Translations under genes and position numbers: made by a program
Assembly (NCBI RefSeq): GCF_000203815.1
Contig: NW_004457695.1
Span: forward strand, 1,360,054 to 1,424,053
Origin: Dictyostelium fasciculatum
Lineage: Eukaryota
Direction of reading: 5' to 3'
DNA: 64,000 nucleotides
Shown: positions 1 to 64,000 of the stretch, piece after piece
Layout of the letters: each line of letters opens with the position of its first letter
Position numbering within the stretch: the first letter of the stretch is position 1
The notes under the pieces: generated by a model
The model's input: the letters and a program-made list of their open reading frames with translations, nothing else
Told to the model about the DNA's origin: nothing
Database searches by the model: none

Positions 1-49
1 AATATTAAATAATAATATATTAATTTTCTACTCTTTTTTTTTTTTTTAG

Positions 50-317
50 ATAAACATTGGGTATTTAAAAATAGAGATTTAGGTATTTTAAGTACAGTAG
101 CATCACTTGGTATGATTAATTTATGGGATGTTGATAATGGTCTTAGTAAATTGGATACCTATTTGTACAAGACTGATGAATTTATAAAGAGTGGTGCCAT
201 TTTAGGTATTGGTATGCTCTCTTCTGGTGTACGTAGTGAAATGGATCCAGTATTTGCAATGAATAGTGAACATATTACAAATCCAAATTCAAATATTAGA
301 ATTTGTACTATTCTCAG
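50..317 (+). CDS. psmD2: 26S proteasome regulatory subunit Rpn1/PSMD2, internal exon; the gene begins upstream of the window
   Basis: An acceptor (T)nAG sits at 48-49. The translation KHWVFKNRDLGILSTVASLGMINLWDVDNGLSKLDTYLY matches the PSMD2 PC-repeat region. The donor GTAAAA is at 318. Confidence 0.85.
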
Positions 318-398
318 GTAAAACAAAACAAACAAAAAACAAAACAAAACAAAATAATTCCTTTATTTACTCTTTTTTTATTTTAATTTCTATTATAG

Positions 399-1294
399 TT
401 TGGGAATAGCATATGCAGGAACAAAAAGAGAAGATATATCATCAATGATAACATCAATTGTTGATGATAGTTCAGTTGGAATGGATTTGGTTGGTATTTC
501 AGCATTGGCACTTGGTATGATTTTCATTGGCTCTTGCAATGATGACTTGTCAACTCTGTTTGTACAAACATTGATGACTCGTGACAAGACTTCATTATCT
601 AGCACTTTTTGTCGTTTCCTTTCTCTTGGTTTGGGTCTTTTGTATTTGGGCAAGCAAGACGAAGCCGAGTTGACACTTGAAACCCTCAAAGCCATTGAAG
701 GTGCTCCAGGAGAATACGCTCGTCTTACTGTAGAGTCGTGTGCCTTTGCCGGTACTGGTAACGTACTAAAGGTACAAAACATGTTACACTTTTGCTCAGA
801 CGGAAAGGAGAATCCAAACCATAGTCTTGCCGTTCTCTCTATTGCCTTGATTGCCATGGGTGAAGAGTTGGGTGGTGAGATGTGTTTGCGTACCTTTGAC
901 CATCTCCTCCAAAAGGGTAATGTCCACATTAAGCGTGCCATTCCAATGGCTTTGGGTCTCTTGTCTGCCTCTAACCCACGTATTGCCGTCATGGACATTC
1001 TCTCCAAGTTGTCTCACGACCAAGACGTTGAAGTCTCTCAAGGTGCCATCCTTGCTCTCGGTCTCATTGGTGCCGGTACCAATAACGCCCGTGTAGGTGC
1101 TCTTCTCAAGGCTCTCGCTGTATTCTATGCCAAGGAAACTCATCTCTTCTTTGTTCGTATGGCTCAAGGTCTCCTTCATCTTGGAAAGGGTACCCTTACT
1201 ATCAACCCTTATCATTCTGATCGTTCTTTATTATCACCTGTTGCCCTTTCTGGGTTATTAGTACTTTTACATGCTGGATTAGATATTAAAAATT
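399..1294 (+). CDS. psmD2: Rpn1/PSMD2 exon
   Basis: LGIAYAGTKREDI...GKGTLTINPYHSDRSLLSPVALSGLL aligns with human PSMD2. The donor GTAAAG lies at 1295. The ORF tail [11 protein letters not shown] after it is intron read-through. Confidence 0.85.
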
Positions 1295-1374
1295 GTAAAG
1301 AAAAAACAAAAAAAAGAAACAAAAAGAAAAAAGAAAAATTATATTAACTCTATTTTTTTATTTTCTATTTTTAG

Positions 1375-1712
1375 TGTTATTTACCAAAGCTCATTATTTA
1401 TTCTATTCAATTGTTTGTTCAATTTATCCACGTATGTTGATGACTTTGGATGAAAATTTGAACCCACTTCCAGTATCGGTACGTGTTGGTCAAAGTGTAG
1501 ATACCGTAGGCCAAGCTGGTAAACCAAAGACCATCACTGGTTTCCAAACACATACTACCCCCGTTTTATTAGGATACAATGATCGTGCCGAATTGGCTAC
1601 CGACGATTACATTCCATTATCTTCAGTTTTGGAAGGTATTGTTATTTTAAAACCAAATCCAAATGCTTCAATATTATCACCAACTGTTACTAAAGCTTTG
1701 GGTAAAAAGTAA
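1375..1712 (+). CDS. psmD2: Rpn1/PSMD2 terminal exon
   Basis: [48 protein letters not shown] is the conserved PSMD2 C-terminus. The stop is TAA at 1710-1712. Confidence 0.85.
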
Positions 1713-2087
1713 AAAAAGTAAACAAAAAAAAAAAAAAAGAAAGAGATAGCAAAAAAACAACCAAAAGTAATAATAATATCCAAAACAAATAAATAATATA
1801 TTTTAAACAAACAATGATGATCAGATCCTCTCCTTCGATACCATGGTAGATCTAAAAAGATCTGCACAAAATTGCTCCGACAAAATTTAATGTTTTTGTC
1901 GTTTTTTGGGCATTGGCTTTTTAAAAAAAAAAAAATTGTGTGATGATGGGGAAAGAAGGGGTGTGTGATTTTTTTTGCACCAAACGACAGAACCCATCCA
2001 TCACACACTCAACATTTTCTTTCATCATTCGCTCTCACACAGTTTTAAAAGATATATAACTATTTATCTATCTAATTCTTTAAAGAG

Positions 2088-2399
2088 ATGAAACAAGATG
2101 TTATTATTATAGGATGTGGATGTATAGGATTATCAACAGGAATTATATTATTAAAGAGTGGCAAGGTGAATAATGTTTCGATTTGGTCTCGTGATCTACC
2201 ACCCAATACCACATCAAACAAAGCAGCTGCAGTTTGGTATCCATTCCTTTCAAATCCACCCGATAAAGTAGGAAGATGGTCTCAAGAGACTATGGATTAC
2301 TTTAAACTACATATCATCAATGATAAAAAGAGTGGTACCCTTGTTAAAAAAGTAAATGAAGTATTTAAACGTCCAAAGAAAGAAGATCCAGAATGGAAA
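2088..2399 (+). CDS. FAD-dependent D-amino-acid / D-aspartate oxidase, exon 1
   Basis: MKQDVIIIGCGCIGLSTGIILL is a GxGxxG FAD-binding fold. The donor GTATGC is at 2400. Confidence 0.8.
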
Positions 2400-2479
2400 G
2401 TATGCAAAGTGAAAAAAGAAAAAAAAGAAATAGATAAAAAGTCTAATTTATTTTGTATTTTTTAATTGTTTTTTTTAAG

Positions 2480-2804
2480 CCATATATACCATCATTTAGA
2501 AGAATTAGACAAGATGAATTACCAAAAGGATATGTAGATGGATATGCAATTGATGATGGTTTTGTTATGGATACTGATATGTATATGGATTATTTGGTTG
2601 ATACTTTTAAATCACTTGGTGGTGTCATTGATCAACGTACAGTTGTAGATATTCGTGAACCAATGGTTCAAGCCAACATTGTCATTAATTGTACTGGTTT
2701 GGGATCACGTGAATTAATTGGTGATAGAACTATTTATCCTGCTCGTGGTCAAATCATTGTTATTGATAAAACTACTGAAAGATCTATTTTTGATGAAGAA
2801 GATT
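2480..2804 (+). CDS. D-amino-acid oxidase, exon 2
   Basis: The acceptor follows TTTTTTAAG. YVDGYAIDDGF...PARGQIIVIDKTTER aligns with DAO. The donor GTAAAT is at 2805. Confidence 0.75.
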
Positions 2805-2870
2805 GTAAATATTAAAACAAAAGGAAAAAAAAAAACAATCCATTAATTTAATTTCCTTTCCTTTTTCTAG

Positions 2871-3013
2871 ATATTGCATATGTTATACCAAGAATTACAA
2901 ATACAGTATTGGGTGGAACTAATCAAGAACATGATTATAATACTGAAATTAATGAAAAAGATACTGAAGAAATTCTTGACAAGGTTGCAAATATCTCTGA
3001 AGAATTTCATAGA
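2871..3013 (+). CDS. D-amino-acid oxidase, exon 3
   Basis: IAYVIPRITNTVLGGTNQEHDYN matches the DAO motif YIIPG..VTLGG. The donor GTATGT is at 3014. Confidence 0.75.
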
Positions 3014-3085
3014 GTATGTATATATATAAATCAAATATCATACATGGATTCACAATTTCTAATAATATTTATATTCTCTCTTTAG

Positions 3086-3319
3086 AAAAATATTAAAATA
3101 CTTGGAGTAAAAGTTGGATTGAGACCAGCAAGAGATGAAATTAGATTAGAGAGTGAATTCCATCAAGATGGAAGAAAATTACTTGTTCACAACTATGGTC
3201 ATGGTGGAAGCGGTTTCACTGTTAGTTGGGGTTGTGCAGTTGAGGTTTTGAAACAACTTGAACATAATATACCAAAATTAAAACTTGATTCATTACCAAT
3301 CATTCAAAGTAAACTTTAA
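3086..3319 (+). CDS. D-amino-acid oxidase, terminal exon
   Basis: VGLRPARDEIRLE...HNYGHGGSGFTVSWGCAVEV is the conserved DAO C-terminal HGGxG motif. The stop is at 3317-3319. Confidence 0.8.
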   Translation, partial: KNIKILGVKVGLRPARDEIRLESEFHQDGRKLLVHNYGHGGSGFTVSWGCAVEVLKQLEHNIPKLKLDSLPIIQSKL

Positions 3320-3526
3320 AAAAAAAAATAATAAATATAAATATACATTGTAATACCTATCATCTATCTATATGTTTATAGAATCGAATGAATTAAACTC
3401 TAGAGTTTAGAAAGAAATATTAAGAGGTATGATTACTTAAATTAATAATCAATAACGCAGAGAGTTTATCATGAAAATGATGGTTTAATTTATTTATATT
3501 ATTTGACCACAATCACTAAAAAGTAT

Positions 3527-3815
3527 TTAGTAACTACTAATTTGTGGAGTGTAGAGTGGCATGTTTTCATATCTAGAGTATTGACCAGTGAAAGTGTTGA
3601 ATTGTACGAGGGTGTTGGTTGCCGATGTGGGATTGTCAGTTGGCTTGCAACCAGAGCAGAGAACATTGAACTTGCCACCTGGATAAGATTCCTTGGTGAA
3701 TCCAAAGGCACAGGATTGTGGAATATTGTTCATGTTGTAATAATAACCAGTCTTTAATACACCATCATCACTCTTGAAAATATTGGTGGCACAGATAGCA
3801 GCACCAGCATAGAAA
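3527..3815 (-). CDS. Secreted protein of a dictyostelid-specific family (paralog A), terminal exon
   Basis: FYAGAAICATNIF...TGYYYNMNNIPQSCAFGFTKESYPGG...YSRYENMPLYTP is paralogous to the plus-strand gene at 5711-6829. Confidence 0.6.
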
Positions 3816-3901
3816 CTATTAAAAAAAAACACAACAAGTTTAATATATATATTCTAAAAATAATCATAATCATAATAATTATGATAATAATGATTACATA
3901 C

Positions 3902-4062
3902 TCTGAAGCGATTTGTGATTCAGTGGCGATGGCAGCACCAAAGAGATTGGTACAGATGGCGGCTGCTGGAGTATTATCATTGGCTTTGACACTGAAAGTT
4001 TCAGTCAAGATACTAGTTGGGCCAACAGAAACCGAGTTAGCATTCCAATAACATCTGTTTCT
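3902..4062 (-). CDS. Paralog A exon
   Basis: RNRCYWNANSVSVGPTSILTETFSVKANDNTPAAAICTNLFGAAIATESQIAS resembles RNAGYW... in paralog B. The 5' junction phase does not close with canonical GT-AG, so this may be a pseudogene or a splicing error on my part. Confidence 0.45.
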
Positions 4063-4143
4063 CTATAAAATAATAAAAAAAATTGGTATTGTTAAAATCG
4101 ACAAACAAATAATATTATGTAGTTTAAATGTTTTTAAACATAC

Positions 4144-4302
4144 TTGGGATACCAAGGAATCCTTGAGCTGGCTTGAAACCAAAACAAATGAAACCAACTG
4201 CTTGGGTACCACCAACTGCTTGGAGTGCACCTTCAAATGGTCTAACAATAACATATTTACCAGCAGCTCCAGTACGGTCATCATGCAAATAACCAAAATA
4301 TT
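4144..4302 (-). CDS. Paralog A exon
   Basis: KYFGYLHDDRTGAAGKYVIVRPFEGALQAVGGTQAVGFICFGFKPAQGFLGIP resembles KLVRPIAQAVEIYSSSVANAGFICFGTKPILGYQG in B. Confidence 0.55.
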
Positions 4303-4376
4303 CTATAAGATAAATATAATTAGATTATTTAGAGGCAATAGCTATATTTTATATTTTATATTTTTATTATACATAC

Positions 4377-4550
4377 TCCATTCATAGCTAGATGGATACG
4401 GAATACTCATTTGAGAATCAAGTTCATTGTAGCTCACCTTTCTGCCACCAACTTGGGAGCATACCTCTTGGGCAAAGGCACCATTGTCATTGGCGATTGG
4501 CACATTTGACAAAAAGGTTGCATTGGGCATGTACAAGAAATATTCAGCAC
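4377..4550 (-). CDS. Paralog A exon; the upstream first exon is unresolved
   Basis: GAEYFLYMPNATFLSNVPIANDNGAFAQEVCSQVGGRKVSYNELDSQMSIPYPSSYEW. It follows an acceptor AAAATAG, and no signal-peptide exon was located upstream. Confidence 0.5.
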
Positions 4551-5326
4551 CTATTTTAAAAAAAAAAAAAAAGAAAGAAATAAAAAAGAGGAAAAACTAT
4601 TGGGAGAAAAAAGATAGGAATTGCTTAAGTAGACTAATGCAAAGATGTTGATCAAAAAGTATGAATTTTATTCAGTCTAAATAAAATAAAGAGAAAAGTA
4701 TAGCTTTCATATCACCTTGGGGTTCTGAAAAGTGTTTATTATGACAGCAGAGCATGACCATGTCCCGCGTGATCCAAATTGATGTCTGAACAAAGATATT
4801 TAAAAAAAACTGGTCAATCAGATTTTAATTGAAATGCTCAAAACGAAAGTTTTTATCGTCTTTTGATTTTAATCTATTGGCCAACCTCATTTTCCCTACC
4901 ACGTCAGTAGTCCCAATAGTTCACCTTGGTTTGTGGGCATAGTGAGGTTTACGATAGGCCTAAAAGGTGATACATGTACCTTTGATAAAAAATAAGAAAA
5001 CAAATGAAATGATTGGATCCCTTTGGCAGCTGAGAATCAGAGTCTACGTCAGCACTTTGATCCCCAATAGAATCCTTTCCTTTGCACTGTTTCCAGTGAC
5101 TATGTTCAGTGACCAGTGACTTTGGGAAAAAAAGGAAAGCTTGTACAAAAGAAATGATTAGAAAATTAATTTAATAACAATTCTAAACCCATCAGATAAC
5201 TATTTAAAGTGCTAATTTTTGTTTATTGATTCCAGTATAATAATTTCAATTCAACAAATACATTCTCTTCTTTCCTACCAACCACATCAACAACTAAACA
5301 ACAACTTTTCTGTTATTTTCACAACA

Positions 5327-5393
5327 ATGAGATTTTTACTTGCTCTTATTGTATTTGTCTGTTTGGCTTTCCAATCAGCTTATGCTCAAATTG
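5327..5393 (+). CDS. Upstream copy of the signal-peptide exon (MRFLLALIVFVCLAFQSAYAQI); possible alternative first exon or orphan remnant
   Basis: Its donor GTAATT at 5394 leaves phase 1, as the downstream copy does, so it could splice to the exon at 5877. Confidence 0.35.
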
Positions 5394-5710
5394 GTAATTA
5401 TAAAAGATATAATGTTTAATATTAGAGATACAGATATTCATAAACTAATATAATTTATTATTATTTCTCTTTTGGGAAGTCAAGCTGTTCATCGTGAGGT
5501 TGGAAAGGAAAAGGTTGTACAAGAAAGAGTCAAAAATGATTAGAAATTAAATTTAATAACAATTCGAAATCCATCAGATAACTATTTAAAGTGCTAATTT
5601 TTGTTTGTTTGATTCCAGTATAATAATTTCAATTCAACAAATACATTCTCTTCTTTCCTTTCCAACCACATCAACAACTAAACAACAACTTTTCTGTTAT
5701 TTTCACAACA

Positions 5711-5774
5711 ATGAGATTTTTACTAGCTCTTATTGTATTTGTCTGTTTGGCTTTCCAATCAGCTTATGCTCAAG
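5711..5774 (+). CDS. Secreted protein paralog B, exon 1 (signal peptide)
   Basis: MRFLLALIVFVCLAFQSAYAQ. The donor GTAAAT is at 5775. Confidence 0.75.
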
Positions 5775-5876
5775 GTAAATAAATTCCTTTCTTATCTTTC
5801 CGATTCTAATAATAATATTTGTTTTTTAAAAAATATTCTAACTCTTTTGTTTATTTTATTATTTTTTGTTCTATAG

Positions 5877-6198
5877 AATTCTTTTACTATCAACCAAATG
5901 GTAATTTTTCATCTGCTACACCACAAACCGACCTTGCCAATATTCATGCCAAGGTTTGTAAGCTCGTAGGATCCCAACCAGCAACCCTCTCTGTCTTTAC
6001 CTCTGCTGTTAGTGCTGGAAACGACAACTCCAAGTATGAATGGGCCCTCTATGGTTGGATCAATGATCCAAGTACCACCTCTTACAAGTTGGTCAGACCA
6101 ATTGCCCAAGCCGTTGAAATTTATTCTTCTAGTGTTGCCAATGCTGGTTTCATCTGTTTTGGTACCAAACCAATATTGGGATACCAAGGTGTATTAAA
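5877..6198 (+). CDS. Paralog B exon 2
   Basis: The acceptor follows CTATAG. EFFYYQPNGNFSSATPQTDL...GFICFGTKPILGYQGVLK. The donor GTATGT is at 6199. Confidence 0.7.
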
Positions 6199-6290
6199 GT
6201 ATGTTATTTTACATACAACAATTCAATTGCAATCATGATTTTTAAAAAAAATACTAATAAATTTTATTTTCTAATCTCTTTTTCTTAAAG

Positions 6291-6601
6291 GCGTAATGCT
6301 GGATACTGGACTCCAAATGGTGCCATCCTCAAGGAAGTATACACCGTTGCTCCTCCAGCTGGTTACACTGATATCAATGTTTTGGCAACTGATTGTTTCA
6401 ATGGTGGTACTGGTGCCATTGTTGCCATGGTCAACCCTATCAGGGAAAACTTTTACCAAAACTCTTCCATCTGTGTCAATTCCTTGTATTTTGATAACCT
6501 TGGTCAAGAAGCCAGAGTTGGATATTACTTTGGTGTTAGAAACATTGCTGGATGTGCCTTTGGTTTCCACGACAATCCATACACTTCTGGTGTTATTGCT
6601 G
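6291..6601 (+). CDS. Paralog B exon 3
   Basis: RNAGYWTPNG...RVGYYFGVRNIAGCAFGFHDNPYTSGVIA. The donor GTATGT is at 6602. Confidence 0.7.
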
Positions 6602-6680
6602 GTATGTATTGAATGTATATTTACAAAGAAAATATTTTACTAAAAAAAGTATACTTTTTTTCTTTCTTTTTTTCTTTTAG

Positions 6681-6829
6681 CCGGTCTCTGTTATGGTCCA
6701 AAGCCAGTTCGTCCCTCTTACACCTATAACTCTAGAACCATCAATATCGGTAGTTTCAATAGTATGATTTCAAAATACTCTAGATTCGAGAATATTCCAA
6801 ACGCCTATCTTGTCAAAAGTTTACCTTAA
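6681..6829 (+). CDS. Paralog B terminal exon
   Basis: GLCYGPKPVRPSYTYNSRTINIGSFNSMISKYSRFENIPNAYLVKSLP, then a stop. Confidence 0.7.
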
Positions 6830-7142
6830 ACTTTAAAACATATAAATAAATAAAAAAATAAATAAACATTTCTCATTCGAGTGAGTGGTATTATCTAATA
6901 TATATATATATAATTTATTTGTTTTTAAATATTAAATGATTTATTTACAAAGTTATTTACAATTAATTGTTATTAAATAAAGAATTGATTATTTCTATTA
7001 GTTTTTTTTTAATTTGTTATCTTTTTTTTTTTTTTAGTTACTACCAGAACCAATCTTTTCTTCTTGTGATTTTCTCCTATTTAAATTTAATTTTTTTATT
7101 ATTAATAATAGTTAATAATAGTAAATATATATCTAGTTTTCT

Positions 7143-7463
7143 CTATACATACAAAATTTCATCATCATATTTATTTCTTTCCCAAGCAGGATGTTTAGCA
7201 TCTGGGATGATTGGATTTTTTAAGACAATCGGAGTGGATGCTGAAAAGGTAGCCAACATACCCTTGCTACCTCCCAAACCAGCTTGAGTAACGTCCTCTA
7301 CGCTACCACTCTTTTCCATTCTTCTATTGCCTCCTTCAGTCAGACCTCTCTTTTTTTGTTCATAGCCACTTTGCTTGAGAGCATCACTCCCCAATACATC
7401 TCCCCACCATACCTTCCAATCTCCTGTCCATTGGTTCCATCCATAGTTTGTATTTTTTGACAT
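7143..7463 (-). CDS. Hypothetical small Trp-rich protein (106 aa), single exon
   Basis: The ORF is uninterrupted, with a non-repetitive composition and ordinary codon usage. No family was recognised. Confidence 0.4.
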   Translation of the reverse strand: MSKNTNYGWNQWTGDWKVWWGDVLGSDALKQSGYEQKKRGLTEGGNRRMEKSGSVEDVTQAGLGGSKGMLATFSASTPIVLKNPIIPDAKHPAWERNKYDDEILYV

Positions 7464-7996
7464 TGTTAAATTGAGTATATATTTAAATATTATATAAAAA
7501 AGAGTATAGATATAAATAAATAAAGATTATCACTTGTTGGGGTTGATTAAAATGAATTAAATGAATGGTGTTTATTATGTTTTTATGTTGTTGTATATTG
7601 ATTTAAAACAACAATGAATGGTTTAGTGGTAAGCTTTTAACAAAAAAATTACAAAATTAAATTAAATTTGGTGGTGTGAGGATAGTGGAGAAGAACTGAG
7701 CTAAAAAATTGACCTTTCTTTCCTTTTTTGGGTTTAATTTACTTTTTTTTATCTTCCTGAACATGTTAAAAGATTTAGAGAGGAGAGAGTACTTCGAAAA
7801 TTATAATTGTCCTTTCATTGGGAGCTTCTAGAGGTGAACTACTACTAGTTTCTAGTCACATGTTCCATTTTTGGAGAATAAAAAAATATTAAAAAAAAAA
7901 CATAGTTTTAATTTCTAGAATGGTTTAGCTGAGAGGAGGGGGGTACTATTAACTTGTCAGACTACCAATAATAGAATAGTAATCGTCGAATCTCTC

Positions 7997-8620
7997 TTGA
8001 TGCAATTATTATTAACTATACAATTAAAGGAAGATGAAGATAATCAACCTATCATACCACCACTGTCATATACAATCGATATTGACAATATTCTATTCTC
8101 AGAGACACCCGTCAGTCGATTAAAAGAACTACTAGCCAATGAAATACCACCACTGCATCGTACAAGTGACAGATGTCGACTTGTTAGTGACATACAAGAC
8201 TATATACTCAATGCGATCGTAACCAATGAACAACAAGATATAGAGTTTAAAGATAATGAATATATTGGTACGCCAACGTTGGCGTCTTTGACTCATACAA
8301 CTATTGTACTTTTAAATGGTAGAGGATCAATTGATATGTCACATGAAGAGGAACCGATTCCATATGTGGTTGTATTGGTAAAGAATATATTTGGTAATGT
8401 TTGGCCATTGGTCATCCGATCCGATGACACTGTTGGTGATATTAAACGACGGATAGCAACCAAGATTGGAGTAAAGAAAACAAATCAACGTCTTATTTGT
8501 CAAGGTAGAAGTTTGGAAGATGGAAAACCTCTTCAATACTATCTAACAACAAATTTATCAAATCTTAATCAAGATCTTATCATCATTTATCTTGTACTAA
8601 GATTAAGAGGTCCATTTTAA
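7997..8620 (+). CDS. Ubiquitin-like domain protein (C-terminal UBL ending LRLRG)
   Basis: VVVLVKNIFGNVWPLVIRSDDTVGDIKRRIATKIGVKKTNQRLICQGRSLEDGKPLQYY...LVLRLRG has a ubiquitin-like fold and tail. Confidence 0.6.
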   Translation: MMQLLLTIQLKEDEDNQPIIPPLSYTIDIDNILFSETPVSRLKELLANEIPPLHRTSDRCRLVSDIQDYILNAIVTNEQQDIEFKDNEYIGTPTLASLTHTTIVLLNGRGSIDMSHEEEPIPYVVVLVKNIFGNVWPLVIRSDDTVGDIKRRIATKIGVKKTNQRLICQGRSLEDGKPLQYYLTTNLSNLNQDLIIIYLVLRLRGPF

Positions 8621-8751
8621 CAAACAAACAATGAAATTCAAACAATGTATATTTATTTTACAAATAAGAAAGTTGGATTTATTTATTTAATTAGCTTTTT
8701 AGATTTAGATAATATTTGATATGATTTTTTGTTGATTTGTTTATTTTAATT

Positions 8752-9330
8752 TTAAAAGAAAATAGATAAAATAACAATTGAAAAGAATGAGAGTATAGTA
8801 TTTGATAATAGAATATTGGAAGAACCTGGAATCTTTTCAGATGGGAATGGTTGTTCACAGACACCAAAATTAAGGTAGGTGATGTTCTTTGCAAAACAAG
8901 CGGCTCTGGTTTGTTTGGAGCATTTACCTTGCATGTCACAAAACTGCTTTCTACAATTGACCATTGAACAACTGTTCTTTCCTTCATAGTCGGGTGTGTA
9001 GACACAGAACGCTTGGTCGACACAATCATAGAAAGCTTCCGATGCTAATTGACACGATGATAACTGCTCGGTTTGAACTGGAGTAACCAACTGACACACA
9101 GCAGAATTGGTGATATTTCCTTGACTGTCTGTATTGCAGAAACATTCTTCAAATAGATTGGAACAGTGGGAAGACTGACAATTGAGCGTACTTGGAGACT
9201 CTGTCGTATCGAATTTTACGCACTTGAATTCATTTGTACAACGAAGACCTTGAGAAATATTACATGCACTAATATATTGTCTATACATATAAGAATGAAC
9301 TAGACAATCTCCCCCTTCTCCTACTGAAAA
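8752..9330 (-). CDS. Cysteine-rich secreted / GPI-anchored protein, terminal exon
   Basis: It has many spaced Cys and a C-terminal hydrophobic tail (ILLSNTILSFFSIVILSIFF) of the GPI-signal type. Confidence 0.6.
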   Translation of the reverse strand, partial: FSVGEGGDCLVHSYMYRQYISACNISQGLRCTNEFKCVKFDTTESPSTLNCQSSHCSNLFEECFCNTDSQGNITNSAVCQLVTPVQTEQLSSCQLASEAFYDCVDQAFCVYTPDYEGKNSCSMVNCRKQFCDMQGKCSKQTRAACFAKNITYLNFGVCEQPFPSEKIPGSSNILLSNTILSFFSIVILSIFF

Positions 9331-9401
9331 CTTAGAAAATGAATTATATTAAAATATTAATATCTATGTATATATAAAATTTCTTTGTTTTTGATAATTA
9401 C

Positions 9402-9870
9402 CATGTCTGAACAATATTTTTGACCAGTGACAGGACCATTACAAATTGAAAATTGTTTGCATTCATTTCCTTCATTACACTTTTCACCATTTTGTTTTCT
9501 TGTTAGACATTTATGGGTAGTAGAGTCACAGTATTTGCCAAACTCGCAATGGTAGAGACCAATCTCGCATTGGTATCCTTCCAATGTAGCGTTTTCACTC
9601 AATTGGACGACACATTTAGAGATTGTTGGATCACACTGTAAACCTCTATGGCAATCCCACTCATGGGTGCACTTTTCACCCAAGTTTGCAAATAAACCAG
9701 GTTGACAGATTTGATTGGGGCGACCATTACAATAGAGACCAGGTCCACATTGGTCACTGCTATTACATCTTGCTCCTTCTAGCAATGGTTGAATACATGT
9801 AGGTTTGCCTTGAATTAATTCAACACAGTTTAAATTACTAGTACATATCTTTGGATAATCTGATGGATCA
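9402..9870 (-). CDS. Cysteine-rich protein exon 2
   Basis: DPSDYPKICTSNLNCVELIQGKPTCIQPLLEGARCNSSDQCGPGLYCNG... The donor GTAATT lies 5' of 9401 on the minus strand, and the phase is consistent. Confidence 0.6.
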
Positions 9871-9978
9871 CTAAAAAAATATTTTTTAGTAATAATAATA
9901 ATAATGAAATAATAATATTTGTTTTAATAAATAAAGAAATGAATAAATAAAAATATATATTTGGTCTCTTTTACATAC

Positions 9979-10094
9979 TTGACTTCATGCATATCAGCAG
10001 TACATTCATCACCTATACCTCTACATACTGGAAGTTTACATCCATTTACATTGACCGTAAAAATGATTAAAATCAAGAATATTATAGGTTTCAT
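9979..10094 (-). CDS. Cysteine-rich protein exon 1 (signal peptide MKPIIFLILIIFTVNVNG)
   Basis: The ATG is at 10094-10092. The donor is GTATGT. Confidence 0.6.
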
Positions 10095-10606
10095 ATCTAT
10101 CTATACTATACTAGTAGTTCTTTCTATTGAGATGAATATAAATAAAAATAAAAATAATAGTTGTAGATGATTGATGAGAGATTTAATTCAATCAATACAA
10201 AAATCAAAATCCCCACCACCAATACCACCACCACCACCACAACCTTGTTTAATTTAAAATACCATCACACACCAGTACTGTACATATGTACTACCACCTT
10301 CATCCCCATTAATTATATAAAAATATTAAGCATTGATTGTAACGGAAAACTGGGGGTGTAGATAAAACAATGAGGAGGTTCAATGGGTGGTGGTGGGAAT
10401 CAATCTAATCTTGATTCATTTTGGATATTTATATAAATAAATATAAATGGAGAGGAAGATTACCTTGGACTTTCTCCAAAACCTTGATATTGTCTATAGA
10501 AATATTAAAAACAATTTTATTTATTTTTTTGAACCTTTCACACAAATTTGCACGAGAGTTATGTGTTCAATTTTAATTACCCTTTCTTTTACTTATCTTA
10601 CCTAAA

Positions 10607-11000
10607 ATGTTGGCAGAGAATACACAAAAGAAAGAAGAGGTAGAGGATTTAGAGTTTGGAGAGATAGAAGATGATGAAAGTGATCATCAACTTGTTGCAA
10701 AAGGAACAAACGTATCTGCAGCAGTATCACCTGTAGAGTCGACGACGACGACAAAGACGACTACTCCTTCTACCAACTCTACTACTACTACTACTACTAT
10801 TACTACTACCAACGAGATAAATGAAGAGTTATCAGATATTCTAACATCTTTAGCTGATACCTTTATCACTGAGAACAACTTTTCATCCTTTGAAGATTTG
10901 TTTATGTTTATTGAAGAGGCCTATTGGTACTATATTGATATTCATCTCATTCAGAATCCTCGTCTACCTAAACCTGATTTCCCAAAGTTTGCAGAACAAA
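10607..11000 (+). CDS. dcp2: mRNA-decapping enzyme Dcp2, exon 1 (Box A)
   Basis: FEDLFMFIEEAYWYYIDIHLIQNPRLPKPDFPKFAEQ resembles the Dcp2 N-terminal domain. The donor GTAATA is at 11001. Confidence 0.8.
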
Positions 11001-11089
11001 GTAATATCAAAATATTATCCTCTCTACTCTCCCTTTTCTATCTCTATCTCTTTGCACTAATACATTTTTCTCTTTTTCTCTCTCTATAG

Positions 11090-11402
11090 TATTAAAAAAT
11101 AATGAAAGATTATTTCCATTACATGAAGCACTTTTATCTACAACAACCTATGAAGAGATGATCAAAAGATTCGAATCGTTCAAGAGACTTATCCCAAGAT
11201 ATGGATCAATCATTCTCAACAAAGACATGACAAAAGTTGTATTGGTAAAAGAACAATGGTGGGGATGGGGTTTTCCAAAAGGAAAAGGAAAGGAAGGTGA
11301 AACTGAAACATCTAGTGCAACAAGAGAAGTATTTGAAGAAATTGGTTATGATATTGGACCACTTATAAAAAAAGAAGATTATATTCAAAAAGAAACTCAT
11401 GG
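11090..11402 (+). CDS. dcp2: Dcp2 exon 2 (Nudix box)
   Basis: GSIILNKDMTKVVLVKEQWWGWGFPKGKGKEGETETSSATREVFEEIGYD is the Nudix motif GX5EX7REVXEEXG. The donor GTAAAT is at 11403. Confidence 0.85.
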
Positions 11403-11477
11403 GTAAATATAAATAGATATAGTAAATTCAAGGGTGTGTGTAAAGAGAATAGATTATTAATACATTTTTTTTTTTAG

Positions 11478-11556
11478 AGTTGTAAAGAAATTTTTTGTAA
11501 TTGTTGGAGTTGATGAACAAGCTGATTTTGAAACTCATACTAGATATGAAATTAGT
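11478..11556 (+). CDS. dcp2: Dcp2 exon 3 (Box B)
   Basis: VVKKFFVIVGVDEQADFETHTRYEIS. The donor GTAAGA is at 11557. Confidence 0.8.
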
Positions 11557-11630
11557 GTAAGAAGAAGAAAAAGAAAAAGAAAATATATACAGTTTATTTA
11601 TTTTGTTTTCTTTTTTTGTTTTTCTTGTAG

Positions 11631-12818
11631 AGAATAAAATGGCATAAAATAGAAGATATACCATTAATACATAGTAGAGCATCACATCAATTTGCTGCAA
11701 TTATACCTTATATTAAATCTTTGATTAATTGGATTCAAACAAAGAGAAAAGAAAAGAATTTACCACCGATCAATTTTGACAATGACAAGGATCAACATAG
11801 TGGAGGTGATGTTGATTTTGGTTCAATCAAACGATGGTCTCAACAAAACAAAAAGACTAAAAATGATGGTACCAATCCAACAAGAGCAAAACCACACGAA
11901 GAGGATGAAAGAGATGTCATCTTGTTAAACGAAATCGAAGATGTAAAATTGGGTGAATTTATTCAATCACTAAAGGATCATCTTAAAGAGATTCCTCTAA
12001 AGGAGAGTACTAGCGGTGGAACAAGTGGAGCTAGTGCTAGTTCTGCAACACCAAAACTCAACTCGAATCTTAGAAAAATGGGTTCCACTACTTCATTGGA
12101 TGGAACAAACAACAACCAACAACAACAATTCAAAGTATTGACAAATAATCAATTAAACAAATCATTGACCGATATGACAAATAATAACTTTTATAATAAT
12201 CAACAAGAAAATCAACATCAACAACAGAATAATCAACAACAGATGAATAATATAGATATTTTCAATTCTAGTCAACAACCTCAGTCGATCAATACTCCTT
12301 CCTCCGCAATGAATGAATTGGATTTAATTAATTTATTATCAAATTCAACAAATACAAATAGCTCACAAAATTCATTAATTAATAATCATTCACCAACTCA
12401 AATTATTCAACAAAGAAATAATAATATTAATAATAATAATAATAATAATAATAACTATATGAATAATTTTTCATTAAATGATTTTACAATGAATCAAAAT
12501 AATCAAAATAATCAAAATAATATGATGGGTATGAATTATTTTAATAATAATCAAATGAATAATAATAATAATAATATGATGAATTATAATCAACTCCAAC
12601 AACAACAATATAATAATAATAATAATAATTACTCTCTACAACAACAACAACAACAATTTTATAACAATAATATGATGAATAATGTAAATAATAATAATAT
12701 GAATATGATGAATATGAATCCAAATCTTTATCAACAACAACAACCACAGAATCAACAACAACAACAAAGACAAATGCAAATGGGCAACCAAAATCAAATG
12801 TATAATATGAATTATTAA
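11631..12818 (+). CDS. dcp2: Dcp2 exon 4 with a low-complexity N/Q-rich C-terminal extension
   Basis: RIKWHKIEDIPL (KIEWH motif) is followed by a polyN/Q tail. The stop is at 12816-12818. Confidence 0.8.
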   Translation, partial: RIKWHKIEDIPLIHSRASHQFAAIIPYIKSLINWIQTKRKEKNLPPINFDNDKDQHSGGDVDFGSIKRWSQQNKKTKNDGTNPTRAKPHEEDERDVILLNEIEDVKLGEFIQSLKDHLKEIPLKESTSGGTSGASASSATPKLNSNLRKMGSTTSLDGTNNNQQQQFKVLTNNQLNKSLTDMTNNNFYNNQQENQHQQQNNQQQMNNIDIFNSSQQPQSINTPSSAMNELDLINLLSNSTNTNSSQNSLINNHSPTQIIQQRNNNINNNNNNNNNYMNNFSLNDFTMNQNNQNNQNNMMGMNYFNNNQMNNNNNNMMNYNQLQQQQYNNNNNNYSLQQQQQQFYNNNMMNNVNNNNMNMMNMNPNLYQQQQPQNQQQQQRQMQMGNQNQMYNMNY

Positions 12819-13106
12819 TAAAGATTTATATATTTATATACAAAAAAAAAACATCATAATTTATTTGTTTTAAAAACAACTCTCTCTATATATACAGCTA
12901 TTTAAATTATTGAGTTATTATTATTGTTGGTTGTTGTTCTGTGAATTCCATGGAATTCTTTTAAAGTTGAATGTCAGGTAGATTGTTTGGAATGATGGAT
13001 AGATAGATATATATATATGGCTATATAAAATTTATAGGTTATTTTTAAAAAAGAGTAGTAGGTAGGGGAATAATTATTATATTATAATTATTGTTTGGTT
13101 TGTTGT

Positions 13107-13433
13107 TTATACAAGGTTTAAAAAATAAAGGATAAAGTAAAATAATAAAAAGAATACAGTGATTTCGACAGATACAAGTAAAGAGGTAAGGTTCTTTTGT
13201 TGACTACTCTGGACAATATCTTTTGACAGTTCCATTTCAGATACACCCAATGTTCTCATGATCTTTGATGATGAAGGGTCGCATCCCATGATCATCAATG
13301 CCTTTTTAAGTGCCCTCTTGTTGGACAGAGTGATATTCTCTCGAAGTCTTTTGATTTTAATCTCTTGTATTTCATTCTCTTCAGCCGATGCTTCTGTTAT
13401 TGTATCTTCATCAACTCCAAATACATCCATCAA
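13107..13433 (-). CDS. Hypothetical small protein, terminal exon with a hydrophobic C-terminus
   Basis: LMDVFGVDED...KIMRTLGVSEMELSKDIVQ... ends in a hydrophobic tail. It repeats a motif from exon 1 (KIKKTLGIGEDELKMV). Confidence 0.45.
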   Translation of the reverse strand: MMDVFGVDEDTITEASAEENEIQEIKIKRLRENITLSNKRALKKALMIMGCDPSSSKIMRTLGVSEMELSKDIVQSSQQKNLTSLLVSVEITVFFLLFYFILYFLNLV

Positions 13434-13501
13434 CTATTAAATAAAAGATATGATTATTAAATTCCATATACTGTCTTTTTGTTCTATCCTCCATAGCTTA
13501 C

Positions 13502-13726
13502 CTTTTCTTTTGATAAATTTAAACCAAGAGTCGATTGAGCCTTTTTAGTATCTCTTTTGTTGATTGGATGTCTTTCTTTGATGACTTGATTATTGACAGA
13601 CTCTTCTTTGACCATCTTTAGCTCATCTTCTCCAATTCCCAACGTCTTTTTAATCTTGTCTTCTGATGGATTGAAATCGCCCAATACATCAATCACCTTT
13701 TTTAAACTCTCTGGTCTTGGTGCCAT
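13502..13726 (-). CDS. Hypothetical small protein, exon 1
   Basis: MAPRPESLKKVIDVLGDFNPSEDKIKKTLGIGEDELKMVKEE... The donor is GTAAGC, and phase 0 joins to 13433. Confidence 0.45.
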
Positions 13727-14370
13727 TATGTTGACGACGACGACGATGATGATATGTGACTCCTCTCTCTCTCTCTTTCTCTATCTATATAGACTATAAA
13801 AGTCTAGATTGCTGTTGACAAACACTATAGTGTTAAGAATAATAGTGTTATACTTTGTCACACAATAATATAATATTATAAATGTCAACGAGAGAGAGTA
13901 TTGTTTGTTCTCTCTTTCTCTCCTCTTTCTCTCTTTGTCTTCTTTTTACAGCCTATTACAAAAACACAATAACTACTATTACTACTTCAACAATAAACAA
14001 CAAGCTCATAAGCTATTGGGGAGGGGGGAGTGGGTTGATTGAGTGATTGATTGAGAGAGTGGTTAAAAAAAAAAAATTATTTGTTCGTGGCCTTTTTAAA
14101 AAAATAATTAATGATCGTAGTTGTTTTGTAGATTGAAGGTTTGTTTAAAGGGTTGAGGAGGGCAATTAATTAATATATGTTTACTTTTTATCTATCGTCG
14201 TTTATTGAATAAGGTTAGGTAGGTAGGTTTAGAATAGACTTTGGAGGAAGAGTAAAGAGATGAATGATCGGATCGATCGGAAATAATCATAATAATTATA
14301 ATTTTTTTTTAATTCCCGATCTCGGTTGGTTAATTTAATTAATTATTAATTATTTAATGGGTCATTCAAA

Positions 14371-14915
14371 TTAATCGGTTCTTTTTGATTTTAGCCTTGC
14401 TCTAGATAACATAAACAAGAGTACTAAAAATGTAACTCCAATTACTTCAAACAATACAACATGATAGATTGGTAACCCAAAAATGAGTTGTTTTTGTTGT
14501 TCTTGTTGTTCTTGTTCTTGTTCTTGTTGTTGAGAAGATAAATGATGATGATTTGAATCGATTGGGTTGGAAATACTACCATCTTTTGTTGTTTTGGTAG
14601 TTGATGCATTTGGTTGTTGTGGTTGTTGAGAGGAAATGGGAATCCTCGTAGGTGAAAGAGGGAGGGAGGGGATAATATTTACAATACGTGACGATTCATA
14701 AAGATAACCGTCTACACTGACGACAAGGTCGGCTGGTCCAGGTGTGGTAGGACCCAATTCACAAATTAATGTGGTCCAGTTGGCCAACCTGATTCGACAG
14801 CACTGTTGGTTAATCTCTACTGCAACATGTTTTTTAATAAATCCAAAATGACCATCCAATGTTACCATTCCTCCTGTCTGGGGGATTATATTTGATGATT
14901 TTACAATTGGGAAAT
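14371..14915 (-). CDS. LRR / IPT-like transmembrane receptor-like protein, terminal exon (TM segment and short cytoplasmic tail)
   Basis: ...LIFGLPIYHVVLFEVIGVTFLVLLFMLSRARLKSKRTD* is a single-pass TM near the C-terminus. Confidence 0.65.
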
Positions 14916-15011
14916 CTAAACAAAAAATAAATAAATAAAAATAAATAAATAAATAAATAAGTATATTTCTTTTTCTTTTTTTTTTTTTTTTCTTATCTTT
15001 CAATTCTTTAC

Positions 15012-15727
15012 CCAACTCTAAAGATATTCTCTTTGAAGCAGATTCACGACTATTTGAAACGACAATTTCATATTGTCCACGAGGATAGGTAATTGAGACC
15101 TGACATGTATAGACACGAATACCATCATATTGACCATTAAAACATTCAAATTGATCAAACATGACAGTGTGTTCGATATAGGTGTTGAAATTGACAAAGA
15201 TAGTGACCATTAAACCATAGGCTGATTGGATGGCTGTTGCATCCTCCAAATTGATTCGAGTGAGTGATATCCTTTCAGAGATACCAAGATTCTTTGAAAA
15301 TGTGATGACTTCGTCAAGTCTATTGAATGAAAGCTCACTTCTTTGATACTGTAGCATTTGGTTTGGAATGACAGAGTCTAGGGTATTTGGAATGGTATCA
15401 CCTTCAAATGCCCAACCTAGATTATTGCCATGTATAATAACTCTAGTTCCATTGAATCGAATATCTGTAATTTGTACCACACATTCACTGTTTGGCTCCA
15501 AATGACTAACCGATATTCTTCTCTGTGGAATCGTTGAATAACATTGGAAACAACTAGCTACATTGACCATCTCATCTGGTGAGAATGCAGTATACTTTAA
15601 ACTCTGTACACTACACAATGAATCTGGCAAATTAAAAGCAATATTTGGTTGAAGTGTTACCGATACATCTATTTTTAATCCCCATCCAAATCCATCTGGT
15701 ATTGGTTCATGTACATTAAATAATTCT
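15012..15727 (-). CDS. Receptor-like protein exon 5 (Ig/IPT-like extracellular region)
   Basis: IELFNVHEPIPDGFGWGLKIDVSV...YTCQVSITYPRGQYEIVVSNS. The donor GTAAAG lies on the minus strand below 15012. Confidence 0.65.
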
Positions 15728-15790
15728 CTAAAAAAAAAAAGGATATTAATAAACTCAAAATATCAAACCTAACAAACAAACATAACATAC

Positions 15791-15934
15791 ATATGATTTA
15801 ATAATGGAAATCTAATCTTGTTAAATATTGCTGGTACGTTGGTTCCATCATTTCCAATGATTACTAAATTTAAATTTTTAGATGTTTCTAAAAAATTATT
15901 TGGTATTAAATATTGTCTCTTTTGGTTTCTTAAT
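15791..15934 (-). CDS. Receptor-like protein exon 4
   Basis: LRNQKRQYLIPNNFLETSKNLNLVIIGNDGTNVPAIFNKIRFPLLNH. The donor is GTATGT. Confidence 0.6.
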
Positions 15935-16010
15935 CTAAAATAGTTTAAAAATTAGTTAATAACCATAATAATATTGATATTGATTGTAAAGGGATAACTT
16001 TAGAACTTAC

Positions 16011-16181
16011 TGGAAATGAGTTAATTTTGGTAAATCACCAACTAAATCTAATAAATTGATGGATGGATTTTGAACCTTTGGTGAAATGATTGTTAATTTG
16101 GACAATTCTGGAAAATATAGATATTTAATAGTTGGATTTGGTATTCCTGAATATGAAAATTCAAGTAATCCTTCTAAATTT
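16011..16181 (-). CDS. Receptor-like protein exon 3 (leucine-rich repeats)
   Basis: NLEGLLEFSYSGIPNPTIKYLYFPELSKLTIISPKVQNPSINLLDLVGDLPKLTHF. The donor is GTAAGT. Confidence 0.65.
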
Positions 16182-16263
16182 CTAAAAAAAATAATAATAA
16201 TGGAAATGGTTAGTTTTTGAAAGGATGATGATTCTCTTGGTAGATTGTTGTTGTGATCCTTAC

Positions 16264-16402
16264 ATTTCCAAAACATGGTATCTATTATTTGGTCTACTAT
16301 CACATTTAAATCCAACAATATTTCTTAAACATACTTCTTTGGCAGCAACAATATCTTTAATGCCAAGTCCATATTGTTTTGATAACCATAAAACTGATTC
16401 AG
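16264..16402 (-). CDS. Receptor-like protein exon 2
   Basis: ESVLWLSKQYGLGIKDIVAAKEVCLRNIVGFKCDSRPNNRYHVLE. The donor is GTAAGG, and lengths and phases are consistent. Confidence 0.55.
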
Positions 16403-16484
16403 CTATAAAAAGAATAAAATGAATTAGAATGAATAAATGAATGACGACTATAATTAATTAATTAATTCTACTTTTAAAACATAC

Positions 16485-16929
16485 CTTCTCTATTATCAAT
16501 TGTATTTTTTGTTATTGGTATTGGTTTTATATTAACACCATTTTCATTATTATTATAATAATTATTATTATTCTGATTATTATTGTTATTATTAATGACT
16601 CTGGGAGGTTTGTTTGTATTTTTAGTTAAGGACATTTGACCATAACTTGGTGGAATCGTGAATATTAAAATTAAAAAAAGGATGATAAAGATTGAAAGAT
16701 ATACAAAGTGATTATGATGTTTAAAAGATTTTATACTCTTTTTAAAAGAAGAAGTAGAGTTTTCATTATTATTAGTATTATGATTATTATGATTATTATG
16801 ATTATTATTATGATTGTTAGTATGATTATTAAAAGAGGATGAAGATGAAGGGGATGAGGATGATGATGATGACGAAAAAGAAAAAGATGAATAGTAATTG
16901 TGATTTGAGGTTTGTTTATACCTCACCAT
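16485..16929 (-). CDS. Receptor-like protein exon 1 (N/S-rich N-terminus and signal-anchor)
   Basis: MVRYKQTSNHNYYSSFSFSSSS...HHNHFVYLSIFIILFLILIFTIPPSYG... The donor is GTATGT. The ORF-table start at 16950 is a TTG. Confidence 0.55.
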
Positions 16930-17979
16930 ATCCGTTGTAGCCAAAACCAAAGATAATGATGATAATGCCTATTCATATATATATATCTATATATTATGTA
17001 TATCTATATTATTATGTATATCTATATTATTATGATCTGCTGACAACACTCAAGGTGCTTAAACAGTTGTGCTGCTGCTGATTCTTTTGATTTAAACTCT
17101 TTAGATTATTCATCCCACTATCTATCTACTATGATCTCTTGCTGTTGTTGTTGTTGTTGTTGTTGTTGTCTATCTGAGAACAACCAATCAAATCAATCAA
17201 TCAATCTATTTTCTGTCTGTCTGAGTTTGATGTATTCTGATGGGGAAAAAAAAGGGTACCAGAGTACTATATAGTTTTTAAGAGGAGGATGGAGTGAACA
17301 AGGATAAGAGGAAGAGAGACAGTAATAGTTCATGTGATTGGATAAGTATAGAGGAAGAAGGAGGAATATTTGGTTGGAGGCCAAGAAGAAAATTCAAAAA
17401 AAACTGTTGTTTGTGCTGACGTAGGTGCCACCTTGCTTGCGAGTTGTGTGTTTCACGGGTCGTTATTGGAATGTTCAAAGTTGTGAGCCCCTGGTTTTTT
17501 TGGTTGTTTGTTCTATTATTAACAACTCGTATCTTTCTTTAGAAATCAACAAGAATAATAAATCTTTCTAGATAAGTTGTTTGTTTGTGCTAATACAAAG
17601 ATAAAGTAATAGATAGATAGATAGAGTCGGGGGTGTTGGGTTACAAGCATGTTAGAGAAGATTTTTCTTTCGGTCACTGCAAACCAAAGAAGAGTGTAAA
17701 ATAATCTAAAAACGATGAGTTTGCAGTTAACCGTCACACTGTGAACGAAATTTTAGTATCGTGCTGATCGATCTCATCGAAAATTTTAATAAATTTATTT
17801 AATTATTATTGTCTACCCCCTTCCTTCATCATCCTCGTTAACACACAAAAGGTGTGAGACAATCATCCTCATCATCTTTCATTTATTTATACTTGTCATA
17901 GTTTATTTATATATATTTAGTATCATTATCATTGTAATATTAAGATTTTAGATTAGATCTAGAGGGAGATAAGAGAGAG

Positions 17980-18941
17980 ATGGACGAAAATGGGATACCA
18001 TTGGATCAAAGGAATAGTTATTATCAACCAAATGAAGCAGATCCAAATGCTGCAACTTTACAACAACAACAACAACAACAATTTCAACAACTTCCTGATA
18101 ATAATAGATATTCATTTCATCAAAGATCACCATCATTACTACCAGATGAAGGATTCTATTTGTATACTACGGCACCAGAGTATATTGCATACTCTGAATT
18201 GAATATGAAGGAAAAGATATTAGAGAATATGTTTGGTTATACTGTACGTGGTAAAAAGGCTGCTATTCCAGATGGTTATATGGTCGATTATACGCGATTT
18301 GGTCAACCCTATCTATTGGCACATACTGACAAGACGGGAGGAGGTGATAGTAATGGTGAGCCGGTCGATCCAACTGATATCTTGGCAGCTGAAGAACACC
18401 AAAAACACAATTTGACAATGCGATGCACTACACAACAGATCGAGGAAAAGTTTGGTATTGGTATCTATCTCTACTTTGACTTTATCAAGTTTTGTCTACT
18501 CATCAATTCCATCTTACTATGTGGTGTATTGATCAATGTGGTGCCACATCTCTACTATGAAAATGATGTTAGTCTCTTTAAAGACTTTACGTCGACCGAT
18601 ATGGTCTTTGTTGCCATCAATCTGGCATCATACATTCACGATGACTACAAACAACTCTATTATTGGTCTACTGTTGGTACTATCATCCTCTCCTTTTTAA
18701 TGGGTCCAATCTACGCACTCAAAGTTCACCATTACTTTAAAAAACAAAAACTAGAGGATTTTGAAGATGGATTTACTGGTGACGATGTCATTCGTGGTAA
18801 CGAAAGAGTTAGTTCAAGATCACGTGCTTTTAGATTTGCTGTTAGTTATAGTGTATTTATCATTCTCATTGGTATCTCTGCTATTTGTACAGTATATGTT
18901 TTAAAAACTGTAAATAATTATCAATTTTTGGCTAATATTTT
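17980..18941 (+). CDS. TMC-like (transmembrane channel-like) protein, exon 1
   Basis: There are several predicted TM helices. The donor GTAAAT at 18942 is in phase 2. Confidence 0.6.
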
Positions 18942-19017
18942 GTAAATAGAAAAAAAGAAAAAAAAAGAAAATAGAAACATGGAATACACATATATTAATA
19001 ATATTATCTATTTCTAG

Positions 19018-19297
19018 AACTACATCATTAGTTTCAGCAATTATACTTAGAGTAATTAATGTAATTTATGAATTTATGTGTCTTTATTTAACAAAGTTGG
19101 AAGGTCATAGAACTTGGACCAATTTCAGAAATCATAATACTCTTAAATTATTTGTATTCAAGGTTATCAATGTATTGGTACTCTACATTTTACGTGATAA
19201 AATATTTAGAGATATTACAGATCAAGTGGTTCAAGCTGGTTGTCCACTTATTGATGTTGGTTCTCAATTCTTTTTCATTTTACTTATGGATTTAACT
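19018..19297 (+). CDS. TMC-like protein exon 2 (TMC signature)
   Basis: LTKLEGHRTWTNFRNHNTLKLFVFKVINVLVLY...AGCPLIDVGSQFFFILLMDL resembles the TMC motif CWETxVGQExYKL...D. The donor GTAAAT is at 19298. Confidence 0.65.
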
Positions 19298-19387
19298 GTA
19301 AATATAATATAAGTATAATATAGATATAGATCTATATGACTAAACATTTCATTCACCATTTATTAATTATTTTATATTTTTATATAG

Positions 19388-19855
19388 TTACAAAATATTT
19401 GGGAAATTGTATATTCAGTTGGTATGGCAAGAATTGGTAGATGTATTGGAAAGAGAGGAAAGAAATCAACAGATTCTTATAAACCAGAATTTGATTTGGC
19501 AGAAGAATACCTTGAACTTTTATACAGACAATTTATTGTTTATTTGGGTATTCCAATCTATCCATTGGTAGCAGTGTTTGGTGTACTCTGTAATCTTGCC
19601 GAATTCTATGTTGACAAGTTTAGATTACTCAAAATCTGTCGTCGCCCACATCGTGTACAAGGTTCAATGAAGAGATTCCTTTCCTTTTATCTATTGATCA
19701 TTGCTGTAGTGTCGGTCGTCTCTTATCCCTACGGTTCCGGTTGGGTTTTGGTTCAATTTGGTTTTGATCGTGGTGATTTAAATGCCAATTGTCCACAATT
19801 ATTTAGTAATAATGCTACTCTTTTACTTGGTACTAATCAATTTGGTGGTTGGTAA
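19388..19855 (+). CDS. TMC-like protein terminal exon
   Basis: YLGIPIYPLVAVFGVLCNLAEFYVDKFRLLKICRRPHRVQGSMKRFLSFYLLI resembles the region after the TMC1 pore. Confidence 0.65.
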   Translation, partial: LQNIWEIVYSVGMARIGRCIGKRGKKSTDSYKPEFDLAEEYLELLYRQFIVYLGIPIYPLVAVFGVLCNLAEFYVDKFRLLKICRRPHRVQGSMKRFLSFYLLIIAVVSVVSYPYGSGWVLVQFGFDRGDLNANCPQLFSNNATLLLGTNQFGGW

Positions 19856-20081
19856 AAAAGAAAAGATAAAACATTGAAATAATAATAATAATGCGTTAAA
19901 AAAAAAATAATAATAATACTTGTACTATACCAAAAAAAAAATATAAACAACAACAATTAAAATATTACTTTTTTGATTGGTTTAAAAAATAGACAGAGAG
20001 AGAGAAAGAGCACTTCTTCTTCTTCTTCTTCTTTTTCTTCTTTTAATATATATCCTTATTTACAATTATTATTATTACTGG

Positions 20082-20497
20082 TTATTTTGGTTTGGAATCC
20101 TTTTCCTTCTTTTCCTTTAACTTTTGTTTTAGTAATGCCATTTTCTTTTTTTGATCAATGATTGATTGTCTTTCATCTTTTGATTCTTTTGCTTTTACTT
20201 GTTGGCTATTATGTTTTTCTCTTTCCAATTGTGTTTTCATTTCCTCTTGTTTCATTGCATTGATTTTTGCTTCTTTATCTCTTTGTTCTCTTTCATCTCT
20301 TTCTTGTTCATCATCCCAAAACATTTGTTGTTGTTGTTGTTGTCCAGCATTCGTTGTGTTTTGATCTTTATAATATCGATTGTTGTTATTTTCTTGTCCA
20401 TCATCATCACCAGTACACGCTTTAATTTCAAAATCCACAACATTATTTTCATTATATAAATCATAAAAGTCTATTGGCTTTTCATGTTTACCTTGAA
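20082..20497 (-). CDS. CCDC174-like coiled-coil protein, terminal exon
   Basis: The acidic-then-basic coiled coil ERDEREQRDKEAKINAMKQEEMKTQLEREK...KKKMALLKQKLKEKKEK resembles CCDC174. Confidence 0.55.
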
Positions 20498-20569
20498 CTA
20501 TATAATAACATATAATATATTTGATTAGCATACGAAAGAAAAGGATTGGACCATTTTTAGAATACATAC

Positions 20570-20894
20570 CCAATTGTTGATAAATCTTTGCTTTTTCTTC
20601 AAGTTTCTTTTTTATATTATCATAGGATGTCTTGTTGGATTCATCTTTTAACGATTGAATATCTCTTTCATTTCTTTCTTTTGTTCCATTGTTTGAACCC
20701 AAACGATCATCATCATCACGATAACCATCTTGATTTTCATTTTCTTTAGATGATTTGTTATCAACAAATGTAAGTTTAGATTTCTTATTAGTTTGTATTG
20801 ATTCTTCATCTTCTCCACTACCTCCGCCAGTCCTCAATAACGATTCTTTTACATTTCTTTCTTCATTGATAACAGCTGTTTTCAATCCTATAAT
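20570..20894 (-). CDS. CCDC174-like exon 2
   Basis: ...NIKKKLEEKAKIYQQLG matches the CCDC174 motif KLEEKAKLYEKM. The donor is GTATGT. Confidence 0.55.
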
Positions 20895-20945
20895 CTAAAG
20901 AAGATATTAGTATCAACTTATATGAATATATTATGTACAACTTAC

Positions 20946-20990
20946 ACTAGATGATGATACACCTTCAATATCATGTTTCCTCTTCCACAT
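20946..20990 (-). CDS. CCDC174-like exon 1 (MWKRKHDIEGVSSSS)
   Basis: An ATG is followed by a GTAAGT donor. It joins the next exon in phase 0. Confidence 0.4.
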
Positions 20991-21773
20991 CTTCAAATAT
21001 ATTTTATTATTTATATTTATTTGTTTAAAAAAAATGAAATGAACCAAACGAAGGTTAAAACGAGAGTGTTTTGAAGATCATTTTTCATTATTATTTAAAA
21101 CTAATGTAAGTTGATAATATTTATTTATTTGTTAAAAACAGCAATATATATATATATATGATGAACGATATAGTAATCGGGATGATGGTGATACTTGAAG
21201 ATGAAGAATGAACTTTGAATTGGAGCTTTAAGTATAGTCTGCTTTGTCTATTACGATTGATCACAAACAAGCGTGCATGCATGCTATGATTGTGATATCA
21301 TCTAATAGTGATAAGGTTCCTCTATATTGGACACTCTGATGTCGGTTTAACGATCTTTACTTCCCATTGAATGACGATACTTTATAGGCAATTAATTGCT
21401 GACTATATATTACTTGAAATTTATTTATAATACATCCTTTTGAATAACGATCATCTACTATTCATTCTAACCATTTCATTTTCTCTTTTTTAAAATAGGA
21501 ACTAATAATTTATGTGATTGTGAGTGATTTATTTACTCTTTTTTAATTTAAAACAATGGATATTTAAAACTTGACACAAAGTTGTAACTACTACATAGGC
21601 AAAATGTAAATAAATAATGGTGATACCAAAACAAAACAATTGTAAAAAGGATGATTCTTGGATACCTAAAAAGTTGAAAATATTAAATCTAAATATTATA
21701 TATGGATGGATTAGTCATTGGTTAATTTTGGTTTGTTAAAAAAGTTATCTATCTATATTTCTATTTATCTATC

Positions 21774-22037
21774 TTACCCATCAATGATATAATTTAAACT
21801 AATTAATAGTAATGGTACCAAGACAATTTGGAATGGGTTGAGATCATCATTACAGATTCTGGCCAAAACGATTCTACCAACCAAAAAGGCAACGATAAAG
21901 CCAAAAGTGTTGATAAACATGTGTGGATTATTTACATAGACTTGGGTTGGTGAATAGATACCCCAAACCATACCAGCCAAAAATACAAATACAATTGGGA
22001 TCACTTGTGAGACTGCACCTTTAACACTCTTTGGTCC
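21774..22037 (-). CDS. Choline/ethanolamine phosphotransferase (CDP-alcohol phosphatidyltransferase), terminal exon
   Basis: GPKSVKGAVSQVIPIVFVFLAGMVWGIYSP... is the C-terminal TM region. Confidence 0.7.
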   Translation of the reverse strand, partial: GPKSVKGAVSQVIPIVFVFLAGMVWGIYSPTQVYVNNPHMFINTFGFIVAFLVGRIVLARICNDDLNPFQIVLVPLLLISLNYIIDG

Positions 22038-22122
22038 CTTTTTAACAATTGTATTAATACTATATAAACGATTTAGAGTAGAGAATGATTAGTATATATG
22101 GTTCTTCTGGTTTGGATTTGAC

Positions 22123-22666
22123 TTGGTTTAAAATATACTTGTTAATAATGGTAAGAATGGCACCTAAACTACTAACGAAAAGAGGAATATAAGTTAGAGG
22201 GATACCAAGATAGGGGACAGTGGTATGCCAAATTTGTGATCCAAAGATCATTGTGATGAGGTGACCACCCATCATAGAGTAATGGCCTTCAATGACACCG
22301 ATGGCACCCAATTCCATGATACCAGTGTGGTATTGTTCCCATTGGGCCATATAAAAAGCTGCCAAGAGGATGAGCACGTTAAAGAGCGAGGCATAGGAGG
22401 GACCAGCCTGAATAGCAGTGAGAAAGCCCAATACCACTAAAAAGGTGGTGATGGCGTCACAACCGTGGTCAAACAACTCACCCAATCCACTTGAACTGTT
22501 GGTACGTCTTGCTTGCTTGCCGTCGAGTGCATCCATAGTCTGATACCAAAAGATGCATACGATATTCAACAATGATACCCATGCAGGTACATCTCCTTCA
22601 AGTCCAGGTGCATAATAATAAGTGACTAAATAAGATAAAATGATACCAAAAATCCCAATAATGTTA
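22123..22666 (-). CDS. Choline/ethanolamine phosphotransferase exon 2 (catalytic motif)
   Basis: DALDGKQARRTNSSSGLGELFDHGCDAITT is the CDP-alcohol phosphotransferase motif DG(x)2AR(x)8G(x)3D(x)3D. The acceptor is the second AG (CTAG), which restores the frame. The exon-3 junction uses an unusual GTCAAA donor. Confidence 0.7.
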
Positions 22667-22814
22667 CTAGATTTGGGCTAAAAAAAGTAGTAGATAGGAA
22701 TAAAAAGAAAAATAAAAAGAAAAAGAAAAAAGAGACAAGAAAGATAATAATAATATTATTAGTAGATTAGTTTTGAATGAATGGGTTGGGTCATTTATTT
22801 AAATGTTGACTTAC

Positions 22815-22951
22815 GCCATCCATATTGGTAGCCATTCTACAGAAGTTCTCCAAAATGGTTGTAATAGTGCTGATAGATAGGAATGATCAATTCCATTGTA
22901 TTTGTATAGTTTAATGTGTTCTTTGGCTTTATCGCTAACATATAACCCCAT
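22815..22951 (-). CDS. Choline/ethanolamine phosphotransferase exon 1
   Basis: MGLYVSDKAKEHIKLYKYNGIDHSYLSALLQPFWRTSVEWLPIWMA resembles the CEPT1/CHPT1 N-terminus. The donor is GTAAGT. Confidence 0.75.
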
Positions 22952-24887
22952 TATTATTCTCTAATTCCTTTCCTTTCTCTCTCTCTCTCTCTCTGACTCT
23001 ATCTATCTCTTTATTGTATTTGTTGATGATGATATAATTTATAAATTAAAAACAGACAAACAAAAAGATCCAAACCACCCAAATGATGATGATCCAATCA
23101 AGCACCTTTTCGAGAGGCTTTTTTAATTTAATTTTTTTTAAAATTGGGTATCTTCATCATTGCCGTCGGGTCAGAATTCCGTCAAATGTATATTCATCCA
23201 TCACAATCATATCATCCATTATCTAATTGTTAAATATATATTTAAAACATACCAAATTGTTTGTAATAAGATGTGGAGAGATTGCATGTTGTGTTTTACA
23301 TGTTGTTACATGCTTTTCTGAACCCAAAGTAAGCAAACAATTTAATTTTGTGGTCTGAGAGGGCAAACAGACAATCTAGTAGGTAGTAATAAGTGGCATG
23401 TATGCGATACAAGATTGAATGAAGATACCCTTCAGTAGATGAAGAAAAGACAAAATTGATTGTGGAGCCTTCAACGAATGAAGAGATCATCTGTACAAAC
23501 AATGAACTGATACTCTCTACTTACCACATGACTGCCGTCACATTGCAATGAATCATGAAACTACGATACGACCTTTTATGTGGTAAGTGGAGAGTATCAG
23601 TAGTAGTATGATGTATCATCATCAATCCTCCAATTAAAAAAGGTATGTACTTTATAAAGTCTCATTCACCCAATCATTCTAGATAATTATCAATCTTTTT
23701 TTCTTGCACACCTCATCATGCCCAGAGAAGAGTTGGTATCATCAATTATGAGACTCTGGTTGCGTATTATGAGTAAGTGTGTTGTTTGAACATCATGTGA
23801 TGTGATGCAGACAGATGAGAGAGTGTGTAGAATGAAAGCGATGTTATCTTCTCATCTCGTCGCTTTCCGATGGGATTCTTTTTTTTTTTAATTAAAATTG
23901 GTGCTGTGGGGGTCGTGTACGATACGGAGGGAGGGACGGTTTTCATAATGATATTATTAAATAGGGTTATATATATATATTATAGTATTTGTTTGTTCGT
24001 CGTCGTTGTCGTTGTTGTCTCACACCTCCTTCTTTAGATCACGTCGACGAATAGATTACCAGTAGGTAGTAGTTGCAATGCTACTTTGAATCATTGCCAT
24101 TATAGTTCAAACCCAGATAGATATATACACACAGCGAGCTAGTAAACCAACAACAACCCTTTATCTGAAAGAAAACCAATAATCGTTTAAAAGGTAAATC
24201 TCTCTCTCTCTTTCTCTCTTTCTCTCCTAAACTAAAACACACACATGAACCTTTAAAGATATCATAGAAAGCTCCCCCTCAACAAAGATTATTAGATTAG
24301 TTAGTTAATTTAGCAAAAGCAAAAGCAAAAGAGAATGAATAAAAGAAAGAATGAGAAGAAGAAAGAAAGAGATCGATCACGATTACTCTTTTGATCAAAA
24401 GTGTGTGGTGATAACCCTCTAACCTAACCACACGGTTACCGTTACCAGTACTGGCTTGTCCACCCCCACTCATTTCACCAATCCAATCCCCCAACCCCCA
24501 TACCTCCCCATCAATACCCCCTCCTTCCCTATCATTCCAACATTAAATTTAAATCATCATAAACAAATAAAGAAGGTGAAAGAAAGGAAAAGGATAATAG
24601 GTTATTTTTAAATTGAACTAGAAAAATAATAATTTATTACTGATCTGCTGGCTGGCTGGCTGCTCATCACCACCTCTATAAATATATCCCAACTTAACCT
24701 AAAAGAAAGATTTAAAATCCATTAAACCAAACAAGTAAATTCACTCATCATCATCATCAACATCATCATCAATAATTCATTTAAATACCAATATTTTAAT
24801 TATTATTATTATTATTATTTAATTCATTCCAACCTTTTTATTTATTTATTTATTATCTTCCTTTTTATTTCTAGAGAGAGAGAGAAT

Positions 24888-26288
24888 ATGGTAAAATATC
24901 GAAACCATTTGAAATCGGTTGCAGTTGATCAATGGAGAGATAAATATCTAGACTATGAATATTTGAAATCATTGTTGGAGAATGAATACAAGAATGCACC
25001 ACCATCACTTAATGAAGACACTCATTCAAATATGATGAATATTAGAGGTGGTGGTGGAGGTGGAGGTGGAGGTGCCAACAGCAGTGGACTGCTCAACCGC
25101 AGAAAACTACTGCATCAACTCATGTCGTCTCCCAACTCGTCTAGACGAATCATTAATGACGATGAACATCCAGCCGCCACATCGGCCACACCAGTAGTAT
25201 CACCAAACACCGCCGGAAAAAAGCGACACCAACGAAAAGATAGTGACGGAGTAGACAGCGACAATGACGACATTGAGCTGCAAGTATTAAACCAACTCAG
25301 TCAATCGATGATGAGCAACAAATCGACCATGTCATCACCAACATTGTACAGTCACAGTCAAGGTGGATTCAGTAGTGGTCATTTAGATGAAATGGTCCTC
25401 AAATCTCCAACATTAGATGCAGATGAACATGTCATTGAAAGAGTTTTAGATGATAGTGATAATAGTGATCATCATGAACAACAAGAAGAACAAGATATGA
25501 TGGATGAAGCTGGAAATGAAGATCAAGATGAAGATCAAGATAGTAGTCCAGAAGCCAAATCACCATTAAATCTTGTTAAAACTCCTTTATTAAATTCATC
25601 AACTTCATCAACTTCTTCAACTCATCATCATCGTCAGAACCATAAAAGTCAAAAGAAAAAGAATCAAAAACAACATTCAAGAAGATCATCTCTAACTAAT
25701 AGTAATCATGGTAGTAGCCAAGATCTTTATGAACAAACGCAGAAAAAACAAGAACAATCAAATCATTTACATTTACCACAAATCAAAGAGATTGTACCAC
25801 TTTCATTGGAGGAAACAGCATTTTCAAAAGAACCAAGTCCTGTTCATTTATCACCTGTTTTAAATTCATCTTCTCCTCTTCCTCCACCTCCTCCATCTTC
25901 TTTAAATGTTTCACGTCAACAACAACAACATGTGAGATATGCAATGACATCTCGTCCACAATCACCAGCATCACCAAGATCACCACAAATGGCATCTGTC
26001 ATTCGTCCACCCTATCATAGCGGCAATCAACGTCATCATTCCATCTCTATTCCCGATACTACAGGTGTAGACAACAGACCAACATCCAATTCATTTGTAC
26101 CCATTGAAGATTTAATTAGAGGACCTGCCTATGATACTTGTGCTTCACCTCCAACCACTTTGATTCACGAACCAACCTTCCAAGAGGAATTTCTCTATCA
26201 ATTGGATAAAATCGATACCTTTTTCATTGAAAGATTTCATAAAATTAAATACAAGATTATAGATCATTGTAATATGATTCAATTTATT
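24888..26288 (+). CDS. SPX-EXS phosphate exporter (XPR1/PHO1-like), exon 1 (SPX domain with a roughly 300-aa low-complexity insert)
   Basis: MVKYRNHLKSVAVDQWRDKYLDYEYLKSLL is the SPX N-terminus. ...QLDKIDTFFIERFHKIKYKI is SPX subdomain 2. The donor GTAAGA is at 26289. Confidence 0.8.
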
Positions 26289-26370
26289 GTAAGAAAAAAG
26301 AAAAAAAAAAGAGTGGTAGATGGAAATATTATTATTATTATTATTTTACTAACATTTATATTTGTTTTAG

Positions 26371-26523
26371 AAAGCTCAATCTGATAAAAAAGTAAGAAAT
26401 TCTAGAAATATTTCATTTATAAAGGAAGGATTTCAAGATAATTATAGAGTTTTAATTATGTTATCATCATTTAGATTATTAAACAAAGAAGGTTTTGAAA
26501 AATTATTGGAAAAATATAAAAAG
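26371..26523 (+). CDS. XPR1-like exon 2
   Basis: ...LLNKEGFEKLLEKYKK matches the SPX motif GFRKILKKHDK. The donor is GTAGAA. Confidence 0.75.
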
Positions 26524-26622
26524 GTAGAAAAAATATATATATTAATATTATATATTAATAATAATAGTATTTATATTTATATTTATTATCTCCTTTTTTT
26601 TTTATACTCTACTCTTTTTTAG

Positions 26623-27072
26623 TGTAATAGTATATTGACAAATAGTTTAAAAGAAGAATTGGAAATGAAAATATTTTTTGATGAAGATGAGATTGGAAAA
26701 TTAATTCATCAAATTAAATATATTTATGCAAGATATTTCACTGGCAATGATAAGAGATTGGCAAAGAATGAATTACGATCACCTGTTGCTGGTGACAATA
26801 GAGGATTGGTATTTACGGTTGGTTTGCTTATTGGTTTTTGTATCATGTTGGGTGGACTTTCTATATACACCTATCATCAATACTATCCTCACGACAATCC
26901 ACCTCACAATGCCCCATTGGCTTGGTTGTTATTCCGTATCACTCTACTCCCTGTACTTTTAGGAACTCTATTTGCTCTTCAAACATTTATCTTTGAAAGA
27001 ACAAAAATCAACTATGTATTTATATTTCAATTAAAACCAGAATATTCAAGATCTTCTTTACTTTATTTTAAG
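26623..27072 (+). CDS. XPR1-like exon 3
   Basis: TM helices. The donor GTAAGG is at 27073. Confidence 0.75.
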
Positions 27073-27155
27073 GTAAGGGAAACAAAACAAAACAAATAAT
27101 TTAATTTAGTTTTTCTAATTTCTTTTTTTCTTTTTATTTTCTTTTTATTTTTTAG

Positions 27156-27684
27156 TTTGGATTAATATTTATATCATTTTGGTTATTATGTTTATATTTT
27201 TATATTGATACGACATCGACACCATCAAATATAAGAATATCACCAATTATATTCCCCATCTTGTTTATGATTACATCGGTAGTGGTGATTGCATTACCAT
27301 TCCCAGTGTTTGCACACAAGACTAGATTTTGGGCACTCAAGACATTTGGAAGAGTGTTGTGTGCTCCTTGGGTACGAGTCCATTTCAAGGATTTCTTCAT
27401 GTCTGTTCAATTGCTCAGTCTTGGTGACTTTTTCTTTAACATTCAATCCATGATTTGTATTTTCAACTACAATGCATTGGATCCAGAAGAATTGTCATTT
27501 TGCTATTCTACCAGCTTCCTTGCTCTACCCATCCTCAATGGTCTCCCCTACTATCTCCGTATCATGCAATGTTTTAGAAGATACTATGAAACTAGATGTT
27601 TCTTTCCTCATATTACAAGTGCCATTCGTTCAATGTTTTCTTTAGTTACTTTAGTACTTGCTTATCTTGCTTTATTAATTAAAC
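27156..27684 (+). CDS. XPR1-like exon 4 (EXS domain)
   Basis: TRFWALKTFGRVLCAPWVRVHFKDFFMSVQLLSL...RIMQCFRRYYETR matches the XPR1 EXS region. The donor is GTAAAG. Confidence 0.8.
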
Positions 27685-27758
27685 GTAAAGAAATAGAAAA
27701 AAAATAGAAAAGAAAATAGATTCGAACAAAAGATATTAATTTTATTCTATTTATTTAG

Positions 27759-27928
27759 ATGATGCAAAATGGAATGAAATTAAAACTATTTGGTTTTTCC
27801 TTAGTATTGTTGGTAGTTTATATAAATGGTACGCTGATATGGCTGTTGATTGGGGTTTCTTATTATCACCATCAACCAATAAATTTTGGCCACTTCGAGA
27901 GAAATTAGTATTTTCAAAATATAAATTT
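27759..27928 (+). CDS. XPR1-like exon 5
   Basis: DAKWNEIKTIWFFLSIVGSLYKWYADMAVDWGFL resembles XPR1 WDLKMDWGLF. The donor is GTAAGA. Confidence 0.8.
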
Positions 27929-27999
27929 GTAAGAATTCAAATCAAATCAAATCAAATGAATGATTGTTGAGATATTAATATTTTCTTTTTTCTTTTTAG

Positions 28000-28521
28000 A
28001 TTTATTATATAGCAATGGTATTGGATTTATTCCTTAGATATTTATGGTTATTGGTATTTTTAATTAGAGATAATACATCACATCGTCTTGATAATCCATT
28101 ATTCCTTTTCTTCTTGTCAATGGGTGAAGTATTTTGGGCGACACAGTTTATATTCTTTAGAGTAGAATCTGAACATTGTCAAACCGCCGATAAATACAGT
28201 GTCTATCATGACATTCCAATGCCATTCACTCAAGAATATAATAATTATTTGGATTCAAAGAAAATTAATCAAAATCAAAGTAGTTATAATAATCAAAGTA
28301 ATAATAATAATAATCAAAATAATAATACATCTATTAATACTCCAACTCAAAATGATAATAATAATAATATTAATAACAGTAACAATAATAATAATATTCA
28401 TAATAGTGATAGTATTAATAGTTTAAAAAATACTAATAATAGTGATAATTATACTCCAAGTTCCAATTCATCAACATTATCTCTCTTGGATAATACAAAT
28501 AATAATAGTAATAATAATTAA
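28000..28521 (+). CDS. XPR1-like terminal exon with a polyN tail
   Basis: IYYIAMVLDLFLRYLWLL resembles XPR1 YYYCAIIEDVILRFAW. Confidence 0.8.
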   Translation: MYYIAMVLDLFLRYLWLLVFLIRDNTSHRLDNPLFLFFLSMGEVFWATQFIFFRVESEHCQTADKYSVYHDIPMPFTQEYNNYLDSKKINQNQSSYNNQSNNNNNQNNNTSINTPTQNDNNNNINNSNNNNNIHNSDSINSLKNTNNSDNYTPSSNSSTLSLLDNTNNNSNNN

Positions 28522-29010
28522 AAAAAAGTAAAACCTTTACCTTTTAAACAACTCCCTCCCCTCCCAAAAGAAAGAAATTCACAAAATTAATCACAAAGAT
28601 CGGGTTCATCTATAAATGTATTGAAATCCAAAACAAAAAGTATAACCTCGAAGATAAATAAATTCATTCCTTTTTTAAATTGTGACATCATCAAAAAAAA
28701 GAGATAAAAATCAAGATCTTATGATGACAACAATCTCTTGGAATAAGAACAAGTTTTTTCAAAGTGTTAATGGAACAAGCACAAAACCCACACACAGACA
28801 TTCTTCTACTTTTCAATTGAGCTGTCGATATGACACTACAAAATAGGCAATTTCGTTCGACAGTCGTAATACGATTAACGATAAAAGACCACCACTTCTC
28901 CGACTGCAAAATAAATCATTTTCATTCATACCATCCTAGTTGCACAATAGTTGTAATTTTATTTATATATAAAAATAAAGAGACAGAGATAGATATAGAT
29001 AAAGATAGAG

Positions 29011-29279
29011 ATGAAATCACCAATAGAATTATACTTTGATAATAGTAATATTAGAAACATTGAAATACTTGAACAATGTCCTACCATGTACAAACAAGAC
29101 GAAAGAGAAAATATAGAAAAGGATGTTAAATTTGAAGAATCACATGGTGCCTCCTCGATTGATAGTCCATCGATAACCAATCATGCTACCTTTGAAACAT
29201 CATTTATTCTAACCAATTCACATATAATGAATTACTATGCTGCTTATCAAAGAGTAGATTTGGATTTACCAACTAAAAG
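29011..29279 (+). CDS. Alpha/beta-hydrolase ABHD1/ABHD3-like (YheT-type), exon 1
   Basis: The N-terminal region. The donor GTAAAT is at 29280. Confidence 0.7.
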
Positions 29280-29349
29280 GTAAATAGAAGATACCTATAT
29301 ACCTATATACCTATATACCTATGCCTATACTAAATCTATCTATTTATAG

Positions 29350-29472
29350 AGAAACATTTATAATGTCAGATGGAGGAACTATATCAGTTAATTGGTTTGA
29401 ACTTGGAGAATACAATGATGATACACCAACTATATTAATACTACATGGATTGACTGGAGGGTATCATGAAAG
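29350..29472 (+). CDS. ABHD-like exon 2
   Basis: DGGTISVNWFELGEYNDDTPTILILHGLTGGYHE is the HGLTGGSHE box of the ABHD1/3 family. The donor is GTATGT. Confidence 0.8.
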
Positions 29473-29566
29473 GTATGTATCTCATAGAATTACAATTACA
29501 ATTACAAAGTTGGTTTGACTACTACCAATCATTATTTTTAATATTAATATTGAATCAACTCAAAAG

Positions 29567-30107
29567 GTACGTTCAACATTTTGCACAATATGCACATCAA
29601 AAGTCTGGTTATAGATCATTGGTTTTCAATTATAGAGGATGTGCTGGTAATGAGGTGACAGCAGACAAGATTTATTGTGCCAACTTTTTGGATGACTTGA
29701 AATGGGTTGTTGAATGGCTCAAACAAAGATTACCAAATACCAAGTTGTTTTTACTTGGCTTTTCTTTGGGAGCATCGATCTTGGTCAACTATCTTAGTAG
29801 TGCTGGTGACACATCTCCATTTGTGGCACATTGCAGTATCAGTAATCCATTGGATATGAAGAAATGTGGTGACAATCTCAAATCAACAATGATCAACCAA
29901 CAATTCTACAACCAAAGTTTGGCCAACAACTTGATCGATCTTTTCCAACGTTGGGGTAATCGTTTGGATTCATTTGCAACACTGGAACAATTGAAAAAGG
30001 CTCGTTCCATTAAAGATGTAGATGATATGGTAACTAGTAAAGTACATGGTTATAAAGATGCCGATGATTATTATGAACATGCTTCAAGTTGTAATCATAT
30101 TGAATTT
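29567..30107 (+). CDS. ABHD-like exon 3 (GxSxG nucleophile elbow)
   Basis: GYRSLVFNYRGCAG...LLGFSLGASILVNYL. The donor GTAAAT is at 30108. Confidence 0.8.
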
Positions 30108-30190
30108 GTAAATATATATCAACAAAATTAAATAGATAGATAGATAGAAAGTATTTTTAATACTCTTTTTCTCTTTTTCTCTATTTTTAG

Positions 30191-30403
30191 ATTAAAAAAC
30201 CTACATTATTTATAAATGCAAGAGATGATCCTATTAGTCCTGGTAGTGCAATACCCTTTTCTAAAATCAAAAACAATCCAAATACGATACTCGCATGCAC
30301 CAAGTATGGAGGACATTTAGGATTCATGTACAATCTTCACAAAAACCAACCATCATGGTCCGATCAAATCACTGTAGAATACTTTAATACCTTTTTGAAA
30401 TAA
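30191..30403 (+). CDS. ABHD-like terminal exon
   Basis: INARDDPISPGS...ILACTKYGGHLGF contains the catalytic Asp/His region. Confidence 0.8.
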   Translation: MKKPTLFINARDDPISPGSAIPFSKIKNNPNTILACTKYGGHLGFMYNLHKNQPSWSDQITVEYFNTFLK

Positions 30404-31555
30404 ATAAATTATACTAATCATTAATTTAAATAAGTATGTTGTTTGTTGTTTGTTTGTCCCTCCAAAGACACATTATGAGAATGTACATGATTCGTTCATT
30501 CAAAGCAGAAACCGTTGTAAATATCGAGCTCCAATGATCTGCAGTGGACAAGACGACGACGAAATTAATCGTCATAACCATATGATGGGCCGAGGTTGCA
30601 AGGGTACAAAGTTGTTTTGAAAAAAATAGTTTTGCAAGACCTTCTTTTTCAACCAAAATCGGGGGGATAATACCCTTTTCAATGGTTGCCCACCTCAGTG
30701 AGTCGTATGGTGGGTATCAAGTCAATTGAATTGGGTTCAACACAATACATCCATCTGTCCCTTCCTTCCCTCCCCTCTCTCTCTCTCTTTTAGAATAGTG
30801 ATAGACAAAGAAAGAAAGAGAGAGACTATTCTAGAAGAATCCATCATATATAAATAAAATATATTTTGTTAACAAATCGCATAGCAGGGGGAGATCCAAA
30901 GATTAAAAATAACCCAAACCTTGCACAAAGTCAAGTTTTATTTTAGCTAAAACCTAGAAAGAGAAAGAAAGAAAAAGATTTATACAGAAACTACTATATA
31001 TCTGTATCGTCGATATCATTCATATCTGGTTTGAAGCAGAAGCACAAGAAGGTTTTTTTATAGTTCTCATCTCAACCCAACCACACACCTCACCTCCTCT
31101 CTCAACCACCACCTTTGTATTCATTTTAATTTTGAGTCACAACAACCCATTACCTCATCATCCTCATCCTTCATCATCAACAAACACCTCTATATCATAT
31201 ATATAATCCATATCCCCCAACAACACAACAACAACTATAAATTATATATTTAAAATTTATGTATACTAGTCAACAACAACAACAACACAACCGCAACAAC
31301 AACAACTTTTAATTCAACTGGTTTATAGAGAGTAGAGAGTGTAGAGTGTAGTGAGTGTTTCCACAGCAAGCAGCCTCTCCTGCCCCTAACCAGTTCGAGT
31401 TACTTAGTTAGTTCCTACTACACAACTCCTATATATTTATATTATAATTATTATTATATATCTTCTCCTTCATCCTCCCCCTGTATTATAGTCTATCTAT
31501 CTAACAACAACAACAACAACCAGTCATATATCTTATTTTTGACTGGTATTTCTCA

Positions 31556-31593
<38 letters not shown>

Positions 31594-31688
31594 CATACAT
31601 AACATAAACATACCGTTAGTCAAAGAAGAAGAAGAAGAAGATTATACTATAAGAAGAATAGAGAGAAAAGAGAGATAGATAGCAAAGA

Positions 31689-32727
31689 ATGAGTCACCCT
31701 TTGAGTCATTCGGCGCCACTGATACCGCATCACCAACAACATGTGGAGCATGCACTCCCACCACATATACTGCCGTATGGCTCAATGCCGCCACAACAAA
31801 TAAGCTCTCCAACGGGCACACCGATCGGGATGAATGTAAATGGCATGCATACACCTCCCATGAACCATGGTCACATGTTTCAACAACAACAACAACAGCA
31901 GCAACAGCAACAACAACAGCAACAGGCACCTGCCGTTGCTCATCATGGTGTTGGTGTTCAACAACAACATATTCAAAATAATAATCAAGGAGGTGGTCCA
32001 CACCCACAACAACAGCAACAACCTCAAATGGTTCATGTTGCACCAAATCAACAACAACAACAACAACAACAACAACAAATGATGCACCAAGATGCATTGA
32101 GACATCAACAACATCAACACCAACAATTTCAATTACATCAACAACAAATGCAACAGCAGCAAATACAACAACAGCAGCATCAATTACATCATTCTCAACA
32201 GTCACAACCGCAATCTCTGCCACCTCAACCCCAACCTCAATCTCAACCACAGCCACCACCACAACTTTCACAATCTACGTCTAGTGTTGTACAACAACAA
32301 CAACAACAACAACCAATAAATACATCTACGAATGGTGGTGGTCCTCCTACAGTGGTAATTCCATCAACTCCGACATCAATACCAATACAACCACCACCTC
32401 CACCAACACCTCAAACACCATCTACACCATCAATACCACCAACACCATCACTACCTATTCCTCAAACCCCTATAAGCACTACTAGCACAACCTCTACAAC
32501 TTCTACAGCAGCTTTGTTAGCACCAACGGTTGTCTTGACAGCCGAACAACAAAAACAACAAATACTTGGTGAAATTATGACAAAGTTGGCAGATTATTCA
32601 AAATATCATCTTAAAAGACCAAGTGATAACAATATAGGATTTTGGAAGGAATTTGTTGGAAAGTTTTATATGCCTGGAGGTATTTTCTCTCATACTGTTC
32701 ATTTGGATTCAAAATCTAGAACTTATG
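31689..32727 (+). CDS. LIM-domain-binding (LDB/Chip/SEUSS)-like transcriptional co-regulator, exon 1 (Q/P/H-rich N-terminus and start of the dimerisation domain)
   Basis: ...QILGEIMTKLADYSKYHLKRPSDNNIGFWKEFVGKFYMPGGIFSHTVHLDSKSRTY. The donor GTAAGA is at 32728. Confidence 0.6.
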
Positions 32728-32856
32728 GTAAGAAAAAGAAAAAGATGAAGAAGAAGAAGAGAAAGAAGAAGAAGAAGAAGAATCAAAATATTGAAACAAA
32801 AAAAAGAAAGAAACAAATTTGTTGACACTATTATTATTATTACTTTTTATTTATAG

Positions 32857-33023
32857 AATTAACATATGATGTTTTACCAAGATTCTATCAAGTTGCATAT
32901 GATGCTTGTATAAAAGATTTTTCATTTTCATTTGATGACCATAAAGCTGATCTCATTGAAGGCACATTGGCATATTTGGAATCAAATAGAGCAAGAGTTT
33001 TGCTTTTATTTGATCATTTACAA
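32857..33023 (+). CDS. LDB-like exon 2
   Basis: LTYDVLPRFYQVAYDACIKDFSFSFDDHKADLIEGTLAYLESNRARVLLLFDHLQ resembles the LDB1 dimerisation domain YLEFMFDDMMRIKTWHF. Confidence 0.6.
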
Positions 33024-33094
33024 GTATGAAAAACAGAGATAAAAAGATAAAAAGAAAATGAATATTCTTATTCTAATATTTTCTATTTCTATAG

Positions 33095-34973
33095 GTTCAT
33101 TTAGATGGAACAATGAGAGTATATTTAGTACCATCAACATTAAAAATTGTAAGACTTCACTTTGAAACGCTATGTTATCAGGAATTGATACCAAGACCAA
33201 CGGTAGAAAAGTTTTTGGTAGATAATCATATTAGCGCTCAAGCTTCGAAACTTTTAGAGTCGCTATCTCATTTGGCGCAGCAGACTTCACACAACTCTTC
33301 ATCTCAAGGGCCATCGCCCTTGGCCACTTTGGCTGCTCGGGCCGAGGAGTTGGTCAAATCCCCTGTAAATGAATATGGCGTACCCCCTCTTATGATGCGT
33401 TGCTACGAGATTGCAGATATATTCAACGACTTTGACTCTTTGATGGAATATATCAAGGACAACAAGGATTCGGAAAAGGAACCAAGACAAGCCTTGCAAG
33501 ATTTTGTAAATTTAAAACAACAACAATATCCTCAACAACCACAAAATAATCAACAAACGTCGGGGGCTGTACAAGGTAAGGTGAATAATAATAATAATAA
33601 TAATAATAATAGTAATAGTCAACAACAATCCCATCATCCTCCACATATTACAATACCTCAACATCATCACCATCAACCTGCTACTCAACTACCACCACAA
33701 CCACAACCACAAAATAGTCATCCATCTCATCACCAACAACAACCACCTCATTTCCAAGCTCCCGCTCCCCCTCCTCAACAACAGCCACCACAAACTCTAC
33801 AACAACAACAAGGACAACAAGGAGTTCTTACTCCACAACAACAACATCAAAACTATATAATACTACAACAACAGCAACAACAACAACAACAACAGAATTA
33901 CCATCATCATATACAGCAACAAATTCAACATCCACAAATGGTCGGACCACCTGGACAGCAGCAACAACAACAACAACAATTTATTCATCCTCAAATGAAC
34001 TTTTACCCATATCCACCACCTCATCCATCCCAACAATATCACAAGTATCCACCTCAAAATGGACACGAGATGCAACAGCCTGCAGCTCCTCCTCCACCTG
34101 CTCCACCCTCCCAACAACCGCAACCACAACCAACAGCAGCACAGGCAGCAGCGCCAGCACCACCACCAGCGGCAGCAACACCTGCTTCCATTCCAGCACC
34201 GCCACCACCCCACGGAGGCAAGATAAAGTTTGAAAATAATAACAAATTCATGACCAATCCTCAACAAAAGAGAGCGCCCCAGAAAAGCACCTCCTACTCT
34301 CTAGACGATAAAAAGACTCATCACTATGATGCATCGCATCATCATGGTCACGATGAAGAGAAAAAAACAAAGAAAAAGAAAACAAGTGCTGCCAATAATA
34401 ATAATAATAATAATAATAATAACTCGTCCCAACCAAATAGTACCTCTACAACACCAACTAGTGGTACTCCCTCTATATCATCTCAAAATCAATTAAATAA
34501 CTCGAATAATAATATACAACAACCACCTCTAAATCATCATCATCAACAACAACAACAACATCAATTACAACAACAACAACAACAACATCAACAACATCAA
34601 TTACAATTACAACATCAACAACAAATGCAACAACAACAACAACAAATGCAACAACAGTATTATCAACAACAATACACACAATCATATATGGTACAACAAC
34701 AACCTCCTCCTCCTCCTCCTCCCTCTGCACAGCAACAACAACAACAACAACAACCAACATTTCAAACCTTTTCATTTCAACCACCACAACAAAGTATAGA
34801 AAGTCCTCATGTAAATCAGCTAAAATCCTCCTCACAAGGTGGATCCTCACCAAAACTACAGGCTCCACAATTATTGAATGATCAACAACACCAACAACAA
34901 CAACAAAATAATTCACCAAACATTCATATACACAATTTTGAACCTACTCTTGAATCAATGGGAATTGATCAAA

Positions 34974-35004
<31 letters not shown>

Positions 35005-35185
35005 TATATCTGTAACATCTGTAGAATCACAACATCAACAACACCAACAACAACAACAATCAACCGATATGGAAAACCAACTACTTCCTGATACTTTTAA
35101 AAACAACCCAACTAGTAATAATAATAATAATAATAACAATAACAATAATAATTCACTTAAAAGAAGTTTGCAGCAAGTAGTATAA
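33095..35185 (+). CDS. LDB-like exon 3 (end of the conserved domain, then a long polyQ/N/P tail)
   Basis: VHLDGTMRVYLVPSTLKIVRLHFETLCYQELIPRPTVEKFL resembles LDB1 FSIRQHRELIPRSIL. Confidence 0.6.
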
Positions 35186-35324
35186 ACTAATCATTATATT
35201 ATATTATATATAAAACAACAACAAATAAATTATTTAAATTATTAAATTAATTTTTATTTTAACCATCAAAAAGGGATAGAAATATATATTTGTATAGAAA
35301 TAATAATAATAATTAATTCTTTTT

Positions 35325-36626
35325 TTATATTATATTTTTATCTATAAACTGACCACGAGATGGACCACTATATTTTTGTAATATATCTAAAATGTCAGAG
35401 GACTGAAATTTCATTTTAATTGTATTGGTTGAACCGTATTTGTCATTGATTATTAAAAGATAAACTTGGTTTTTCTTGTCAAATAGTCTAATTTGTAATA
35501 TTGTTTTGGAATGTCGATCCCTAAGTGCTCCCAAATGATTACTTGAAAGTATTGCCTTTTCAAAAGATGTTACATTTCTTTTGTTTCTGACAGAGGATAG
35601 TGGAAGTTCCAAGTAGAAATCATACCAAGGTTTAATTGGATTGTATATACCAACTGTCTGTAGATGATTATTATTTGGTAGTTGAGTAAAAAAATGTTTG
35701 TTGGTGACACTATTAAATATTTGAGGTATTCCAATATGACGTAGATTTGGTAATTGATTAAAAGGTACGGAAATAATACTGTCTAAACCAATAAGTTTGA
35801 TATTTAATATTTCCAATGATGATGGTAATTGATCAATTGTATCTTGATCATAGTATTTTAGATATACTTTTTTTAATCTCGGTCCAATATCATTATTAAT
35901 GTCTGCAATAATATTTAATTTAAGAGTACTGTGACAATATAGATGCTCCAAATGATAGGGTAGTGGTTGGGGTATAAAACATCCTTCCAATGTTTTAAGG
36001 GATACAGGTAATTTAGAGTACATGTCTACTATTACAGGTGGAGCCAGTCCAATGAATTCCAAGTTGCGTAATCCTTCTGGCAACCAACCATGAGGTATTG
36101 TTTTGGTGGGTACAGTAAAATTGTTTGAATAGTATGATCCATCGCCAATAGTGAGTGCAGTGAGCGACGGTGGTAATCGTATCTCTGAGATGTCTATCTG
36201 TTCGGCGATACCCTCTATAAACAAGTATCGCAATGACTTGAAAACCGTCAAATCACACGATGAAATGATCTTGGTGAGAACTAATCTAGGCAATGAATTG
36301 AAATAATAGTCTCTGTCCCTTGATATTAGGTCAAAATTATTGATTGGAAGAAATATACTTTCAGCCTTTGAAACTACTGTAGTGGGTAGTCTTGCAACAC
36401 CGACATGATCGATGAATCTTCTTCTTAGGTCAAACAGTCGATGACATGTAGCATGCAAACATATTCTTTCAGCATCCAAATCAATCTGTTGAATGATGTA
36501 TCTAATTACTACATTTGGTAATAGCAATAAATTGAATTGTACAACTTCTTCTTCTTCTAGGTTGTCCTCTTCTTTTTGTTCTATACCAAGAAGATTTAAA
36601 ATAGAGCCAAATATACGTCTAAACAT
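35325..36626 (-). CDS. F-box / FNIP-repeat protein (dictyostelid FNIP family), single exon
   Basis: The N-terminal LLLLPNVVIRYIIQQIDLDAERICLHATCHRLFDL is F-box-like. Repeated LPxSLTxL...FNxxI units are FNIP repeats. Confidence 0.65.
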   Translation of the reverse strand: MFRRIFGSILNLLGIEQKEEDNLEEEEVVQFNLLLLPNVVIRYIIQQIDLDAERICLHATCHRLFDLRRRFIDHVGVARLPTTVVSKAESIFLPINNFDLISRDRDYYFNSLPRLVLTKIISSCDLTVFKSLRYLFIEGIAEQIDISEIRLPPSLTALTIGDGSYYSNNFTVPTKTIPHGWLPEGLRNLEFIGLAPPVIVDMYSKLPVSLKTLEGCFIPQPLPYHLEHLYCHSTLKLNIIADINNDIGPRLKKVYLKYYDQDTIDQLPSSLEILNIKLIGLDSIISVPFNQLPNLRHIGIPQIFNSVTNKHFFTQLPNNNHLQTVGIYNPIKPWYDFYLELPLSSVRNKRNVTSFEKAILSSNHLGALRDRHSKTILQIRLFDKKNQVYLLIINDKYGSTNTIKMKFQSSDILDILQKYSGPSRGQFIDKNII

Positions 36627-36981
36627 GGTGCTATATTCAATTTCTTGATAATATAGGGATATCTATTATTCTATCTTCTCTCTTTTATTCTATTTCCTTT
36701 TTTAGAAAGATATAGTCAAAGAGTTCTAGGTTGACACTATCACCCAAAGAATGGGACAGTCTGCGAGAGAGGGTGAAAAATCGATTTTAATTAATTATTT
36801 TTGATTTTATTGGGTGGTGACAACACCACTCTTCAACATGAACAGAAGATTCTTTGAGTTGACATCATCGACCCTGTAAAAGCGTGAGAGTAAAATGAGT
36901 TTTATTATATATTCAATTGTTATTCTCTTACTTTCATTCTATCTCTATACAATTTATACAAACAAACAACAACATTATAAC

Positions 36982-37179
36982 ATGGCAAAGCTTAAAGTAG
37001 GCGACGACGCTCCAGAATTCACCAGTCAAGATGGCAACGGTAACTCTGTTACATTGGCTCAATTCAAAGGAAAGATTCTAGTACTCTATTTCTATCCAAA
37101 GGATGAAACTCCAGGTTGTACCAAGGAAGCTTGTAGTTTCCGTGATAGTTATGAAGATTTTACTAAAGCTGGTGCTTCT
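36982..37179 (+). CDS. Peroxiredoxin Q / BCP-type thiol peroxidase, exon 1
   Basis: MAKLKVGDDAPEFTSQDGNGNSVTLAQFKGKILVLYFYPKDETPGCTKEAC has the PxxxTxxC peroxidatic motif. An in-frame hydrophobic extension exists upstream from 36895. The donor GTAAGA is at 37180. Confidence 0.8.
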
Positions 37180-37272
37180 GTAAGAGAAAAAAGAAAAAAG
37201 AAAAAGAAAGAAATAGAAGATTTACTAATTAAACTTTAATTATTATTTATTACCCTTGTTTATTACTTTTAG

Positions 37273-37572
37273 GTTGTAGGAGTATCATCAGATTCAAAGG
37301 AATCACATCAAAAGTTTTCAGCCAAACATAGATTACCATTCACTCTATTGTCAGATGATGGTTCTTTGGCTAAAAAGTACAAGGTTGGCAAGAACCTTTT
37401 AGTTGTTCCAGCCCGTACTACCTTTATCATTGACCAAAACAGCAAGATTGTTTCTATTCACAACTCTTTATTCGATGCTGAATCACATATCAAGGAATCC
37501 TTAAAGGTTATCGAAGGATTGAAATCAACTACTCCCACAACTACTGCTTCTGACGCTTCTGCAGCAAACTAA
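37273..37572 (+). CDS. PrxQ/BCP exon 2
   Basis: VVGVSSDSKESHQKFSAKHRLPFTLLSDDGSLAKKYKV... is the AhpC/TSA fold. Confidence 0.8.
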   Translation, partial: VVGVSSDSKESHQKFSAKHRLPFTLLSDDGSLAKKYKVGKNLLVVPARTTFIIDQNSKIVSIHNSLFDAESHIKESLKVIEGLKSTTPTTTASDASAAN

Positions 37573-38036
37573 AAACAAAACAACAAACACAAACTATTAA
37601 TAATCACAACCATTTATATTTGTATATAAATAACTTTTTATCCTTCTTTTCTTTCTCTATATATATGTTTTACTTTTGCGCGAGTGTGTTATCTACTAAC
37701 ACACACAAACACAATTTGAACAAAACGCACAAACTTCTCCTTTTAAATAAATTATTATTATATATTTAACATTCTTGTAAATTTACACATCGTGTTGTAT
37801 TGATATGATCAAAAATGGAAGTTGATCATCATCGTCAGCACTCTCTTCAACAATTGCATGATTTAATTAAATTTTTAATTTCAAATGAAATCAAACCTGG
37901 GTGAGAACTGATATATCAGTTTAGTTTAGTTTGCTTGTTCTCACTACGTACATATATATATATATATATAAACCTAACTATTCATCCTCTCCCTATCTTT
38001 TATTCTTATTCTTTTCCCTCCTTTAAATTGATTAAT

Positions 38037-38083
38037 ATGACAGTTTTATCAAGAGATGAGGTACTTAAATGTATAGAATCAGG
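38037..38083 (+). CDS. dcd: dCTP deaminase (bacterial Dcd family), exon 1
   Basis: MTVLSRDEVLKCIESG resembles the E. coli Dcd start MRLCDRDIEAWLDEG. The donor GTAGGT is at 38084. Confidence 0.7.
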
Positions 38084-38148
38084 GTAGGTATTGATCAACA
38101 GATAAGAGATAGTAGCAGCAAGATTAGTAATACTAACATCTCCTTTAG

Positions 38149-38617
38149 TGAAATATCAATTAGTCCATTTGATCCAGATGCACTTGGTGGTGCCACATTG
38201 GATCTAACATTGTCAAATGAATTTAGAGTGTTTTCAAAAGAATCTGAAACCATTCTTGTCACTGATGAAACCAACTATAGAGATTATACCAAACATTTTG
38301 TACTAGGCGAAGGAGAGACTTTCATTTTAGAGCCAAGATCATTGGTTTTGGCCATCACCAAAGAGACCATCTCGCTCTCTCCCAACTATTGTGGTCTACT
38401 AGAAGGCAGATCTCGTTTTGCAAGAATGGGACTCTTTGTTCACTTGTCTACAGGTTTCATGCAACCATCCATCTCTAGTCGACAGGTTCTCGAAATATTC
38501 AATGCATCCAACAATCGTTTGGAACTAAAACCTGGATCTAAAATGTGTCAATTTATTTTTATGAAAATGGAAGGACAAGCTTCTTATACTGGTAGATTTA
38601 GAGATAATCATTTGTAA
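38149..38617 (+). CDS. dcd: dCTP deaminase exon 2
   Basis: EISISPFDPDALGGATLDLTLSNEFRVF...GRSRFARMGLFVHLSTGFMQP...ELKPGSKMCQFIF is close to bacterial Dcd throughout. Confidence 0.8.
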
Positions 38618-39347
38618 CAATAATAATAATAATAAAACAAACAGATAGTAATAATAAACATATAACAACAAACAAACTATACACATAATTGTGAAATGAG
38701 AGAATAATCTCATAACCAAACCAAACCAAACCAGGCTGCTAAAAATGTTTATTTTTGAAAGCTCGCAAATTTTAATGTTTTTTTTAAATTTTTATTCATT
38801 GATGATGACATTTCGACGGGTTGTTACAACCTTCTAACCAAAGTAATCATAGCTCTCTAATAGAGAGACAAAGGGATCTCTCTCATCTGTATTCTTTTAA
38901 CCTCCTGAACTGTGTGTGTGTGGTGAAGATTTCTTTTTACACCTCTAGATAATGGAATGAGGGGTGTCTTTTTCAAAAGTGAAAGAGTAAAAGTATATTA
39001 CCGTTTGAAAATCCGATGTCGAAAAAGGTAATTCATAGTGACTGAAGAGAAGATATTTTCTTGACCGGTGATTTTTTATTCATATTAAATTAAATTAAAA
39101 TTACAATAGAATATGCAAGCAAAGTTGTTTTCAATAAGGGTTTATGAATCATCTTTTATATTCTTCATTCATTCATTCATTTTGTATACATATATTGTTT
39201 TTTACTTCTTTTTTTTTTTTTTTTTAAGGTATAGTGTGTGTGTGTGTGATCTACAACTTTATTTGTTCATTGTGTACATATATATAGATAGATAGATAGA
39301 TAATTATAGAACCAATCACAATCAACAACCTTTATTTTTAAAAAAAG

Positions 39348-39502
39348 ATGGGATTACCAATTAAATCAGTACTCGGCGATGAGTATATCGATTACATTAC
39401 AATATCAATTCCATTCTTTTTGATATTAACATTGATTGAATTTATCTATTCAATTGTTAGAAAGAAAAAGATGGATTATACAATCACTGATTCAATTGGA
39501 AG
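39348..39502 (+). CDS. Fatty-acid hydroxylase superfamily enzyme (alkylglycerol monooxygenase / sterol desaturase-like), exon 1
   Basis: MGLPIKSVLGDEYIDYITISIPFFLILTLIEF... The donor GTAAAC is at 39503. Confidence 0.65.
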
Positions 39503-39587
39503 GTAAACAAAAAAAAACAAAAAGAAAAAGTATAGAAAAAAAACAAAGTTAAATTATTATTATTAACATTCTATTCTATAATTTTAG

Positions 39588-39840
39588 TTTTTCCACTGGA
39601 TTAACAACTGTAATTTTGGATAAATTAGTACCTGGAACATTGGCAAAAAGTTTAGAGTTTATTTGTGTGATTTATATTTATAAACATCATAGATTATTGA
39701 CTGTTGATGAAGATTCTAAATTGGCTTCGTTAGCATGTCTGGTTTTGGTTGATTTTGGGTATTATTGGTTTCATAGACTTGCTCATGAAATTAATGTTTT
39801 ATGGTCATCTCATTCAACTCATCATTCAAGTGAATTATAT
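39588..39840 (+). CDS. FA-hydroxylase exon 2 (His boxes 1-2)
   Basis: [25 protein letters not shown] is HxxxH...HxxHH. The donor is GTAAGG. Confidence 0.75.
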
Positions 39841-39929
39841 GTAAGGAAGATAATATAATATATAAAAAAAAAAACAAATCACTCTATCAATCATTTATTA
39901 ATATTTCTATTTTTCTATTTTTTTTAAAG

Positions 39930-40636
39930 AATTTAACAACAGCATTAAGACAAAATGCATTTCAACCATATGTTAGTTGGGTATTTTATTTACCATTGGG
40001 ATTTTTTATGCCACCAGGTATATTCTTTTTCCACAAACAATTTAATACGATTTCTCAATTTTGGATTCACACCAAATATATTCCTAAATTGGGTGCTATT
40101 GAATGGATATTTAATACACCATCACATCATAGAGTTCATCATGGTCGTAATCCAAAGTATTTGGATAAAAACTATGCAGGTTTATTGATTGTTTGGGATC
40201 GAATGTTTGGTACATTCCAAGAAGAGGAGGAGGAGGTATTTTATGGTTTGGTTGAACCAATCAATAGTTTTGATCCAACATGGGTACAATTCCATAACCT
40301 ATTCAAGGTTTATGAAAAAGCTGGCACTATGAAGACATTTGGAGACAAGATGAAAGCTATCTTTTATGGTCCAGGTTGGTATCCTGGACTACCACGTCTT
40401 GGTGATAACAATCTTTGTCCAATTCCAAAGGAATCTGAAAAACAAGGTCGTGTCGGTTATAGTCTACCAGGATTCATGGGTCTCTACATTTTTATTCAAT
40501 TTTTACTAGTCTCTCTTGGATCGCTTGTATTAATGGTTGTTTTTGAAAAACAACTTGGTCATCAAAATATTTCAATCATGTTAACCTTTTTATATATTTC
40601 ATTTACTACTATTGGTTCAATTAGTAGTAGAAAAGA
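39930..40636 (+). CDS. FA-hydroxylase exon 3 (His box 3, HHRVHHG)
   Basis: NLTTALRQNAFQPYVSW...NTPSHHRVHHGRNPKYLDKNYAGLLIVWDRMFGTF. Confidence 0.75.
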
Positions 40637-40717
40637 GTAAGACAAAAAAAAAAAACAGGAAAAAGAAAACAAAACAAAATTAACAAATGTTTATTTTATT
40701 TATTTTATTTCTTTTAG

Positions 40718-40880
40718 ATATGCAATGATATTTGAATTAACAAGATTAATTTCATTTATACTTTATACTTATGATACACCATATATGTGGTTAAAAGTAG
40801 TTAGAGGATTTTATTTATTCTCGTGTATTTATATTGTTGGAAAAATTCAAAATCCTTTCAAAAAACAAAAACAAGTCTAA
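40718..40880 (+). CDS. FA-hydroxylase putative 3' exon (extra TM helices)
   Basis: A GTAAGA donor at 40637 and a (T)nAG acceptor keep the frame. The exon encodes hydrophobic EYAMIFELTRLISFILYTY... Confidence 0.4.
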
Positions 40881-40973
40881 ATAAATAATAAATAGAATAG
40901 TCGTAGTATATATTAAAATTTAAAAACTAATCAATCCGTTTTATATACAATTTGAAATTATTATTATTATTAT

Positions 40974-42236
40974 CTAAGCTGGTAATAATTCCTTTTCTTT
41001 TTTCTTTTCTTCTTGATCTTGTTTTTCTTTAAACTCTTCTTCTGCATCTTTCATTAAACTTTCTAATAATTCTTCATCTTCTTTACTAAATAATCCTTCT
41101 TGTTGTTGTTTTTGTTTTGGTTGTTCAACTACTATTGGTTCCTTTGTTTTTTCTGTTGTTGTTGTTGTAGTAGTAGTAGTAGTTTCTTGATTTTTAATTG
41201 GTGTATTATTATTACTATTACTAAGAGTTAATTTTTCCAAATCTTTTGTAAACAAATCAGTTTCCATTTGTTCCAATTCTTTTTCAAGTTGTTCTTCTTC
41301 ATCAGAGGATAGATAATTGATATTACTTGACGCGGTCATACCAGTTTTAATAGCTTCATCAATTTCCTTTTGATCGGTCATTGCTTCTTCAAAGTCATCC
41401 ATGACTTGGTAGACTTGATCGACAGTCATTTTTTCATTGACCTTTTTCAAGGTGCCCACACCGACACAGAGTGCATCGACAACCTGTTGGTTGCTATTGG
41501 CCGACTCGATACTCATCAAGACGTCGTGTATATTGTTTGATTGTTGCGTTCTCGTTTCGAGAATCGACTCTAGTTTCTTTTTCTTTTTGAGGTGGTGCAA
41601 AGCATTGTTCTTTTGCTTGACGGCGATATACTCTGAAATCTTGGCATTAGTAGCCTTGATGTCATCCATAAGACTCTTTTCCTGTGCCAACAACATGTCA
41701 TAGGTGGCCTGTAGCTTCAATACACCATAGTCCGAGTCCATAGCCACCACCTTTTGTCCGTCGAGTGCAAACTTGACACCCTTGACCTGGTCACCCTGCA
41801 CAATGTATGCAGCGCGACCCTCGCGGATCAACACACCCACCAACAGGGCAATCTCGTCTCTTGTCAGTTGTTGCTCTTGGCCAAGTATACTCTCGAGTTT
41901 GGCCAACGATACGATTGGTTCCGATGTGATTGCACTCTCTATTTGGCTATAGTATAGAGTCTCTGCCTTTTCCAACACCACACTCTTTACAATCAACTTT
42001 CGTTCTGCCCAAGGGTTACTTGCATTTGATCCTCCTTTTCTTGGTGATGCTGCTACAGACAAAGATGTCTGTGTGGCTCCACTATCCTTTCCTCCCCCTC
42101 CTCCTCCTGCTACCCATGACCACGACCACTGAAATGTAGGTACTGCTACTCTATTCCAAAACCATGACCATCCATTCAACACTGTATTAAATTCTTGTAT
42201 AGTTATAATTGTCTTTTCTTTTTTTTCTATTTGTTC
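40974..42236 (-). CDS. ESCRT-III related CHMP7, exon 2 (linker and Snf7 domain); notably GC-rich coding
   Basis: ...KKKKKLESILETRTQQSNNIHDVLMSIESANSNQQVVDALCVGVGTLKKVNEKMTVDQVYQVMDDFEE is the Snf7 core. Confidence 0.75.
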   Translation of the reverse strand, partial: EQIEKKEKTIITIQEFNTVLNGWSWFWNRVAVPTFQWSWSWVAGGGGGGKDSGATQTSLSVAASPRKGGSNASNPWAERKLIVKSVVLEKAETLYYSQIESAITSEPIVSLAKLESILGQEQQLTRDEIALLVGVLIREGRAAYIVQGDQVKGVKFALDGQKVVAMDSDYGVLKLQATYDMLLAQEKSLMDDIKATNAKISEYIAVKQKNNALHHLKKKKKLESILETRTQQSNNIHDVLMSIESANSNQQVVDALCVGVGTLKKVNEKMTVDQVYQVMDDFEEAMTDQKEIDEAIKTGMTASSNINYLSSDEEEQLEKELEQMETDLFTKDLEKLTLSNSNNNTPIKNQETTTTTTTTTTEKTKEPIVVEQPKQKQQQEGLFSKEDEELLESLMKDAEEEFKEKQDQEEKKKEKELLPA

Positions 42237-42311
42237 CTAAATAAAAATAAAAAATAAAAGTAAGTAAATAAATATCTTTACTTTCTACCTCTATTTCTTT
42301 TCTATTCTTAC

Positions 42312-42644
42312 AATAATTTCAAATAAAGAAATTGGAGATATACCATCAACTTTGAAAGCATCTTGTAATTGGTTTGGTGTAAATATCAATAGATTAGCAT
42401 CTTGAGATAGTTGAGTGATAGCCAAAGACCAAAAAGAAACTAGATTATCGTATCTCTCTGGATTCTGCTCTCTTGTACGTGGTAAACGACTGTACAACAT
42501 CATCTTTCGTTCACTACCATTCTTTATCTCGTCCATAGACGATACTACCTTTTTTATTTTCTGATTCTTTACACTCTCTACTGATGTAATGTTGGTTATT
42601 CCTCCTCCTCCCATTCTAATAGGAGATACATTCTTATTATTCAT
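42312..42644 (-). CDS. CHMP7 exon 1 (N-terminal winged-helix region)
   Basis: MMLYSRLPRTREQNPERYDNLVSFWSLAITQLSQDANLLIFTPNQLQDAFKV resembles the human CHMP7 N-terminus. The donor is GTAAGA. Confidence 0.7.
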
Positions 42645-45194
42645 TTCTGAAAGTAAATAAAAGTAAAAGAACAAGTAAAAATAATAATAAAATAAAATGA
42701 ACAATAGCTCAAAAATGTTTAATTTATTTTTTTGTGTGACGAACTATCATTATTTTAAAATCTCCCTCCAAAACCAAAAAAAAACCTTTCTTTTACTCTT
42801 TTTTTTTTTGACAAAGAGAGAGAAAAGAGATATCTGTAATATAAACAAATAACAAATAATAATAAATTACTTTTTATTTTTATTATTATTATGAATATTG
42901 ATCAATCAATGGAATGGGTTGTACACATTCAAGGTTTAGTATTACCCGACCTGGAACCAGGAATGGGAATGAACAGTTAGTTAACTAATTGTATATTTAT
43001 CGTTGGTAGTTATCATCAAACCTTTTAAAGGTTATTATATTTAGATGGGTTTTTTAATTGGATGGATGGATACTCATTTCCTAAAATGCGATGATGACGA
43101 TGATGATACAATGCGCGTCGTTTGAGCCTTTTTATCATTATACGAAAGATTATTAATTAATTAGGGGGTCTTCTAACTAGTCAAGTCTCAAAGTCTACGG
43201 AATGATCAGATGCACCAACAGTTGCGATGTTCAGCAGACTTGCACCAACTCGAGAGACGACAATTCATTTTTCGCTTCACATAAAAACTTGGCACCATAT
43301 TTATATTGTTGTTAAAAAAACACTTCGTTTCCACTTGGCAAAGACCCCAACCGTTAAAATTGTTTAAAATTTGAATTTTTGTCTTATTTTTTCTTTGAAA
43401 GACATTTCACAAGGACCGACTGCACATACTAATAATTATTGAACAACAACCAATCTCTCTATCTAAAAAGTAAAAATATTAAAAAGATATAAAACTATCT
43501 ACCACCAACCCATCATCCATCATCCATCATCACAGCACAGCTCCCAGTAGACAACACACAGCAGTAGCATCCTTATCTATCCTTATCTATCCTTATCCAC
43601 ATCCAATCTAAGGTATGTATCTTATCTTTGCACTAATCCTAAAAAACAACAGTTGTCCCTTGTCATTGTCACACACCAAGCAAAAACCAAAAAAAACATC
43701 ATTCTGCAACCAACCTCACAACAACACCGTTTTCAAATAAAATGATATCATTCTTGTGTATAGAGTCATCACCTTGAACAGTCGCAAAAAGGCTATGATG
43801 TGGAAACCAAAAGAGAGAGATAATTATTATCTTAAGAAAGTGATCATTAAACGACACACTCCAATCATAGTAAACACACAACCGTAAAAGTAATGATCCA
43901 TTTCTTATCGGCTTCGTCATTGCCTTACTAAGTGCACGAGTTTACCTCCCTAGTTTATTTATGATAATCAGAAAATAGAACAACACGAATATTCTATTCT
44001 ATTCTATTCCATTTATTTTAATAATTTATAAAATTGATCAATCATCCACCATCATCAACTACTAGTTAACAAACAAACACCACACTTTAACATCATTCAT
44101 TCGATTAATCTTAATCACTATCATTCATCCAACATCTTTGATTTATAAAATCATCATCCACAAACCACAAATAATAATAATAATAATAATAATAATAGTT
44201 TTAATTAAGTTAATTTTGTTTTAATATTTGCTGCTTCTGCTTTATATTTATTTGTTTGTGAAAGACAAACCCTCATCCATAACCTTTGCTTGACTAGTCC
44301 CTCAGATTTTGTTCAGTTCAGCCGACTCTTTTTGTTTTTTTTTTTTTTTTTCCTCTTTCAACTTCCATTTTAAACTTACACAATATATAAATCTTACCTA
44401 AAAGAAAGAAGAAGAACAAGAACAAGAACTAAAAGGCCTGTCTCAAGATATAACTCTTATTCTTACAACAACGACAACAACAAAAAGTAGTTATCCTAAT
44501 AACACCTTTAATCACTCTTATCATCAACAACATCATCTTATCATTTTAGCATACTTTTGGTAGAGATTATATATATATATATATAACATACACATAAGAT
44601 AACTCACGACTCTGTACATACAAATCATACAAAATACACATATACAGACAGACAAAAGTATTATATTATTAGTATAAGTGAAATCTCTGTTTGCATCTTT
44701 AATCTCATTTCATATTTCATTTAAATCATTCCCAAACCAACAGGACAACACATTAACTCTTTTTGAAACTATAAATATTATAGTCTCTTTATTCAAACTT
44801 GTACATACAACATAACATACAATTACTTTATTTATTTATTTATTTATTTGTTTTTGTTTGTCTTTTTTAAAAAGCAGTAGCAAGTAAATTTAAAATTAAA
44901 ATTATTAATAATAATAATCATAACCAACCAACACATAAACCTTTAATAATGATAGAATGTAAATATTTTAAAATCAAATCACTTTATGTTTCACGTTTAA
45001 ATCATTTTCAATTAAAAAGGACTTCTTTTCTTTGAGTTGCTTTGGAGTCGATAATCCCAAAGAACATCAATCAATCAATCAATCAATCAAATCAGACTCC
45101 TTTTTGTTGTTTCAATACTTTTACTCTTTTGGTAAGGGTCGTGGGTTGCTGTTGTCGTCGACACCCATCAATCTATCCATTTGAAACGTGTGAT

Positions 45195-45202
45195 TTATAA
45201 AT
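45195..45202 (+). promoter_or_regulatory. Candidate TATA box TATAAATA inside a GC-rich island
   Basis: TGATTTATAAATAGG sits in the only GC-rich block (45120-45500) of a 4-kb gene-free stretch. Confidence 0.3.
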
Positions 45203-45743
45203 AGGTGCCAGATATCAAAAGAGGCGACTCCACCACTAAACTACAACGACAACTTTGACTTTTGTTTGTTGTGTGGGGTGGCAACAGACCAACAACAACA
45301 ACAGACAGGCAGGCAGTCTATTTTATTCATTAAATCATTGATGATGGGTTATTTATTGGCGGGATGGATGGCTGGTGTGACGGGTGACCACCCCTCGAAT
45401 TGTGTGTTGTTTGAGATTCACCTGTGTTTAAATCTCTCTACTAATTGATCATCCATCAGTCCATCAATCAAATAACCTTTTCTTTCCCCACTCGTCCACC
45501 CCCCCCCCCTCATACCTGTTTTATCAACCATCTATCACACATATAATATACACACACAATACATACATACATATAATCATACAATATTTATTTATATATA
45601 TATTGTTGTGTTGTATATGTATTGTTGTTCAATCAATCAATCTATCTTTTTTTTTTTTAATATTATTTATTCAAATAAACAACTAATACTCGAGCACTTG
45701 ACAATACCAAACCGAATGAACAACACAACAACAACAACAAAAT

Positions 45744-45846
45744 ATGTTTACGATTAATCCAACAATGATTGCATCTGAAAATACTAGTCACTTTTATCAT
45801 CAACAGCAACATCAAAACAGTAATAATAATAATATTGATGTTAGAG
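45744..45846 (+). CDS. Small two-exon ORF upstream of the STAT gene (separate small gene or upstream ORF / leader exons), exon 1
   Basis: MFTINPTMIASENTSHFYHQQQHQNSNNNNIDVR. The donor GTATCA is at 45847. Confidence 0.3.
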
Positions 45847-45970
45847 GTATCAATCAATCAAATCAATCAATCAAATCAACATTACTTTACTTTTGTGTTT
45901 TTCCATTCCTTTCCATTTCGAATTAAAATGATTAATTATTAATGTACCTTTTTCTCATTCTTTTCTTTAG

Positions 45971-46320
45971 TATTAGATACAACTACGATTCCAGCCAATT
46001 CCAAATTACTATATAATACCAATCATCCAGATATCAATAGTGCCTATACATCGACTATTCTTTCACCTGTTCTTTCACCCATTCATTTGACACCTCTCCC
46101 ACCAATAACAACAACAACAACAACAACAACTATACCAACAATGAGTAAAAAGAGGCCAATTGATTCATTGGATGATGGTTATTCCGAAGATATCAAACAA
46201 GAAGAAGAACTCATGCCATCAGCAGATGGATTTACAACAAATGATGATTTAATGTCTCTTATGACTTTTTTAGAGTATGTATCAAAAATAATAATATTAT
46301 TTATGTTTTTTAAACTATAG
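45971..46320 (+). CDS. Small two-exon ORF, exon 2
   Basis: The frame is kept across a 124-nt GT-AG intron. ...MSKKRPIDSLDDGYSEDIKQEEELMPSADGFTTNDDLMSLMTFLE. An alternative GTATGT donor lies at 46275. Confidence 0.3.
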
Positions 46321-47066
46321 CAACAATCGATGCATGACGACACTATATATTTGTTTATTATTATAAAACTAGTTGGATGTGTTTTTATATCATTTTATTT
46401 TAAAAACTCTATTTATATGTGCATTGTATTCTTGTCTACCACCCACACACAATCTACACACACAACACTAATTAAATCACAAAATATCCCATACCACTTC
46501 TACTGATTGATGATGTTCTATCAATCATTGGTTCTCAACGCCTCCCCCTAATCCATCAATCCATCCATAATCTCTTCACAATCTTTCAAATCAATTCGAA
46601 AATTGGTTTGTTTGATTTTCTTTTAAACAATTCCAACAAGATCAAAAAGTGAATTTATATATATATATATATATTAAAGAATTGGTGGAAATAATGGAGG
46701 ATAAAGGAGAAGAGGTTTTATAACAACAAACAACTTGTAGTACTAGTTGTCCTCAAAAAAAATAATATTATTTTTTCATTGTAAACAAACTCTTTTTTTT
46801 TTCCACCAATCAATATTCAATTCAATTTTTTGTTTTAGCCAACCACACATCAAAGGAAGGTTTTCCAGTCCTGGTTGTACAAGAAGGAGAAGTTCAACTG
46901 CTCAATATTTTATTATTTATCTATTTTTTATAAATCTTTAATTTTACCATATTCTTTATATTTTCAAAGTTTTTTTTGTTTATTTGTTGTAAAAACATAT
47001 AATCAATTAAATAATCTACATTATAATAACCATCAGTGATATTTGAAAACTGGAATTTTTATAATA

Positions 47067-49217
47067 ATGAATTATTGTAATTCACCACACACCCCCACCA
47101 CCAACACTCTCATTCACCATACAAATATTGTTGGTTCAAAGAAACCTTTACCAGAAGTGATTAATATTAATAATAATAATAATAATAATATGTTGGCCTC
47201 TTCTTATATTACGAAGGAAGCAGCAGCAAACAAGTCACCTATGCTCGACCCGTCACCCTCCTCCTCCTCATCATCATCGTCCACCACACCTCCACTGTTG
47301 TTGACACCAAATATATTATTAATTCCGAATCTCATGAACAATTGTAATAATAGTAATAATAATAATACTAACCTATATAATCATCATCATAATCACATAA
47401 ATAGTCATGGACAAAATATCACTACCATAAAAACCGAGCCTGTTTCAACATTGCAATATCCACAACAACCGCAACAACAACAACCGCAACAACAACAACA
47501 ACAAGTTCAACAAGTTCAACAACAACAACAACAACCTCAATCCCAATATATTCATCCACCTCCAGCCTATATATATAACGGAAACGGAGGTACCCTTGAA
47601 GATCAACAACAACAACAACAACAATTACAACAACAACATCAAATCCAACAACAACAACTTTTACAACAACAAATTCTTCAACAACAACAATTCCAACAGC
47701 AACAACAACAACAACAACAACAACAAATTCAACAACATGTACAGTCGACTATGATTCAAGTCCAACAACAACAACAACAAGTCCAACAGCAACAACAACA
47801 ACAAGTTCAACAACAATTATCATCACCAAATAATAATAATCAAGAATCTATAATTATTACAACTAGTGGTATTAACGGTCAACAAACCTTGTCTATACAA
47901 CAACCACAACAACAAATGGCACCACAACCACATCAACAACAAACATTATCAATTCAACCACCACAACAAAATATACCATTACCACAACATCTTTTGGTTG
48001 CTCCATTTGGAAATCAAGCACCACAACCACACCAACAGATCATAAACGAATGTCTAAAGTTACATTTAGCACAAAAGGATCAATTGGAAAAGATGAAGGT
48101 TGTACAGAAACAAGTCTTGGCACATCCCCAAACCGAGACGTTCCAAATGCTCGACAATGAGCAAAACACTCTAAAGAAGCAGATTGACGCCGAATTGACG
48201 TCTCTACAACAGATCGATCAGACATTTGTATTGTCACCCACGGAAATCCGTAATGTTGTTTTTTTAATCCACGAACTCACCATCCAAAGTATCCAACTCG
48301 AATTGTATCATGAAGAGCTCCAGCTCCTCGTCCGTCCACAGAATCCACCACCCACCATTGCTGCACTCGTCGTCATTGAACAACCCTTCCCAATGGTTAT
48401 TACCAAGTGCAAGCCACTCGAAGATGATCCCGTCGTCGTCCAATTGCTCAGCGGAACACGTACCGAACTCCAACTCATTGGCAAGGTTCGCGCCACCATG
48501 ATTGTAGAGAACCAACAAAACTCCAAGACTTCAGGTTCACCAAAGACCATTGAAACTGAAGTTGTATCGATGGATGAAGTACAACGTCTTGCCAAATACC
48601 ATCTCAAGTTCCTCAATGGTACTCGTAAGAATCCAGTCACTCTCAAATTTGGTATGCAAGTCCAAGTTGTCGGTGGCACCCCTGTCAATATTGAAAGTCC
48701 ACCCACCTCTCCCTTTATCGTCATTACCAACGAGTGTCAATACGAAGAGTCTGATGGAACCCTACTCAAAAAGGACAGTTTTGGAAACAATGCCGAAATC
48801 CCATGGGCATCGTACGCCAACAAACTCCAACGTCACTTCCTCAGAGCCACTAGACAAGACTCGATCAAACCAACACGTTATCTATCGCGTCACGAACTCA
48901 TGTATCTACATCAACAATTCTTTGGTGGTCGTAGTATGGTTTCTCAGTCCATGTTTGACGCTTTTTGGAATTGGTTTGGAAAGGGTCTCCAAAAGCTTCG
49001 TTATCAACGTCATGTTTGCTCCATGTGGCAATCTGGTCTCATCTATGGTTTCATCTCTCGTCAAAGTGTAGAAGAAGCACTTCGAAATGAAGAGATGGGT
49101 ACTTTTCTCATTAGATTTAGTGAAAGACATGCTGGTCATTTTGCTATTGGTTATAAAGTTGATGATCCCGATCCTGAAAAAAGAATTAGACATTATTTAG
49201 TTAAAGCTGATGATACT
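47067..49217 (+). CDS. STAT family transcription factor (coiled-coil, DNA-binding, linker, SH2), main exon
   Basis: The SH2 core is [63 protein letters not shown] (STAT GTFLLRFSES). The N-terminus is polyQ. The donor GTAAAT is at 49218. Confidence 0.8.
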
Positions 49218-49287
49218 GTAAATATAAAAAATAGAAAAAAATCGAAAAAATAGAAATATATTAACTTTTTTATTTTAATTTTTTTTA

Positions 49288-49488
49288 GGCTGGAGCTAAA
49301 AAGACATTACCAGATTTCTTATCAGAATGTCCACAATTCACAAAGATTTTACAATTGACCATTGATCCAATAACGGGAGAACCAAGACTACGAAATTTCC
49401 CAAAAGATGTTGTTCTTGAACCATATTATTCTAAACGAGAAGCTTTACCAGCTACCAATGGTTACGATTCTTTACCAGTTTTAAATTA
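49288..49488 (+). CDS. STAT terminal exon (C-terminal tail with a GYDSLP tyrosine motif)
   Basis: [17 protein letters not shown]...[16 protein letters not shown]. Confidence 0.7.
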
Positions 49489-50503
49489 AACCTGGAAATT
49501 TAAAAAAATACCACCCACTTCTACTCACAACTCAACTTTGTTAATATCCTACCTTCCTCCTCATCTGACAAAATATTAAATTATTTTTTATAAAACTAGG
49601 TTGGAATCTAAAAGAAAAACAATGTACTTTTTTCATATATATACAATCAAAAAAAAAAAAAAGTACATATCCCTTTCTTTTATTCCTTTTTTATAATAAT
49701 AATAATCGTCAATAGTAAATACAACACTCTTATAACAACCAAATATATATATAACAAAAAAAAAAACAAAAAAAAAACAAAAAAAACAAAAAAAAAAACT
49801 CTACACTTACTTAACAAAACAACAAACAACGAAACAATACTTGTATATAATTACAGACCAAAACCAAAACTTTAACCTTTATATCTTATACTCATTAAAT
49901 AAATAAAATCCATTAATCAAAACATCAAGCGGAGAGATAGTACTTTATTCGGCCAACAGATACAGAATTGAAATATGCAAAAGAAAAGAATATAAATTAA
50001 TAAAATTTGGTTGTGGACCATCTTAATTTTCCTTTTATTAATAATTACCAAAAAGAGTCATGATGTTTGAATTATTTGTTCAACAGTGGAATGAAAACAA
50101 ACAACATTTATATATATTTTGTGTCAGAGTCATCAATAATAATAGATTAATTGATTCGATATTAGGGTTAAAATTATATTTTCGGCCAAGTTGTAAAAGA
50201 ATTACCCACCGATATTGTCAATATAAACAAAACACATTGACATTGACACAAACTAATAATAATAATAAAATCATATTCAAACAAATAAAAAAATGTCTTG
50301 CGAGGTTTGGTTGTCCCCAGTGCAGCAACAAAGTTTTGTCCAAAATATCTGACAAAAAATTGATTTTTCGTTAAAGTTGTTCTTCATTGCAACCAAACCC
50401 CTTCACATCTGTTTAACAAATAAGATAGATATTAGTAGTTGTAGTAATAAGAGTTATCAAAACTTTGTTAGTTAGATAGATTAAACTATTTCTCGTCAAG
50501 AAA

Positions 50504-50769
50504 ATGAAAAGAATAGTAATAATAATAGCAATTATATTTATATTGATACAACTCGAAAGTTGTATTGCACTTAATAATGGAGTAGCGCCTACGCCAGGTA
50601 TGGGATGGTCAACTTGGAATAGATATGGATGTAATATAAATGAATCTGTTATTATAGACAATGCCAATGCAATGATTAAAAGTGGTCTTGTCAATTATGG
50701 TTACGAATATATTAATATCGATGATTGTTGGGCAGTAGGAAGAAATGAATCAACAAATGAATTAATTGC
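50504..50769 (+). CDS. GH27 alpha-galactosidase / alpha-N-acetylgalactosaminidase, exon 1
   Basis: A signal peptide, then LNNGVAPTPGMGWSTWNRYGCNINE...YEYINIDDCW, which is the GH27 signature. The donor is GTAAGT. Confidence 0.85.
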
Positions 50770-50850
50770 GTAAGTCATAGATAGACAGAGATAGATAGAC
50801 TATCTATTTTAACTAACTCTCTGTCCTCTTTTTTTTTCATTTTCATTTAG

Positions 50851-50998
50851 AGATCCTGTTGCATTTCCAAATGGTATTAAATATATAGCAGATTATTTAC
50901 ATTCAGTTGGTTTAAAGATGGGAATTTATACAGATGCTAGCCCAATCACTTGGCAAAAACGTCCTGGTAGTTTTGGTTTTGAACAATTAGATGCTGAT
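50851..50998 (+). CDS. GH27 alpha-galactosidase exon 2
   Basis: [30 protein letters not shown]... The donor GTAAAT is at 50999. Confidence 0.8.
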
Positions 50999-51078
50999 GT
51001 AAATAATCAAAAGAATTCAAAATATCTATTTAATAATTACATTTACTAATCTCTCTCTCTCTCTCTTTATTTTTTTAG

Positions 51079-51849
51079 ACATTTGCATCATGGGGAATTG
51101 ATTATGTTAAAGAAGATTGGATGAAACAATCATTTTATAATTGGACAGGTGATCCTATTGCATTGTATACTAAAATGTCAGATTGTTTAAATGCAACTGG
51201 AAGAGATATCTATTTTGCAGTTTGTGAATGGGGTATCGACAATGTACAAACATGGGCACCTGCCATTGCAAATAGTTGGAGAACAGCTCCCGATATCAAG
51301 GATGAATGGACTAGAATAATGGAAATTTTGGATCTTCAGCTGCCACTGACCAATGCATCTGGTGTAGGCAGTGGTTGGAACGATATGGATAGTTTGGAGG
51401 TTGGCAATGGTAACATGAGTACCATAGAGTACACAACTCACTTTTCTATATGGTGCATGATGGCATCACCACTTATCATGGGTAACGACTTGACAAATAT
51501 GGATGATGACACCTTGGCCATCCTCTCGGCCACTGAAATGATCGAAGTCAACCAAGACACTCTCGGCATTCAAGCCTACAGAGTCTATCAAAACACGAGT
51601 GAATCGACTGAAATCTATGTCAGACCTTTGGACGATGGTACTCATGCCGTCATGCTACTCAACAGAAACGACAATGACACACTAAACATTGAGCTCGATC
51701 TCGGCTTGCTCGGTCTTCCAACCACCCTCAATTGTCTTATTCGTGATATTTGGAAGCAACAAGATTTGGGTGTCTATAGTGGTAGTTATATTTCTGATAA
51801 TGTACCTCCTCATGGATGTGTAGTATTAAAAGTTGTTTGGATGGATTAA
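51079..51849 (+). CDS. GH27 alpha-galactosidase exon 3
   Basis: TFASWGIDYVKEDW...YFAVCEWG...SGWNDMDSLEVGNG covers the catalytic Asp region and the C-terminal beta-domain. Confidence 0.85.
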   Translation, partial: TFASWGIDYVKEDWMKQSFYNWTGDPIALYTKMSDCLNATGRDIYFAVCEWGIDNVQTWAPAIANSWRTAPDIKDEWTRIMEILDLQLPLTNASGVGSGWNDMDSLEVGNGNMSTIEYTTHFSIWCMMASPLIMGNDLTNMDDDTLAILSATEMIEVNQDTLGIQAYRVYQNTSESTEIYVRPLDDGTHAVMLLNRNDNDTLNIELDLGLLGLPTTLNCLIRDIWKQQDLGVYSGSYISDNVPPHGCVVLKVVWMD

Positions 51850-53157
51850 AAAAAAAAAAGATAGACAATCAATCCATTTCTTCTTTTGTAAATTAAAAAC
51901 TCTCTTTAAAATAATAATAATAAACCAAATTTCACAATCCATTTATATTATATACTACATTCTAAAATGTCTTTTCTGTTGCTGTTGTTTTCGTTTCTAT
52001 TTTATCTATATATATGATTTATTGAGTTGTTGTTACTTGTAAGATTAAACCATTCATCCTATCTAGATTCGCAAAGTCACTATCTTTATCTGTCAAATAT
52101 TTATATATAACTTTATCATTGGTCACTTTTAAAACTACATTTGCATCTACTTTTCTAAACTTGAAAACATATCTTGTCTATATAAATATATAGATAATAG
52201 ATAATAGCAAACATTGTTAGTTTGAAAGATTGTGTATATGATGATGATGATGCAATGCATATGATGATCACTTCTTCGTCAATCAATACAATTCTTCATC
52301 AATCAATACAATTCTTCATTCATACCTTTGCAGGATCTTCTCTAAATAATGTTTCAGACTTGTCATAAAACTCTTCAAAATCTTTCAAATATACCATGTT
52401 TTATATATTTATATAAATATGCTATCGATCAGAGTGATTAAATTAAGAGTTAAACAAAGATCTCAATTGAATGCAGTACAAAAAATTTAAAAAAATAAAA
52501 AATAATTAAAATTAAATACTCTATCATTGGTTCACTTTTTAAAAGGGTAATGAAGAATTGTGTGGATTGCTGGTAGATGGAATTGTATATCAAATAAAGA
52601 GCCCTAGTAGCTTGAATAATAAACAATTAGTTTGGGAAATATATTTTGTTTTTTTTTTCATTGGAAGTCGAAAGTGTTTTATAATGTATAGAAATGTAGC
52701 CTCTGATCTGTTCTCCACTTTTATAATCTTCAATGAATAGGCAATCAAATTTAAATTAAATGTATGAATAGGAAAGAGATTGACAAAAATATTTTAATAC
52801 TTTGTTTCAAGGGAATGAGATGTAAAGGACTATTTTTTGATTAATCATTTGGATCATTTTAAAAAGAATCAAAAAAATAGTATATATCCATGAATTAAAA
52901 AAAATAATAGATCAAATAATAAATTGTATACAGTCCATAATCGATTTCGTTTTTGTAGAATGAAAAATATCTAGATAAGGTATGTCGCGACAATCCTTGA
53001 CCTAAAAAAAATCTATTTACTCTGCAGACCCAAAAAACGATAACAATTAAGAATAGATCATCATTTGTCAACAACATAATGTTTTATTATTTATTATTCA
53101 ATTTTTTTCAAAAAGAGATATTTATATACAAATAGAAAGAGATAGAGATAGAGAGAA

Positions 53158-53778
53158 ATGAAATTCACAAATAATTTAATGATTATCATTTCAACGATGG
53201 TGATGATGATCGTTTACAATAGTGTAGATGGAGCATCATATGTTTCCATTCAAGAATTCCCAGATAATAATTGTACTGGTGAATATTTTGCACAAAACTA
53301 TGCGATTGTTGGAACTTGTTTCGAACGATCAATGTATACATGTGATGGTGTTTCATCGACTCGTAACCTCTACAAAACTGATGATTGCTCTGGTAGTCCA
53401 TGGCAATCACAATCATACAATATCGGTCAATGTACAGGCTTTCCTGAACTAGATCAAGTAGGCTATACCATCTGGGAATGTGTCGACAATTACACCATTC
53501 CCGCCAATAGTTCAAATTCAATTACTTATCTTGGATCGTGTGAAACACCATGGAATGAAAACCCAGTACTGTGGATCAATGCACTCAAGAATAACCACTG
53601 TTTTCCACAAACCGGTGTTCCTCCAGGATCGGGTATGGTTCGTTGCAAGAACAACAAAGGATTGATGGATTTCTCGTACCCACAACGTGGATGTAAAGGT
53701 CAGGCATCAACCGACTATGAACCAAACCCAAAGTATTGTGATGGTGATCTTGGTTATGATTTCGTTTGTTCTCATTAA
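53158..53778 (+). CDS. Secreted cysteine-rich protein (206 aa), single exon
   Basis: A signal peptide MKFTNNLMIIISTMVMMIVYNSVDG, then 16 or more Cys. No family was recognised. Confidence 0.55.
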   Translation: MKFTNNLMIIISTMVMMIVYNSVDGASYVSIQEFPDNNCTGEYFAQNYAIVGTCFERSMYTCDGVSSTRNLYKTDDCSGSPWQSQSYNIGQCTGFPELDQVGYTIWECVDNYTIPANSSNSITYLGSCETPWNENPVLWINALKNNHCFPQTGVPPGSGMVRCKNNKGLMDFSYPQRGCKGQASTDYEPNPKYCDGDLGYDFVCSH

Positions 53779-53889
53779 ATAGTAAATAAATAAATAAATA
53801 AATAATCATTTTTTTTTTGTTCTTTTCTTTTATCAACCAATCAAAATAATAATTTTCTATTTTTGGGTAGACGATTTTTTTTCATGGTA

Positions 53890-54628
53890 GGAAGACAAAG
53901 GTGTTTGATAGGATGAGGATTTGATGGAATTTGATGGCGAATGAATAGAAATGCAGCCACGTTTACTAAACTATGCTCTATCTTGTCGAGGGCCCTACGA
54001 TATAGATAGTAATTGGATAGTTAAGTTATAATCAAGATCTTATATAAACTATGGTTAGTCTTATAGATTGTATAGTGTTATATAAAATGTAATAATAATG
54101 AATGATGAGAGCTGTTGCTCGTTTGTAGGTGCGTGAGAATTGGGATTTTGTAAAAATGGTCCATTCTCATTACACACGGATGAGTACTACACTAAGATGA
54201 AAAAATCCTTGGCACAAAACAACAAAAAGGTTGAGGCCCCATCGAGGTTCGAACTCGAGACCCCTTCCTTACTAGGGAAGTACAATAACCACTATGCTAT
54301 GGGGCCTTGCTTTTTTGATGCAAAATTCTCCATTCCCCCTATTTATACCCCCCTTTTACAAAGACCCTATCTATTTTTAGAACAAGCAACAATCCAAAAC
54401 AATCCAACATGCTTGACACTATACAAAAAGATACATGATCAACGTCCATACAACATGTATCATAGACATGGACAAACCCCCAGAACAAATTAACTTTAAT
54501 TCTTCTTGAGATAATCTTTATTTCTTGCTGGTCAATTAAAAAGTATAATTAATAAAACTTTGTGACTTCTGAGTACTACTCTTCCCGATAGGAGAGAACA
54601 GGAAAAGAATTACTTTAAAAAAAAAAAA
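53890..54628. repeat. Left arm of the inverted repeat pair; carries tRNA-Thr and ends in an A-run
   Basis: It is the reverse complement of 57627-58790 with indels. It ends in AAAGAATTACTTTAAAAAAAAAAAA at about 54605-54628. Confidence 0.8.
54234..54306 (-). tRNA. tRNA-Thr (anticodon AGU)
   Basis: GGCCCCATAGCATAGTGGTTATTGTACTTCCCTAGTAAGGAAGGGGTCTCGAGTTCGAACCTCGATGGGGCCT read on the minus strand. The anticodon loop is CTAGTAA, the T-arm is TCGAG/CTCGA and the acceptor is GGCCCCA/TGGGGCC. Confidence 0.85.
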
Positions 54629-57149
54629 CCTTTTACAAAGACAAATGCAAGGCACCCAGAAGCATCTGAGCTAATTAGGACTAGTCTCGCATCATTATCA
54701 TCAAACTATTATAAATAAAGACTAGGATAGACTGGGGACTATCCAACCTTGTAACCTACTCGTCAGTTAGACTGACGACGTGGATAGAGCACTCGAAGAG
54801 TCTCTTAAAGGTTGTTCATTCATTATACTCTTCTCCCCACATATCTCTGTAATAACTATATAGATACTTGGTAAATATATAATTAGTTGAGAGGTATATA
54901 ATAATAATATATAGATATATGAATATATAGATAGTAATAATGACTTTAGATTAGATTGTAAATGATTATTAATTATAGTAATAAAAGATGAATTAATGTT
55001 TATTGATTTCATTGGTCTTTTATAGTTTGTTGTTCGAGACGACTAACCGACAATAGTTTAGTCGTTAGTATTTTTATCCAGCATACTTTCTATATTTGGC
55101 ACCAGGATTAAGTATGTTGATAATTAGATGAAATATCATTGACTAATCATTGAACTGTACTTTAATTTACAATCTGAATCCAACAATCTCTACCAACTGT
55201 TTATTACAAAGCTTGCTGTTAATATAGCCTTGCTTGATGATACTTCAAATTGCTTCCATTTAAATATACATCGCGCTCCCTAACGAAATAAATAAATAAT
55301 AATTATTACCTATTCATCTTCTTATTCTTCCAATAATACATAAACATACATCTGATTTTGAAATCTTTGTTTCTCAATTCTGTAATGCCATTTTCCAATA
55401 TTGAATTCGTTGCTCGCCTTCACTCGAATTGCTTGTTGGTCTTGGTTTGTTGTTTGGAAGTGGATGTTTCCTCTGTCTTTTCATCGTCGCCACTATCTGT
55501 ACAACCACAGTCTAATCAAGTAGAGATGTTTGTTGACAACCTCTATACCTTTTCGTGTCATAAAAGTCGATCGTTTATGAGAGTGATAAGCTGTCCAATC
55601 ACAGTCTCTGGTTTACCATTGACATCACCTGTTACCTTTGTTGCATTAATACTATTAAACATTCGTAACAGCTTGTACACCAACGAGACCATTCATCAAC
55701 TCATTCATCTGCCCTCATGCAGTGATCTTTTCTCTAGAGGATCACATGTAACATCGTCTCGAAACCAAATGATCTATATGTAGGTAGTAGATAAAGAATA
55801 TGTATTGTGTATTGTACAGATATAGTTGGATCGAGAGGTGGATGTGGAGTAGGACAACATTAAATATAGAGTAGGCAATCATTTGTTTTAATTAATACTT
55901 AATAATTGATTAAAATGAATTTAAAAAAAGAATATCATCACCATAGCGATCTCTACCTTTGAATTTTTTTAAAAATGGACATTCCTCAGTTTGCCTTCCT
56001 CTCTACGATGGTGTGGTCAACATGTTCCAATCATATTCAGATTCAAGCAACTCTGAAGCAACCAGCTCTGCTCCAGAAGAGTATTGACTGGGATTAGGGA
56101 TTGCGCTTCCATCGCCACTGAAGAGGAAAGAACCAAACTCTTTGTATCTTTCTTCAAGGTCAAAGTCTCCCCATCGTTCTTTAGAATCATTGGAAAAAGA
56201 GATGTGGTTGGAGGACCAAGATCTATAGCCATGTCTCACTATTTGGTTCTATCATTGCATTCAAGATGTTGGTTGAGCGCCTCCCAAATGCCTTTTCACC
56301 GCAATCAAGTGAATCTCTTTGATACACGTGATAAAAGAAAGGACTCTTCTCCTTCTTTGTCCACCCAACAACAAAAGAAAAGCAAGGTTGATGCCCGAGA
56401 AACCAAGGAACAACAAGTCCCATCAGAGAAACCAAAGCCTTTTGCACTCTGGAGCACACCAATGCCAATATCGGCCGAATATGACTATGATCATAAAGTC
56501 GCTATCAAAAGAAAAGATGGAGAGGAATTCAATCAACCGTTGGTCTTTCAAAGTGGGGCTGATGCTATGAAGTGGTGTATAGATCCTCTGCTTTAAACCT
56601 ATTACACCTCGGCTAAAACCCAAGAGAAACAAATCAAATATGTACCTGTGGTGTCGTATACTTTTGTTGATGAAGAAAATCAATTCGAATTTCCCACTCT
56701 TCACAATGGTGAATACCAAGGTCCATTTGATATTGTATGAGATCCTATTTTTGGTAATAGGTTATATTATATGGGATATAAACAAATTAAATTCATCGTC
56801 AATACTTATACCCATATTGTTAAAGTAGAGTTACAATTTGAATCGAATTTGTTTGCTGGACAAGGTGATCAAACAATATTAAGTATTTTGAATAAATAAA
56901 TAAATAAACTTTATGAATATTATTAATATCAAAAGTGTATCTTTATCTTGTTATTTATTAAATTTAAATACAAACACTTATGATAAAAAAGCAGACGAAT
57001 TTTATCTTTTTTTTTTTTTTTATAAATCTGGACTCTAGTCGTCGGACAATAGAGTAATTATGGTTTATTTGTTTTAATTTTAATTAAAATAGTTAGAGTT
57101 TCTGTTAGTATAGGGGCTTGTAGCCCCGTTGTTGGGTGGTATTGTTTCT

Positions 57150-57300
57150 TATATTATTATTATTATATTATTATTATTATATTATTATTATTATATTATT
57201 ATTATATTATTATTATATTATTCTTATATTATTATTATATTATTATTATATTTTTAATTGTTATATTATTATTGCATTATTACTAGATTATTGTTGATGT
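57150..57300. repeat. (TATTAT/TATATTATTAT)n microsatellite
   Basis: Direct reading of the sequence. Confidence 0.8.
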
Positions 57301-58415
57301 ATCGCTTGTTGGCTAATAGTTGGTGGTGATAATTGGGAGAGGGAGGGGTGTGGCGAGTTTCCCCCATGTTCTTGCGAACCTGGCGAAGGATTGTCTGGCA
57401 TGTGTTTGGGTCTTGATTATTTCGTCAGTAGGGCTGTTGGCGATGGCTGTTGTGGTTTGGTTAACCAGTTTGGCGTGTTCGACGTAGATTATACCTTTGA
57501 ATCTTGCAATGACCATCTTATCTTCGTTTTCATCAGGTGATATTGTCGAGTGATAGATGGTGTTGAGGTGGTGGTGCCATTCCTTTAGAAGCATGATAGA
57601 TACTAGGGTTGAGTATCTGGTTTTTTTTTTTTAAAGTAATTCTTTTCCTGTTCTCTCCTATCGGGAAGAGTAGTACTCAGAAGTCACAAAGTTTTATTAA
57701 TTATACTTTTTAATTGACCAACAAGAAATAAAGATTATCTCAAGAAGAATTAAAGTTAATTTGTTCTGGGGGTTTGTCCATGTCTATGATACATGTTGTA
57801 TGGACGTTGATCATGTATCTTTTCGTATAGTGTCAAGCATGTTGGATTGTTTTGGATTGTTGCTTGTTCTAAAAATAAATTGGTTAAAGATATCGCTTTT
57901 TTTTTTTTTTTTTTTTTCTCAGCACTCTAAGCTGTAATAGTGGGAAAAATAAGTATTCTAAGTAATCATTATTATTAATAAAATTAAAATATTATTATTA
58001 TTAATATTATTATTGATAGATGAAGAGAGAATAGAAGAAGATGAAGGTGTTGACGCAAATATGGCACCCATCTTCTTCTAATTTTAGTACCATACTTGCG
58101 GTGAAACCTTAAGCCTTGGGTGCGTCCAAGACCGACTGCCGCTCTCAACTCTCGCGCCGATTTACTCCCCATTGTGGACACTCGTCTTTACGTGTTGCAT
58201 ATTGTATTTGAGATGTCAGATGGCTTTCTATCGCGACGGCCCAGTAGGTCCTCCACTACCTTCCCGTTACTTGTTGCAGTCTGGCTACCCAATCTCCTGC
58301 TGAGAAGGGGAAACTAACCCGGTCATCCTTCCGTGGGGGTGTCCTGTCTCTAGATCCCTAGAGTCGGATGGTTTTTCTCCTCAATCCCCCCAATTGTGTC
58401 AAGTTAAACGTTGGC

Positions 58416-58508
58416 GCCAAAGGTAAAGTTCGAGGGCAGGATTCGAACCTATGACCTTTACGTTCCCGGGGTAGCACACTCCCGACTCACTTGCCACGCC
58501 ATGCCCCT
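58416..58508 (-). other. tRNA-like element (box-B-like GGTTCGAATCC) that does not fold into a canonical cloverleaf; tRNA pseudogene or retroelement-derived
   Basis: The minus-strand read contains ...AGGTCATAGGTTCGAATCCTGCCC...TTTGGCGCC. The acceptor pairing is imperfect. Confidence 0.25.
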
Positions 58509-58565
58509 TGAGTATCTGGTGCGATATCGTATAAAAAGGGGCAAATCAATTTTGGCAAACTCAAA

Positions 58566-58638
58566 GGCCCCATAGCATAGTGGTTATTGTACTTCCCTAG
58601 TAAGGAAGGGGTCTCGAGTTCGAACCTCGATGGGGCCT
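58566..58638 (+). tRNA. tRNA-Thr (anticodon AGU), identical to the copy at 54234-54306
   Basis: The same 73-nt sequence on the plus strand. Confidence 0.85.
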
Positions 58639-59520
58639 CAACCTTTTTGTCGTTTTGTGCCAAGGATTTTTTTTTTTGCCGCTGTCATCTATGTGTAGTA
58701 CTCGTTGGTGGCTAGCATTTCTATCCATTCGCCATCAAAATCCATCCAATCCTCATCCTATCAAACACCTTTGTCTTCCTGCTCTGAAAAAAAAAAAAAA
58801 TAGGTTCCCATTTTGCCAAGTGTAAGACAAGAAAGTTGGCAATTGTGTTTATCCCAAACCTAACATGTCGTTGCATGAAAAATAATTAGGATATGAACCA
58901 CATTTTCATATTTTTCTGCTTATGGAGTTCTTTTTTTTTGGTAAAATACACTCTAATATTTTTATAGACAAAAAGACCACCAATTACCAAATATTCTTAA
59001 CTACGTATGGGTCATATCTAAATCCAAACCTAACAAGAATGAAAATTTCTCTTGTTTTATGTATAAAATCTAAATGGGGTTAACTCTTGCAATCACAAGA
59101 AATGGTCCAAAAGAGGTTGTCTCTATCCCAACATTAAGAATAGTATTGAAACTCGTGACGATATTATTTCTCGTACGTAGAAAGCAAGCGGTCGGTAATG
59201 TTCTTACCACATTGGTTGCCAATGAAAGTGGGTGAAATAGAAATTCATTTTTAATAAGATTACACAAAAAGAGGGGTTTAATGACATACAACGTAGAACA
59301 GTTCTATAAGTGTCCGTTAAATATGGTAAAATTTGATAAATCAAAGTATTATTTTTTCCATTCAGAGTGTCTTCAAATAAAAAAAAGAAACCCAAATGAC
59401 CAAAAATTACCAAGCTTCTGGCGGCTCAATTTTCGCCCAAAAAAATTTCAGTCAAATTGGCAATTTGTAAAAGACGATTGTAGGGAGAAGTAGGCTTTTT
59501 CGAAATAGGGGTCATCGGTG

Positions 59521-59563
59521 GATTCTATGGTCGAGCGGTCTAAGACGTCAGTTTAAGGAACTG
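59521..59563 (+). pseudogene. Truncated tRNA-Leu(AAG) 5' half (acceptor, D-arm and anticodon arm only), with the same upstream flank as the full copy
   Basis: GATTCTATGGTCGAGCGGTCTAAGACGTCAGTTTAAGGAACTG then diverges. About 25 bp of upstream flank is also duplicated. Confidence 0.6.
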
Positions 59564-59708
59564 TTCATTTGGACCAATATATTAGTTTAGAGACTTATGT
59601 TTGTCATTATCTATGCTATTTTTAAAGTCAATATAAACACATTTCTAACAGAATAGAGGCAAAAAAAACCAAAATAAGTAGGCTTTTTCGGAATAGTTGT
59701 CAGCAGCG

Positions 59709-59788
59709 GATTCTTTGGTCGAGCGGTCTAAGACGTCAGTTTAAGGCACTGATCCTCCGGGGCGTGGGTTCAAATCCCACAGGAATCA
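59709..59788 (+). tRNA. tRNA-Leu (anticodon AAG), class II with an 11-nt variable arm
   Basis: The acceptor is GATTCTT/AGGAATC plus a discriminator A. The D-arm is GTC..GAC, the anticodon loop is TTAAGGC, and the T-arm is GTGGGTTCAAATCCCAC. Confidence 0.8.
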
Positions 59789-59827
59789 TCTAATCCTTTT
59801 TATCCTCCATTTTTTTTTTTTTTTTTT

Positions 59828-60520
59828 CCATTTTTTCCATTCCTCCTCCATTCCTCTCCATTCCTCTCCATTCCTCTCCATTCCTCTCCATTCCTCTCCA
59901 TTCCTCTCCATTCCTCTCCATTCCTCCTCCAATCCTCCTCCATTCCTCTCCATTCCTCCTCCATTCCTCTCCATTCCTCTCCATTCCTCTCCATTCCTCC
60001 TCCATTCCTCTCCATTCCTCTCCATTCCTCTCCATTCCTCTCCATTCCCTCCATTCCTCCTCCATTCCTCTCCTCCATTCCTCTCATTCTCCTCCAATCC
60101 ATTCCTCTCCATTCCCCTCCATTCCTCTCCATTCCTCCATTCCCTCCTCCATTCCTCTCCATTCCCCTCCATTCATTCCTCTCCATTCCTCCAATTCCTC
60201 CTCCATTCATTCCTCTCCATTCCCTCCATTCCTCTCCATTCCTCTCCATTCTCTCCATTCTCTCCATTCCTCCTCCATTCATTCTCTCCATTCCCCCCCA
60301 TTCATTCCCTCCCATTCCTCTCCAATTCCATTCTTTCCCTCTTTCCCCTCTTTCCCCTCTTTCCCCTTTCCCTCCTCTCCTTTCCCTCCTTTCCTTTCCC
60401 CTCTCCATCCTCCATTCCTCCTCCTCCATTCCTCCTCCATTCCTCCATTCCTCCTCCATTCCTCCTCCATTCCTCCATTCCTCCTCCCCTCCTCCTCCCT
60501 TCCTTTCCTTTTTTTCTCCA
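59828..60520. repeat. About 700 bp tandem satellite of a degenerate 10-mer (CCATTCCTCT)n
   Basis: Direct reading. The table ORFs 59786-60631 on the minus strand (MERNGEEWRG...) are translations of this repeat. Confidence 0.85.
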
Positions 60521-60890
60521 TAGCGCTGGTTGTTGAACCTCACTACGATGCTCTGAAAGGTACTTTACCACTTTCATGTGACCATTTGGAGATGCCCAAT
60601 CCATAGCATTAAGAACTGTAAATATGATCAAATTTTGTTATTTAATGAATACTTTTACTCCATTCAATGCATTGTTACAAATACATACTTTAACAACCTC
60701 TAAATGGCCAAATCTAGCTGCACCTTGAGTTATATTAAAATGAAGAAAACTATTATTTTTGACACAGATATTAATATATTTAAATATAGATTAAACCAAC
60801 CAACTAATCAACTCACCCTTTACAACTTTTAAATGGTTACCAATAGCTGCTCTATCCTATAAATTATAAAGATATATTAATAAATTATTT
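60521..60890 (-). pseudogene. Ankyrin-repeat gene fragment (three short exon-like pieces), likely decayed
   Basis: DRAAIGNHLKVVKG, AARFGHLEVVK and NAMDWASPNGHMKVVKYLSEHRSEV are ANK consensus pieces separated by GT..AG introns. The 5' end does not close in frame, and the 3' end runs into the satellite. Confidence 0.3.
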
Positions 60891-61049
60891 TAATTAAAGT
60901 TTATCTTTAATTCTATTGCTTACCATTGCCTTTGTAGTACATCTTTCCGTTCTATTCTGGTGTAAATATTTTACAATGTCAAAGAACCCAATAATTAACT
61001 CTCCGCTCTCTCCCCCTTTTTGTTACAAAAAAAAAAAAAGAAAATTTAT

Positions 61050-62459
61050 TTATTTTGTTTTATTTATAACCAATTTCATTGATGGTTTTGAAGGAGAATT
61101 ATTATTATTATTATTACTACCATTATTATTCTTTTGTTGTTGTTGTTGAGTAGTTTTCATTTTATCAAACAATTTTTTGAGTTCATCTCCACCAAGAGCA
61201 GTAAATCCAGAAGCATAGAGCCAAAGATGTTTCTCCAATTTGTTTTTAATGTCTTCAGTGCCTCTTTGGTGGCCCACAATCTTTGTAATCTCTCCACCCA
61301 AAGACAACATGTACTTTTTAGTTTTTCGAACCTTGGCCTCTCTTTCAAGATCAGAGAGATTCTTAAACTTGTCAAGATGTTTTTGAACTGGTTGTAAATA
61401 TTGTTCACATTTTAACAATAATCTAGTATCTGGTCTTTCATCAGAAGAAGAAGAAACTCTCTTTTTTTGTTGTGTTGTACTAGTAGAAACCGAGGAGGAA
61501 GAAGTTGGTTTTTCTTCATCTGAATATTCTTTTCTCTTTCTACCTCTTTTTGGAGAATCTTCCATTTCTTCATCAGACATTAATTTTCTTCTTGATGGTG
61601 TTGATGTAGATGTTGTTGATGTCGATGTTGAATCTGTCTTTTTACCACGACCACTACCATTTTCACGTTCACTACCAAGTTTTGTAGGAGGTTGAGAAAC
61701 TCTACCAGAGCTAGTTCTTTTTGGTGTAATTGGTGTATTATATTCATCTTCAGACTGATGTTCTGAAGCTTTTCCCCTTGTACCTCTTTTTGTTGGAGTC
61801 GATGAACCTCTTTTTGAAGAAGAAGAAGAAGTACTAGTAGTAGAAGTACTTGATGTACTACTACTGTTGCCTTTAGTACCACGTTTTCTTGGTATCTTTT
61901 CATCATCATGATCTTGATCATTTTTACTCTTTGAACCACCACGTGGTTGTGGTTTTTTGTTTGCCAATTTTGGTATAGTGATAGTGGCAAGAGGTTTCTT
62001 TTTAGAAATGATAGAATCTTTGGCAGATTTTAATAAAGAATCTACTCTACGTTGAAGAGAAGGACCTTTGATTTTTGTTGATGCCATGGCAGGATCTTCT
62101 TCAGCGCCGGCGACACTAATAACATTTTCCAATCCCAAACTAGTATCTTTTTGAATGGCATCCCAATTTCCATTACCATGTTTATAAATACCCATCAAGA
62201 GCATGGCATCTTCTTTGGCACCCCATTTAATTGCCCAAGTGACTGGTCTGACGGGGAACGTCACTCTAAATTGTTCATAATTGTTTAAATGAGGTCTAAC
62301 CAATTCTTGCAATGTTTCCATTTCATCAACCTTTTGAATAAACTCGTTTGCATTGATATCAACTCCTGAATACATTATTGTAATCTTGTCACATTCTGGA
62401 TTTTCTCTTTTACTCTTTTTACAAATTTCAATTACTTCTTTACAAATTTCTTCAATTAT
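61050..62459 (-). CDS. CHD-family chromatin remodeller (CHD1-like), terminal exon (SANT/SLIDE-like and C-terminal helical domain)
   Basis: ...[52 protein letters not shown] and [40 protein letters not shown] resemble the CHD1 C-terminal domain. The acceptor is (T)nAG at about 62460. Confidence 0.75.
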
Positions 62460-62545
62460 CTAAAAAATAAATAAAATAAAAAGTAAATAAATATTCTATT
62501 CTGTTCTATTCTATTTTTTTTTGTTTTTTGTTTTTTCTTATTTAC

Positions 62546-64000
62546 TTTTAAATTAATTTGTTTTAAATTTGAATCTAATAAAATTTCTTTTGCTCTATGA
62601 TAATCACAAAACTTTTTAAAAGATTTGATAAGGATTTTAAGATCCTTTTTGTTGAGGGCTGTAATTTCCTTTTTAGGGTTAATGGTGAGGGTAATAGATT
62701 CTGAGGCTTTTTTACTAGCAGCGGCAGCAGCAGATTTTGAAGTATCGATACGAGCTCTTCTTGGTGGTAGAAAAGTATTACCTTGATCGGGTTGTTGACG
62801 ATCTTTATCTGGAATGATACTTTCCCAATTGATATCTTCCTTTTCCTTGGAGGTTGTGAAATTGGCGACACGGAACGAGTTTAACAACTCTTCTCCTGCA
62901 GTCAACTCGTTTGATTCTGATCGTTGTTCGGCACGAGAAAGAATCTCGTCAATGTCCATTTCGGGTTGTTGTTGCTGTGCGGCATCATCACTTTCTTTAA
63001 ACAAATCCTCTGCACCAAATTTGAGAATAGCATCCAATTCCTCCTTGTTGAAAACTTGGCTTGGAGCAGACCCAGCCGATTTACTACTAGACGACTTGGT
63101 GTCCATTGATTGAATGACCAAATGATCAAGTACCATTTTCTGTTTGGCACGTTCCAAAATATCCTCTTCCACCGTCTTTTTCGTGACTAGACGATAAATA
63201 TTGACTGCATTCTTTTGACCAATACGATGAGCTCTAGCTTCAGCCTGAAGATCGTTTTGAGGATTATAATCAGAGTCGAAAATAACAACAGTGTCGGCTG
63301 TCGACAGATTAATACCCAAACCACCGGCTCTGGTAGAGAGTAGGAAACAAAAGTCTGGTGAACCTTCTGCGTTGAAACGGTCCATGGCTTGACTACGCTT
63401 TTCTCTACTCATAGAGCCATCCAAACGTTGAAAGAGGAATCCTCGGTGCTTGAGATAACGAGCCAAAATGTCGAGCATACGAACCATCTGTGAAAAGATG
63501 AGTACACGATGCCCAGTCTCTTTGAGACGGATCAACAACTTGTCCAAAAGAATGAGCTTACCCGATCCCTTGATCAAGGCGTCCAAAGAGTCATTATAGT
63601 TTTCATTCTCTGCACTTTCAAATAGGTATGGATGATTGCATGTCTTTTTCAACTCGACGACGATATTCAAGAGACTAGTCTTTTCACCTTTGACTCCCTT
63701 GTTTAATTCTTGAAAGTTCTTTTTCAAAATCAATCGATAGTATTTCTTTTGTAGTGGTGATAGATCGACACGCAATATTCTTTCAGTCTTTGCTGGTAGA
63801 GATTTTTCAACCTCTTTTTTGATTCGACGTAAAAGATGTGGTTTGAGTTCGTTGTGAAGTTCGGCAATTTGATCCTTTTCCTTTAAATCTGACCATTGAT
63901 CTTGGAAATCCTTTAGTGAATGGAATTTGTTTGGCATTAAAAAGTTTAACAAATTCCACAATTCCTTCATTGAATTTTGTAATGGTGTACCAGTTACCAA
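62546..64000 (-). CDS. CHD-family remodeller, upstream exon (SNF2 helicase C-terminal lobe); the gene continues beyond the window end
   Basis: ...[108 protein letters not shown] is the SNF2 motifs IV-VI. The donor GTAAAT lies on the minus strand below 62546. Confidence 0.85.

Follow-up and report, generated by a model that had tools for sequence, protein, structure and literature searches.

A proposed sub-kilobase inversion in Cavenderia fasciculata that may have parted one secreted-protein gene from its promoter and signal-peptide exon

Small inversions are an ordinary kind of genome rearrangement. Where such an inversion has an intronic breakpoint, as in certain structural-variant pseudogenes, promoter and exon 1 are parted from the gene and the remainder starts to decay. 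In tandem-promoter systems with alternative first exons, two units consisting of a TATA-like box, a leader, an ATG and an exon of the same phase stand before a shared exon 2. Concerted evolution by gene conversion affects the 5' ends of paralogs, as in secreted-peptide families that combine a conserved signal sequence with a divergent mature part. The locus described here, which lies in a window of 64,000 nucleotides (the whole stretch of DNA analysed) from Cavenderia (Dictyostelium) fasciculata, can be compared with each of these. A break in intron 1 would have taken promoter and exon 1 from one gene and left the rest to decay, two units of the kind named now precede one exon 2, and DNA with ~96% identity, sharply bounded, lies beside protein bodies that are ~34% identical. 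Unlike in typical structural-variant pseudogenes, the inverted piece would be very small (~0.8 kb) and would adjoin the near-identical promoter and first exon of a paralog in the same phase, so that the neighbour could adopt it. The candidate upstream unit, unlike that of tandem-promoter systems, would have been captured from the neighbouring paralog and not duplicated from the gene that it precedes, and the products would differ by one residue. In contrast to the secreted-peptide families, the conserved block here includes non-coding upstream DNA.

The window contains two related genes in head-to-head orientation, gene A (3527-4550, minus strand) and gene B (5711-6829, plus strand), whose features are collected in Table 1. 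Gene B is DFA_08145; its four clean exons were translated and compared, and the resulting protein of 281 aa is 100% identical to that of DFA_08145. Gene A is DFA_08144 (P0004), a paralog of B with ~34% protein identity, and the conserved blocks GFICFG, RN.CYW, GYYY..CAFGF and SRYEN can be read in its body on the minus strand. Two introns of A, after YEW and after IAS, are absent from B, and B has one intron (after GVIA) that is absent from A. The head-to-head pair with its conserved blocks and the two additional introns of A had been recognised in a preliminary description of this DNA, which we could confirm in these points; overall, its observations were confirmed in part and its interpretation found partial support. 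The family consists of four genes, all in C. fasciculata: DFA_08144, DFA_08145 and a second cassette on another scaffold, composed of DFA_05164 (A-type) and DFA_05165 (B-type). With DFA_05164 the body of gene A shares 62-63% identity, and with the B-types 33-35%. The locus tags of the family are absent from the searchable literature and from the supplementary files of two dictyostelid transcriptome papers.

Table 1. Features of the gene pair and of the region between the genes (a slash marks an exon boundary)
Feature	Position	Strand	Remarks
Gene A body (DFA_08144)	3527..4550	-	Mature part of a predicted A-type double Link-like protein
Gene A coding exons	4550-4377, 4302-4140, 4060-3902, 3815-3527 (incl. 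stop codon)	-	Reproduce P0004 exactly
Damaged exon 3/4 junction of A	4060..4144	-	Listing of GT-AG pairs
Residual 3' part of A intron 1	4551..4622	-	Polypyrimidine tract, acceptor AAAATAG/, phase 1
Proposed inverted segment	4623..5400 (778 bp)		AATT at both edges (4619-4622, 5396-5399); would comprise intergenic spacer, A promoter-like region and leader, signal-peptide exon and first 7 nt of intron 1
Spacer, no gene	4623..5117		Cluster of CCCAATAG sites, two ACGTCAG...CCCAATAG pairs
First exon of official DFA_08144	4845..4890	-	MRLANRLKSKDDKNF, donor C/GTTTTGAG; not a signal peptide
A-type 5' module, probably orphaned	5118..5393	+	TATA-like CTATTTAAAG at 5200-5209, leader, ATG at 5327
A-type exon 1	5327-5393	+	Encodes MRFLLALIVFVCLAFQSAYAQI plus G; phase-1 donor GTAATT from 5394
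Unique stretch between modules	5401..5495		~53% identity (background) to matching positions beside either module
B's own 5' module	5496..5774	+	TATA-like CTATTTAAAG at 5582-5591, ATG at 5711
B exon 1	5711-5774	+	Encodes MRFLLALIVFVCLAFQSAYAQ plus G; phase-1 donor GTAAAT
Gene B exons	5711-5774, 5877-6198, 6291-6601, 6681-6829	+	Model translation equals P0001 at 100%
Gene B body (DFA_08145)	5877..6829 (exons 5877-6198, 6291-6601, 6681-6829 incl. stop codon)	+	

A module of ~270 bp, made up of a TATA-like box, a leader and a signal-peptide exon, is present twice in tandem before the body of gene B, with ~96% identity between the copies and unrelated flanks. By blastn, the homology extends over about 5118-5389 and 5496-5773 (E = 1.8e-110), with 62/63 matches in the coding part (98%) and 169/177 in the upstream part (95.5%), and the flanks of 106 bp on each side have ~53% identity, which is background. 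The sites with which the stretch between the modules was compared lie upstream of A's module and downstream of B's. The preliminary description was thus right about two tandem copies, but its segment of 320 bp (5101-5420 and 5480-5775) was drawn too wide. Residues 1-23 of P0003 match 5327-5395 at 95.7%. Both first exons end in phase-1 GT donors and can be joined to the exon at 5877 with a full open reading frame, as had been stated before; from the upstream unit this would be an in-frame splice via a 483-nt intron, which would add one Ile after the signal peptide. By its phase and frame, which fit, the upstream unit could provide B with an alternative first exon.

The origin of the upstream copy can be read from its 3' end. 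It ends with ..GCT CAA ATT G/GTAATT and is one codon longer than B's exon, which ends with ..GCT CAA G/GTAAAT. The extra codon ATT has the position of Leu in DFA_05164 (AQLGAEFF), and the B-type genes, which read AQEFF or AQEYF, are without this insert. Exon 2 of gene A starts in phase 1 with GT GCT GAA, so that joining it to the upstream copy (..AQI+G) gives AQIGAEYF and, further on, AQIGAEYFLY, where DFA_05164 has AQLGAEFFLY; at full length, the joined exons read AQIGAEYFLYMPN and the intact A-type paralog reads AQLGAEFFLYMPN. The similarity of the two modules ends exactly at CAA, and the sequences after it are unrelated. Because of the A-type codon and this abrupt end, the upstream copy is probably gene A's own 5' end, inverted onto the wrong strand. 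The preliminary description had instead pointed to alternative first exons or a recent duplication; in such a model, B's promoter and exon 1 would have been duplicated in tandem, and A would have lost exon 1 in a separate event. The tandem arrangement, the ~96% identity and the two phase-1 donors compatible with the exon at 5877 agree with this. However, a duplicated contiguous block should leave the stretches beyond CAA alike, the upstream copy has the A-type codon that agrees with DFA_05164, and the loss of A's 5' end becomes an additional, unexplained event. We therefore regard a duplication as very unlikely and not as the best reading.

We propose that one inversion from a head-to-head ancestor accounts for the present layout, in which A's promoter and signal-peptide exon would stand before B, and we estimate the probability of this reading at roughly 0.6. 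The edges of this single inversion of ~778 bp would lie close to 4622/4623 and 5400/5401; it would have flipped the promoter and exon 1 of A along with the spacer, and the cut would fall 7 nt into A intron 1. The stretch 5401..5495 would be the old intergenic remainder, still adjoining B's promoter. The A body would then be without promoter, start codon and signal peptide on its own strand, and B would now have two tandem units of promoter and signal exon. In this model we infer how the ancestral genes were oriented, and also which true intron 1 and which KR junction an intact A-type gene would have. Under such an inversion, intron 1 of DFA_05164 would be expected to start like GTAA.TAAATTCC. 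An ancestor with both genes in tandem on one strand, A followed by B, was also considered, but it requires two rearrangements and is less parsimonious.

The breakpoints were placed by comparison with intron 1 of gene B. At its distal end (4611-4622), the A intron remnant reads AATTCCTATCTT, which matches B intron 1 at positions 8-19, and this 12-mer has only 8 matches with <=1 mismatch on both strands of the window. When GTAATTA (5394-5400) is joined to the reverse complement from 4622 downward, 22/27 positions are identical to the start of B intron 1 without gaps, and undoing the inversion yields an intron 1 of 79 nt for A. An alignment of the whole A remnant with B intron 1, both T-rich, was equalled by 372/1000 shuffles and was dropped. 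Since the similarity of the whole introns is not significant, it is the short anchored match (the 12-mer and the 27-nt match) that supports the exact breakpoints. Apart from the AATT tetranucleotide, no inverted repeats were found at the proposed breakpoints. The spacer 4623-5117 contains no ORF above 55 aa, and tRNA and Rfam scans of 3300-7100 gave no match, so that it is not a known RNA gene; a regulatory role for the spacer, upstream of the A-type module, is probable.

Gene A shows two defects. On its own strand, neither a signal-peptide-like exon with a phase-1 donor (4551-5700) nor a promoter-like module was found, which bears out the earlier statement that A has no signal-peptide exon; start codon and signal exon are lost there, and the matching A-type exon is on the plus strand (5327-5393). 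A second lesion affects the junction of exons 3 and 4. The strong splice pair, with which exon 3 would run from 4302 to 4144 (donor A/GTATGTTT, i.e. A/GTATGT with GT at 4143-4142) and start the next exon at 4062 (acceptor TTTTATAG/), is out of frame. A listing of all GT-AG pairs at this junction gave only three in-frame, stop-free solutions, and the strong pair is not among them. The weak pair with donor TAT/GTTTAA (GT at 4139-4138) and acceptor ATAGAG/ (AG at 4062-4061, exon from 4060) does close the frame and appears to be the only plausible rescue. The earlier claim that the junction between 4144 and 4062 cannot be closed with GT-AG is thus correct for the strong pair only. The official DFA_08144 model uses the weak pair, which results in SIN where the three paralogs have an invariant KRN, so that the rescue replaces KR by SI; all family-invariant residues other than this K and R are kept in A. 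As a guess, the ancestral junction may have read A/GT...AG/AG AGA, in which case A would have lost an AG of 2 bp.

The remainder of the gene is well preserved. The body of 260 codons contains no stop codon and shows no excess divergence, as A and DFA_05164 are equally far from the B-types (33-35%). Since A is no more diverged than its paralog, either the disruption is recent or the real gene is undamaged. We infer that gene A is most likely a young pseudogene; the preliminary description had suggested as much, and an inversion that removed the 5' end would now supply the cause. If the official model were correct, DFA_08144 would be a working gene for a non-secreted protein, with its start at 4890 (MRLANRLKSKDDKNFR) and one splice made through the weak GTTTAA donor. 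That model is in frame with canonical GT-AG sites throughout, and the body is well preserved. However, its N-terminus is without the signal peptide that all three paralogs have. The conserved cysteines, which belong to an extracellular disulfide-bonded fold, are retained in the protein. Its donors C/GTTTTG and TAT/GTTTAA are weak compared to GTATGT and GTAAAT elsewhere in the gene pair, the invariant KR is lost, and its strand is the one on which the promoter-like module was not found. We consider this model highly improbable. Its first exon is probably a makeshift of the gene finder, and the whole model, whose first exon is non-secretory and whose rescue splice is weak, is probably a gene-finder construct on a broken gene.

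The apparent inversion might also be an artefact of the assembly. In this case the real segment of ~4623-5400 would run the opposite way, A would be an intact head-to-head neighbour of B and its product secreted, and the problem at exons 3 and 4 would come from a minor sequencing error. With the segment flipped, gene A is complete again and the length of its intron 1 is normal, and the absence of stop codons and of accelerated divergence in the A body agrees with an intact gene. Flipping would also turn the 96%-identical modules into an inverted repeat of 270 bp, a structure that is difficult to clone and assemble, and dideoxy and 454 reads were the basis of the genome (PMC5282741), so that it may contain small indel errors and local misjoins. 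On the other hand, unique sequence surrounds both junctions (4622/4623 and 5400/5401), which are not inside the repeat, so that a mis-orientation would need chimeric reads at both ends, and the assembly was backed by a fosmid map and primer walking (PMC5282741). Furthermore, no single-base error restores KRN: two bases would have to be added, or one removed with loss of the Lys. Gene A has two unrelated defects, which fit decay better than two unrelated errors. An assembly artefact is thus unlikely, and we retain the inversion as the preferred reading.

The proteins of the family were compared with the Link module (Pfam Xlink, PF00193), which forms the hyaluronan-binding domains of aggrecan, link protein, CD44, TSG-6 and LYVE-1 and is best known from animal proteins of this kind. 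A Pfam search with the A and B proteins gave no real match; Xlink matched neither B nor the conceptual A protein even at E <= 1, and the gathering score was not reached. A search of the PDB sequences with the family profile gave a chance match only. When the four-paralog profile was run against 1.84 billion sequences, however, ten metagenome proteins outside the family were found (E 3e-15 to 2e-4), nine of which score above the Pfam Xlink threshold; the tenth, P0012, is just below it (25.1 bits vs 27). The intermediate P0013 matches the aggrecan link modules with E = 2e-15, and hhalign gave a probability of 98.1% (E = 8.4e-14, 209 columns), so that homology to Xlink carriers is found at the profile level. 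An AF2 model built only on the four paralogs had a pLDDT of 34 and could not be used. With an alignment that contained Xlink proteins, a model of pLDDT 71 was obtained, for which Foldseek returned aggrecan G1 (E = 2.4e-5) and the TSG-6 Link module (TM 0.76, rmsd 2.5 A); this model, whose alignment included Xlink proteins, has the alpha/beta Link fold (C-type-lectin-like). Both the profile-profile and the fold matches thus point to aggrecan G1 and TSG-6.

Like Link proteins, the family has two tandem modules of ~120 aa, and the motifs E[VF]F at the start, C..G..A(T), W..G[WY]..D, G..C[FY]G.KP and FN..[WY]S are common to both. Unlike Link modules, it is missed by the Pfam model and lacks the second disulfide pair in module 1: module 2 keeps all four cysteines, whereas in module 1 the outer pair alone is kept (C49 and C115 of B), and the inner pair is replaced. 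On the basis of profiles and model, the family is predicted to be one of secreted proteins with two very divergent tandem Link modules. The organism is an amoebozoan in which hyaluronan is not known to occur. The nearest and only detectable relatives, the metagenome proteins, are encoded on dense, intronless, giant-virus-like contigs, and the family might therefore have entered the amoeba lineage from a giant virus.

Across the family, the 5' module (promoter-like region, leader and 21-aa signal-peptide exon) is near identical between members, whereas the mature parts are 34-63% identical. The block of high identity is sharply bounded against flanks of ~53% and protein bodies of ~34%, as in a conversion tract, and this identity pattern suggests that the module is kept alike by gene conversion. 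Because the block includes non-coding upstream DNA, sequence exchange is a better explanation than selection on the signal peptide alone. Modules of promoter and signal exon would thus stay near identical between paralogs that have drifted to about 34% in the mature protein.

These results allow four 'hypothetical proteins' to be described as divergent tandem Link-module proteins. A wider scenario, in which the inversion is real, B uses the captured promoter and signal exon (splice 5393^5877) and the family derives from a giant virus, is compatible with the sequences, but we regard this combination as quite doubtful. If it were true, an alternative first exon that arose when B captured the promoter of a decapitated paralog would have been caught in the act. 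The rearrangement itself is of an ordinary kind and does not overturn current understanding, but it can be followed here in unusually clear detail. The locus would provide a base-level example of how a sub-kilobase inversion may inactivate a gene and at the same time pass the promoter and signal exon of that gene on to its neighbour.

The window is AT-rich and its introns are short. A four-exon model for gene B yields a protein of 281 amino acids with 100% identity to DFA_08145, a hypothetical protein of Cavenderia (Dictyostelium) fasciculata, and the annotated 276-aa model of gene A, DFA_08144, was reproduced exactly. When 5.8 billion proteins were searched with the B protein, only two others matched, DFA_05165 (59% identity) and DFA_05164 (39%), which have consecutive locus tags on another scaffold; tblastn detected no further family copy in the window. 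In pairwise comparisons of the mature parts, DFA_08144 and DFA_05164 (A-type) are 62-63% identical and DFA_08145 and DFA_05165 (B-type) 58%, as against 33-35% between the types. Since the family sorts into two types with one A and one B per locus, the C. fasciculata genome contains two A+B cassettes. The annotated C-terminus of DFA_05165 (...KPWYAQIFWLNKPSRKYFSITGTVPKSINIFID, residues ~285-317) runs ~33 residues past the end of the other three members; the annotation may have overlooked a stop codon or misplaced a splice site.

The conserved blocks and differing intron positions reported for A and B in the preliminary description are real: the introns after YEW and IAS in A have no counterpart in B, the intron after GVIA in B is absent from A, and common to both are a phase-1 intron that follows the signal exon and one located at KRN. 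Converging on the 3' end of A is a gene whose product (...HNYGHGGSGFTVSWGCAV...IIQSKL) gives a match (E = 4e-5) to the C-terminal end of DAO, the Pfam family of FAD-dependent oxidoreductases, and has the peroxisomal targeting signal SKL as its last three residues. Downstream of B, the other strand carries a 106-aa ORF in one exon (MSKNTNYGWNQWTGDWKVWWGD...).

Coordinates of features at the A/B locus and of metagenome relatives
Feature	Position	Strand	Remark
Gene B exons	5711-5774, 5877-6198, 6291-6601, 6681-6829	+	all introns canonical GT-AG
Gene A exons	4890-4845, 4550-4377, 4302-4140, 4060-3902, 3815-3527	-	annotated model DFA_08144
5' module, upstream copy	~5118-5389	+	
5' module, copy of B	~5496-5773	+	
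Orphaned A-type exon 1, read through to a stop codon	5327-5419	+	
Proposed inverted segment	4623-5400		778 bp
Donor stub	5394-5400		GTAATTA
CCCAATAG site	4597-4604	-	exact match
CCCAATAG site	4912-4919	+	exact match
CCCAATAG site	5063-5070	+	exact match
Gene converging on A	~3089-3319	+	
ORF downstream of B	7143-7463	-	
Xlink protein, metagenome contig L001	2219-4348		
Xlink protein, metagenome contig L002	2161-2751		

The tandem repeat previously described upstream of B was recovered (blastn E = 1.8e-110), with revised limits and a period near 383. Its two copies are identical at 62 of 63 coding positions of exon 1 and at 169 of 177 in the 175 nt upstream of it, and both have a TATA-like CTATTTAAAG in the upstream part (at 5200 and 5582); in the 106 nt that flank the block on either side, identity is ~53%, which equals background. 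As had been noted, both exon-1 copies end in phase-1 GT donors, and each gives a full reading frame with the exon at 5877. The module DNA (non-coding upstream sequence, leader and signal exon) is ~96% identical, compared with ~34% for the protein bodies, and the block edges are sharp. DFA_05164, encoded at the other locus, has a signal peptide with the same amino-acid sequence. Gene conversion would be expected to leave just such a high-identity block with sharp edges beside divergent bodies, and we thus infer that conversion has probably kept the modules alike.

The sequence features noted in the preliminary description are real, but an inverted 5' end of the paralog next to B accounts better for the "duplicated first exon". 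The upstream copy ends in GCT CAA ATT G/GTAATT (slash, splice site), i.e. ...AQI plus G, and B's own copy in GCT CAA G/GTAAAT. B-type N-termini read ...SAYAQEFFYY or ...SAYAQEYFYY, and DFA_05164, an intact A-type protein, starts with MRFLLALIVFVCLAFQSAYAQLGAEFFLYMPN. Exon 2 of A (minus strand) begins after AAAATAG/ with GT GCT GAA TAT, in phase 1. Splicing the upstream copy to it in silico gave ...AQIGAEYFLYMPN, which mirrors DFA_05164 residue for residue and marks the upstream copy as what appears to be A's own first exon, located on the strand opposite A's body. When the minus strand was scanned between 4551 and 5700, no exon turned up that starts with ATG, resembles a signal peptide and ends in a phase-1 donor, in agreement with the earlier remark that A has none; the only candidates were the annotated MRLANRLKSKDDKNF and a further one, neither of them secretory. 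If transcribed without splicing, the orphaned exon would run into a stop codon and encode a 30-aa signal-peptide-only product (MRFLLALIVFVCLAFQSAYAQIGNYKRYNV).

In the simplest history, A and B would have started as a head-to-head pair, and a single inversion would have flipped a piece containing the intergenic spacer (4623-5117) and A's 5' module. A tandem ancestor would need two rearrangements and is therefore rated lower. Under the single inversion, a donor stub is left on the exon side, and an intron remnant (AATTCCTATCTT...) extends from 4622 downward on the minus strand, on the side of A's body. Joined, the two give GTAATTAAATTCCTATCTTTTTTCTCC, which equals the start of B intron 1 (GTAAATAAATTCCTTTCTTATCTTTCC) at 22 of 27 ungapped positions, and the 12-mer AATTCCTTTCTT occurs, with at most one mismatch, only 8 times on both strands of the window. 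This match and the rarity of the 12-mer place the putative breakpoints near 4622/4623 and 5400/5401, and AATT occurs at each edge of the segment. Support for these exact positions is modest; over the whole intron, the A remnant and B intron 1 align no better than shuffled sequence. Four exact CCCAATAG sites occur in the window (~1.75 expected), three of them within 474 bp of spacer. ACGTCAG, a CRE-like half-site with only 5 copies in the window, precedes each of the plus-strand sites (at 4901 and 5046), and both motifs are candidate regulatory elements upstream of the A-type module.

All GT...AG pairs around the exon 3/4 junction of A were enumerated, and only three are in frame and free of stop codons. 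One is implausible, as it removes the conserved GFICFG block; the other two use the weak donor TAT/GTTTAA. The strong donor A/GTATGTTT and the strong acceptor TTTTATAG/ are out of frame with each other. With the weak donor, the official DFA_08144 model reads SIN where KRN is invariant in the other three family members. The earlier statement that this junction cannot be closed in frame was thus too strong, but the junction is damaged relative to the paralogs. The body of A is otherwise intact and has diverged no faster than DFA_05164, which leaves two options, a recent event or an assembly error. The assembly combined dideoxy with 454 reads and was supported by fosmids (PMC5282741), and we consider a local mis-orientation of the segment unlikely, as the sequence at each of the two junctions is unique and KRN cannot be recovered by changing one base.

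Pfam did not recognise the family proteins. A search of 1.84 billion representative proteins with a profile built from the four paralogs found ten more (E 3e-15 to 2e-4), nine with Pfam Xlink domains above the gathering score and one just below. Over its full length the family can be aligned with double-Xlink proteins, with W, D, G.C.G.KP and W/Y as common columns. The hhalign probability is 98.1% (E = 8.4e-14, 209 columns), and one intermediate protein matches aggrecan link modules (E = 2e-15). An AF2 model built with a wider alignment (pLDDT 71) matched aggrecan G1 (E = 2.4e-5) and the TSG-6 Link module (TM 0.76) in Foldseek, a fold result that is not fully independent because the alignment included Xlink proteins. 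Profiles and model point to a family of secreted proteins with two divergent Link modules, the first of which has lost the inner cysteine pair. Outside C. fasciculata, the closest relatives come from metagenomes, carry Xlink domains and are encoded on contigs that look giant-virus-like; genes there are tightly packed without apparent introns, and the neighbours include eIF-1a, a polynucleotide kinase-phosphatase, a RING protein and a methyltransferase.

Judged from the DNA, A no longer has a promoter, a start codon or a signal peptide, and it carries a second lesion at exon 3/4. B now lies behind two near-identical promoter and signal-exon units, the upstream one of which could splice to the exon at 5877 over a 483-nt intron, adding one Ile. 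The gene family is lineage-restricted, and the locus is a tidy case of known processes in it, namely inversion, pseudogene birth, gene conversion and, possibly, promoter capture.

Follow-up and report, generated by a model that had tools for sequence, protein, structure and literature searches.

The stretch of DNA analyzed here (the window, 64 kb in full) comes from the nuclear genome of Cavenderia fasciculata, a social amoeba of group 1 of the Dictyostelia, and the locus at 38037-38617 is, with high confidence, its nuclear dcd1 gene, in which two exons encode a 171-aa dCTP deaminase of the dUTPase superfamily. The same high confidence covers the history of the locus: vertical descent, an ancient intron (i1), and an ancient prokaryotic origin. 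A 2023 publication had already described this gene along with its intron and its ancient origin in prokaryotes, and GenBank already labels the product a dCTP deaminase. Liang, Mower and Chia (Mol Biol Evol 40:msad268; PMC10733785) reported the function, phylogeny, and intron i1 of eukaryotic dcd1, and the supplement to that paper lists C. fasciculata dcd1 as XM_004355606.1 / XP_004355659, with a CDS GC content of 36.7% (PMC10733785). The window gene matches this entry in CDS GC content and in an Ala-to-Thr change. Social amoebae convert dCTP to dUTP in bacterial style, in addition to using the dCMP deaminase pathway usual in eukaryotes, and ancient gene transfer has shaped dTTP supply in AT-rich genomes; this too was already published, with this gene included. 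The additions made here are minor: a 3' intron in the deposited model that is probably spurious, a divergent window copy, and a second copy that looks frameshifted.

The dcd1 gene of the window is made up of the following features.

38037..38083, forward strand: exon 1, 47 nt (the ATG plus 15 codons plus 2 nt, GG)
38084..38148, forward strand: intron i1, 65 nt, phase 2, GTAGGT...TTTAG, also present in the deposited gene model
38131..38137, forward strand: TACTAAC branch-point consensus inside the intron, 11 nt before the AG acceptor, read from the sequence
38149..38617, forward strand: exon 2, encoding residues 16-171 and including the TAA

The start codon ATG lies at 38037 and the TAA stop at 38615-38617 on the forward strand. 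Exon 1 encodes MTVLSRDEVLKCIES and the first two bases of Gly16; the 3' end of the intron reads ...AATACTAACATCTCCTTTAG and is followed by a T, which restores the frame as GG+T = Gly16. The resulting spliced CDS is 516 nt long and encodes 171 aa. Read without splicing, the exon-1 frame hits a stop at once (MTVLSRDEVLKCIESG, then stop). The 16 residues of exon 1 are conserved among orthologues, with the N-terminal peptide kept in all of them, and the transcriptome-derived orthologues (P0011-P0022) have contiguous N-termini at 96-100% query coverage. This conservation, together with an intron position common to six other genomes, shows that the intron is not a product of chance. With its GT..AG ends, branch-site consensus, frame restoration, and conserved position, it is, on the evidence of the sequence, a genuine spliceosomal-type intron, and the TACTAAC at 38131-38137 would by its consensus be the branch site. 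The 65-nt GTAGGT...TTTAG intron that an earlier, preliminary description of this DNA had placed in codon 16 was therefore exact in its length, and both the branch-site consensus and the shared position bear it out.

The same description had remarked that the ORF table misses exon 1, and this is the case: the entry at 38069-38617 (182 aa) starts from an out-of-frame ATG within exon 1 and then runs through the intron. Because the exon-2 frame is open through the intron to ATG 38069, and because the 182-aa product still scores 127.1 bits against Pfam DCD, the locus could be taken for an unspliced bacterial-style ORF without an intron, or for bacterial contamination. Such an explanation is almost certainly wrong. 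The match of the 182-aa ORF covers profile positions 14-153 only, and it grows to 1-153 when exon 1 is added; the unspliced product lacks positions 1-13 and carries 26 nonhomologous residues, whereas the conserved N-terminus lies upstream in another frame, is joined exactly at GT..AG with TACTAAC, and is separated by the same intron in six other genomes. Contamination is contradicted by the neighbors of dcd1, which contain introns and are eukaryotic, and by the GC content, which is 28-40% throughout the window. Two of the neighbors are as follows.

35325..36626, reverse strand: FNIP-repeat protein gene, a dictyostelid-type neighbor of dcd1
about 47.0-49.5 kb of the window: Dict-STAT gene, roughly 9 kb downstream of dcd1 (TBLASTX, 88-93% amino acid identity)

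Other neighbors encode an AhpC/TSA peroxiredoxin and a fatty-acid hydroxylase, each split by an intron between two ORFs. The dcd1 CDS has 36.6% GC (GC3, 27%), and its flanks, described before as AT rich, have 27-29% GC. The earlier view of dcd1 as an integrated eukaryotic gene, with contamination contradicted by the intron and the flanks, agrees with the intron-split and FNIP-repeat neighbors and with the host-like composition. BLASTN and TBLASTN searches of dcd1 against the whole 64-kb window returned the gene itself only, with no paralogue there, and tRNA and Rfam scans of the window gave nothing related to the dcd1 locus.

The deposited gene model was compared with this two-exon reading. 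The GenBank protein "dCTP deaminase [Cavenderia fasciculata]" (P0001), the top database hit, is encoded on a 3.47-Mb contig, is 100% identical across 95% of the query, and has the same N-terminus and intron; the two differ at the C-terminus, where the deposited model adds one splice.

38592..39109, forward strand: "second intron" of the deposited model, 518 nt, giving the C-terminus ...SYTEYASKVVFNKGL; probable misannotation

Without this splice, the window protein ends ...SYTGRFRDNHL, followed by the stop. Every orthologue terminates Y-x-G-x-F-x-x-(N/Q)-x-L, which matches the unspliced 3' reading, and Y162, G164, and F166 are each at least 90% conserved. A second C. fasciculata copy (P0002; see below) likewise reads ...YTGRFRDNHL. 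These conserved C-termini suggest that the deposited 3' intron at 38592-39109 is probably spurious, and a corrected C. fasciculata dcd1 model of 171 aa, lacking the 3' intron, is a by-product of the analysis.

Next, the encoded protein was assigned to a family. The 171-aa product matched Pfam DCD with 139.5 bits (cutoff, 27; E = 1.3e-40) over profile positions 1-153 of 153, and the equivalog TIGR02274 dCTP_deam with 122 bits (cutoff, 92.8). The product therefore gives a full-length match above the curated cutoffs for dCTP deaminase (Dcd; PF22769 / TIGR02274; trimeric dUTPase superfamily). Its best solved relatives are E. coli Dcd (1xs1; E = 3.8e-21) and the M. tuberculosis enzyme (E = 8.1e-21). 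The preliminary description of the product as an end-to-end Dcd thus stands, with its length changed from 172 to 171 aa; the motifs that it quoted are the E. coli-like consensus, and the actual residues of the window protein are MTVLSRDEV...G and GRSRFARMGLFVH. An AlphaFold2 model built on 41 homologues reached a pLDDT of 93.5 and a pTM of 0.86, and a Foldseek search of the PDB with this model returned M. tuberculosis and E. coli Dcd at TM scores of 0.85-0.87 and an rmsd of 1.8-2.6 Å. The window protein is thus predicted to carry the dUTPase-like beta-barrel subunit fold.

The active site was examined in the alignment. The catalytic residues Ser104, Arg108, His114, and Glu131, which correspond to E. 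coli Ser111, Arg115, His121, and Glu138, are all retained. Their columns are invariant in the 41-sequence alignment, and the window protein retains 17 of the 17 invariant columns. The active-site Ala124 (E. coli numbering) is absent and is replaced by Thr117, so that the window protein reads HLSTGF against a consensus of HITAGF. The published supplement records this Ala-to-Thr change as unique to C. fasciculata XP_004355659, with Pro or Ser in some bacterial, archaeal, and viral homologues (PMC10733785); the occurrence of Pro or Ser at this site indicates that Ala124 is no absolute requirement. Substitutions of this kind may nevertheless leave the window Dcd1 with reduced or altered activity.

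In dUTPases, the motif-III Asp activates the water that attacks the alpha-phosphate. The corresponding position in the window protein is Gln121, and it is Asn or Gln across the subfamily, prokaryotic relatives included. The window protein reads Q-P-S where the subfamily reads N/Q-P-G throughout, and only the G-to-S change is specific to this gene. Although necessary for bifunctionality, this Asp is not sufficient, as the monofunctional E. coli Dcd keeps it; its replacement by Asn or Gln therefore speaks against a bifunctional enzyme. The window Dcd is thus probably monofunctional rather than a bifunctional DCD-DUT, an assignment that draws on one residue and on general knowledge of dUTPases. 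A more doubtful suggestion is that Asn or Gln in place of the motif-III Asp defines a strictly monofunctional Dcd subclass. The motif-III Asp site was not among the four active-site residues checked in the 2023 paper (PMC10733785).

The distribution of orthologues was then determined. Full-length dictyostelid orthologues of 171-174 aa, with 62-67% identity to the window protein, were found in Acytostelium, Heterostelium, Tieghemostelium, Polysphondylium, D. purpureum, and D. firmibasis (the D. firmibasis cluster also contains D. discoideum AX4 EAL60602/Q54BK9), and no dictyostelid genus sampled lacks dcd1, which spans all four dictyostelid groups. Physarum, Naegleria, Acrasis, Paratrimastix, Barthelona, two further eukaryotes (TZLM1-RC and TZLM3-RCL), Aduncisulcus, Gigaspora, and Glomus followed at 46-57% identity, a set that takes in several metamonads and glomeromycete fungi. 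Many transcriptome-derived EukProt entries are comparably close (53-58% for those of full length). The best database matches of the window protein are all eukaryotic. The best prokaryotic relatives (Vulcanimicrobiota, picocyanobacteria, Methylomirabilis, Rickettsiales MAGs, Woesearchaeota, and others) show 46-53% identity, and at least 598 bacterial and archaeal genomes encode relatives with EGRSRFAR[MLI]G when one genome per prokaryotic species is scanned.

A neighbor-joining (NJ) tree was calculated from 93 sequences and 171 columns with Kimura distances and 200 bootstraps. All named eukaryotes and the transcriptome sequences fell in one clade without a named prokaryote, a grouping that is weak (99 of 200 bootstraps), and the window gene and D. 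discoideum Dcd1 (Q54BK9) lay together in a dictyostelid clade with 81% bootstrap support. The 93-sequence NJ tree gave no resolved prokaryotic sister and no specific donor. One metagenome sequence (P0032) also fell in the eukaryote clade; it was rejected as a prokaryotic donor and assigned to a eukaryote, as its 111-kb contig carries eukaryotic genes (Svf1, NOL10, WD40 proteins, and kinases). In the published maximum-likelihood analysis, the eukaryotic Dcd1 clade (Amoebozoa, Obazoa, Metamonada, and Discoba) is monophyletic with a bootstrap value of 92 and is nested among bacteria and archaea with a bootstrap value of 100 (PMC10733785). An ultimately prokaryotic ancestry of the family is supported. 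A mitochondrial origin of Dcd1 could not be rejected in that work (P = 0.073; PMC10733785). Among the relatives found here, the Rickettsiales MAGs (46-47% identity) are no closer than Vulcanimicrobiota, cyanobacteria, or Methylomirabilis (50-53%), and the prokaryotic comparisons neither favor nor disfavor a mitochondrial origin of dcd1.

To place the intron in this history, the exons of six orthologues were mapped on their genomic loci. In four dictyostelids and in Naegleria lovaniensis, the first intron follows CDS nucleotide 47; in Gigaspora rosea, where the N-terminus is longer by one residue, it follows nucleotide 50. In all seven genes (C. fasciculata, Heterostelium, D. firmibasis, Acytostelium, Tieghemostelium, Naegleria lovaniensis, and Gigaspora rosea), the intron occupies the same column of the protein alignment in phase 2. 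Intron i1 was reported to be common to Amoebozoa, fungi, and Naegleria, which supports acquisition more than 1,500 Myr ago (PMC10733785). Judged by its position, the 65-nt intron is the ancient i1 of the eukaryotic dcd1 clade and no recent gain, and its positional identity across three supergroups provides independent confirmation of the published result. The preliminary description had instead proposed a later intron gain in this lineage, which is not compatible with an intron that Amoebozoa, Naegleria, and Gigaspora share in both column and phase. A second dictyostelid intron (after codon 137, phase 0) is found in Heterostelium, Acytostelium, Tieghemostelium, and D. firmibasis. The window dcd1 lacks this intron, which points to its loss in the Cavenderia lineage.

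These data bear directly on the idea that a bacterial dcd entered the C. fasciculata lineage recently, by a horizontal transfer specific to it, and then acquired a new intron. In favor of this idea, members of the family are overwhelmingly prokaryotic, as the count of at least 598 bacterial and archaeal genomes with close relatives illustrates, and most eukaryotes use dCMP deaminase instead (PMC10733785). Such a recent transfer is nonetheless highly improbable. Orthologues occur in all four dictyostelid groups and in several supergroups at 50-67% identity, equal to or above that of any prokaryote (46-53%); Naegleria and Gigaspora carry the intron in exactly this column and phase; both GC and GC3 are entirely typical of the host; and the published phylogeny disagrees (PMC10733785). 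Flanking synteny, which had been put forward earlier as a check, also speaks against a fresh transfer. TBLASTX of orthologous loci against the window found the linkage of dcd1 and STAT in three dictyostelid genera, with Dict-STAT 1.3-2.5 kb from dcd1 in Tieghemostelium and Acytostelium. With STAT near dcd1 in these three genera, the linkage has been retained since the dictyostelid ancestor, and this conserved linkage within Dictyostelia is a useful by-product. In sum, sister taxa have dcd1, no donor group emerges, composition is host-like, and synteny is conserved. Of the proposal that dcd1 is a horizontal-transfer candidate, the ultimately prokaryotic ancestry survives, and the fresh transfer gives way to a broad, patchy eukaryotic clade; both the database matches and the NJ tree place the protein in such a broadly eukaryotic clade, the grouping that the preliminary description itself had named as refuting its proposal.

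With vertical descent of an ancient gene as the preferred reading, the divergence of the C. fasciculata gene was considered. No other dictyostelid Dcd1 is as divergent as the window copy, which is 63-67% identical to the others, compared to 70-80% identity between those of the remaining genera. At six sites it differs from columns with at least 90% conservation, and two of these sites adjoin the active site (A117T and G123S); at two others, the deviant residues (T32 and A84) are those of E. coli Dcd at the same positions. The second copy (P0002) lies elsewhere on the same contig, upstream of cox5, and is modeled as a cox5 fusion ("cytochrome c oxidase subunit V"). It is identical to the window protein across residues 1-89, but a frameshift-like patch removes EGRSRFAR. 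This second copy is probably a dead duplicate, and a pseudogene or an assembly/annotation error would both fit.

The divergence raises the question of whether the window copy is itself decaying or functionally shifted under constraint relaxed after duplication, rather than a proficient dCTP deaminase. Its six departures, including the active-site A117T and G123S, the near-identical second copy with its frameshift-like patch, and the loss of the second dictyostelid intron speak in favor of this. We consider it improbable, however: the ORF and splice signals are intact, the catalytic Ser, Arg, His, and Glu and all of the invariant columns are retained, the fold is predicted with confidence, several deviant residues match E. 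coli Dcd, and the Ala site holds Pro or Ser in some bacterial, archaeal, and viral homologues. A related, somewhat less improbable but still doubtful suggestion is that C. fasciculata is remodeling Dcd1 after a recent duplication, with one copy apparently frameshifted across the catalytic EGRSRFAR motif and the window copy, bearing A117T and G123S, outpacing every other dictyostelid Dcd1 in its evolution. If true, such remodeling could alter the substrate specificity or the feedback regulation by dTTP, or could mark the onset of a loss.

From orthology and the conserved residues, a working scheme can be drawn. The window Dcd1 would form a homotrimer and, in an Mg2+-dependent reaction, hydrolytically deaminate dCTP to dUTP via Ser104, Arg108, and Glu131. 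A separate dUTPase would then make dUMP for ThyX, as in the published pathway (PMC10733785), and the result would be a second dTTP route beside dCMP deaminase in an AT-rich genome. In evolutionary terms, dcd1 was inherited vertically from the dictyostelid ancestor as part of an old, patchy eukaryotic Dcd1 clade, whose source was a prokaryote at a very early stage of eukaryote evolution, through horizontal transfer or possibly via the mitochondrion; the second dictyostelid intron, after codon 137, has been lost in C. fasciculata.

The closest known system is D. discoideum dcd1Dicty (DDB_G0293580), which is orthologous to the window gene (62-63% identity over the full length), belongs to the same dictyostelid clade, has intron i1 at codon 16 in phase 2, and shares the signature EGRSRFAR-G...H...(N/Q)P...QVLE. 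Unlike dcd1Dicty, the C. fasciculata gene lacks the codon-137 intron, encodes Thr at the active-site Ala position and Ser in place of the near-invariant Gly123, and sits on a longer branch. Dcd1Dicty mitigates the hydroxyurea sensitivity of an S. pombe dCMP deaminase knockout, and either Dcd1 or Dcd2 of D. discoideum brings an E. coli dcd knockout back to wild-type growth (PMC10733785). Dictyostelium Dcd2 (DDB_G0268194) belongs to the same enzyme family and has the same pathway role in social amoebae, but it is a distinct paralogue from a second eukaryotic Dcd clade, which was acquired independently and is akin to sequences of giant viruses and CPR bacteria; in C. fasciculata, dcd2 has a transcript of its own (XM_004360504.1) and lies outside the window.

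Among the solved enzymes, E. coli Dcd (1xs1; monofunctional, EC 3.5.4.13) shares the fold (TM score, 0.86), ∼31% identity, and the catalytic Ser, Arg, His, and Glu with the window protein, and in vivo it can be replaced by the D. discoideum orthologue (PMC10733785). Compared to E. coli Dcd, the window protein is ∼20 residues shorter, as the insertion near E. coli residues 50-65 is missing and the C-terminal tail is in part absent; Q-P-S stands in place of D128-P-G (RIDPGW) and Thr in place of Ala124, and the window protein is encoded by an intron-containing nuclear gene. The DCD-DUT enzymes of M. tuberculosis (2qlp/2qxx) and Methanocaldococcus jannaschii (1ogh) have the same fold and a similar length, and that of M. 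tuberculosis is the top structural match of the window model (TM score, 0.87; 31% identity). Its motif-III Asp (GFIDPGF) is Gln in the window protein and Asn or Gln in the subfamily, and this replacement makes dUTPase activity of the window protein unlikely.

The deposited GenBank model of dcd1, the bacterial-type dCTP deaminase gene, removes a 518-nt 3' intron (window positions 38592 to 39109), and its product ends in EYASKVVFNKGL instead of the conserved GRFRDNHL. Comparison with orthologues indicates that the correct reading is the one without this intron, with an unspliced 3' end and a predicted product of 171 aa.

The 3.47-Mb C. fasciculata contig that holds the window also carries, outside the window, a second, near-identical copy of dcd1, whose gene model (protein P0002) fuses it with cytochrome c oxidase subunit Vb. 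P0002 is identical to the window Dcd1 over residues 1 to 89; after residue 89, a frameshift-like patch, VFALSQLLWSTRR in place of ISLSPNYCGLLEGRSRFAR, eliminates the catalytic Ser and Arg and is followed by four more substitutions. P0002 probably represents a recent duplicate that has become a pseudogene, or else an error of assembly or gene modeling.

The surroundings of dcd1 in the window contain the following features.

35325-36626, minus strand: 433-aa single-exon ORF with a weak match to the FNIP repeat
36895-37572, plus strand: AhpC/TSA (BCP-type) peroxiredoxin gene, directly upstream of dcd1
37955-37975: (TA)n simple repeat, ∼60 nt upstream of the dcd1 ATG
38618-38640: (AAT)n simple repeat, directly after the dcd1 stop codon
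38716-38735: (AACCA)n simple repeat, further downstream
39348-40640, plus strand: fatty-acid hydroxylase superfamily gene, downstream of dcd1
∼47043-49500, plus strand: Dict-STAT family gene (STAT coiled-coil/SH2)
54233-54306, minus strand: tRNA-Thr(AGT), Rfam score 60.7 bits
58566-58639, plus strand: tRNA-Thr(AGT), Rfam score 60.7 bits
59709-59788, plus strand: tRNA-Leu(AAG)

STAT genes adjoin dcd1 in Acytostelium and Tieghemostelium, and since the window STAT protein is 88 to 93% identical to theirs, the comparison shows that the dcd1-STAT linkage has been kept across dictyostelid groups 1 to 3. The window STAT gene may have a further exon upstream, near 46080 to 46300.

The peroxiredoxin and fatty-acid hydroxylase genes are both split: the former comprises two or more exons (positions 1 to 62 of the Pfam profile in one ORF and 89 to 122 in another), and introns divide the latter (profile positions 2 to 37 and 65 to 132 in separate ORFs). 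The FNIP family of repeats is typical of dictyostelids, and the simple repeats flanking dcd1 are typical low-complexity intergenic sequence of these organisms. The two equally scoring tRNA-Thr(AGT) genes lie ∼4.3 kb apart in opposite orientation, and GC content reaches 37 to 40% in the tRNA-bearing part of the window.

An intronless dcd1 is present on metagenome contig GROS21-1 scaffold_235 (positions 8001 to 8513 of locus L087), and its product, P0032, is 52% identical to the window Dcd1. The surrounding sequence is gene dense and apparently intron poor, with Svf1, NOL10, WD40, and kinase genes. This contig is eukaryotic, and its source is a member of the Dcd1 clade, the patchily distributed eukaryotic group that includes dictyostelids, Physarum, Naegleria, and glomeromycete fungi.

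Follow-up and report, generated by a model that had tools for sequence, protein, structure and literature searches.

Among known systems, those closest to the locus described here include the Df_TRE5 elements of D. fasciculatum and D. discoideum TRE5-A, non-LTR retrotransposons of the L1 clade that are targeted to tRNA genes (PMC5006619, PMC5911963, PMC3159450). In D. discoideum, TRE5 elements are found about 44-54 bp upstream of the tRNA gene and in the opposite orientation, so that their 5' end is directed toward the tRNA (PMC5911963; PMC3159450). The upstream distances reported for Df_TRE5-A.1, Df_TRE5-A.2, Df_TRE5-A.3 and Df_TRE5-B are 45-88, 31-98, 39-67 and 44-90 bp, respectively (PMC5006619 Table 1). 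TRE3 elements lie 29-404 bp downstream from the tRNA gene in the same orientation as the gene, with the oligo(A) distal (PMC5006619). For Dictyostelium, a passage in one paper, which cites the D. discoideum genome paper, also mentions identical tRNA genes that lie close together in twos or threes (PMC8163159).

We analyzed a stretch of 64,000 nucleotides from Cavenderia (Dictyostelium) fasciculata (hereafter the window), in which a region of 4.9 kb has the appearance of a unit bounded by inverted repeats. An ORF within this region that matches a C. fasciculata protein exactly, and a neighbouring gene of the dictyostelid CfaA/B/C family, bear out the dictyostelid source presumed by the earlier note. 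This region probably derives from an old inverted duplicate of a tRNA-Thr gene, each copy of which was later targeted, independently, by poly(A) retroposition of the TRE5 type. Its inverted-repeat look would thus reflect a known habit of tRNA-targeting retroelements, and the locus would be a new instance of known behaviour.

The tRNA-Thr genes and their 3' flanks

Two tRNA-Thr(AGU) genes of identical sequence (73/74 nt) were recovered by both ARAGORN and Rfam, one in each arm of the region, as the earlier note had it. The left gene occupies 54233-54306 on the minus strand (60.7 bits with the Rfam tRNA model; B box at 54246-54261 by consensus scan) and the right gene 58566-58639 on the plus strand (B box at 58611-58626). 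At a spacing of about 4.2 kb they resemble the nearby identical pairs mentioned in the passage on Dictyostelium; the C. fasciculata pair is arranged head to head, and the flank it has in common is limited to about 40 nt on the upstream side and about 150 nt on the downstream side.

The same note described the arms as reverse complements of each other. Their similarity is indeed far beyond chance, but it consists of three patchy blocks that are not collinear and have arm-specific DNA between them: 265 nt with 98.5% identity (54366-54630 versus 57619-57883), 109 nt with 99% identity (54200-54308 versus 58564-58672) and 87 nt with 92% identity (53875-53960 versus 58708-58794). The arms are also of unequal size (756 nt on the left, 1176 nt on the right). 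The gap between the upstream block and the tRNA is 680 nt in the right arm and 57 nt in the left, and the alignment shows about 205 nt in the left arm, 3' of the tRNA, that are extra relative to the right arm. The A or T runs noted at the arm ends as marks of retroposition were found at all four ends (T8 at 53875-53882, A12 at 54617-54628, T12 at 57621-57632 and A14 at 58787-58800).

Downstream of the genes, the left 3' flank (53875-54232, minus strand, in tRNA orientation) ends in A8, the reverse complement of the T8 run, 351 nt from the tRNA, and the right 3' flank (58640-58800, plus strand) ends in A14, 147 nt from the tRNA. The two flanks are 94% identical over 146 aligned columns and their homology ends at the poly(A); the segment 53961-54170 of the left flank accounts for the roughly 205 nt that are missing from the right arm. 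The tRNA gene with about 150 nt of 3' flank is a real inverted duplicate. In geometry only, these flanks are like TRE3, as they start 34-47 nt after the tRNA, have the orientation of the tRNA and carry, at distances within the TRE3 range, a poly(A) that marks the exact stop of the homology between the arms. Unlike TRE3, they have no coding remnant and show no sign of further copies, and neither the scan nor inspection by eye found a target-site duplication around them. Because the 5' junction of the 3' flank is identical in both arms, duplication of an already flanked tRNA gene fits better than two insertions.

Separate insertions of a short retroposon

On the other side of each tRNA gene lies a copy of a 263-nt sequence, poly(A) included, which we call C. 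The left copy (54366-54628, plus strand) has a 251-nt body followed by A12, and the right copy (57621-57883, minus strand; its poly(A) is the T12 run of the plus strand) is 98.5% identical to it. Their 5' ends, at 59 nt (left) and 58 nt (right) from the tRNA 5' ends, face the tRNA genes, and their poly(A) tails are directed inward, toward the core of about 3 kb that separates the arms. Perfect direct repeats flank the insertions and are unlike between the arms. On the left, the 14-nt repeat CCTTTTACAAAGAC is found at 54352-54365, 45 nt from the tRNA 5' end, and again immediately past A12 at 54629-54642. On the right, the 12-nt repeat TTGAGTATCTGG is found at 58508-58519, 46 nt from the tRNA 5' end, and at 57609-57620, where it abuts T12; here the repeat encloses C together with two further pieces described below. 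Because the flanking direct repeats differ, the two C copies are separate insertions and neither the ends of one element nor the products of one segmental duplication. To locate such signatures across the window, we took every poly(A) run that was 10 nt or longer and required, right after it, a complex direct repeat that was 12 nt or longer and recurred at most 1.5 kb upstream. Only two of the 40 runs had a qualifying repeat, and these are both C copies.

C also occurs elsewhere in the genome. Three gene models (DFA_10274, DFA_10072 and DFA_09581) on two other contigs, 1.92 and 0.94 Mb in length, contain peptides derived from C at 85-93% identity, which makes C a dispersed repeat. The similarity among the five copies begins at one common residue, which indicates a discrete 5' end, and the two local copies resemble one another more closely than they resemble those in the other three gene models. 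We read C as a short, dispersed, non-coding poly(A) retroposon that was separately inserted upstream of each tRNA gene. In DFA_09581, a sense C is accompanied by the 3' end of an antisense C, forming a second inverted C pair, and in DFA_10072 a C copy is followed by a homologue of the core segment 54933-55022. Such repeated DNA adjoining C is not predicted if the core is regarded as strictly unique; layers of older retroposons, or paralogous tRNA loci, may account for it.

The suggestion that tRNA genes served here as retroelement targets is borne out by the position of the C insertions, 45-46 nt upstream of the genes and in fixed orientation. The position (duplications from 45-46 nt, element 5' ends at 58-59 nt), the orientation opposite to the tRNA, the 3' oligo(A) and the target-site duplications of 12-14 nt are all like those of TRE5, as is the stacking of repeated insertions at one tRNA gene. 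The poly(A) is distal in each case: A12 lies distal to the minus-strand tRNA, and both T12 and a T21 run (57897-57917) lie distal to the plus-strand tRNA. Unlike TRE5, C and the two longer sequences of the right arm, E with 611 nt and F with about 610 nt, are devoid of ORF1, APE or RT, and the 5' end of C is discrete in five copies, in contrast to random 5' truncation. We therefore class C as TRE5-type by position, orientation and duplication, and at most as a non-autonomous or 3'-terminal derivative. In this respect it may be compared with TRE5-A.2, as a non-coding derivative presumably moved in trans.

Given the observed anatomy, duplications, distances and orientation, and the observed dispersal of C and F, the following course of events can be proposed. 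An old inverted duplication would have copied a tRNA-Thr gene together with roughly 40 nt of upstream DNA and about 150 nt of downstream DNA. C (about 250 nt plus poly(A)) would then have been inserted by target-primed reverse transcription, separately at each gene and with a duplication of its own, at sites beginning 45-46 nt upstream of the point where the mature tRNA starts and with the C 5' end toward the tRNA. By analogy with TRE5-A of D. discoideum, targeting may have proceeded via the TFIIIB/TFIIIC complex, and an autonomous Df_TRE5 may have supplied the ORF2 protein that mobilised C in trans. As an outcome, the inward-pointing C copies, the tRNA genes and their shared 3' flanks would mimic terminal inverted repeats.

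The composite right arm

Within the right 12-nt repeat, C is preceded by E (57897-58507, minus strand) and a 13-nt linker (57884-57896, minus strand; TTAAAGATATCGC on the plus strand), which we read from the sequence as joining the E poly(A) to the C 5' end. In the minus sense, E opens with a GC-rich 5' part (58080-58507, 52% GC) and runs through an AT-rich (AAT)n tail into A21 (57897-57917). The linker has the length of a target-site duplication and may therefore have been carried over from a source locus. E contains a perfect B-box consensus, GTCATAGGTTCGAATC, at 58440-58455, about 55-70 nt from its 5' end, with an A-box-like motif upstream; the only other matches to this consensus in the window (three in all) are in the two tRNA-Thr genes. 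With its B box, A-box-like motif, body, AT-rich tail and poly(A), E is like tRNA-derived SINEs, but it differs from them in having no Rfam tRNA match and a fold that is not stable and no better than those of shuffled sequences. It has no ORF and matches no Rfam family, and the tRNA model remained unmatched even at an E-value of 10 in a 126-nt search. A cloverleaf emerges solely at a relaxed ARAGORN threshold (-ps80). There is no second copy of E within the window, and a metagenome search with its head gave no match.

The distal copy of the right repeat coincides with the first bases of F (57007-57620, minus strand), likely an older retroposon. In the minus sense, F has a 5' part of 46% GC that contains an ORF of 93 aa (57313-57594); a microsatellite, (ATTATTATTATAT)n, at 57149-57292, an AT-rich tail and A15 (57007-57021) follow. 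Because the gene model DFA_08713 matches part of this ORF (82% over 40 aa), F is a repeated sequence. The poly(A)/duplication scan of the window did not detect a target-site duplication of F.

Most likely, the right C came joined to E, as a chimeric unit E-A21-13 nt-C-A12 inside one 12-nt duplication. C would have arrived as the 3' part of this unit, most likely from a read-through or template-switched RNA, and the unit would have landed in the first 12 nt of the older F, already present upstream of the right tRNA. Transduction and template-switch chimeras of mammalian L1 and SVA elements offer a comparison: as in those chimeras, two poly(A)-ended units stand head to tail within a single duplication. 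The difference is that the E-C unit sits in a dictyostelid, at a tRNA-targeted site, and that the read-through or template switch is our inference.

The right 12-nt repeat could also be a shared element terminus and not a duplication, because it overlaps the start of F and its last 4 nt are able to pair in the weak tRNA-like fold of E. The right arm would then have been built by three successive insertions at about -46 (F first, C next and E last), with CCAGATACTCAA as the conserved 5' terminus of E and F. E and F are alike in layout (about 610 nt, a GC-rich 5' part, (AAT)n, an AT-rich tail and poly(A)), they open with the same 12-mer, part of which is included in the F copy of DFA_08713, and there is weak similarity between their final 80 nt (p = 0.01). 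However, they share no similarity besides the 12-mer and the microsatellite. Under ordinary duplications, moreover, the 12-mer is expected three times, and the middle position instead reads GCGATATCTTTAA. The right C would also lack a duplication, though it is as young as the left C, whose duplication is perfect. We consider this series of insertions unlikely. As a separate observation, a GATATCG heptamer is found on either side of E, which allows for a separate insertion of E and agrees with three insertions.

The DNA between the tRNA genes

The core had been described as differing from its surroundings in GC content and as containing no recognisable gene. Its GC content ranges from 20% to 43% with a mean of 33.7%, versus 32.5% for the whole window; it is raised locally and not throughout. 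As for genes, the public annotation places two hypothetical ones in the core, DFA_08168 and DFA_08169. An ORF of the core is 100% identical to the hypothetical protein DFA_08168 of C. fasciculata, which we list as an orphan gene or pseudogene at 55385-56896 on the plus strand (exons 55385-55780 and 56099-56593). The frame of DFA_08168 continues across two stops to 56896, up to a TAAATAAATAAATAAA motif. These are the only two stops in the 280 codons of the plus-strand frame 56057-56896; the expectation is 18.6, and none of 5000 shuffles gave fewer than 6. The codon score of this interval is coding-like. Besides its own annotation, no relative of DFA_08168 was found among 1.84 billion representatives. 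Judging from the sequence, the core apparently holds an orphan, decayed protein-coding gene. DFA_08169 is mis-annotated retroposon debris. What had seemed an unexplained core thus resolves into an orphan, either gene or pseudogene, together with debris of older retroposons. On its left side, the piece at 54933-55022 (plus strand, SNNDFRLD..IKDELMFIDFIGLL) is the one that recurs beside the C copy of DFA_10072. The six frames of 54630-58565 and single ORFs gave no Pfam domain, be it of a reverse transcriptase, an endonuclease, a transposase, an integrase or anything else, and because no frame contains such a domain the elements are non-autonomous or truncated. The core is not cargo; it is the DNA that lay between both tRNA genes.

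An inverted segmental duplication had been put forward for the locus. This stands for the tRNA gene and its 3' flank, and fails for C, whose junctions differ between the arms. In its full form, an entire arm (3' flank, tRNA-Thr and a preinserted C) would have been duplicated, followed by indels, with E inserted on the right and, on the left, either a gain or a loss of the 205 nt. The high identity of the three blocks, the closer relationship of the local C copies, the true duplication of the tRNA and its 3' flank and the close pairs of identical tRNA genes mentioned for D. discoideum (in the passage of PMC8163159) all agree with it. Yet the direct repeats that flank C are wholly different, and the left 14-mer is missing from the right arm on either side of C. 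The stretch of 45-46 nt that separates C from the tRNA, which shows a weak likeness between arms (shuffle p about 0.016), has diverged much further than C or the flank of the tRNA, and the break-points would need to fall precisely at the two ends of C. Since these tRNA-proximal flanks are only weakly alike and the arms are unrelated in the DNA past the distal copies of the duplications (p = 0.18), the C copies were not carried by one duplication. The arm-specific duplications largely refute duplication of the whole arm, which we regard as very unlikely.

Finally, a composite or fold-back mobile element, in which the C copies or the whole arms are terminal inverted repeats that move the core as cargo, might be suggested by the further inverted C pair of DFA_09581 and by the joining of C to a core homologue in DFA_10072, but is highly improbable, as no direct repeat surrounds the 4.9-kb unit (53860-53885 compared with 58795-58830; the outer flanks GGGTAGACGA and TAGGTTCCCA are dissimilar), each C has its own duplication and a poly(A) pointing into the core, the inner flanks are unrelated, the three blocks split by arm-specific DNA do not form continuous terminal inverted repeats, no frame encodes a transposase, integrase or reverse transcriptase, and the core carries a decayed gene of ordinary appearance, without relatives beyond its own annotation. 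Two inverted tRNA-Thr genes, each targeted independently by a retroposon, thus remain our preferred reading of the locus.

Mosaic structure of the inverted repeat

Each end of the 4.9-kb unit (53890-58790) carries a tRNA-Thr(AGU) gene. ARAGORN and Rfam placed these two identical, head-to-head genes at 54233-54306 on the minus strand and 58566-58639 on the plus strand. Using a repeat finder and self-BLASTN, we resolved the arms into three reverse-complement blocks. Block C (54366-54630 versus 57619-57883) covers 265 nt with 98.5% identity. Block B (54200-54308 versus 58564-58672) comprises the tRNA gene and 33 nt of 3' flank, and covers 109 nt with 99% identity. Block A (53875-53960 versus 58708-58794) is the shortest, with 87 nt and 92% identity. 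When the arms are put in tRNA orientation and aligned with gaps, C is separated from the tRNA gene by 680 nt in the right arm versus 57 nt in the left arm, and ~205 nt located 3' of the left tRNA have no counterpart in the right arm. The inverted repeat is genuine and far above chance, yet mosaic. The arms, described in the earlier note as reverse complements of each other, do share inverted similarity, but in three blocks split by arm-specific DNA rather than as a collinear pair.

The 3' flank common to both tRNA-Thr genes is 94% identical over 146 aligned columns. In each arm the homology breaks off precisely at a poly(A) run. The two arms share the proximal junction, and no duplication was seen around the flank segments. 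Because of the same junction and the lack of a duplication, we read the tRNA gene and its 3' flank as an old inverted duplicate, in which the flank would already have been present before copying. Identical tRNA genes lying close together in pairs are known in Dictyostelium (PMC8163159). The shared flanks run in tRNA orientation and end in poly(A), as in TRE3 elements, which lie downstream of the tRNA in the same orientation (PMC5006619; PMC5911963); the likeness is one of geometry only. We also considered that the tRNA gene and its flank were copied as a read-through transcript (-37 to poly(A)), and dropped this idea because no direct repeat surrounds the unit.

Retroposon insertions upstream of the two tRNA-Thr genes

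Block C corresponds to a retroposon of ~250 nt with one copy upstream of each tRNA-Thr gene. Reading outward from the tRNA, C begins 58-59 nt upstream, and its far end is a poly(A) of 12 nt. The left copy (54366-54628) has CCTTTTACAAAGAC on either side, at 54352-54365 and at 54629-54642, and the two copies of this repeat match perfectly. In the right arm, the 12-mer TTGAGTATCTGG occurs in perfect copies at 57609-57620, where it abuts the poly(T) of C, and at 58508-58519. These copies bracket C, a 13-nt linker and E (57897-58507), a 611-nt poly(A)-ended sequence. The window has 40 poly(A) runs that are 10 nt or longer, all of which we scanned. A complex direct repeat of 12 nt or more, with its second copy no farther than 1.5 kb away, immediately follows only the two C runs.

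The left and right flanking repeats are unlike each other. The 45-46 nt that separate them from the tRNAs show a weak resemblance between arms (p = 0.016), and the sequences farther out are unrelated (p = 0.18). These differences indicate that each arm was hit independently. Judged from the sequence, the C copies are neither the product of a duplication nor the termini of one element. This argues against the fold-back or composite element proposed in the earlier note, as each arm has its own, different direct repeat. The same note had also invoked retroposition with tRNA genes as targets, and this part is upheld by the poly(A) tracts, the flanking direct repeats and the insertion 45 or 46 nt upstream of the tRNA.

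The two insertion sites start 45 and 46 nt before the 5' end of the mature tRNA; at both, the 5' end of the element points toward the tRNA and the oligo(A) is distal. In D. discoideum, TRE5 elements insert ~44-54 bp upstream in the opposite orientation, 5' end facing 5' end (PMC5911963; PMC3159450). The D. fasciculatum elements Df_TRE5-A.1/.2/.3 and Df_TRE5-B are found 31-98 bp upstream (PMC5006619 Table 1). The C insertions match published TRE5 in upstream distance, orientation and distal oligo(A). The locus adds one more example to the tRNA-targeting retroelement system already known from dictyostelids.

No Pfam domain was detected in any of the six frames of 54630-58565, nor in single ORFs, and thus the copies located there cannot move themselves. 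One weak Pfam match, to CI-B14_5a, was under its cut-off and was disregarded. By analogy with TRE5-A.2, an autonomous Df_TRE5 would be the likely mobiliser of C in trans.

An exhaustive HMMER search with the window ORFs as queries retrieved the C-encoded peptide at 85-93% identity in three hypothetical proteins of Cavenderia (Dictyostelium) fasciculata (gene models DFA_10274, DFA_10072 and DFA_09581), whose genes lie on two other contigs (1.92 and 0.94 Mb). All five C copies begin to match at one and the same residue. C thus seems to be a discrete, dispersed element of ~250 nt, and not a long one with random 5' truncation. The C-derived exons of these three models are likely an artefact of the C. 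fasciculata annotation. In DFA_10072 such an exon is fused to a monalysin-like pore-forming domain, and DFA_09581 combines a sense C with an antisense C 3' end, forming a second inverted C pair. An exact metagenome scan with a 26-mer from C gave no match.

A probable chimeric insertion in the right arm

In its own (minus) sense, E consists of ~430 nt at 52% GC, an (AAT)n-rich tail and A21. We found no ORF with coding-like codon usage in E, no Rfam match for E whole or for its head alone, and no match in an exact metagenome scan with a 29-mer from its head. Neither E, its head nor the three element tails fold better than shuffled sequence (z from +1.5 to -1.95), and we accordingly do not propose that they contain a 3' recognition hairpin or form a structured RNA. 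A perfect pol III B-box consensus occurs in E at 58440-58455. This consensus has three matches in the window, and the other two are the tRNA-Thr genes. ARAGORN reports a poor cloverleaf at E, at a relaxed threshold only.

One 12-nt repeat pair surrounds the whole of E-A21-GCGATATCTTTAA-C-A12, with none flanking the right C by itself. For this reason the simplest reading is that the right arm is a single insertion of a chimeric RNA. Such an E~C RNA could have been made by read-through or template switching, and the 13-nt linker GCGATATCTTTAA is of duplication length, as if carried along from the source locus. Alternatively, three successive insertions may have occurred, with the 12-mer as a terminus common to E (which would then begin with CCAGATACTCAA) and to F, a probably older repeat adjoining C (57007-57620, minus strand). 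We rate this scenario lower because E and F otherwise resemble each other only in a microsatellite, the (AAT)n tract, and because no 12-mer is present at the middle position, where this scenario predicts one.

F terminates in A15, and 40 residues of its ORF recur in DFA_08713 at 82% identity. No target-site duplication was found for F. F is probably a retroposon of this kind too, from an earlier layer.

Besides the chimeric insertion itself, we tentatively put forward a broader proposal, which we regard as rather doubtful: that C, E and F are undescribed non-coding, non-autonomous C. fasciculata retroposon families using TRE5 targeting, that E is a degenerate tRNA-derived, B-box SINE-like element, and that the right arm is a co-mobilised E+C chimera. 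If true, this would represent transduction by a tRNA-targeted retroposon in a lineage for which we know of no described SINE.

The locus leaves the known picture of the dictyostelid tRNA-targeting system unchanged, and adds a modest extra, namely a double insertion that looks chimeric and a non-coding element with a B box. If C, E and F turn out to differ from the Df_TRE5 consensus sequences in the literature, this system would gain short non-autonomous partners and possibly a transduction event. Site- and orientation-specific retroposition at two head-to-head tRNA genes can mimic a large inverted-repeat transposon, which is a useful warning for repeat annotation.

Core of the unit and neighbouring features

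The ~3 kb between the arms had been left unexplained. An ORF translation from this core is 100% identical to the hypothetical protein DFA_08168 of C. fasciculata, encoded on a 3.47-Mb contig and publicly annotated with exons at 55385-55780 and 56099-56593. The plus-strand frame 56057-56896 contains 2 stops in 280 codons versus 18.6 expected (minimum of 6 in 5000 shuffles) and has coding-like codon usage. It stops at a TAAATAAATAAATAAA motif resembling one after the neighbouring gene. Protein homology searches returned no relatives of this frame beyond its own annotation, and we read it as an orphan gene, decayed or truncated.

The public annotation also includes DFA_08169 (102 aa), whose pieces lie at 56771-56881 (the tail of the decayed core ORF), at 57313-57453 (antisense to F) and at 58019-58078 (in the AT-rich tail of E). 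Since it is stitched from these three pieces, DFA_08169 is almost certainly an artefact. The core thus holds an orphan gene or pseudogene (the DFA_08168 frame) and retroposon debris (the DFA_08169 pieces). Taken as a whole, the earlier observation holds for retroposition and its tRNA targets, and gives way on the fold-back or composite unit and the unexplained core. A 90-nt piece from the left side of the core (54933-55022) recurs beside the C copy in DFA_10072, a possible sign of either an additional layer of repeats or a paralogous locus.

A single-exon gene at 53158-53778 ends ~100 nt from the left arm. Its product is a secreted, cysteine-rich protein of 206 aa that belongs to the dictyostelid CfaA/B/C (counting-factor-associated) family (PF11912, E = 3e-12). 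Farther away, a T17 run (44335-44351) is preceded by the 10-mer ACTCTTTTTG at 44325-44334, which occurs again at 44756-44765. A minus-sense poly(A) retroposon of 404 nt, away from any tRNA gene, may lie within 44325-44765; given how short and T-rich the repeat is, it is possibly due to chance.

The Rfam search of 52-62 kb returned three tRNA genes only, the third being tRNA-Leu(AAG) (59709-59788, also predicted by ARAGORN). A truncated half-gene lies 188 nt upstream of it (59488-59566 versus 59676-59754, 89% identity), and the repeated part consists of the 33-nt upstream flank and the first 46 nt of the gene. Between the two copies lies a spacer of 109 nt with GGCAAAAAAAACC at its end, so that the layout resembles an insertion with a very long direct repeat on its two sides. 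Directly after tRNA-Leu, a 10-nt CT-only satellite, (TCCATTCCTC)n, extends over ~670 nt (59836-60508) with a GC skew of -1.0, and is spanned by a 247-aa minus-strand ORF (59800-60543).

Follow-up and report, generated by a model that had tools for sequence, protein, structure and literature searches.

The region upstream of a tRNA-Thr gene in a 64-kb stretch of DNA from Cavenderia (Dictyostelium) fasciculata (hereafter, the window; 32.5% GC, i.e., ∼68% AT) is very probably a stack of poly(A)-tailed non-LTR retroelement copies that were inserted in the fashion of TRE5 retrotransposons by target-primed reverse transcription. Next to this gene lies a recent 886-bp insert, which is bounded by a 13-bp duplication at positions −46/−58, ends in poly(A), is placed head-to-head with the tRNA gene, and lacks coding capacity. 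A GC-rich block makes up the 5′ module of this insert and is non-coding. The last ∼250 nt of the insert and its tail appear, by sequence comparison, to belong to the same family as an independent insertion at the same −46 position of a second tRNA-Thr locus in the window. Insertion at −46 is the known TRE5 mode and an ordinary finding in itself; what is unusual is the composite, B-box-bearing, non-coding structure of the insert. A preceding interpretation of the letters alone (the sequence-only reading) had proposed a truncated or unfamiliar tRNA gene-targeted element at this place. This proposal is supported by the second tRNA-Thr gene, upstream of which an independent copy has inserted at the identical distance, with a 14-bp duplication of its own. 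Two of the window ORFs match exactly C. fasciculata DFA_08157 and DFA_08166 (3.47-Mb scaffold).

The two tRNA-Thr loci form an inverted repeat, in which a first pair of arms (54366-54630/57619-57883) spans 265 nt with 98% identity in the repeat search and 98.5% with blastn, a second pair (54200-54308/58564-58672) spans 109 nt with 99% identity, and a third pair (53875-53954/58715-58794) is 93% identical. Between the 265-nt and 109-nt blocks lie 57 nt in the left locus, compared with 680 nt in the right locus, in agreement with the extra DNA that the sequence-only reading had noticed in the right arm. The tRNA-Thr genes and their downstream flanks are true paralogues; the 45-nt spacers upstream of both genes share loose similarity only. 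Alignment of the two loci placed the end of the arm homology exactly at the poly(A) tail in each of them, with unrelated flanks past the tails. This boundary, together with only 2 mismatches over the 245 positions of the 3′ module, the equal distance of 45 nt to the tRNA genes, and the rarity of the direct repeats, indicates that the 265-nt arm is a retroelement 3′ end inserted twice, and not a segmental duplication. Most of the arm sequence thus stems from two separate target-primed insertions of the TRE5 type, a long one and a 5′-truncated one, rather than from a plain inverted duplication plus an extra piece. The 265-nt stretch, formerly taken as a shared arm outside the insert, is part of the 886-bp unit.

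Read on the minus strand from the 5′ end of the right tRNA-Thr gene, the order of elements is the 45-nt spacer, ACCAGATACTCAA, the GC-rich module, (AAT)n followed by ∼50 nt, A21, a linker, the 3′ module, an A11-12 tail, ACCAGATACTCAA again, and an older neighboring element (unit 2) (Table 1). The spacer holds CGATATCGC, i.e., 9 out of 10 nt of the palindrome GCGATATCGC. Between the two 13-mer copies, the insert runs from 58507 to 57622 on the minus strand (886 bp), with its 5′ end (GGGGCATGG...) toward tRNA-Thr, and the GC-rich module opens with GGGGCATGGCG. The GC-rich part stops at 58507, 58 nt from the 5′ end of tRNA-Thr (58566), which fits the TRE5 distance class invoked by the sequence-only reading. 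The internal A21 probably marks the poly(A) end of a first retro-unit. The 3′ layout of the GC-rich unit, consisting of (AAT)n, a short unique stretch, and A21, is the same as that of unit 2, which suggests that the GC-rich unit is a retro-unit of its own that became joined to the 3′ module.

Table 1. Features of the two tRNA-Thr loci and their surroundings (positions in the window)
Feature	Positions	Strand	Evidence or remarks
tRNA-Thr(AGU), left locus	54233-54306	−	ARAGORN; Rfam tRNA model
Proximal 14-bp target-site duplication CCTTTTACAAAGAC	54352-54365		45 nt from tRNA 5′ end
5′-truncated copy of the 3′ module	54366-54628	+	6 nt CCTATC, 245 nt, A12
Distal 14-bp target-site duplication CCTTTTACAAAGAC	54629-54642		Exact 14-mer
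Older poly(A) retro-unit (unit 2)	57007-57608	−	Open frame, microsatellite, A15 tail
Distal copy, 13-bp putative target-site duplication	57609-57621		Last 7-9 nt also part of unit 2
A11-12 tail of the insert	57622-57632	−	Sequence, alignment
3′ module (E_a), common to the left locus	57633-57883	−	245 unambiguous nt, 2 mismatches, plus 6 poorly matching nt at 5′ edge
13-nt linker GCGATATCTTTAA, A21 to 3′ module	57884-57896	−	Contains CGATATC
Internal A21 (T21 on plus strand)	57897-57917	−	Longest homopolymer in the window
(AAT)n microsatellite and ∼50-nt 3′ region of U1, ending CTGAG	57918-58019	−	AT-rich, GC 0.14-0.26
GC-rich non-coding 5′ module (U1)	58020-58507	−	488 nt, 51% GC, B box
Proximal copy, 13-bp putative target-site duplication	58508-58520		TTGAGTATCTGGT on plus strand, ACCAGATACTCAA in element sense; exact match
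Spacer, tRNA 5′ end to proximal duplication	58521-58565		45 nt, same length as left locus
tRNA-Thr(AGU), targeted Pol III gene, right locus	58566-58639	+	ARAGORN; Rfam tRNA 60.7 bits
tRNA-Leu(AAG)	59709-59788	+	ARAGORN; Rfam

The 13-mer TTGAGTATCTGGT occurs exactly twice in the window, at 57609-57621 and 58508-58520; the sequence-only reading had recognized both exact copies, though its coordinates deviated by 5 and 1 nt, respectively. Complex exact direct repeats of this kind (non-low-complexity, at least 13 nt long, and 100-1500 nt apart) number nine in the window versus a mean of 0.56 in shuffled sequences, and the repeat pairs around the two retroelement copies are among these nine. The earlier suggestion that the 13-mer could be a target-site duplication gained support from its position, as it brackets a poly(A) insert on the minus strand and its proximal copy lies 45 nt from the tRNA gene. 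Its distal copy abuts unit 2, whose relative DFA_08713 aligns from window position 57615 (TACTCAA...), i.e., from inside the 13-mer, and the first six nucleotides of the 13-mer, ACCAGA, encode Thr-Arg here versus Phe-Gly in DFA_08713. Given the match start at 57615 and the divergence of the two codons before it, only the final 7-9 nt of the 13-mer can be assigned to the family of the older unit 2, whereas its first few nucleotides lie outside it. Such partial sharing is as expected from staggered cuts across the junction between the flank and a resident element. We regard the 13-mer as a putative target-site duplication rather than as a leader common to both elements. Another, shorter repeat, CGATATC, is found at 57889-57895 (within the linker) and 58523-58529, and flanks the GC-rich unit alone, the pattern expected if this unit were a separate later insertion. 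By a rough estimate, the chance probability of this repeat is ∼0.01, and the palindrome GCGATATCGC includes this 7-mer. One reading of the linker GCGATATCTTTAA is that of a duplication inherited from a source locus; there, the GC-rich unit would have preceded the 3′ module in tandem, and the tandem would have been transcribed through.

At the left locus, the sibling copy lies on the plus strand with its 5′ end toward the left tRNA-Thr gene and measures 251 nt, versus 886 nt in the right insert. It consists of the 3′ module by itself, without the GC-rich unit, and its 5′ junction carries 6 unmatched nucleotides (CCTATC). In the left locus as in the right, 45 nt separate tRNA +1 from the first duplicated base. 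Self-BLAST of the 64 kb placed other copies of the insert at the left locus alone.

The TRE5 family comprises L1-clade non-LTR retrotransposons of Dictyostelia, among them Dd_TRE5-A, B, and C. TRE5 elements integrate ∼47±3 bp upstream of tRNA genes (PMC5911963, PMC5391098) in a fixed orientation, with the element 5′ end toward the tRNA 5′ end (PMC3159450). Their copies are known for 5′ deletions, non-templated nucleotides, and variable duplications, and tandems arise at occupied tRNA genes (PMC3159450, PMC5391098, PMC5911963). The D. fasciculatum genome contains the families Df_TRE5-A.1, A.2, A.3, and B, with ∼110 mostly partial copies located 31-98 bp upstream of tRNA genes (PMC5006619). The insertions described here resemble TRE5 in their −46 position (at each locus, the duplication is separated from tRNA +1 by 45 nt), in the orientation of the 5′ end toward the tRNA gene, with tails distal to it in the minus-strand right copy and the plus-strand left copy alike, in the tandem with an older copy, and in a host that carries TRE5. 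The hallmarks of target-primed reverse transcription are also present, namely, A11-12 and A12 tails, 13- and 14-bp duplications, 5′ truncation, and extra nucleotides at the 5′ junction. As for a repeated family, the window yielded two independent copies, at two tRNA-Thr genes in 64 kb. Unlike TRE5, however, the insert has no ORF and lacks ORF1, ORF2, endonuclease, and reverse transcriptase, and its 51%-GC B-box module and internal A21 are not among the features described in the cited TRE5 papers. Further parallels are TRE5-A.2 and the engineered TRE5-Absr (PMC3159450), which are short and devoid of reverse transcriptase, yet occur at the authentic TRE5 position, implying mobilization in trans. 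TRE5-A.2 nevertheless has retained ORF1 together with the C-module hairpin, which retrotransposition requires (PMC3159450), whereas the insert has no ORF and no significant 3′ hairpin (folding of the insert 3′ ends against shuffles returned nothing unusual). We class the insert as TRE5-type by its integration behavior and not as a proven Df_TRE5 member.

Two other types of retroelement products come close to the composite structure of the insert. tRNA-derived SINEs are non-coding, poly(A)-tailed, and duplication-flanked, and they have a B box and a 3′ module that possibly stems from a partner LINE. The insert is likewise non-coding and poly(A)-ended, with duplications, a B box at positions 59-69, and a 3′ module possibly shared with a LINE; it differs from these SINEs by the absence of an A box and of significant Rfam tRNA similarity, by its size of 590-886 bp, and by its T4+ runs. 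Mammalian L1, in turn, generates chimeric retrocopies and 3′ transductions. Similarly to L1 chimeras, two unrelated poly(A)-ended units are arranged here head to tail in one duplication pair, with A21 at the junction between the GC-rich unit and the 3′ module and a single 13-bp duplication outside both, but the maker would here be a tRNA-targeting element in an amoeba.

The GC content of the 5′ module (58020-58507) is 0.51, which ranks within the top 0.5% of 480-nt windows. The high GC noted by the sequence-only reading was therefore real, but the surrounding AT background is ∼68% in the window and not 75-80%. The plus-strand sequence GGATTCGAACC at 58439-58449 corresponds to the minus-strand B box GGTTCGAATCC, which is perfect and located at positions 59-69 from the 5′ end of the module; it is the only match to GGTTCGAANCC in the 64 kb, with 0.03 expected. 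By eye, the first 58 nt of the module are devoid of an A box, be it the D. discoideum motif TRRYNNARYNG or the permissive TNNNNNANNNG (both motifs from PMC5391098). Neither ARAGORN at default settings nor the Rfam tRNA model predicted a tRNA at the B-box site, just as the sequence-only reading had described a box-B-like element failing to form a proper tRNA. Under relaxed conditions (-ps85), ARAGORN returned a weak 84-nt pseudo-tRNA cloverleaf with a 4-base anticodon at 58428-58511, and the minimum-energy fold of the GC-rich head contains no cloverleaf. A tRNA-derived head of the module is possible, although the tRNA-like character of the GC-rich part is limited to the B box only; as a lead, its T-arm may resemble that of tRNA-Ser. 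The T4+ runs inside the insert would stop Pol III. As to coding capacity, the GC-rich module has no open frame of more than 71 codons, the Pfam scan retrieved neither a match for the module or the insert nor a trace of an ORF2 C-terminus, and six-frame pieces of both insert modules had no protein relatives in a word-indexed search, a weak negative since the same search also missed DFA_08713. Exact 22-26-mers of both modules found no match in metagenome, prokaryote-genome, or viral collections.

That the GC-rich block is a structured ncRNA gene or a degenerate tRNA-like gene, and not mobile DNA, is very improbable. Its high GC, the perfect B box, and the 84-nt cloverleaf at relaxed ARAGORN settings would suit such a gene, but the fold and covariance scans spoke against the structured ncRNA that the sequence-only reading had also considered. 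At the gathering threshold, the three tRNA genes alone reach significance across the whole window with Rfam, and at E values up to 10, Rfam 15 returned nothing credible beyond tRNA genes on either strand of 57200-58800 and of the 141-nt stretch 58395-58535. Folding energies of the module do not surpass those of shuffles on both strands (z = +0.48 for the sense and −0.15 for the antisense), and the head is likewise without signal. Moreover, the D. discoideum A-box motif is missing, and the paralogous locus lacks the block, which is followed by poly(A). More weight is to be given to the possibility, which we nonetheless do not favor, that the 886 bp are the 3′-terminal part of a 5′-truncated published Df_TRE5 LINE (A.1, A.2, A.3, or B), with the GC-rich block in the 3′ UTR and the A21 being internal. 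This would be a special case of the TRE5-type insertions proposed here, and the finding would then be already known. Consistently with it, most of the ∼110 Df_TRE5 copies upstream of tRNA genes are partial (PMC5006619), the left copy resembles a shorter truncation of the same RNA, and the 3′ UTR of D. discoideum TRE5-A is long and modular (PMC3159450). However, such a LINE would have an unusual 3′ end, devoid of coding sequence over at least 886 nt and containing a 51%-GC block as well as A21, and Pfam and protein searches gave no trace of the ORF2 C-terminus.

The remaining alternatives concern the history of the two arms. A plain inverted duplication of tRNA-Thr and its flanks, to which only the GC-rich unit (∼57897-58522, starting GCACCAGATACTCAA...) was added later, appears improbable. 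In such a scenario, the later insertion of 620 bp would have left the 7-bp duplication CGATATC at −37 to −43, and the 13-mer would be a 5′ leader shared with unit 2. It would account for the location of CGATATC directly outside both ends of the GC-rich unit, the A21 end of this unit, the 4 nt of the 13-mer that the relaxed ARAGORN pseudo-tRNA takes into its acceptor stem, and the presence of GATACTCAA at the 5′ edge of the unit 2 family. The same scenario leaves the right 265-nt module without a duplication, though the left copy has a perfect 14-mer, and renders the equal 45-nt spacing of the 13-mer and the 14-mer a coincidence. It is also at variance with the end of the arm homology exactly at the poly(A) tail of both loci, next to unrelated outer flanks, with the codons over ACCAGA, which differ from those of DFA_08713, and with the heads of the GC-rich unit and unit 2, which share the 13-mer and nothing more. 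Least probable of all is a deletion in the left locus, instead of an insertion in the right one, as the origin of the difference between the arms. With two loci only, the polarity of the change is without outgroup proof, but the 14-bp duplication of the left copy is intact and immediately adjoins the 5′ end of this copy, a configuration that a deletion would not create, and the duplications differ between the two loci.

With no coding capacity of its own, the insert must have relied on an autonomous element, whose endonuclease and reverse transcriptase copied it in trans. Judging from the TRE5 literature, this element, presumably a member of a published Df_TRE5 family, would supply the ORF1 and ORF2 proteins, which TFIIIB bound at the tRNA gene would recruit. 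The endonuclease would nick the DNA at the distal edge of the future duplication, reverse transcription would be primed at the A tail, and a second-strand cut placed 13-14 nt nearer the tRNA gene would give rise to the duplication. At the right locus, the new copy would have cut 13 nt into the edge of the resident unit 2 (57007-57608), thus generating the tandem. The two halves of the insert were most likely joined by read-through or template switching of two retro-units; a single composite element is less likely. More speculatively, the B box may bind TFIIIC. Shared heads or tails among the GC-rich unit, the 3′ module, and unit 2 did not exceed the level of shuffles, and the three retro-units offer no common 3′ sequence for a stringent reverse transcriptase to recognize.

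The two tRNA-Thr loci provide a clean case of TRE5-type targeting in a group-1 dictyostelid, with two independent insertions at the identical −46 position, intact duplications, and one tandem, which adds little beyond Spaller et al. 2016. Tentatively, and with considerable doubt, the insert may represent an undescribed SINE-like, non-autonomous family that combines a GC-rich B-box head with a TRE5-LINE 3′ module and hitchhikes to −46, or else the insert and unit 2 may be retrocopies of cellular poly(A) RNAs placed by TRE5 enzymes. If the combination of GC-rich B box and 3′ module were a recurrent non-autonomous family, social amoebae would have their first SINE-like element. If, on the other hand, TRE5 enzymes copy unrelated poly(A) RNAs, this would bear on how strictly they recognize their own 3′ end and on the exclusion of processed pseudogenes from compact amoeba genomes; D. 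discoideum has been reported to be without processed pseudogenes (PMC3159450).

The older neighbor, unit 2, has an open frame that runs from the boundary to a stop (57621 to 57313), followed by an AT microsatellite with an 11/14-nt period (57149-57292) and an A15 tail (57007-57021). The block at 57300-57613, which the sequence-only reading had described as C/A-rich, has this composition on the minus strand, i.e., the strand of the open frame, and is G/T-rich on the plus strand. An exhaustive search of 1.84 billion representative proteins identified a single relative of the frame, C. fasciculata DFA_08713, with 83% identity over 40 amino acids. Hairpins in the 3′ region of unit 2 (z = −3.0) are the sole fold signal among the parts tested.

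The downstream sides of the two tRNA-Thr genes share a homologous segment of ∼115 nt, which lies in tRNA sense ∼45 nt downstream of each gene and is split in two at the left locus. A repeat search of the window returned 93% identity between the copies over an 80-nt block. Each copy closes with a run of A residues (A14 in the right copy and A8 in the left one), where the homology between the loci ends. The ∼115-nt segment may be what remains of an old TRE3-type element, or it may belong to a retro-duplicated tRNA unit. The left locus also has a segment of ∼217 bp (about positions 53961 to 54181) that is without counterpart at the right locus and begins 52 nt downstream of the left tRNA-Thr. Its position fits tRNA gene-targeting elements that insert downstream, i.e., Df_Skipper-2 or Df_TRE3, although the 312-bp LTR of Skipper-2 does not match it in length. 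DFA_08166 (53158 to 53778), which adjoins the left tRNA-Thr, encodes a predicted secreted protein of 206 aa and has a paralogue, DFA_06740, on another scaffold; both fall within one 90%-identity cluster.

Features at the tRNA-Thr loci and next to the insert (window positions)
Feature	Positions	Strand or sense
∼115-nt homologous segment, right locus	58685-58800	tRNA sense
∼115-nt homologous segment, left locus	53875-53960 plus 54182-54200	tRNA sense
Unit 2, older poly(A) retro-unit adjoining the insert	57007-57621	minus

Unit 2 contains a reading frame of 102 codons, open from the 5′ boundary of the unit, an AT microsatellite (11/14-nt repeat), and three hairpins in its 3′ region (z −3.0), and it terminates in an A15 tail. 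Its sole protein relative was C. fasciculata DFA_08713, with 83% identity over 40 aa and unrelated beyond that stretch. Unit 2 could be a non-autonomous element of small size, or it could have arisen from a cellular mRNA as a processed copy truncated at its 5′ end.

CGATATC, a 7-mer that lies within the palindrome GCGATATCGC, occurs immediately outside the 13-mer target-site duplication of the insert on the tRNA side (58523 to 58529) and immediately beyond the internal A21 (57889 to 57895); a degenerate version, GATAAAATTCG, follows the unit 2 tail. These CGATATC copies are left unexplained by the favoured model, i.e., a single TRE5-type insertion of the whole 886 bp between the 13-mer copies. 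Within the insert, a perfect 15-bp hairpin (AGAAGAAGAUG...CAUCUUCUUCU) is located at 58030 to 58080, where the GC-rich non-coding module has its 3′ edge.

Around tRNA-Leu(AAG), a 79-nt direct duplication (59488 to 59566 versus 59676 to 59754; 89% identity) takes in 33 nt of upstream sequence and the first 46 nt of the gene, thereby leaving the intact gene preceded, at a distance of 188 bp, by a truncated pseudo-tRNA-Leu. A 10-bp satellite (TCCATTCCTC) of ∼65 copies (59836 to 60508) starts ∼50 nt past the tRNA-Leu 3′ end, after a T18 run, and one related 17-mer is found at 54327 to 54343, in the upstream spacer of the left tRNA-Thr. Elsewhere, several exact direct repeats of 17 to 31 nt at a constant spacing of ∼383 bp (5189 to 5745) indicate tandem duplication.
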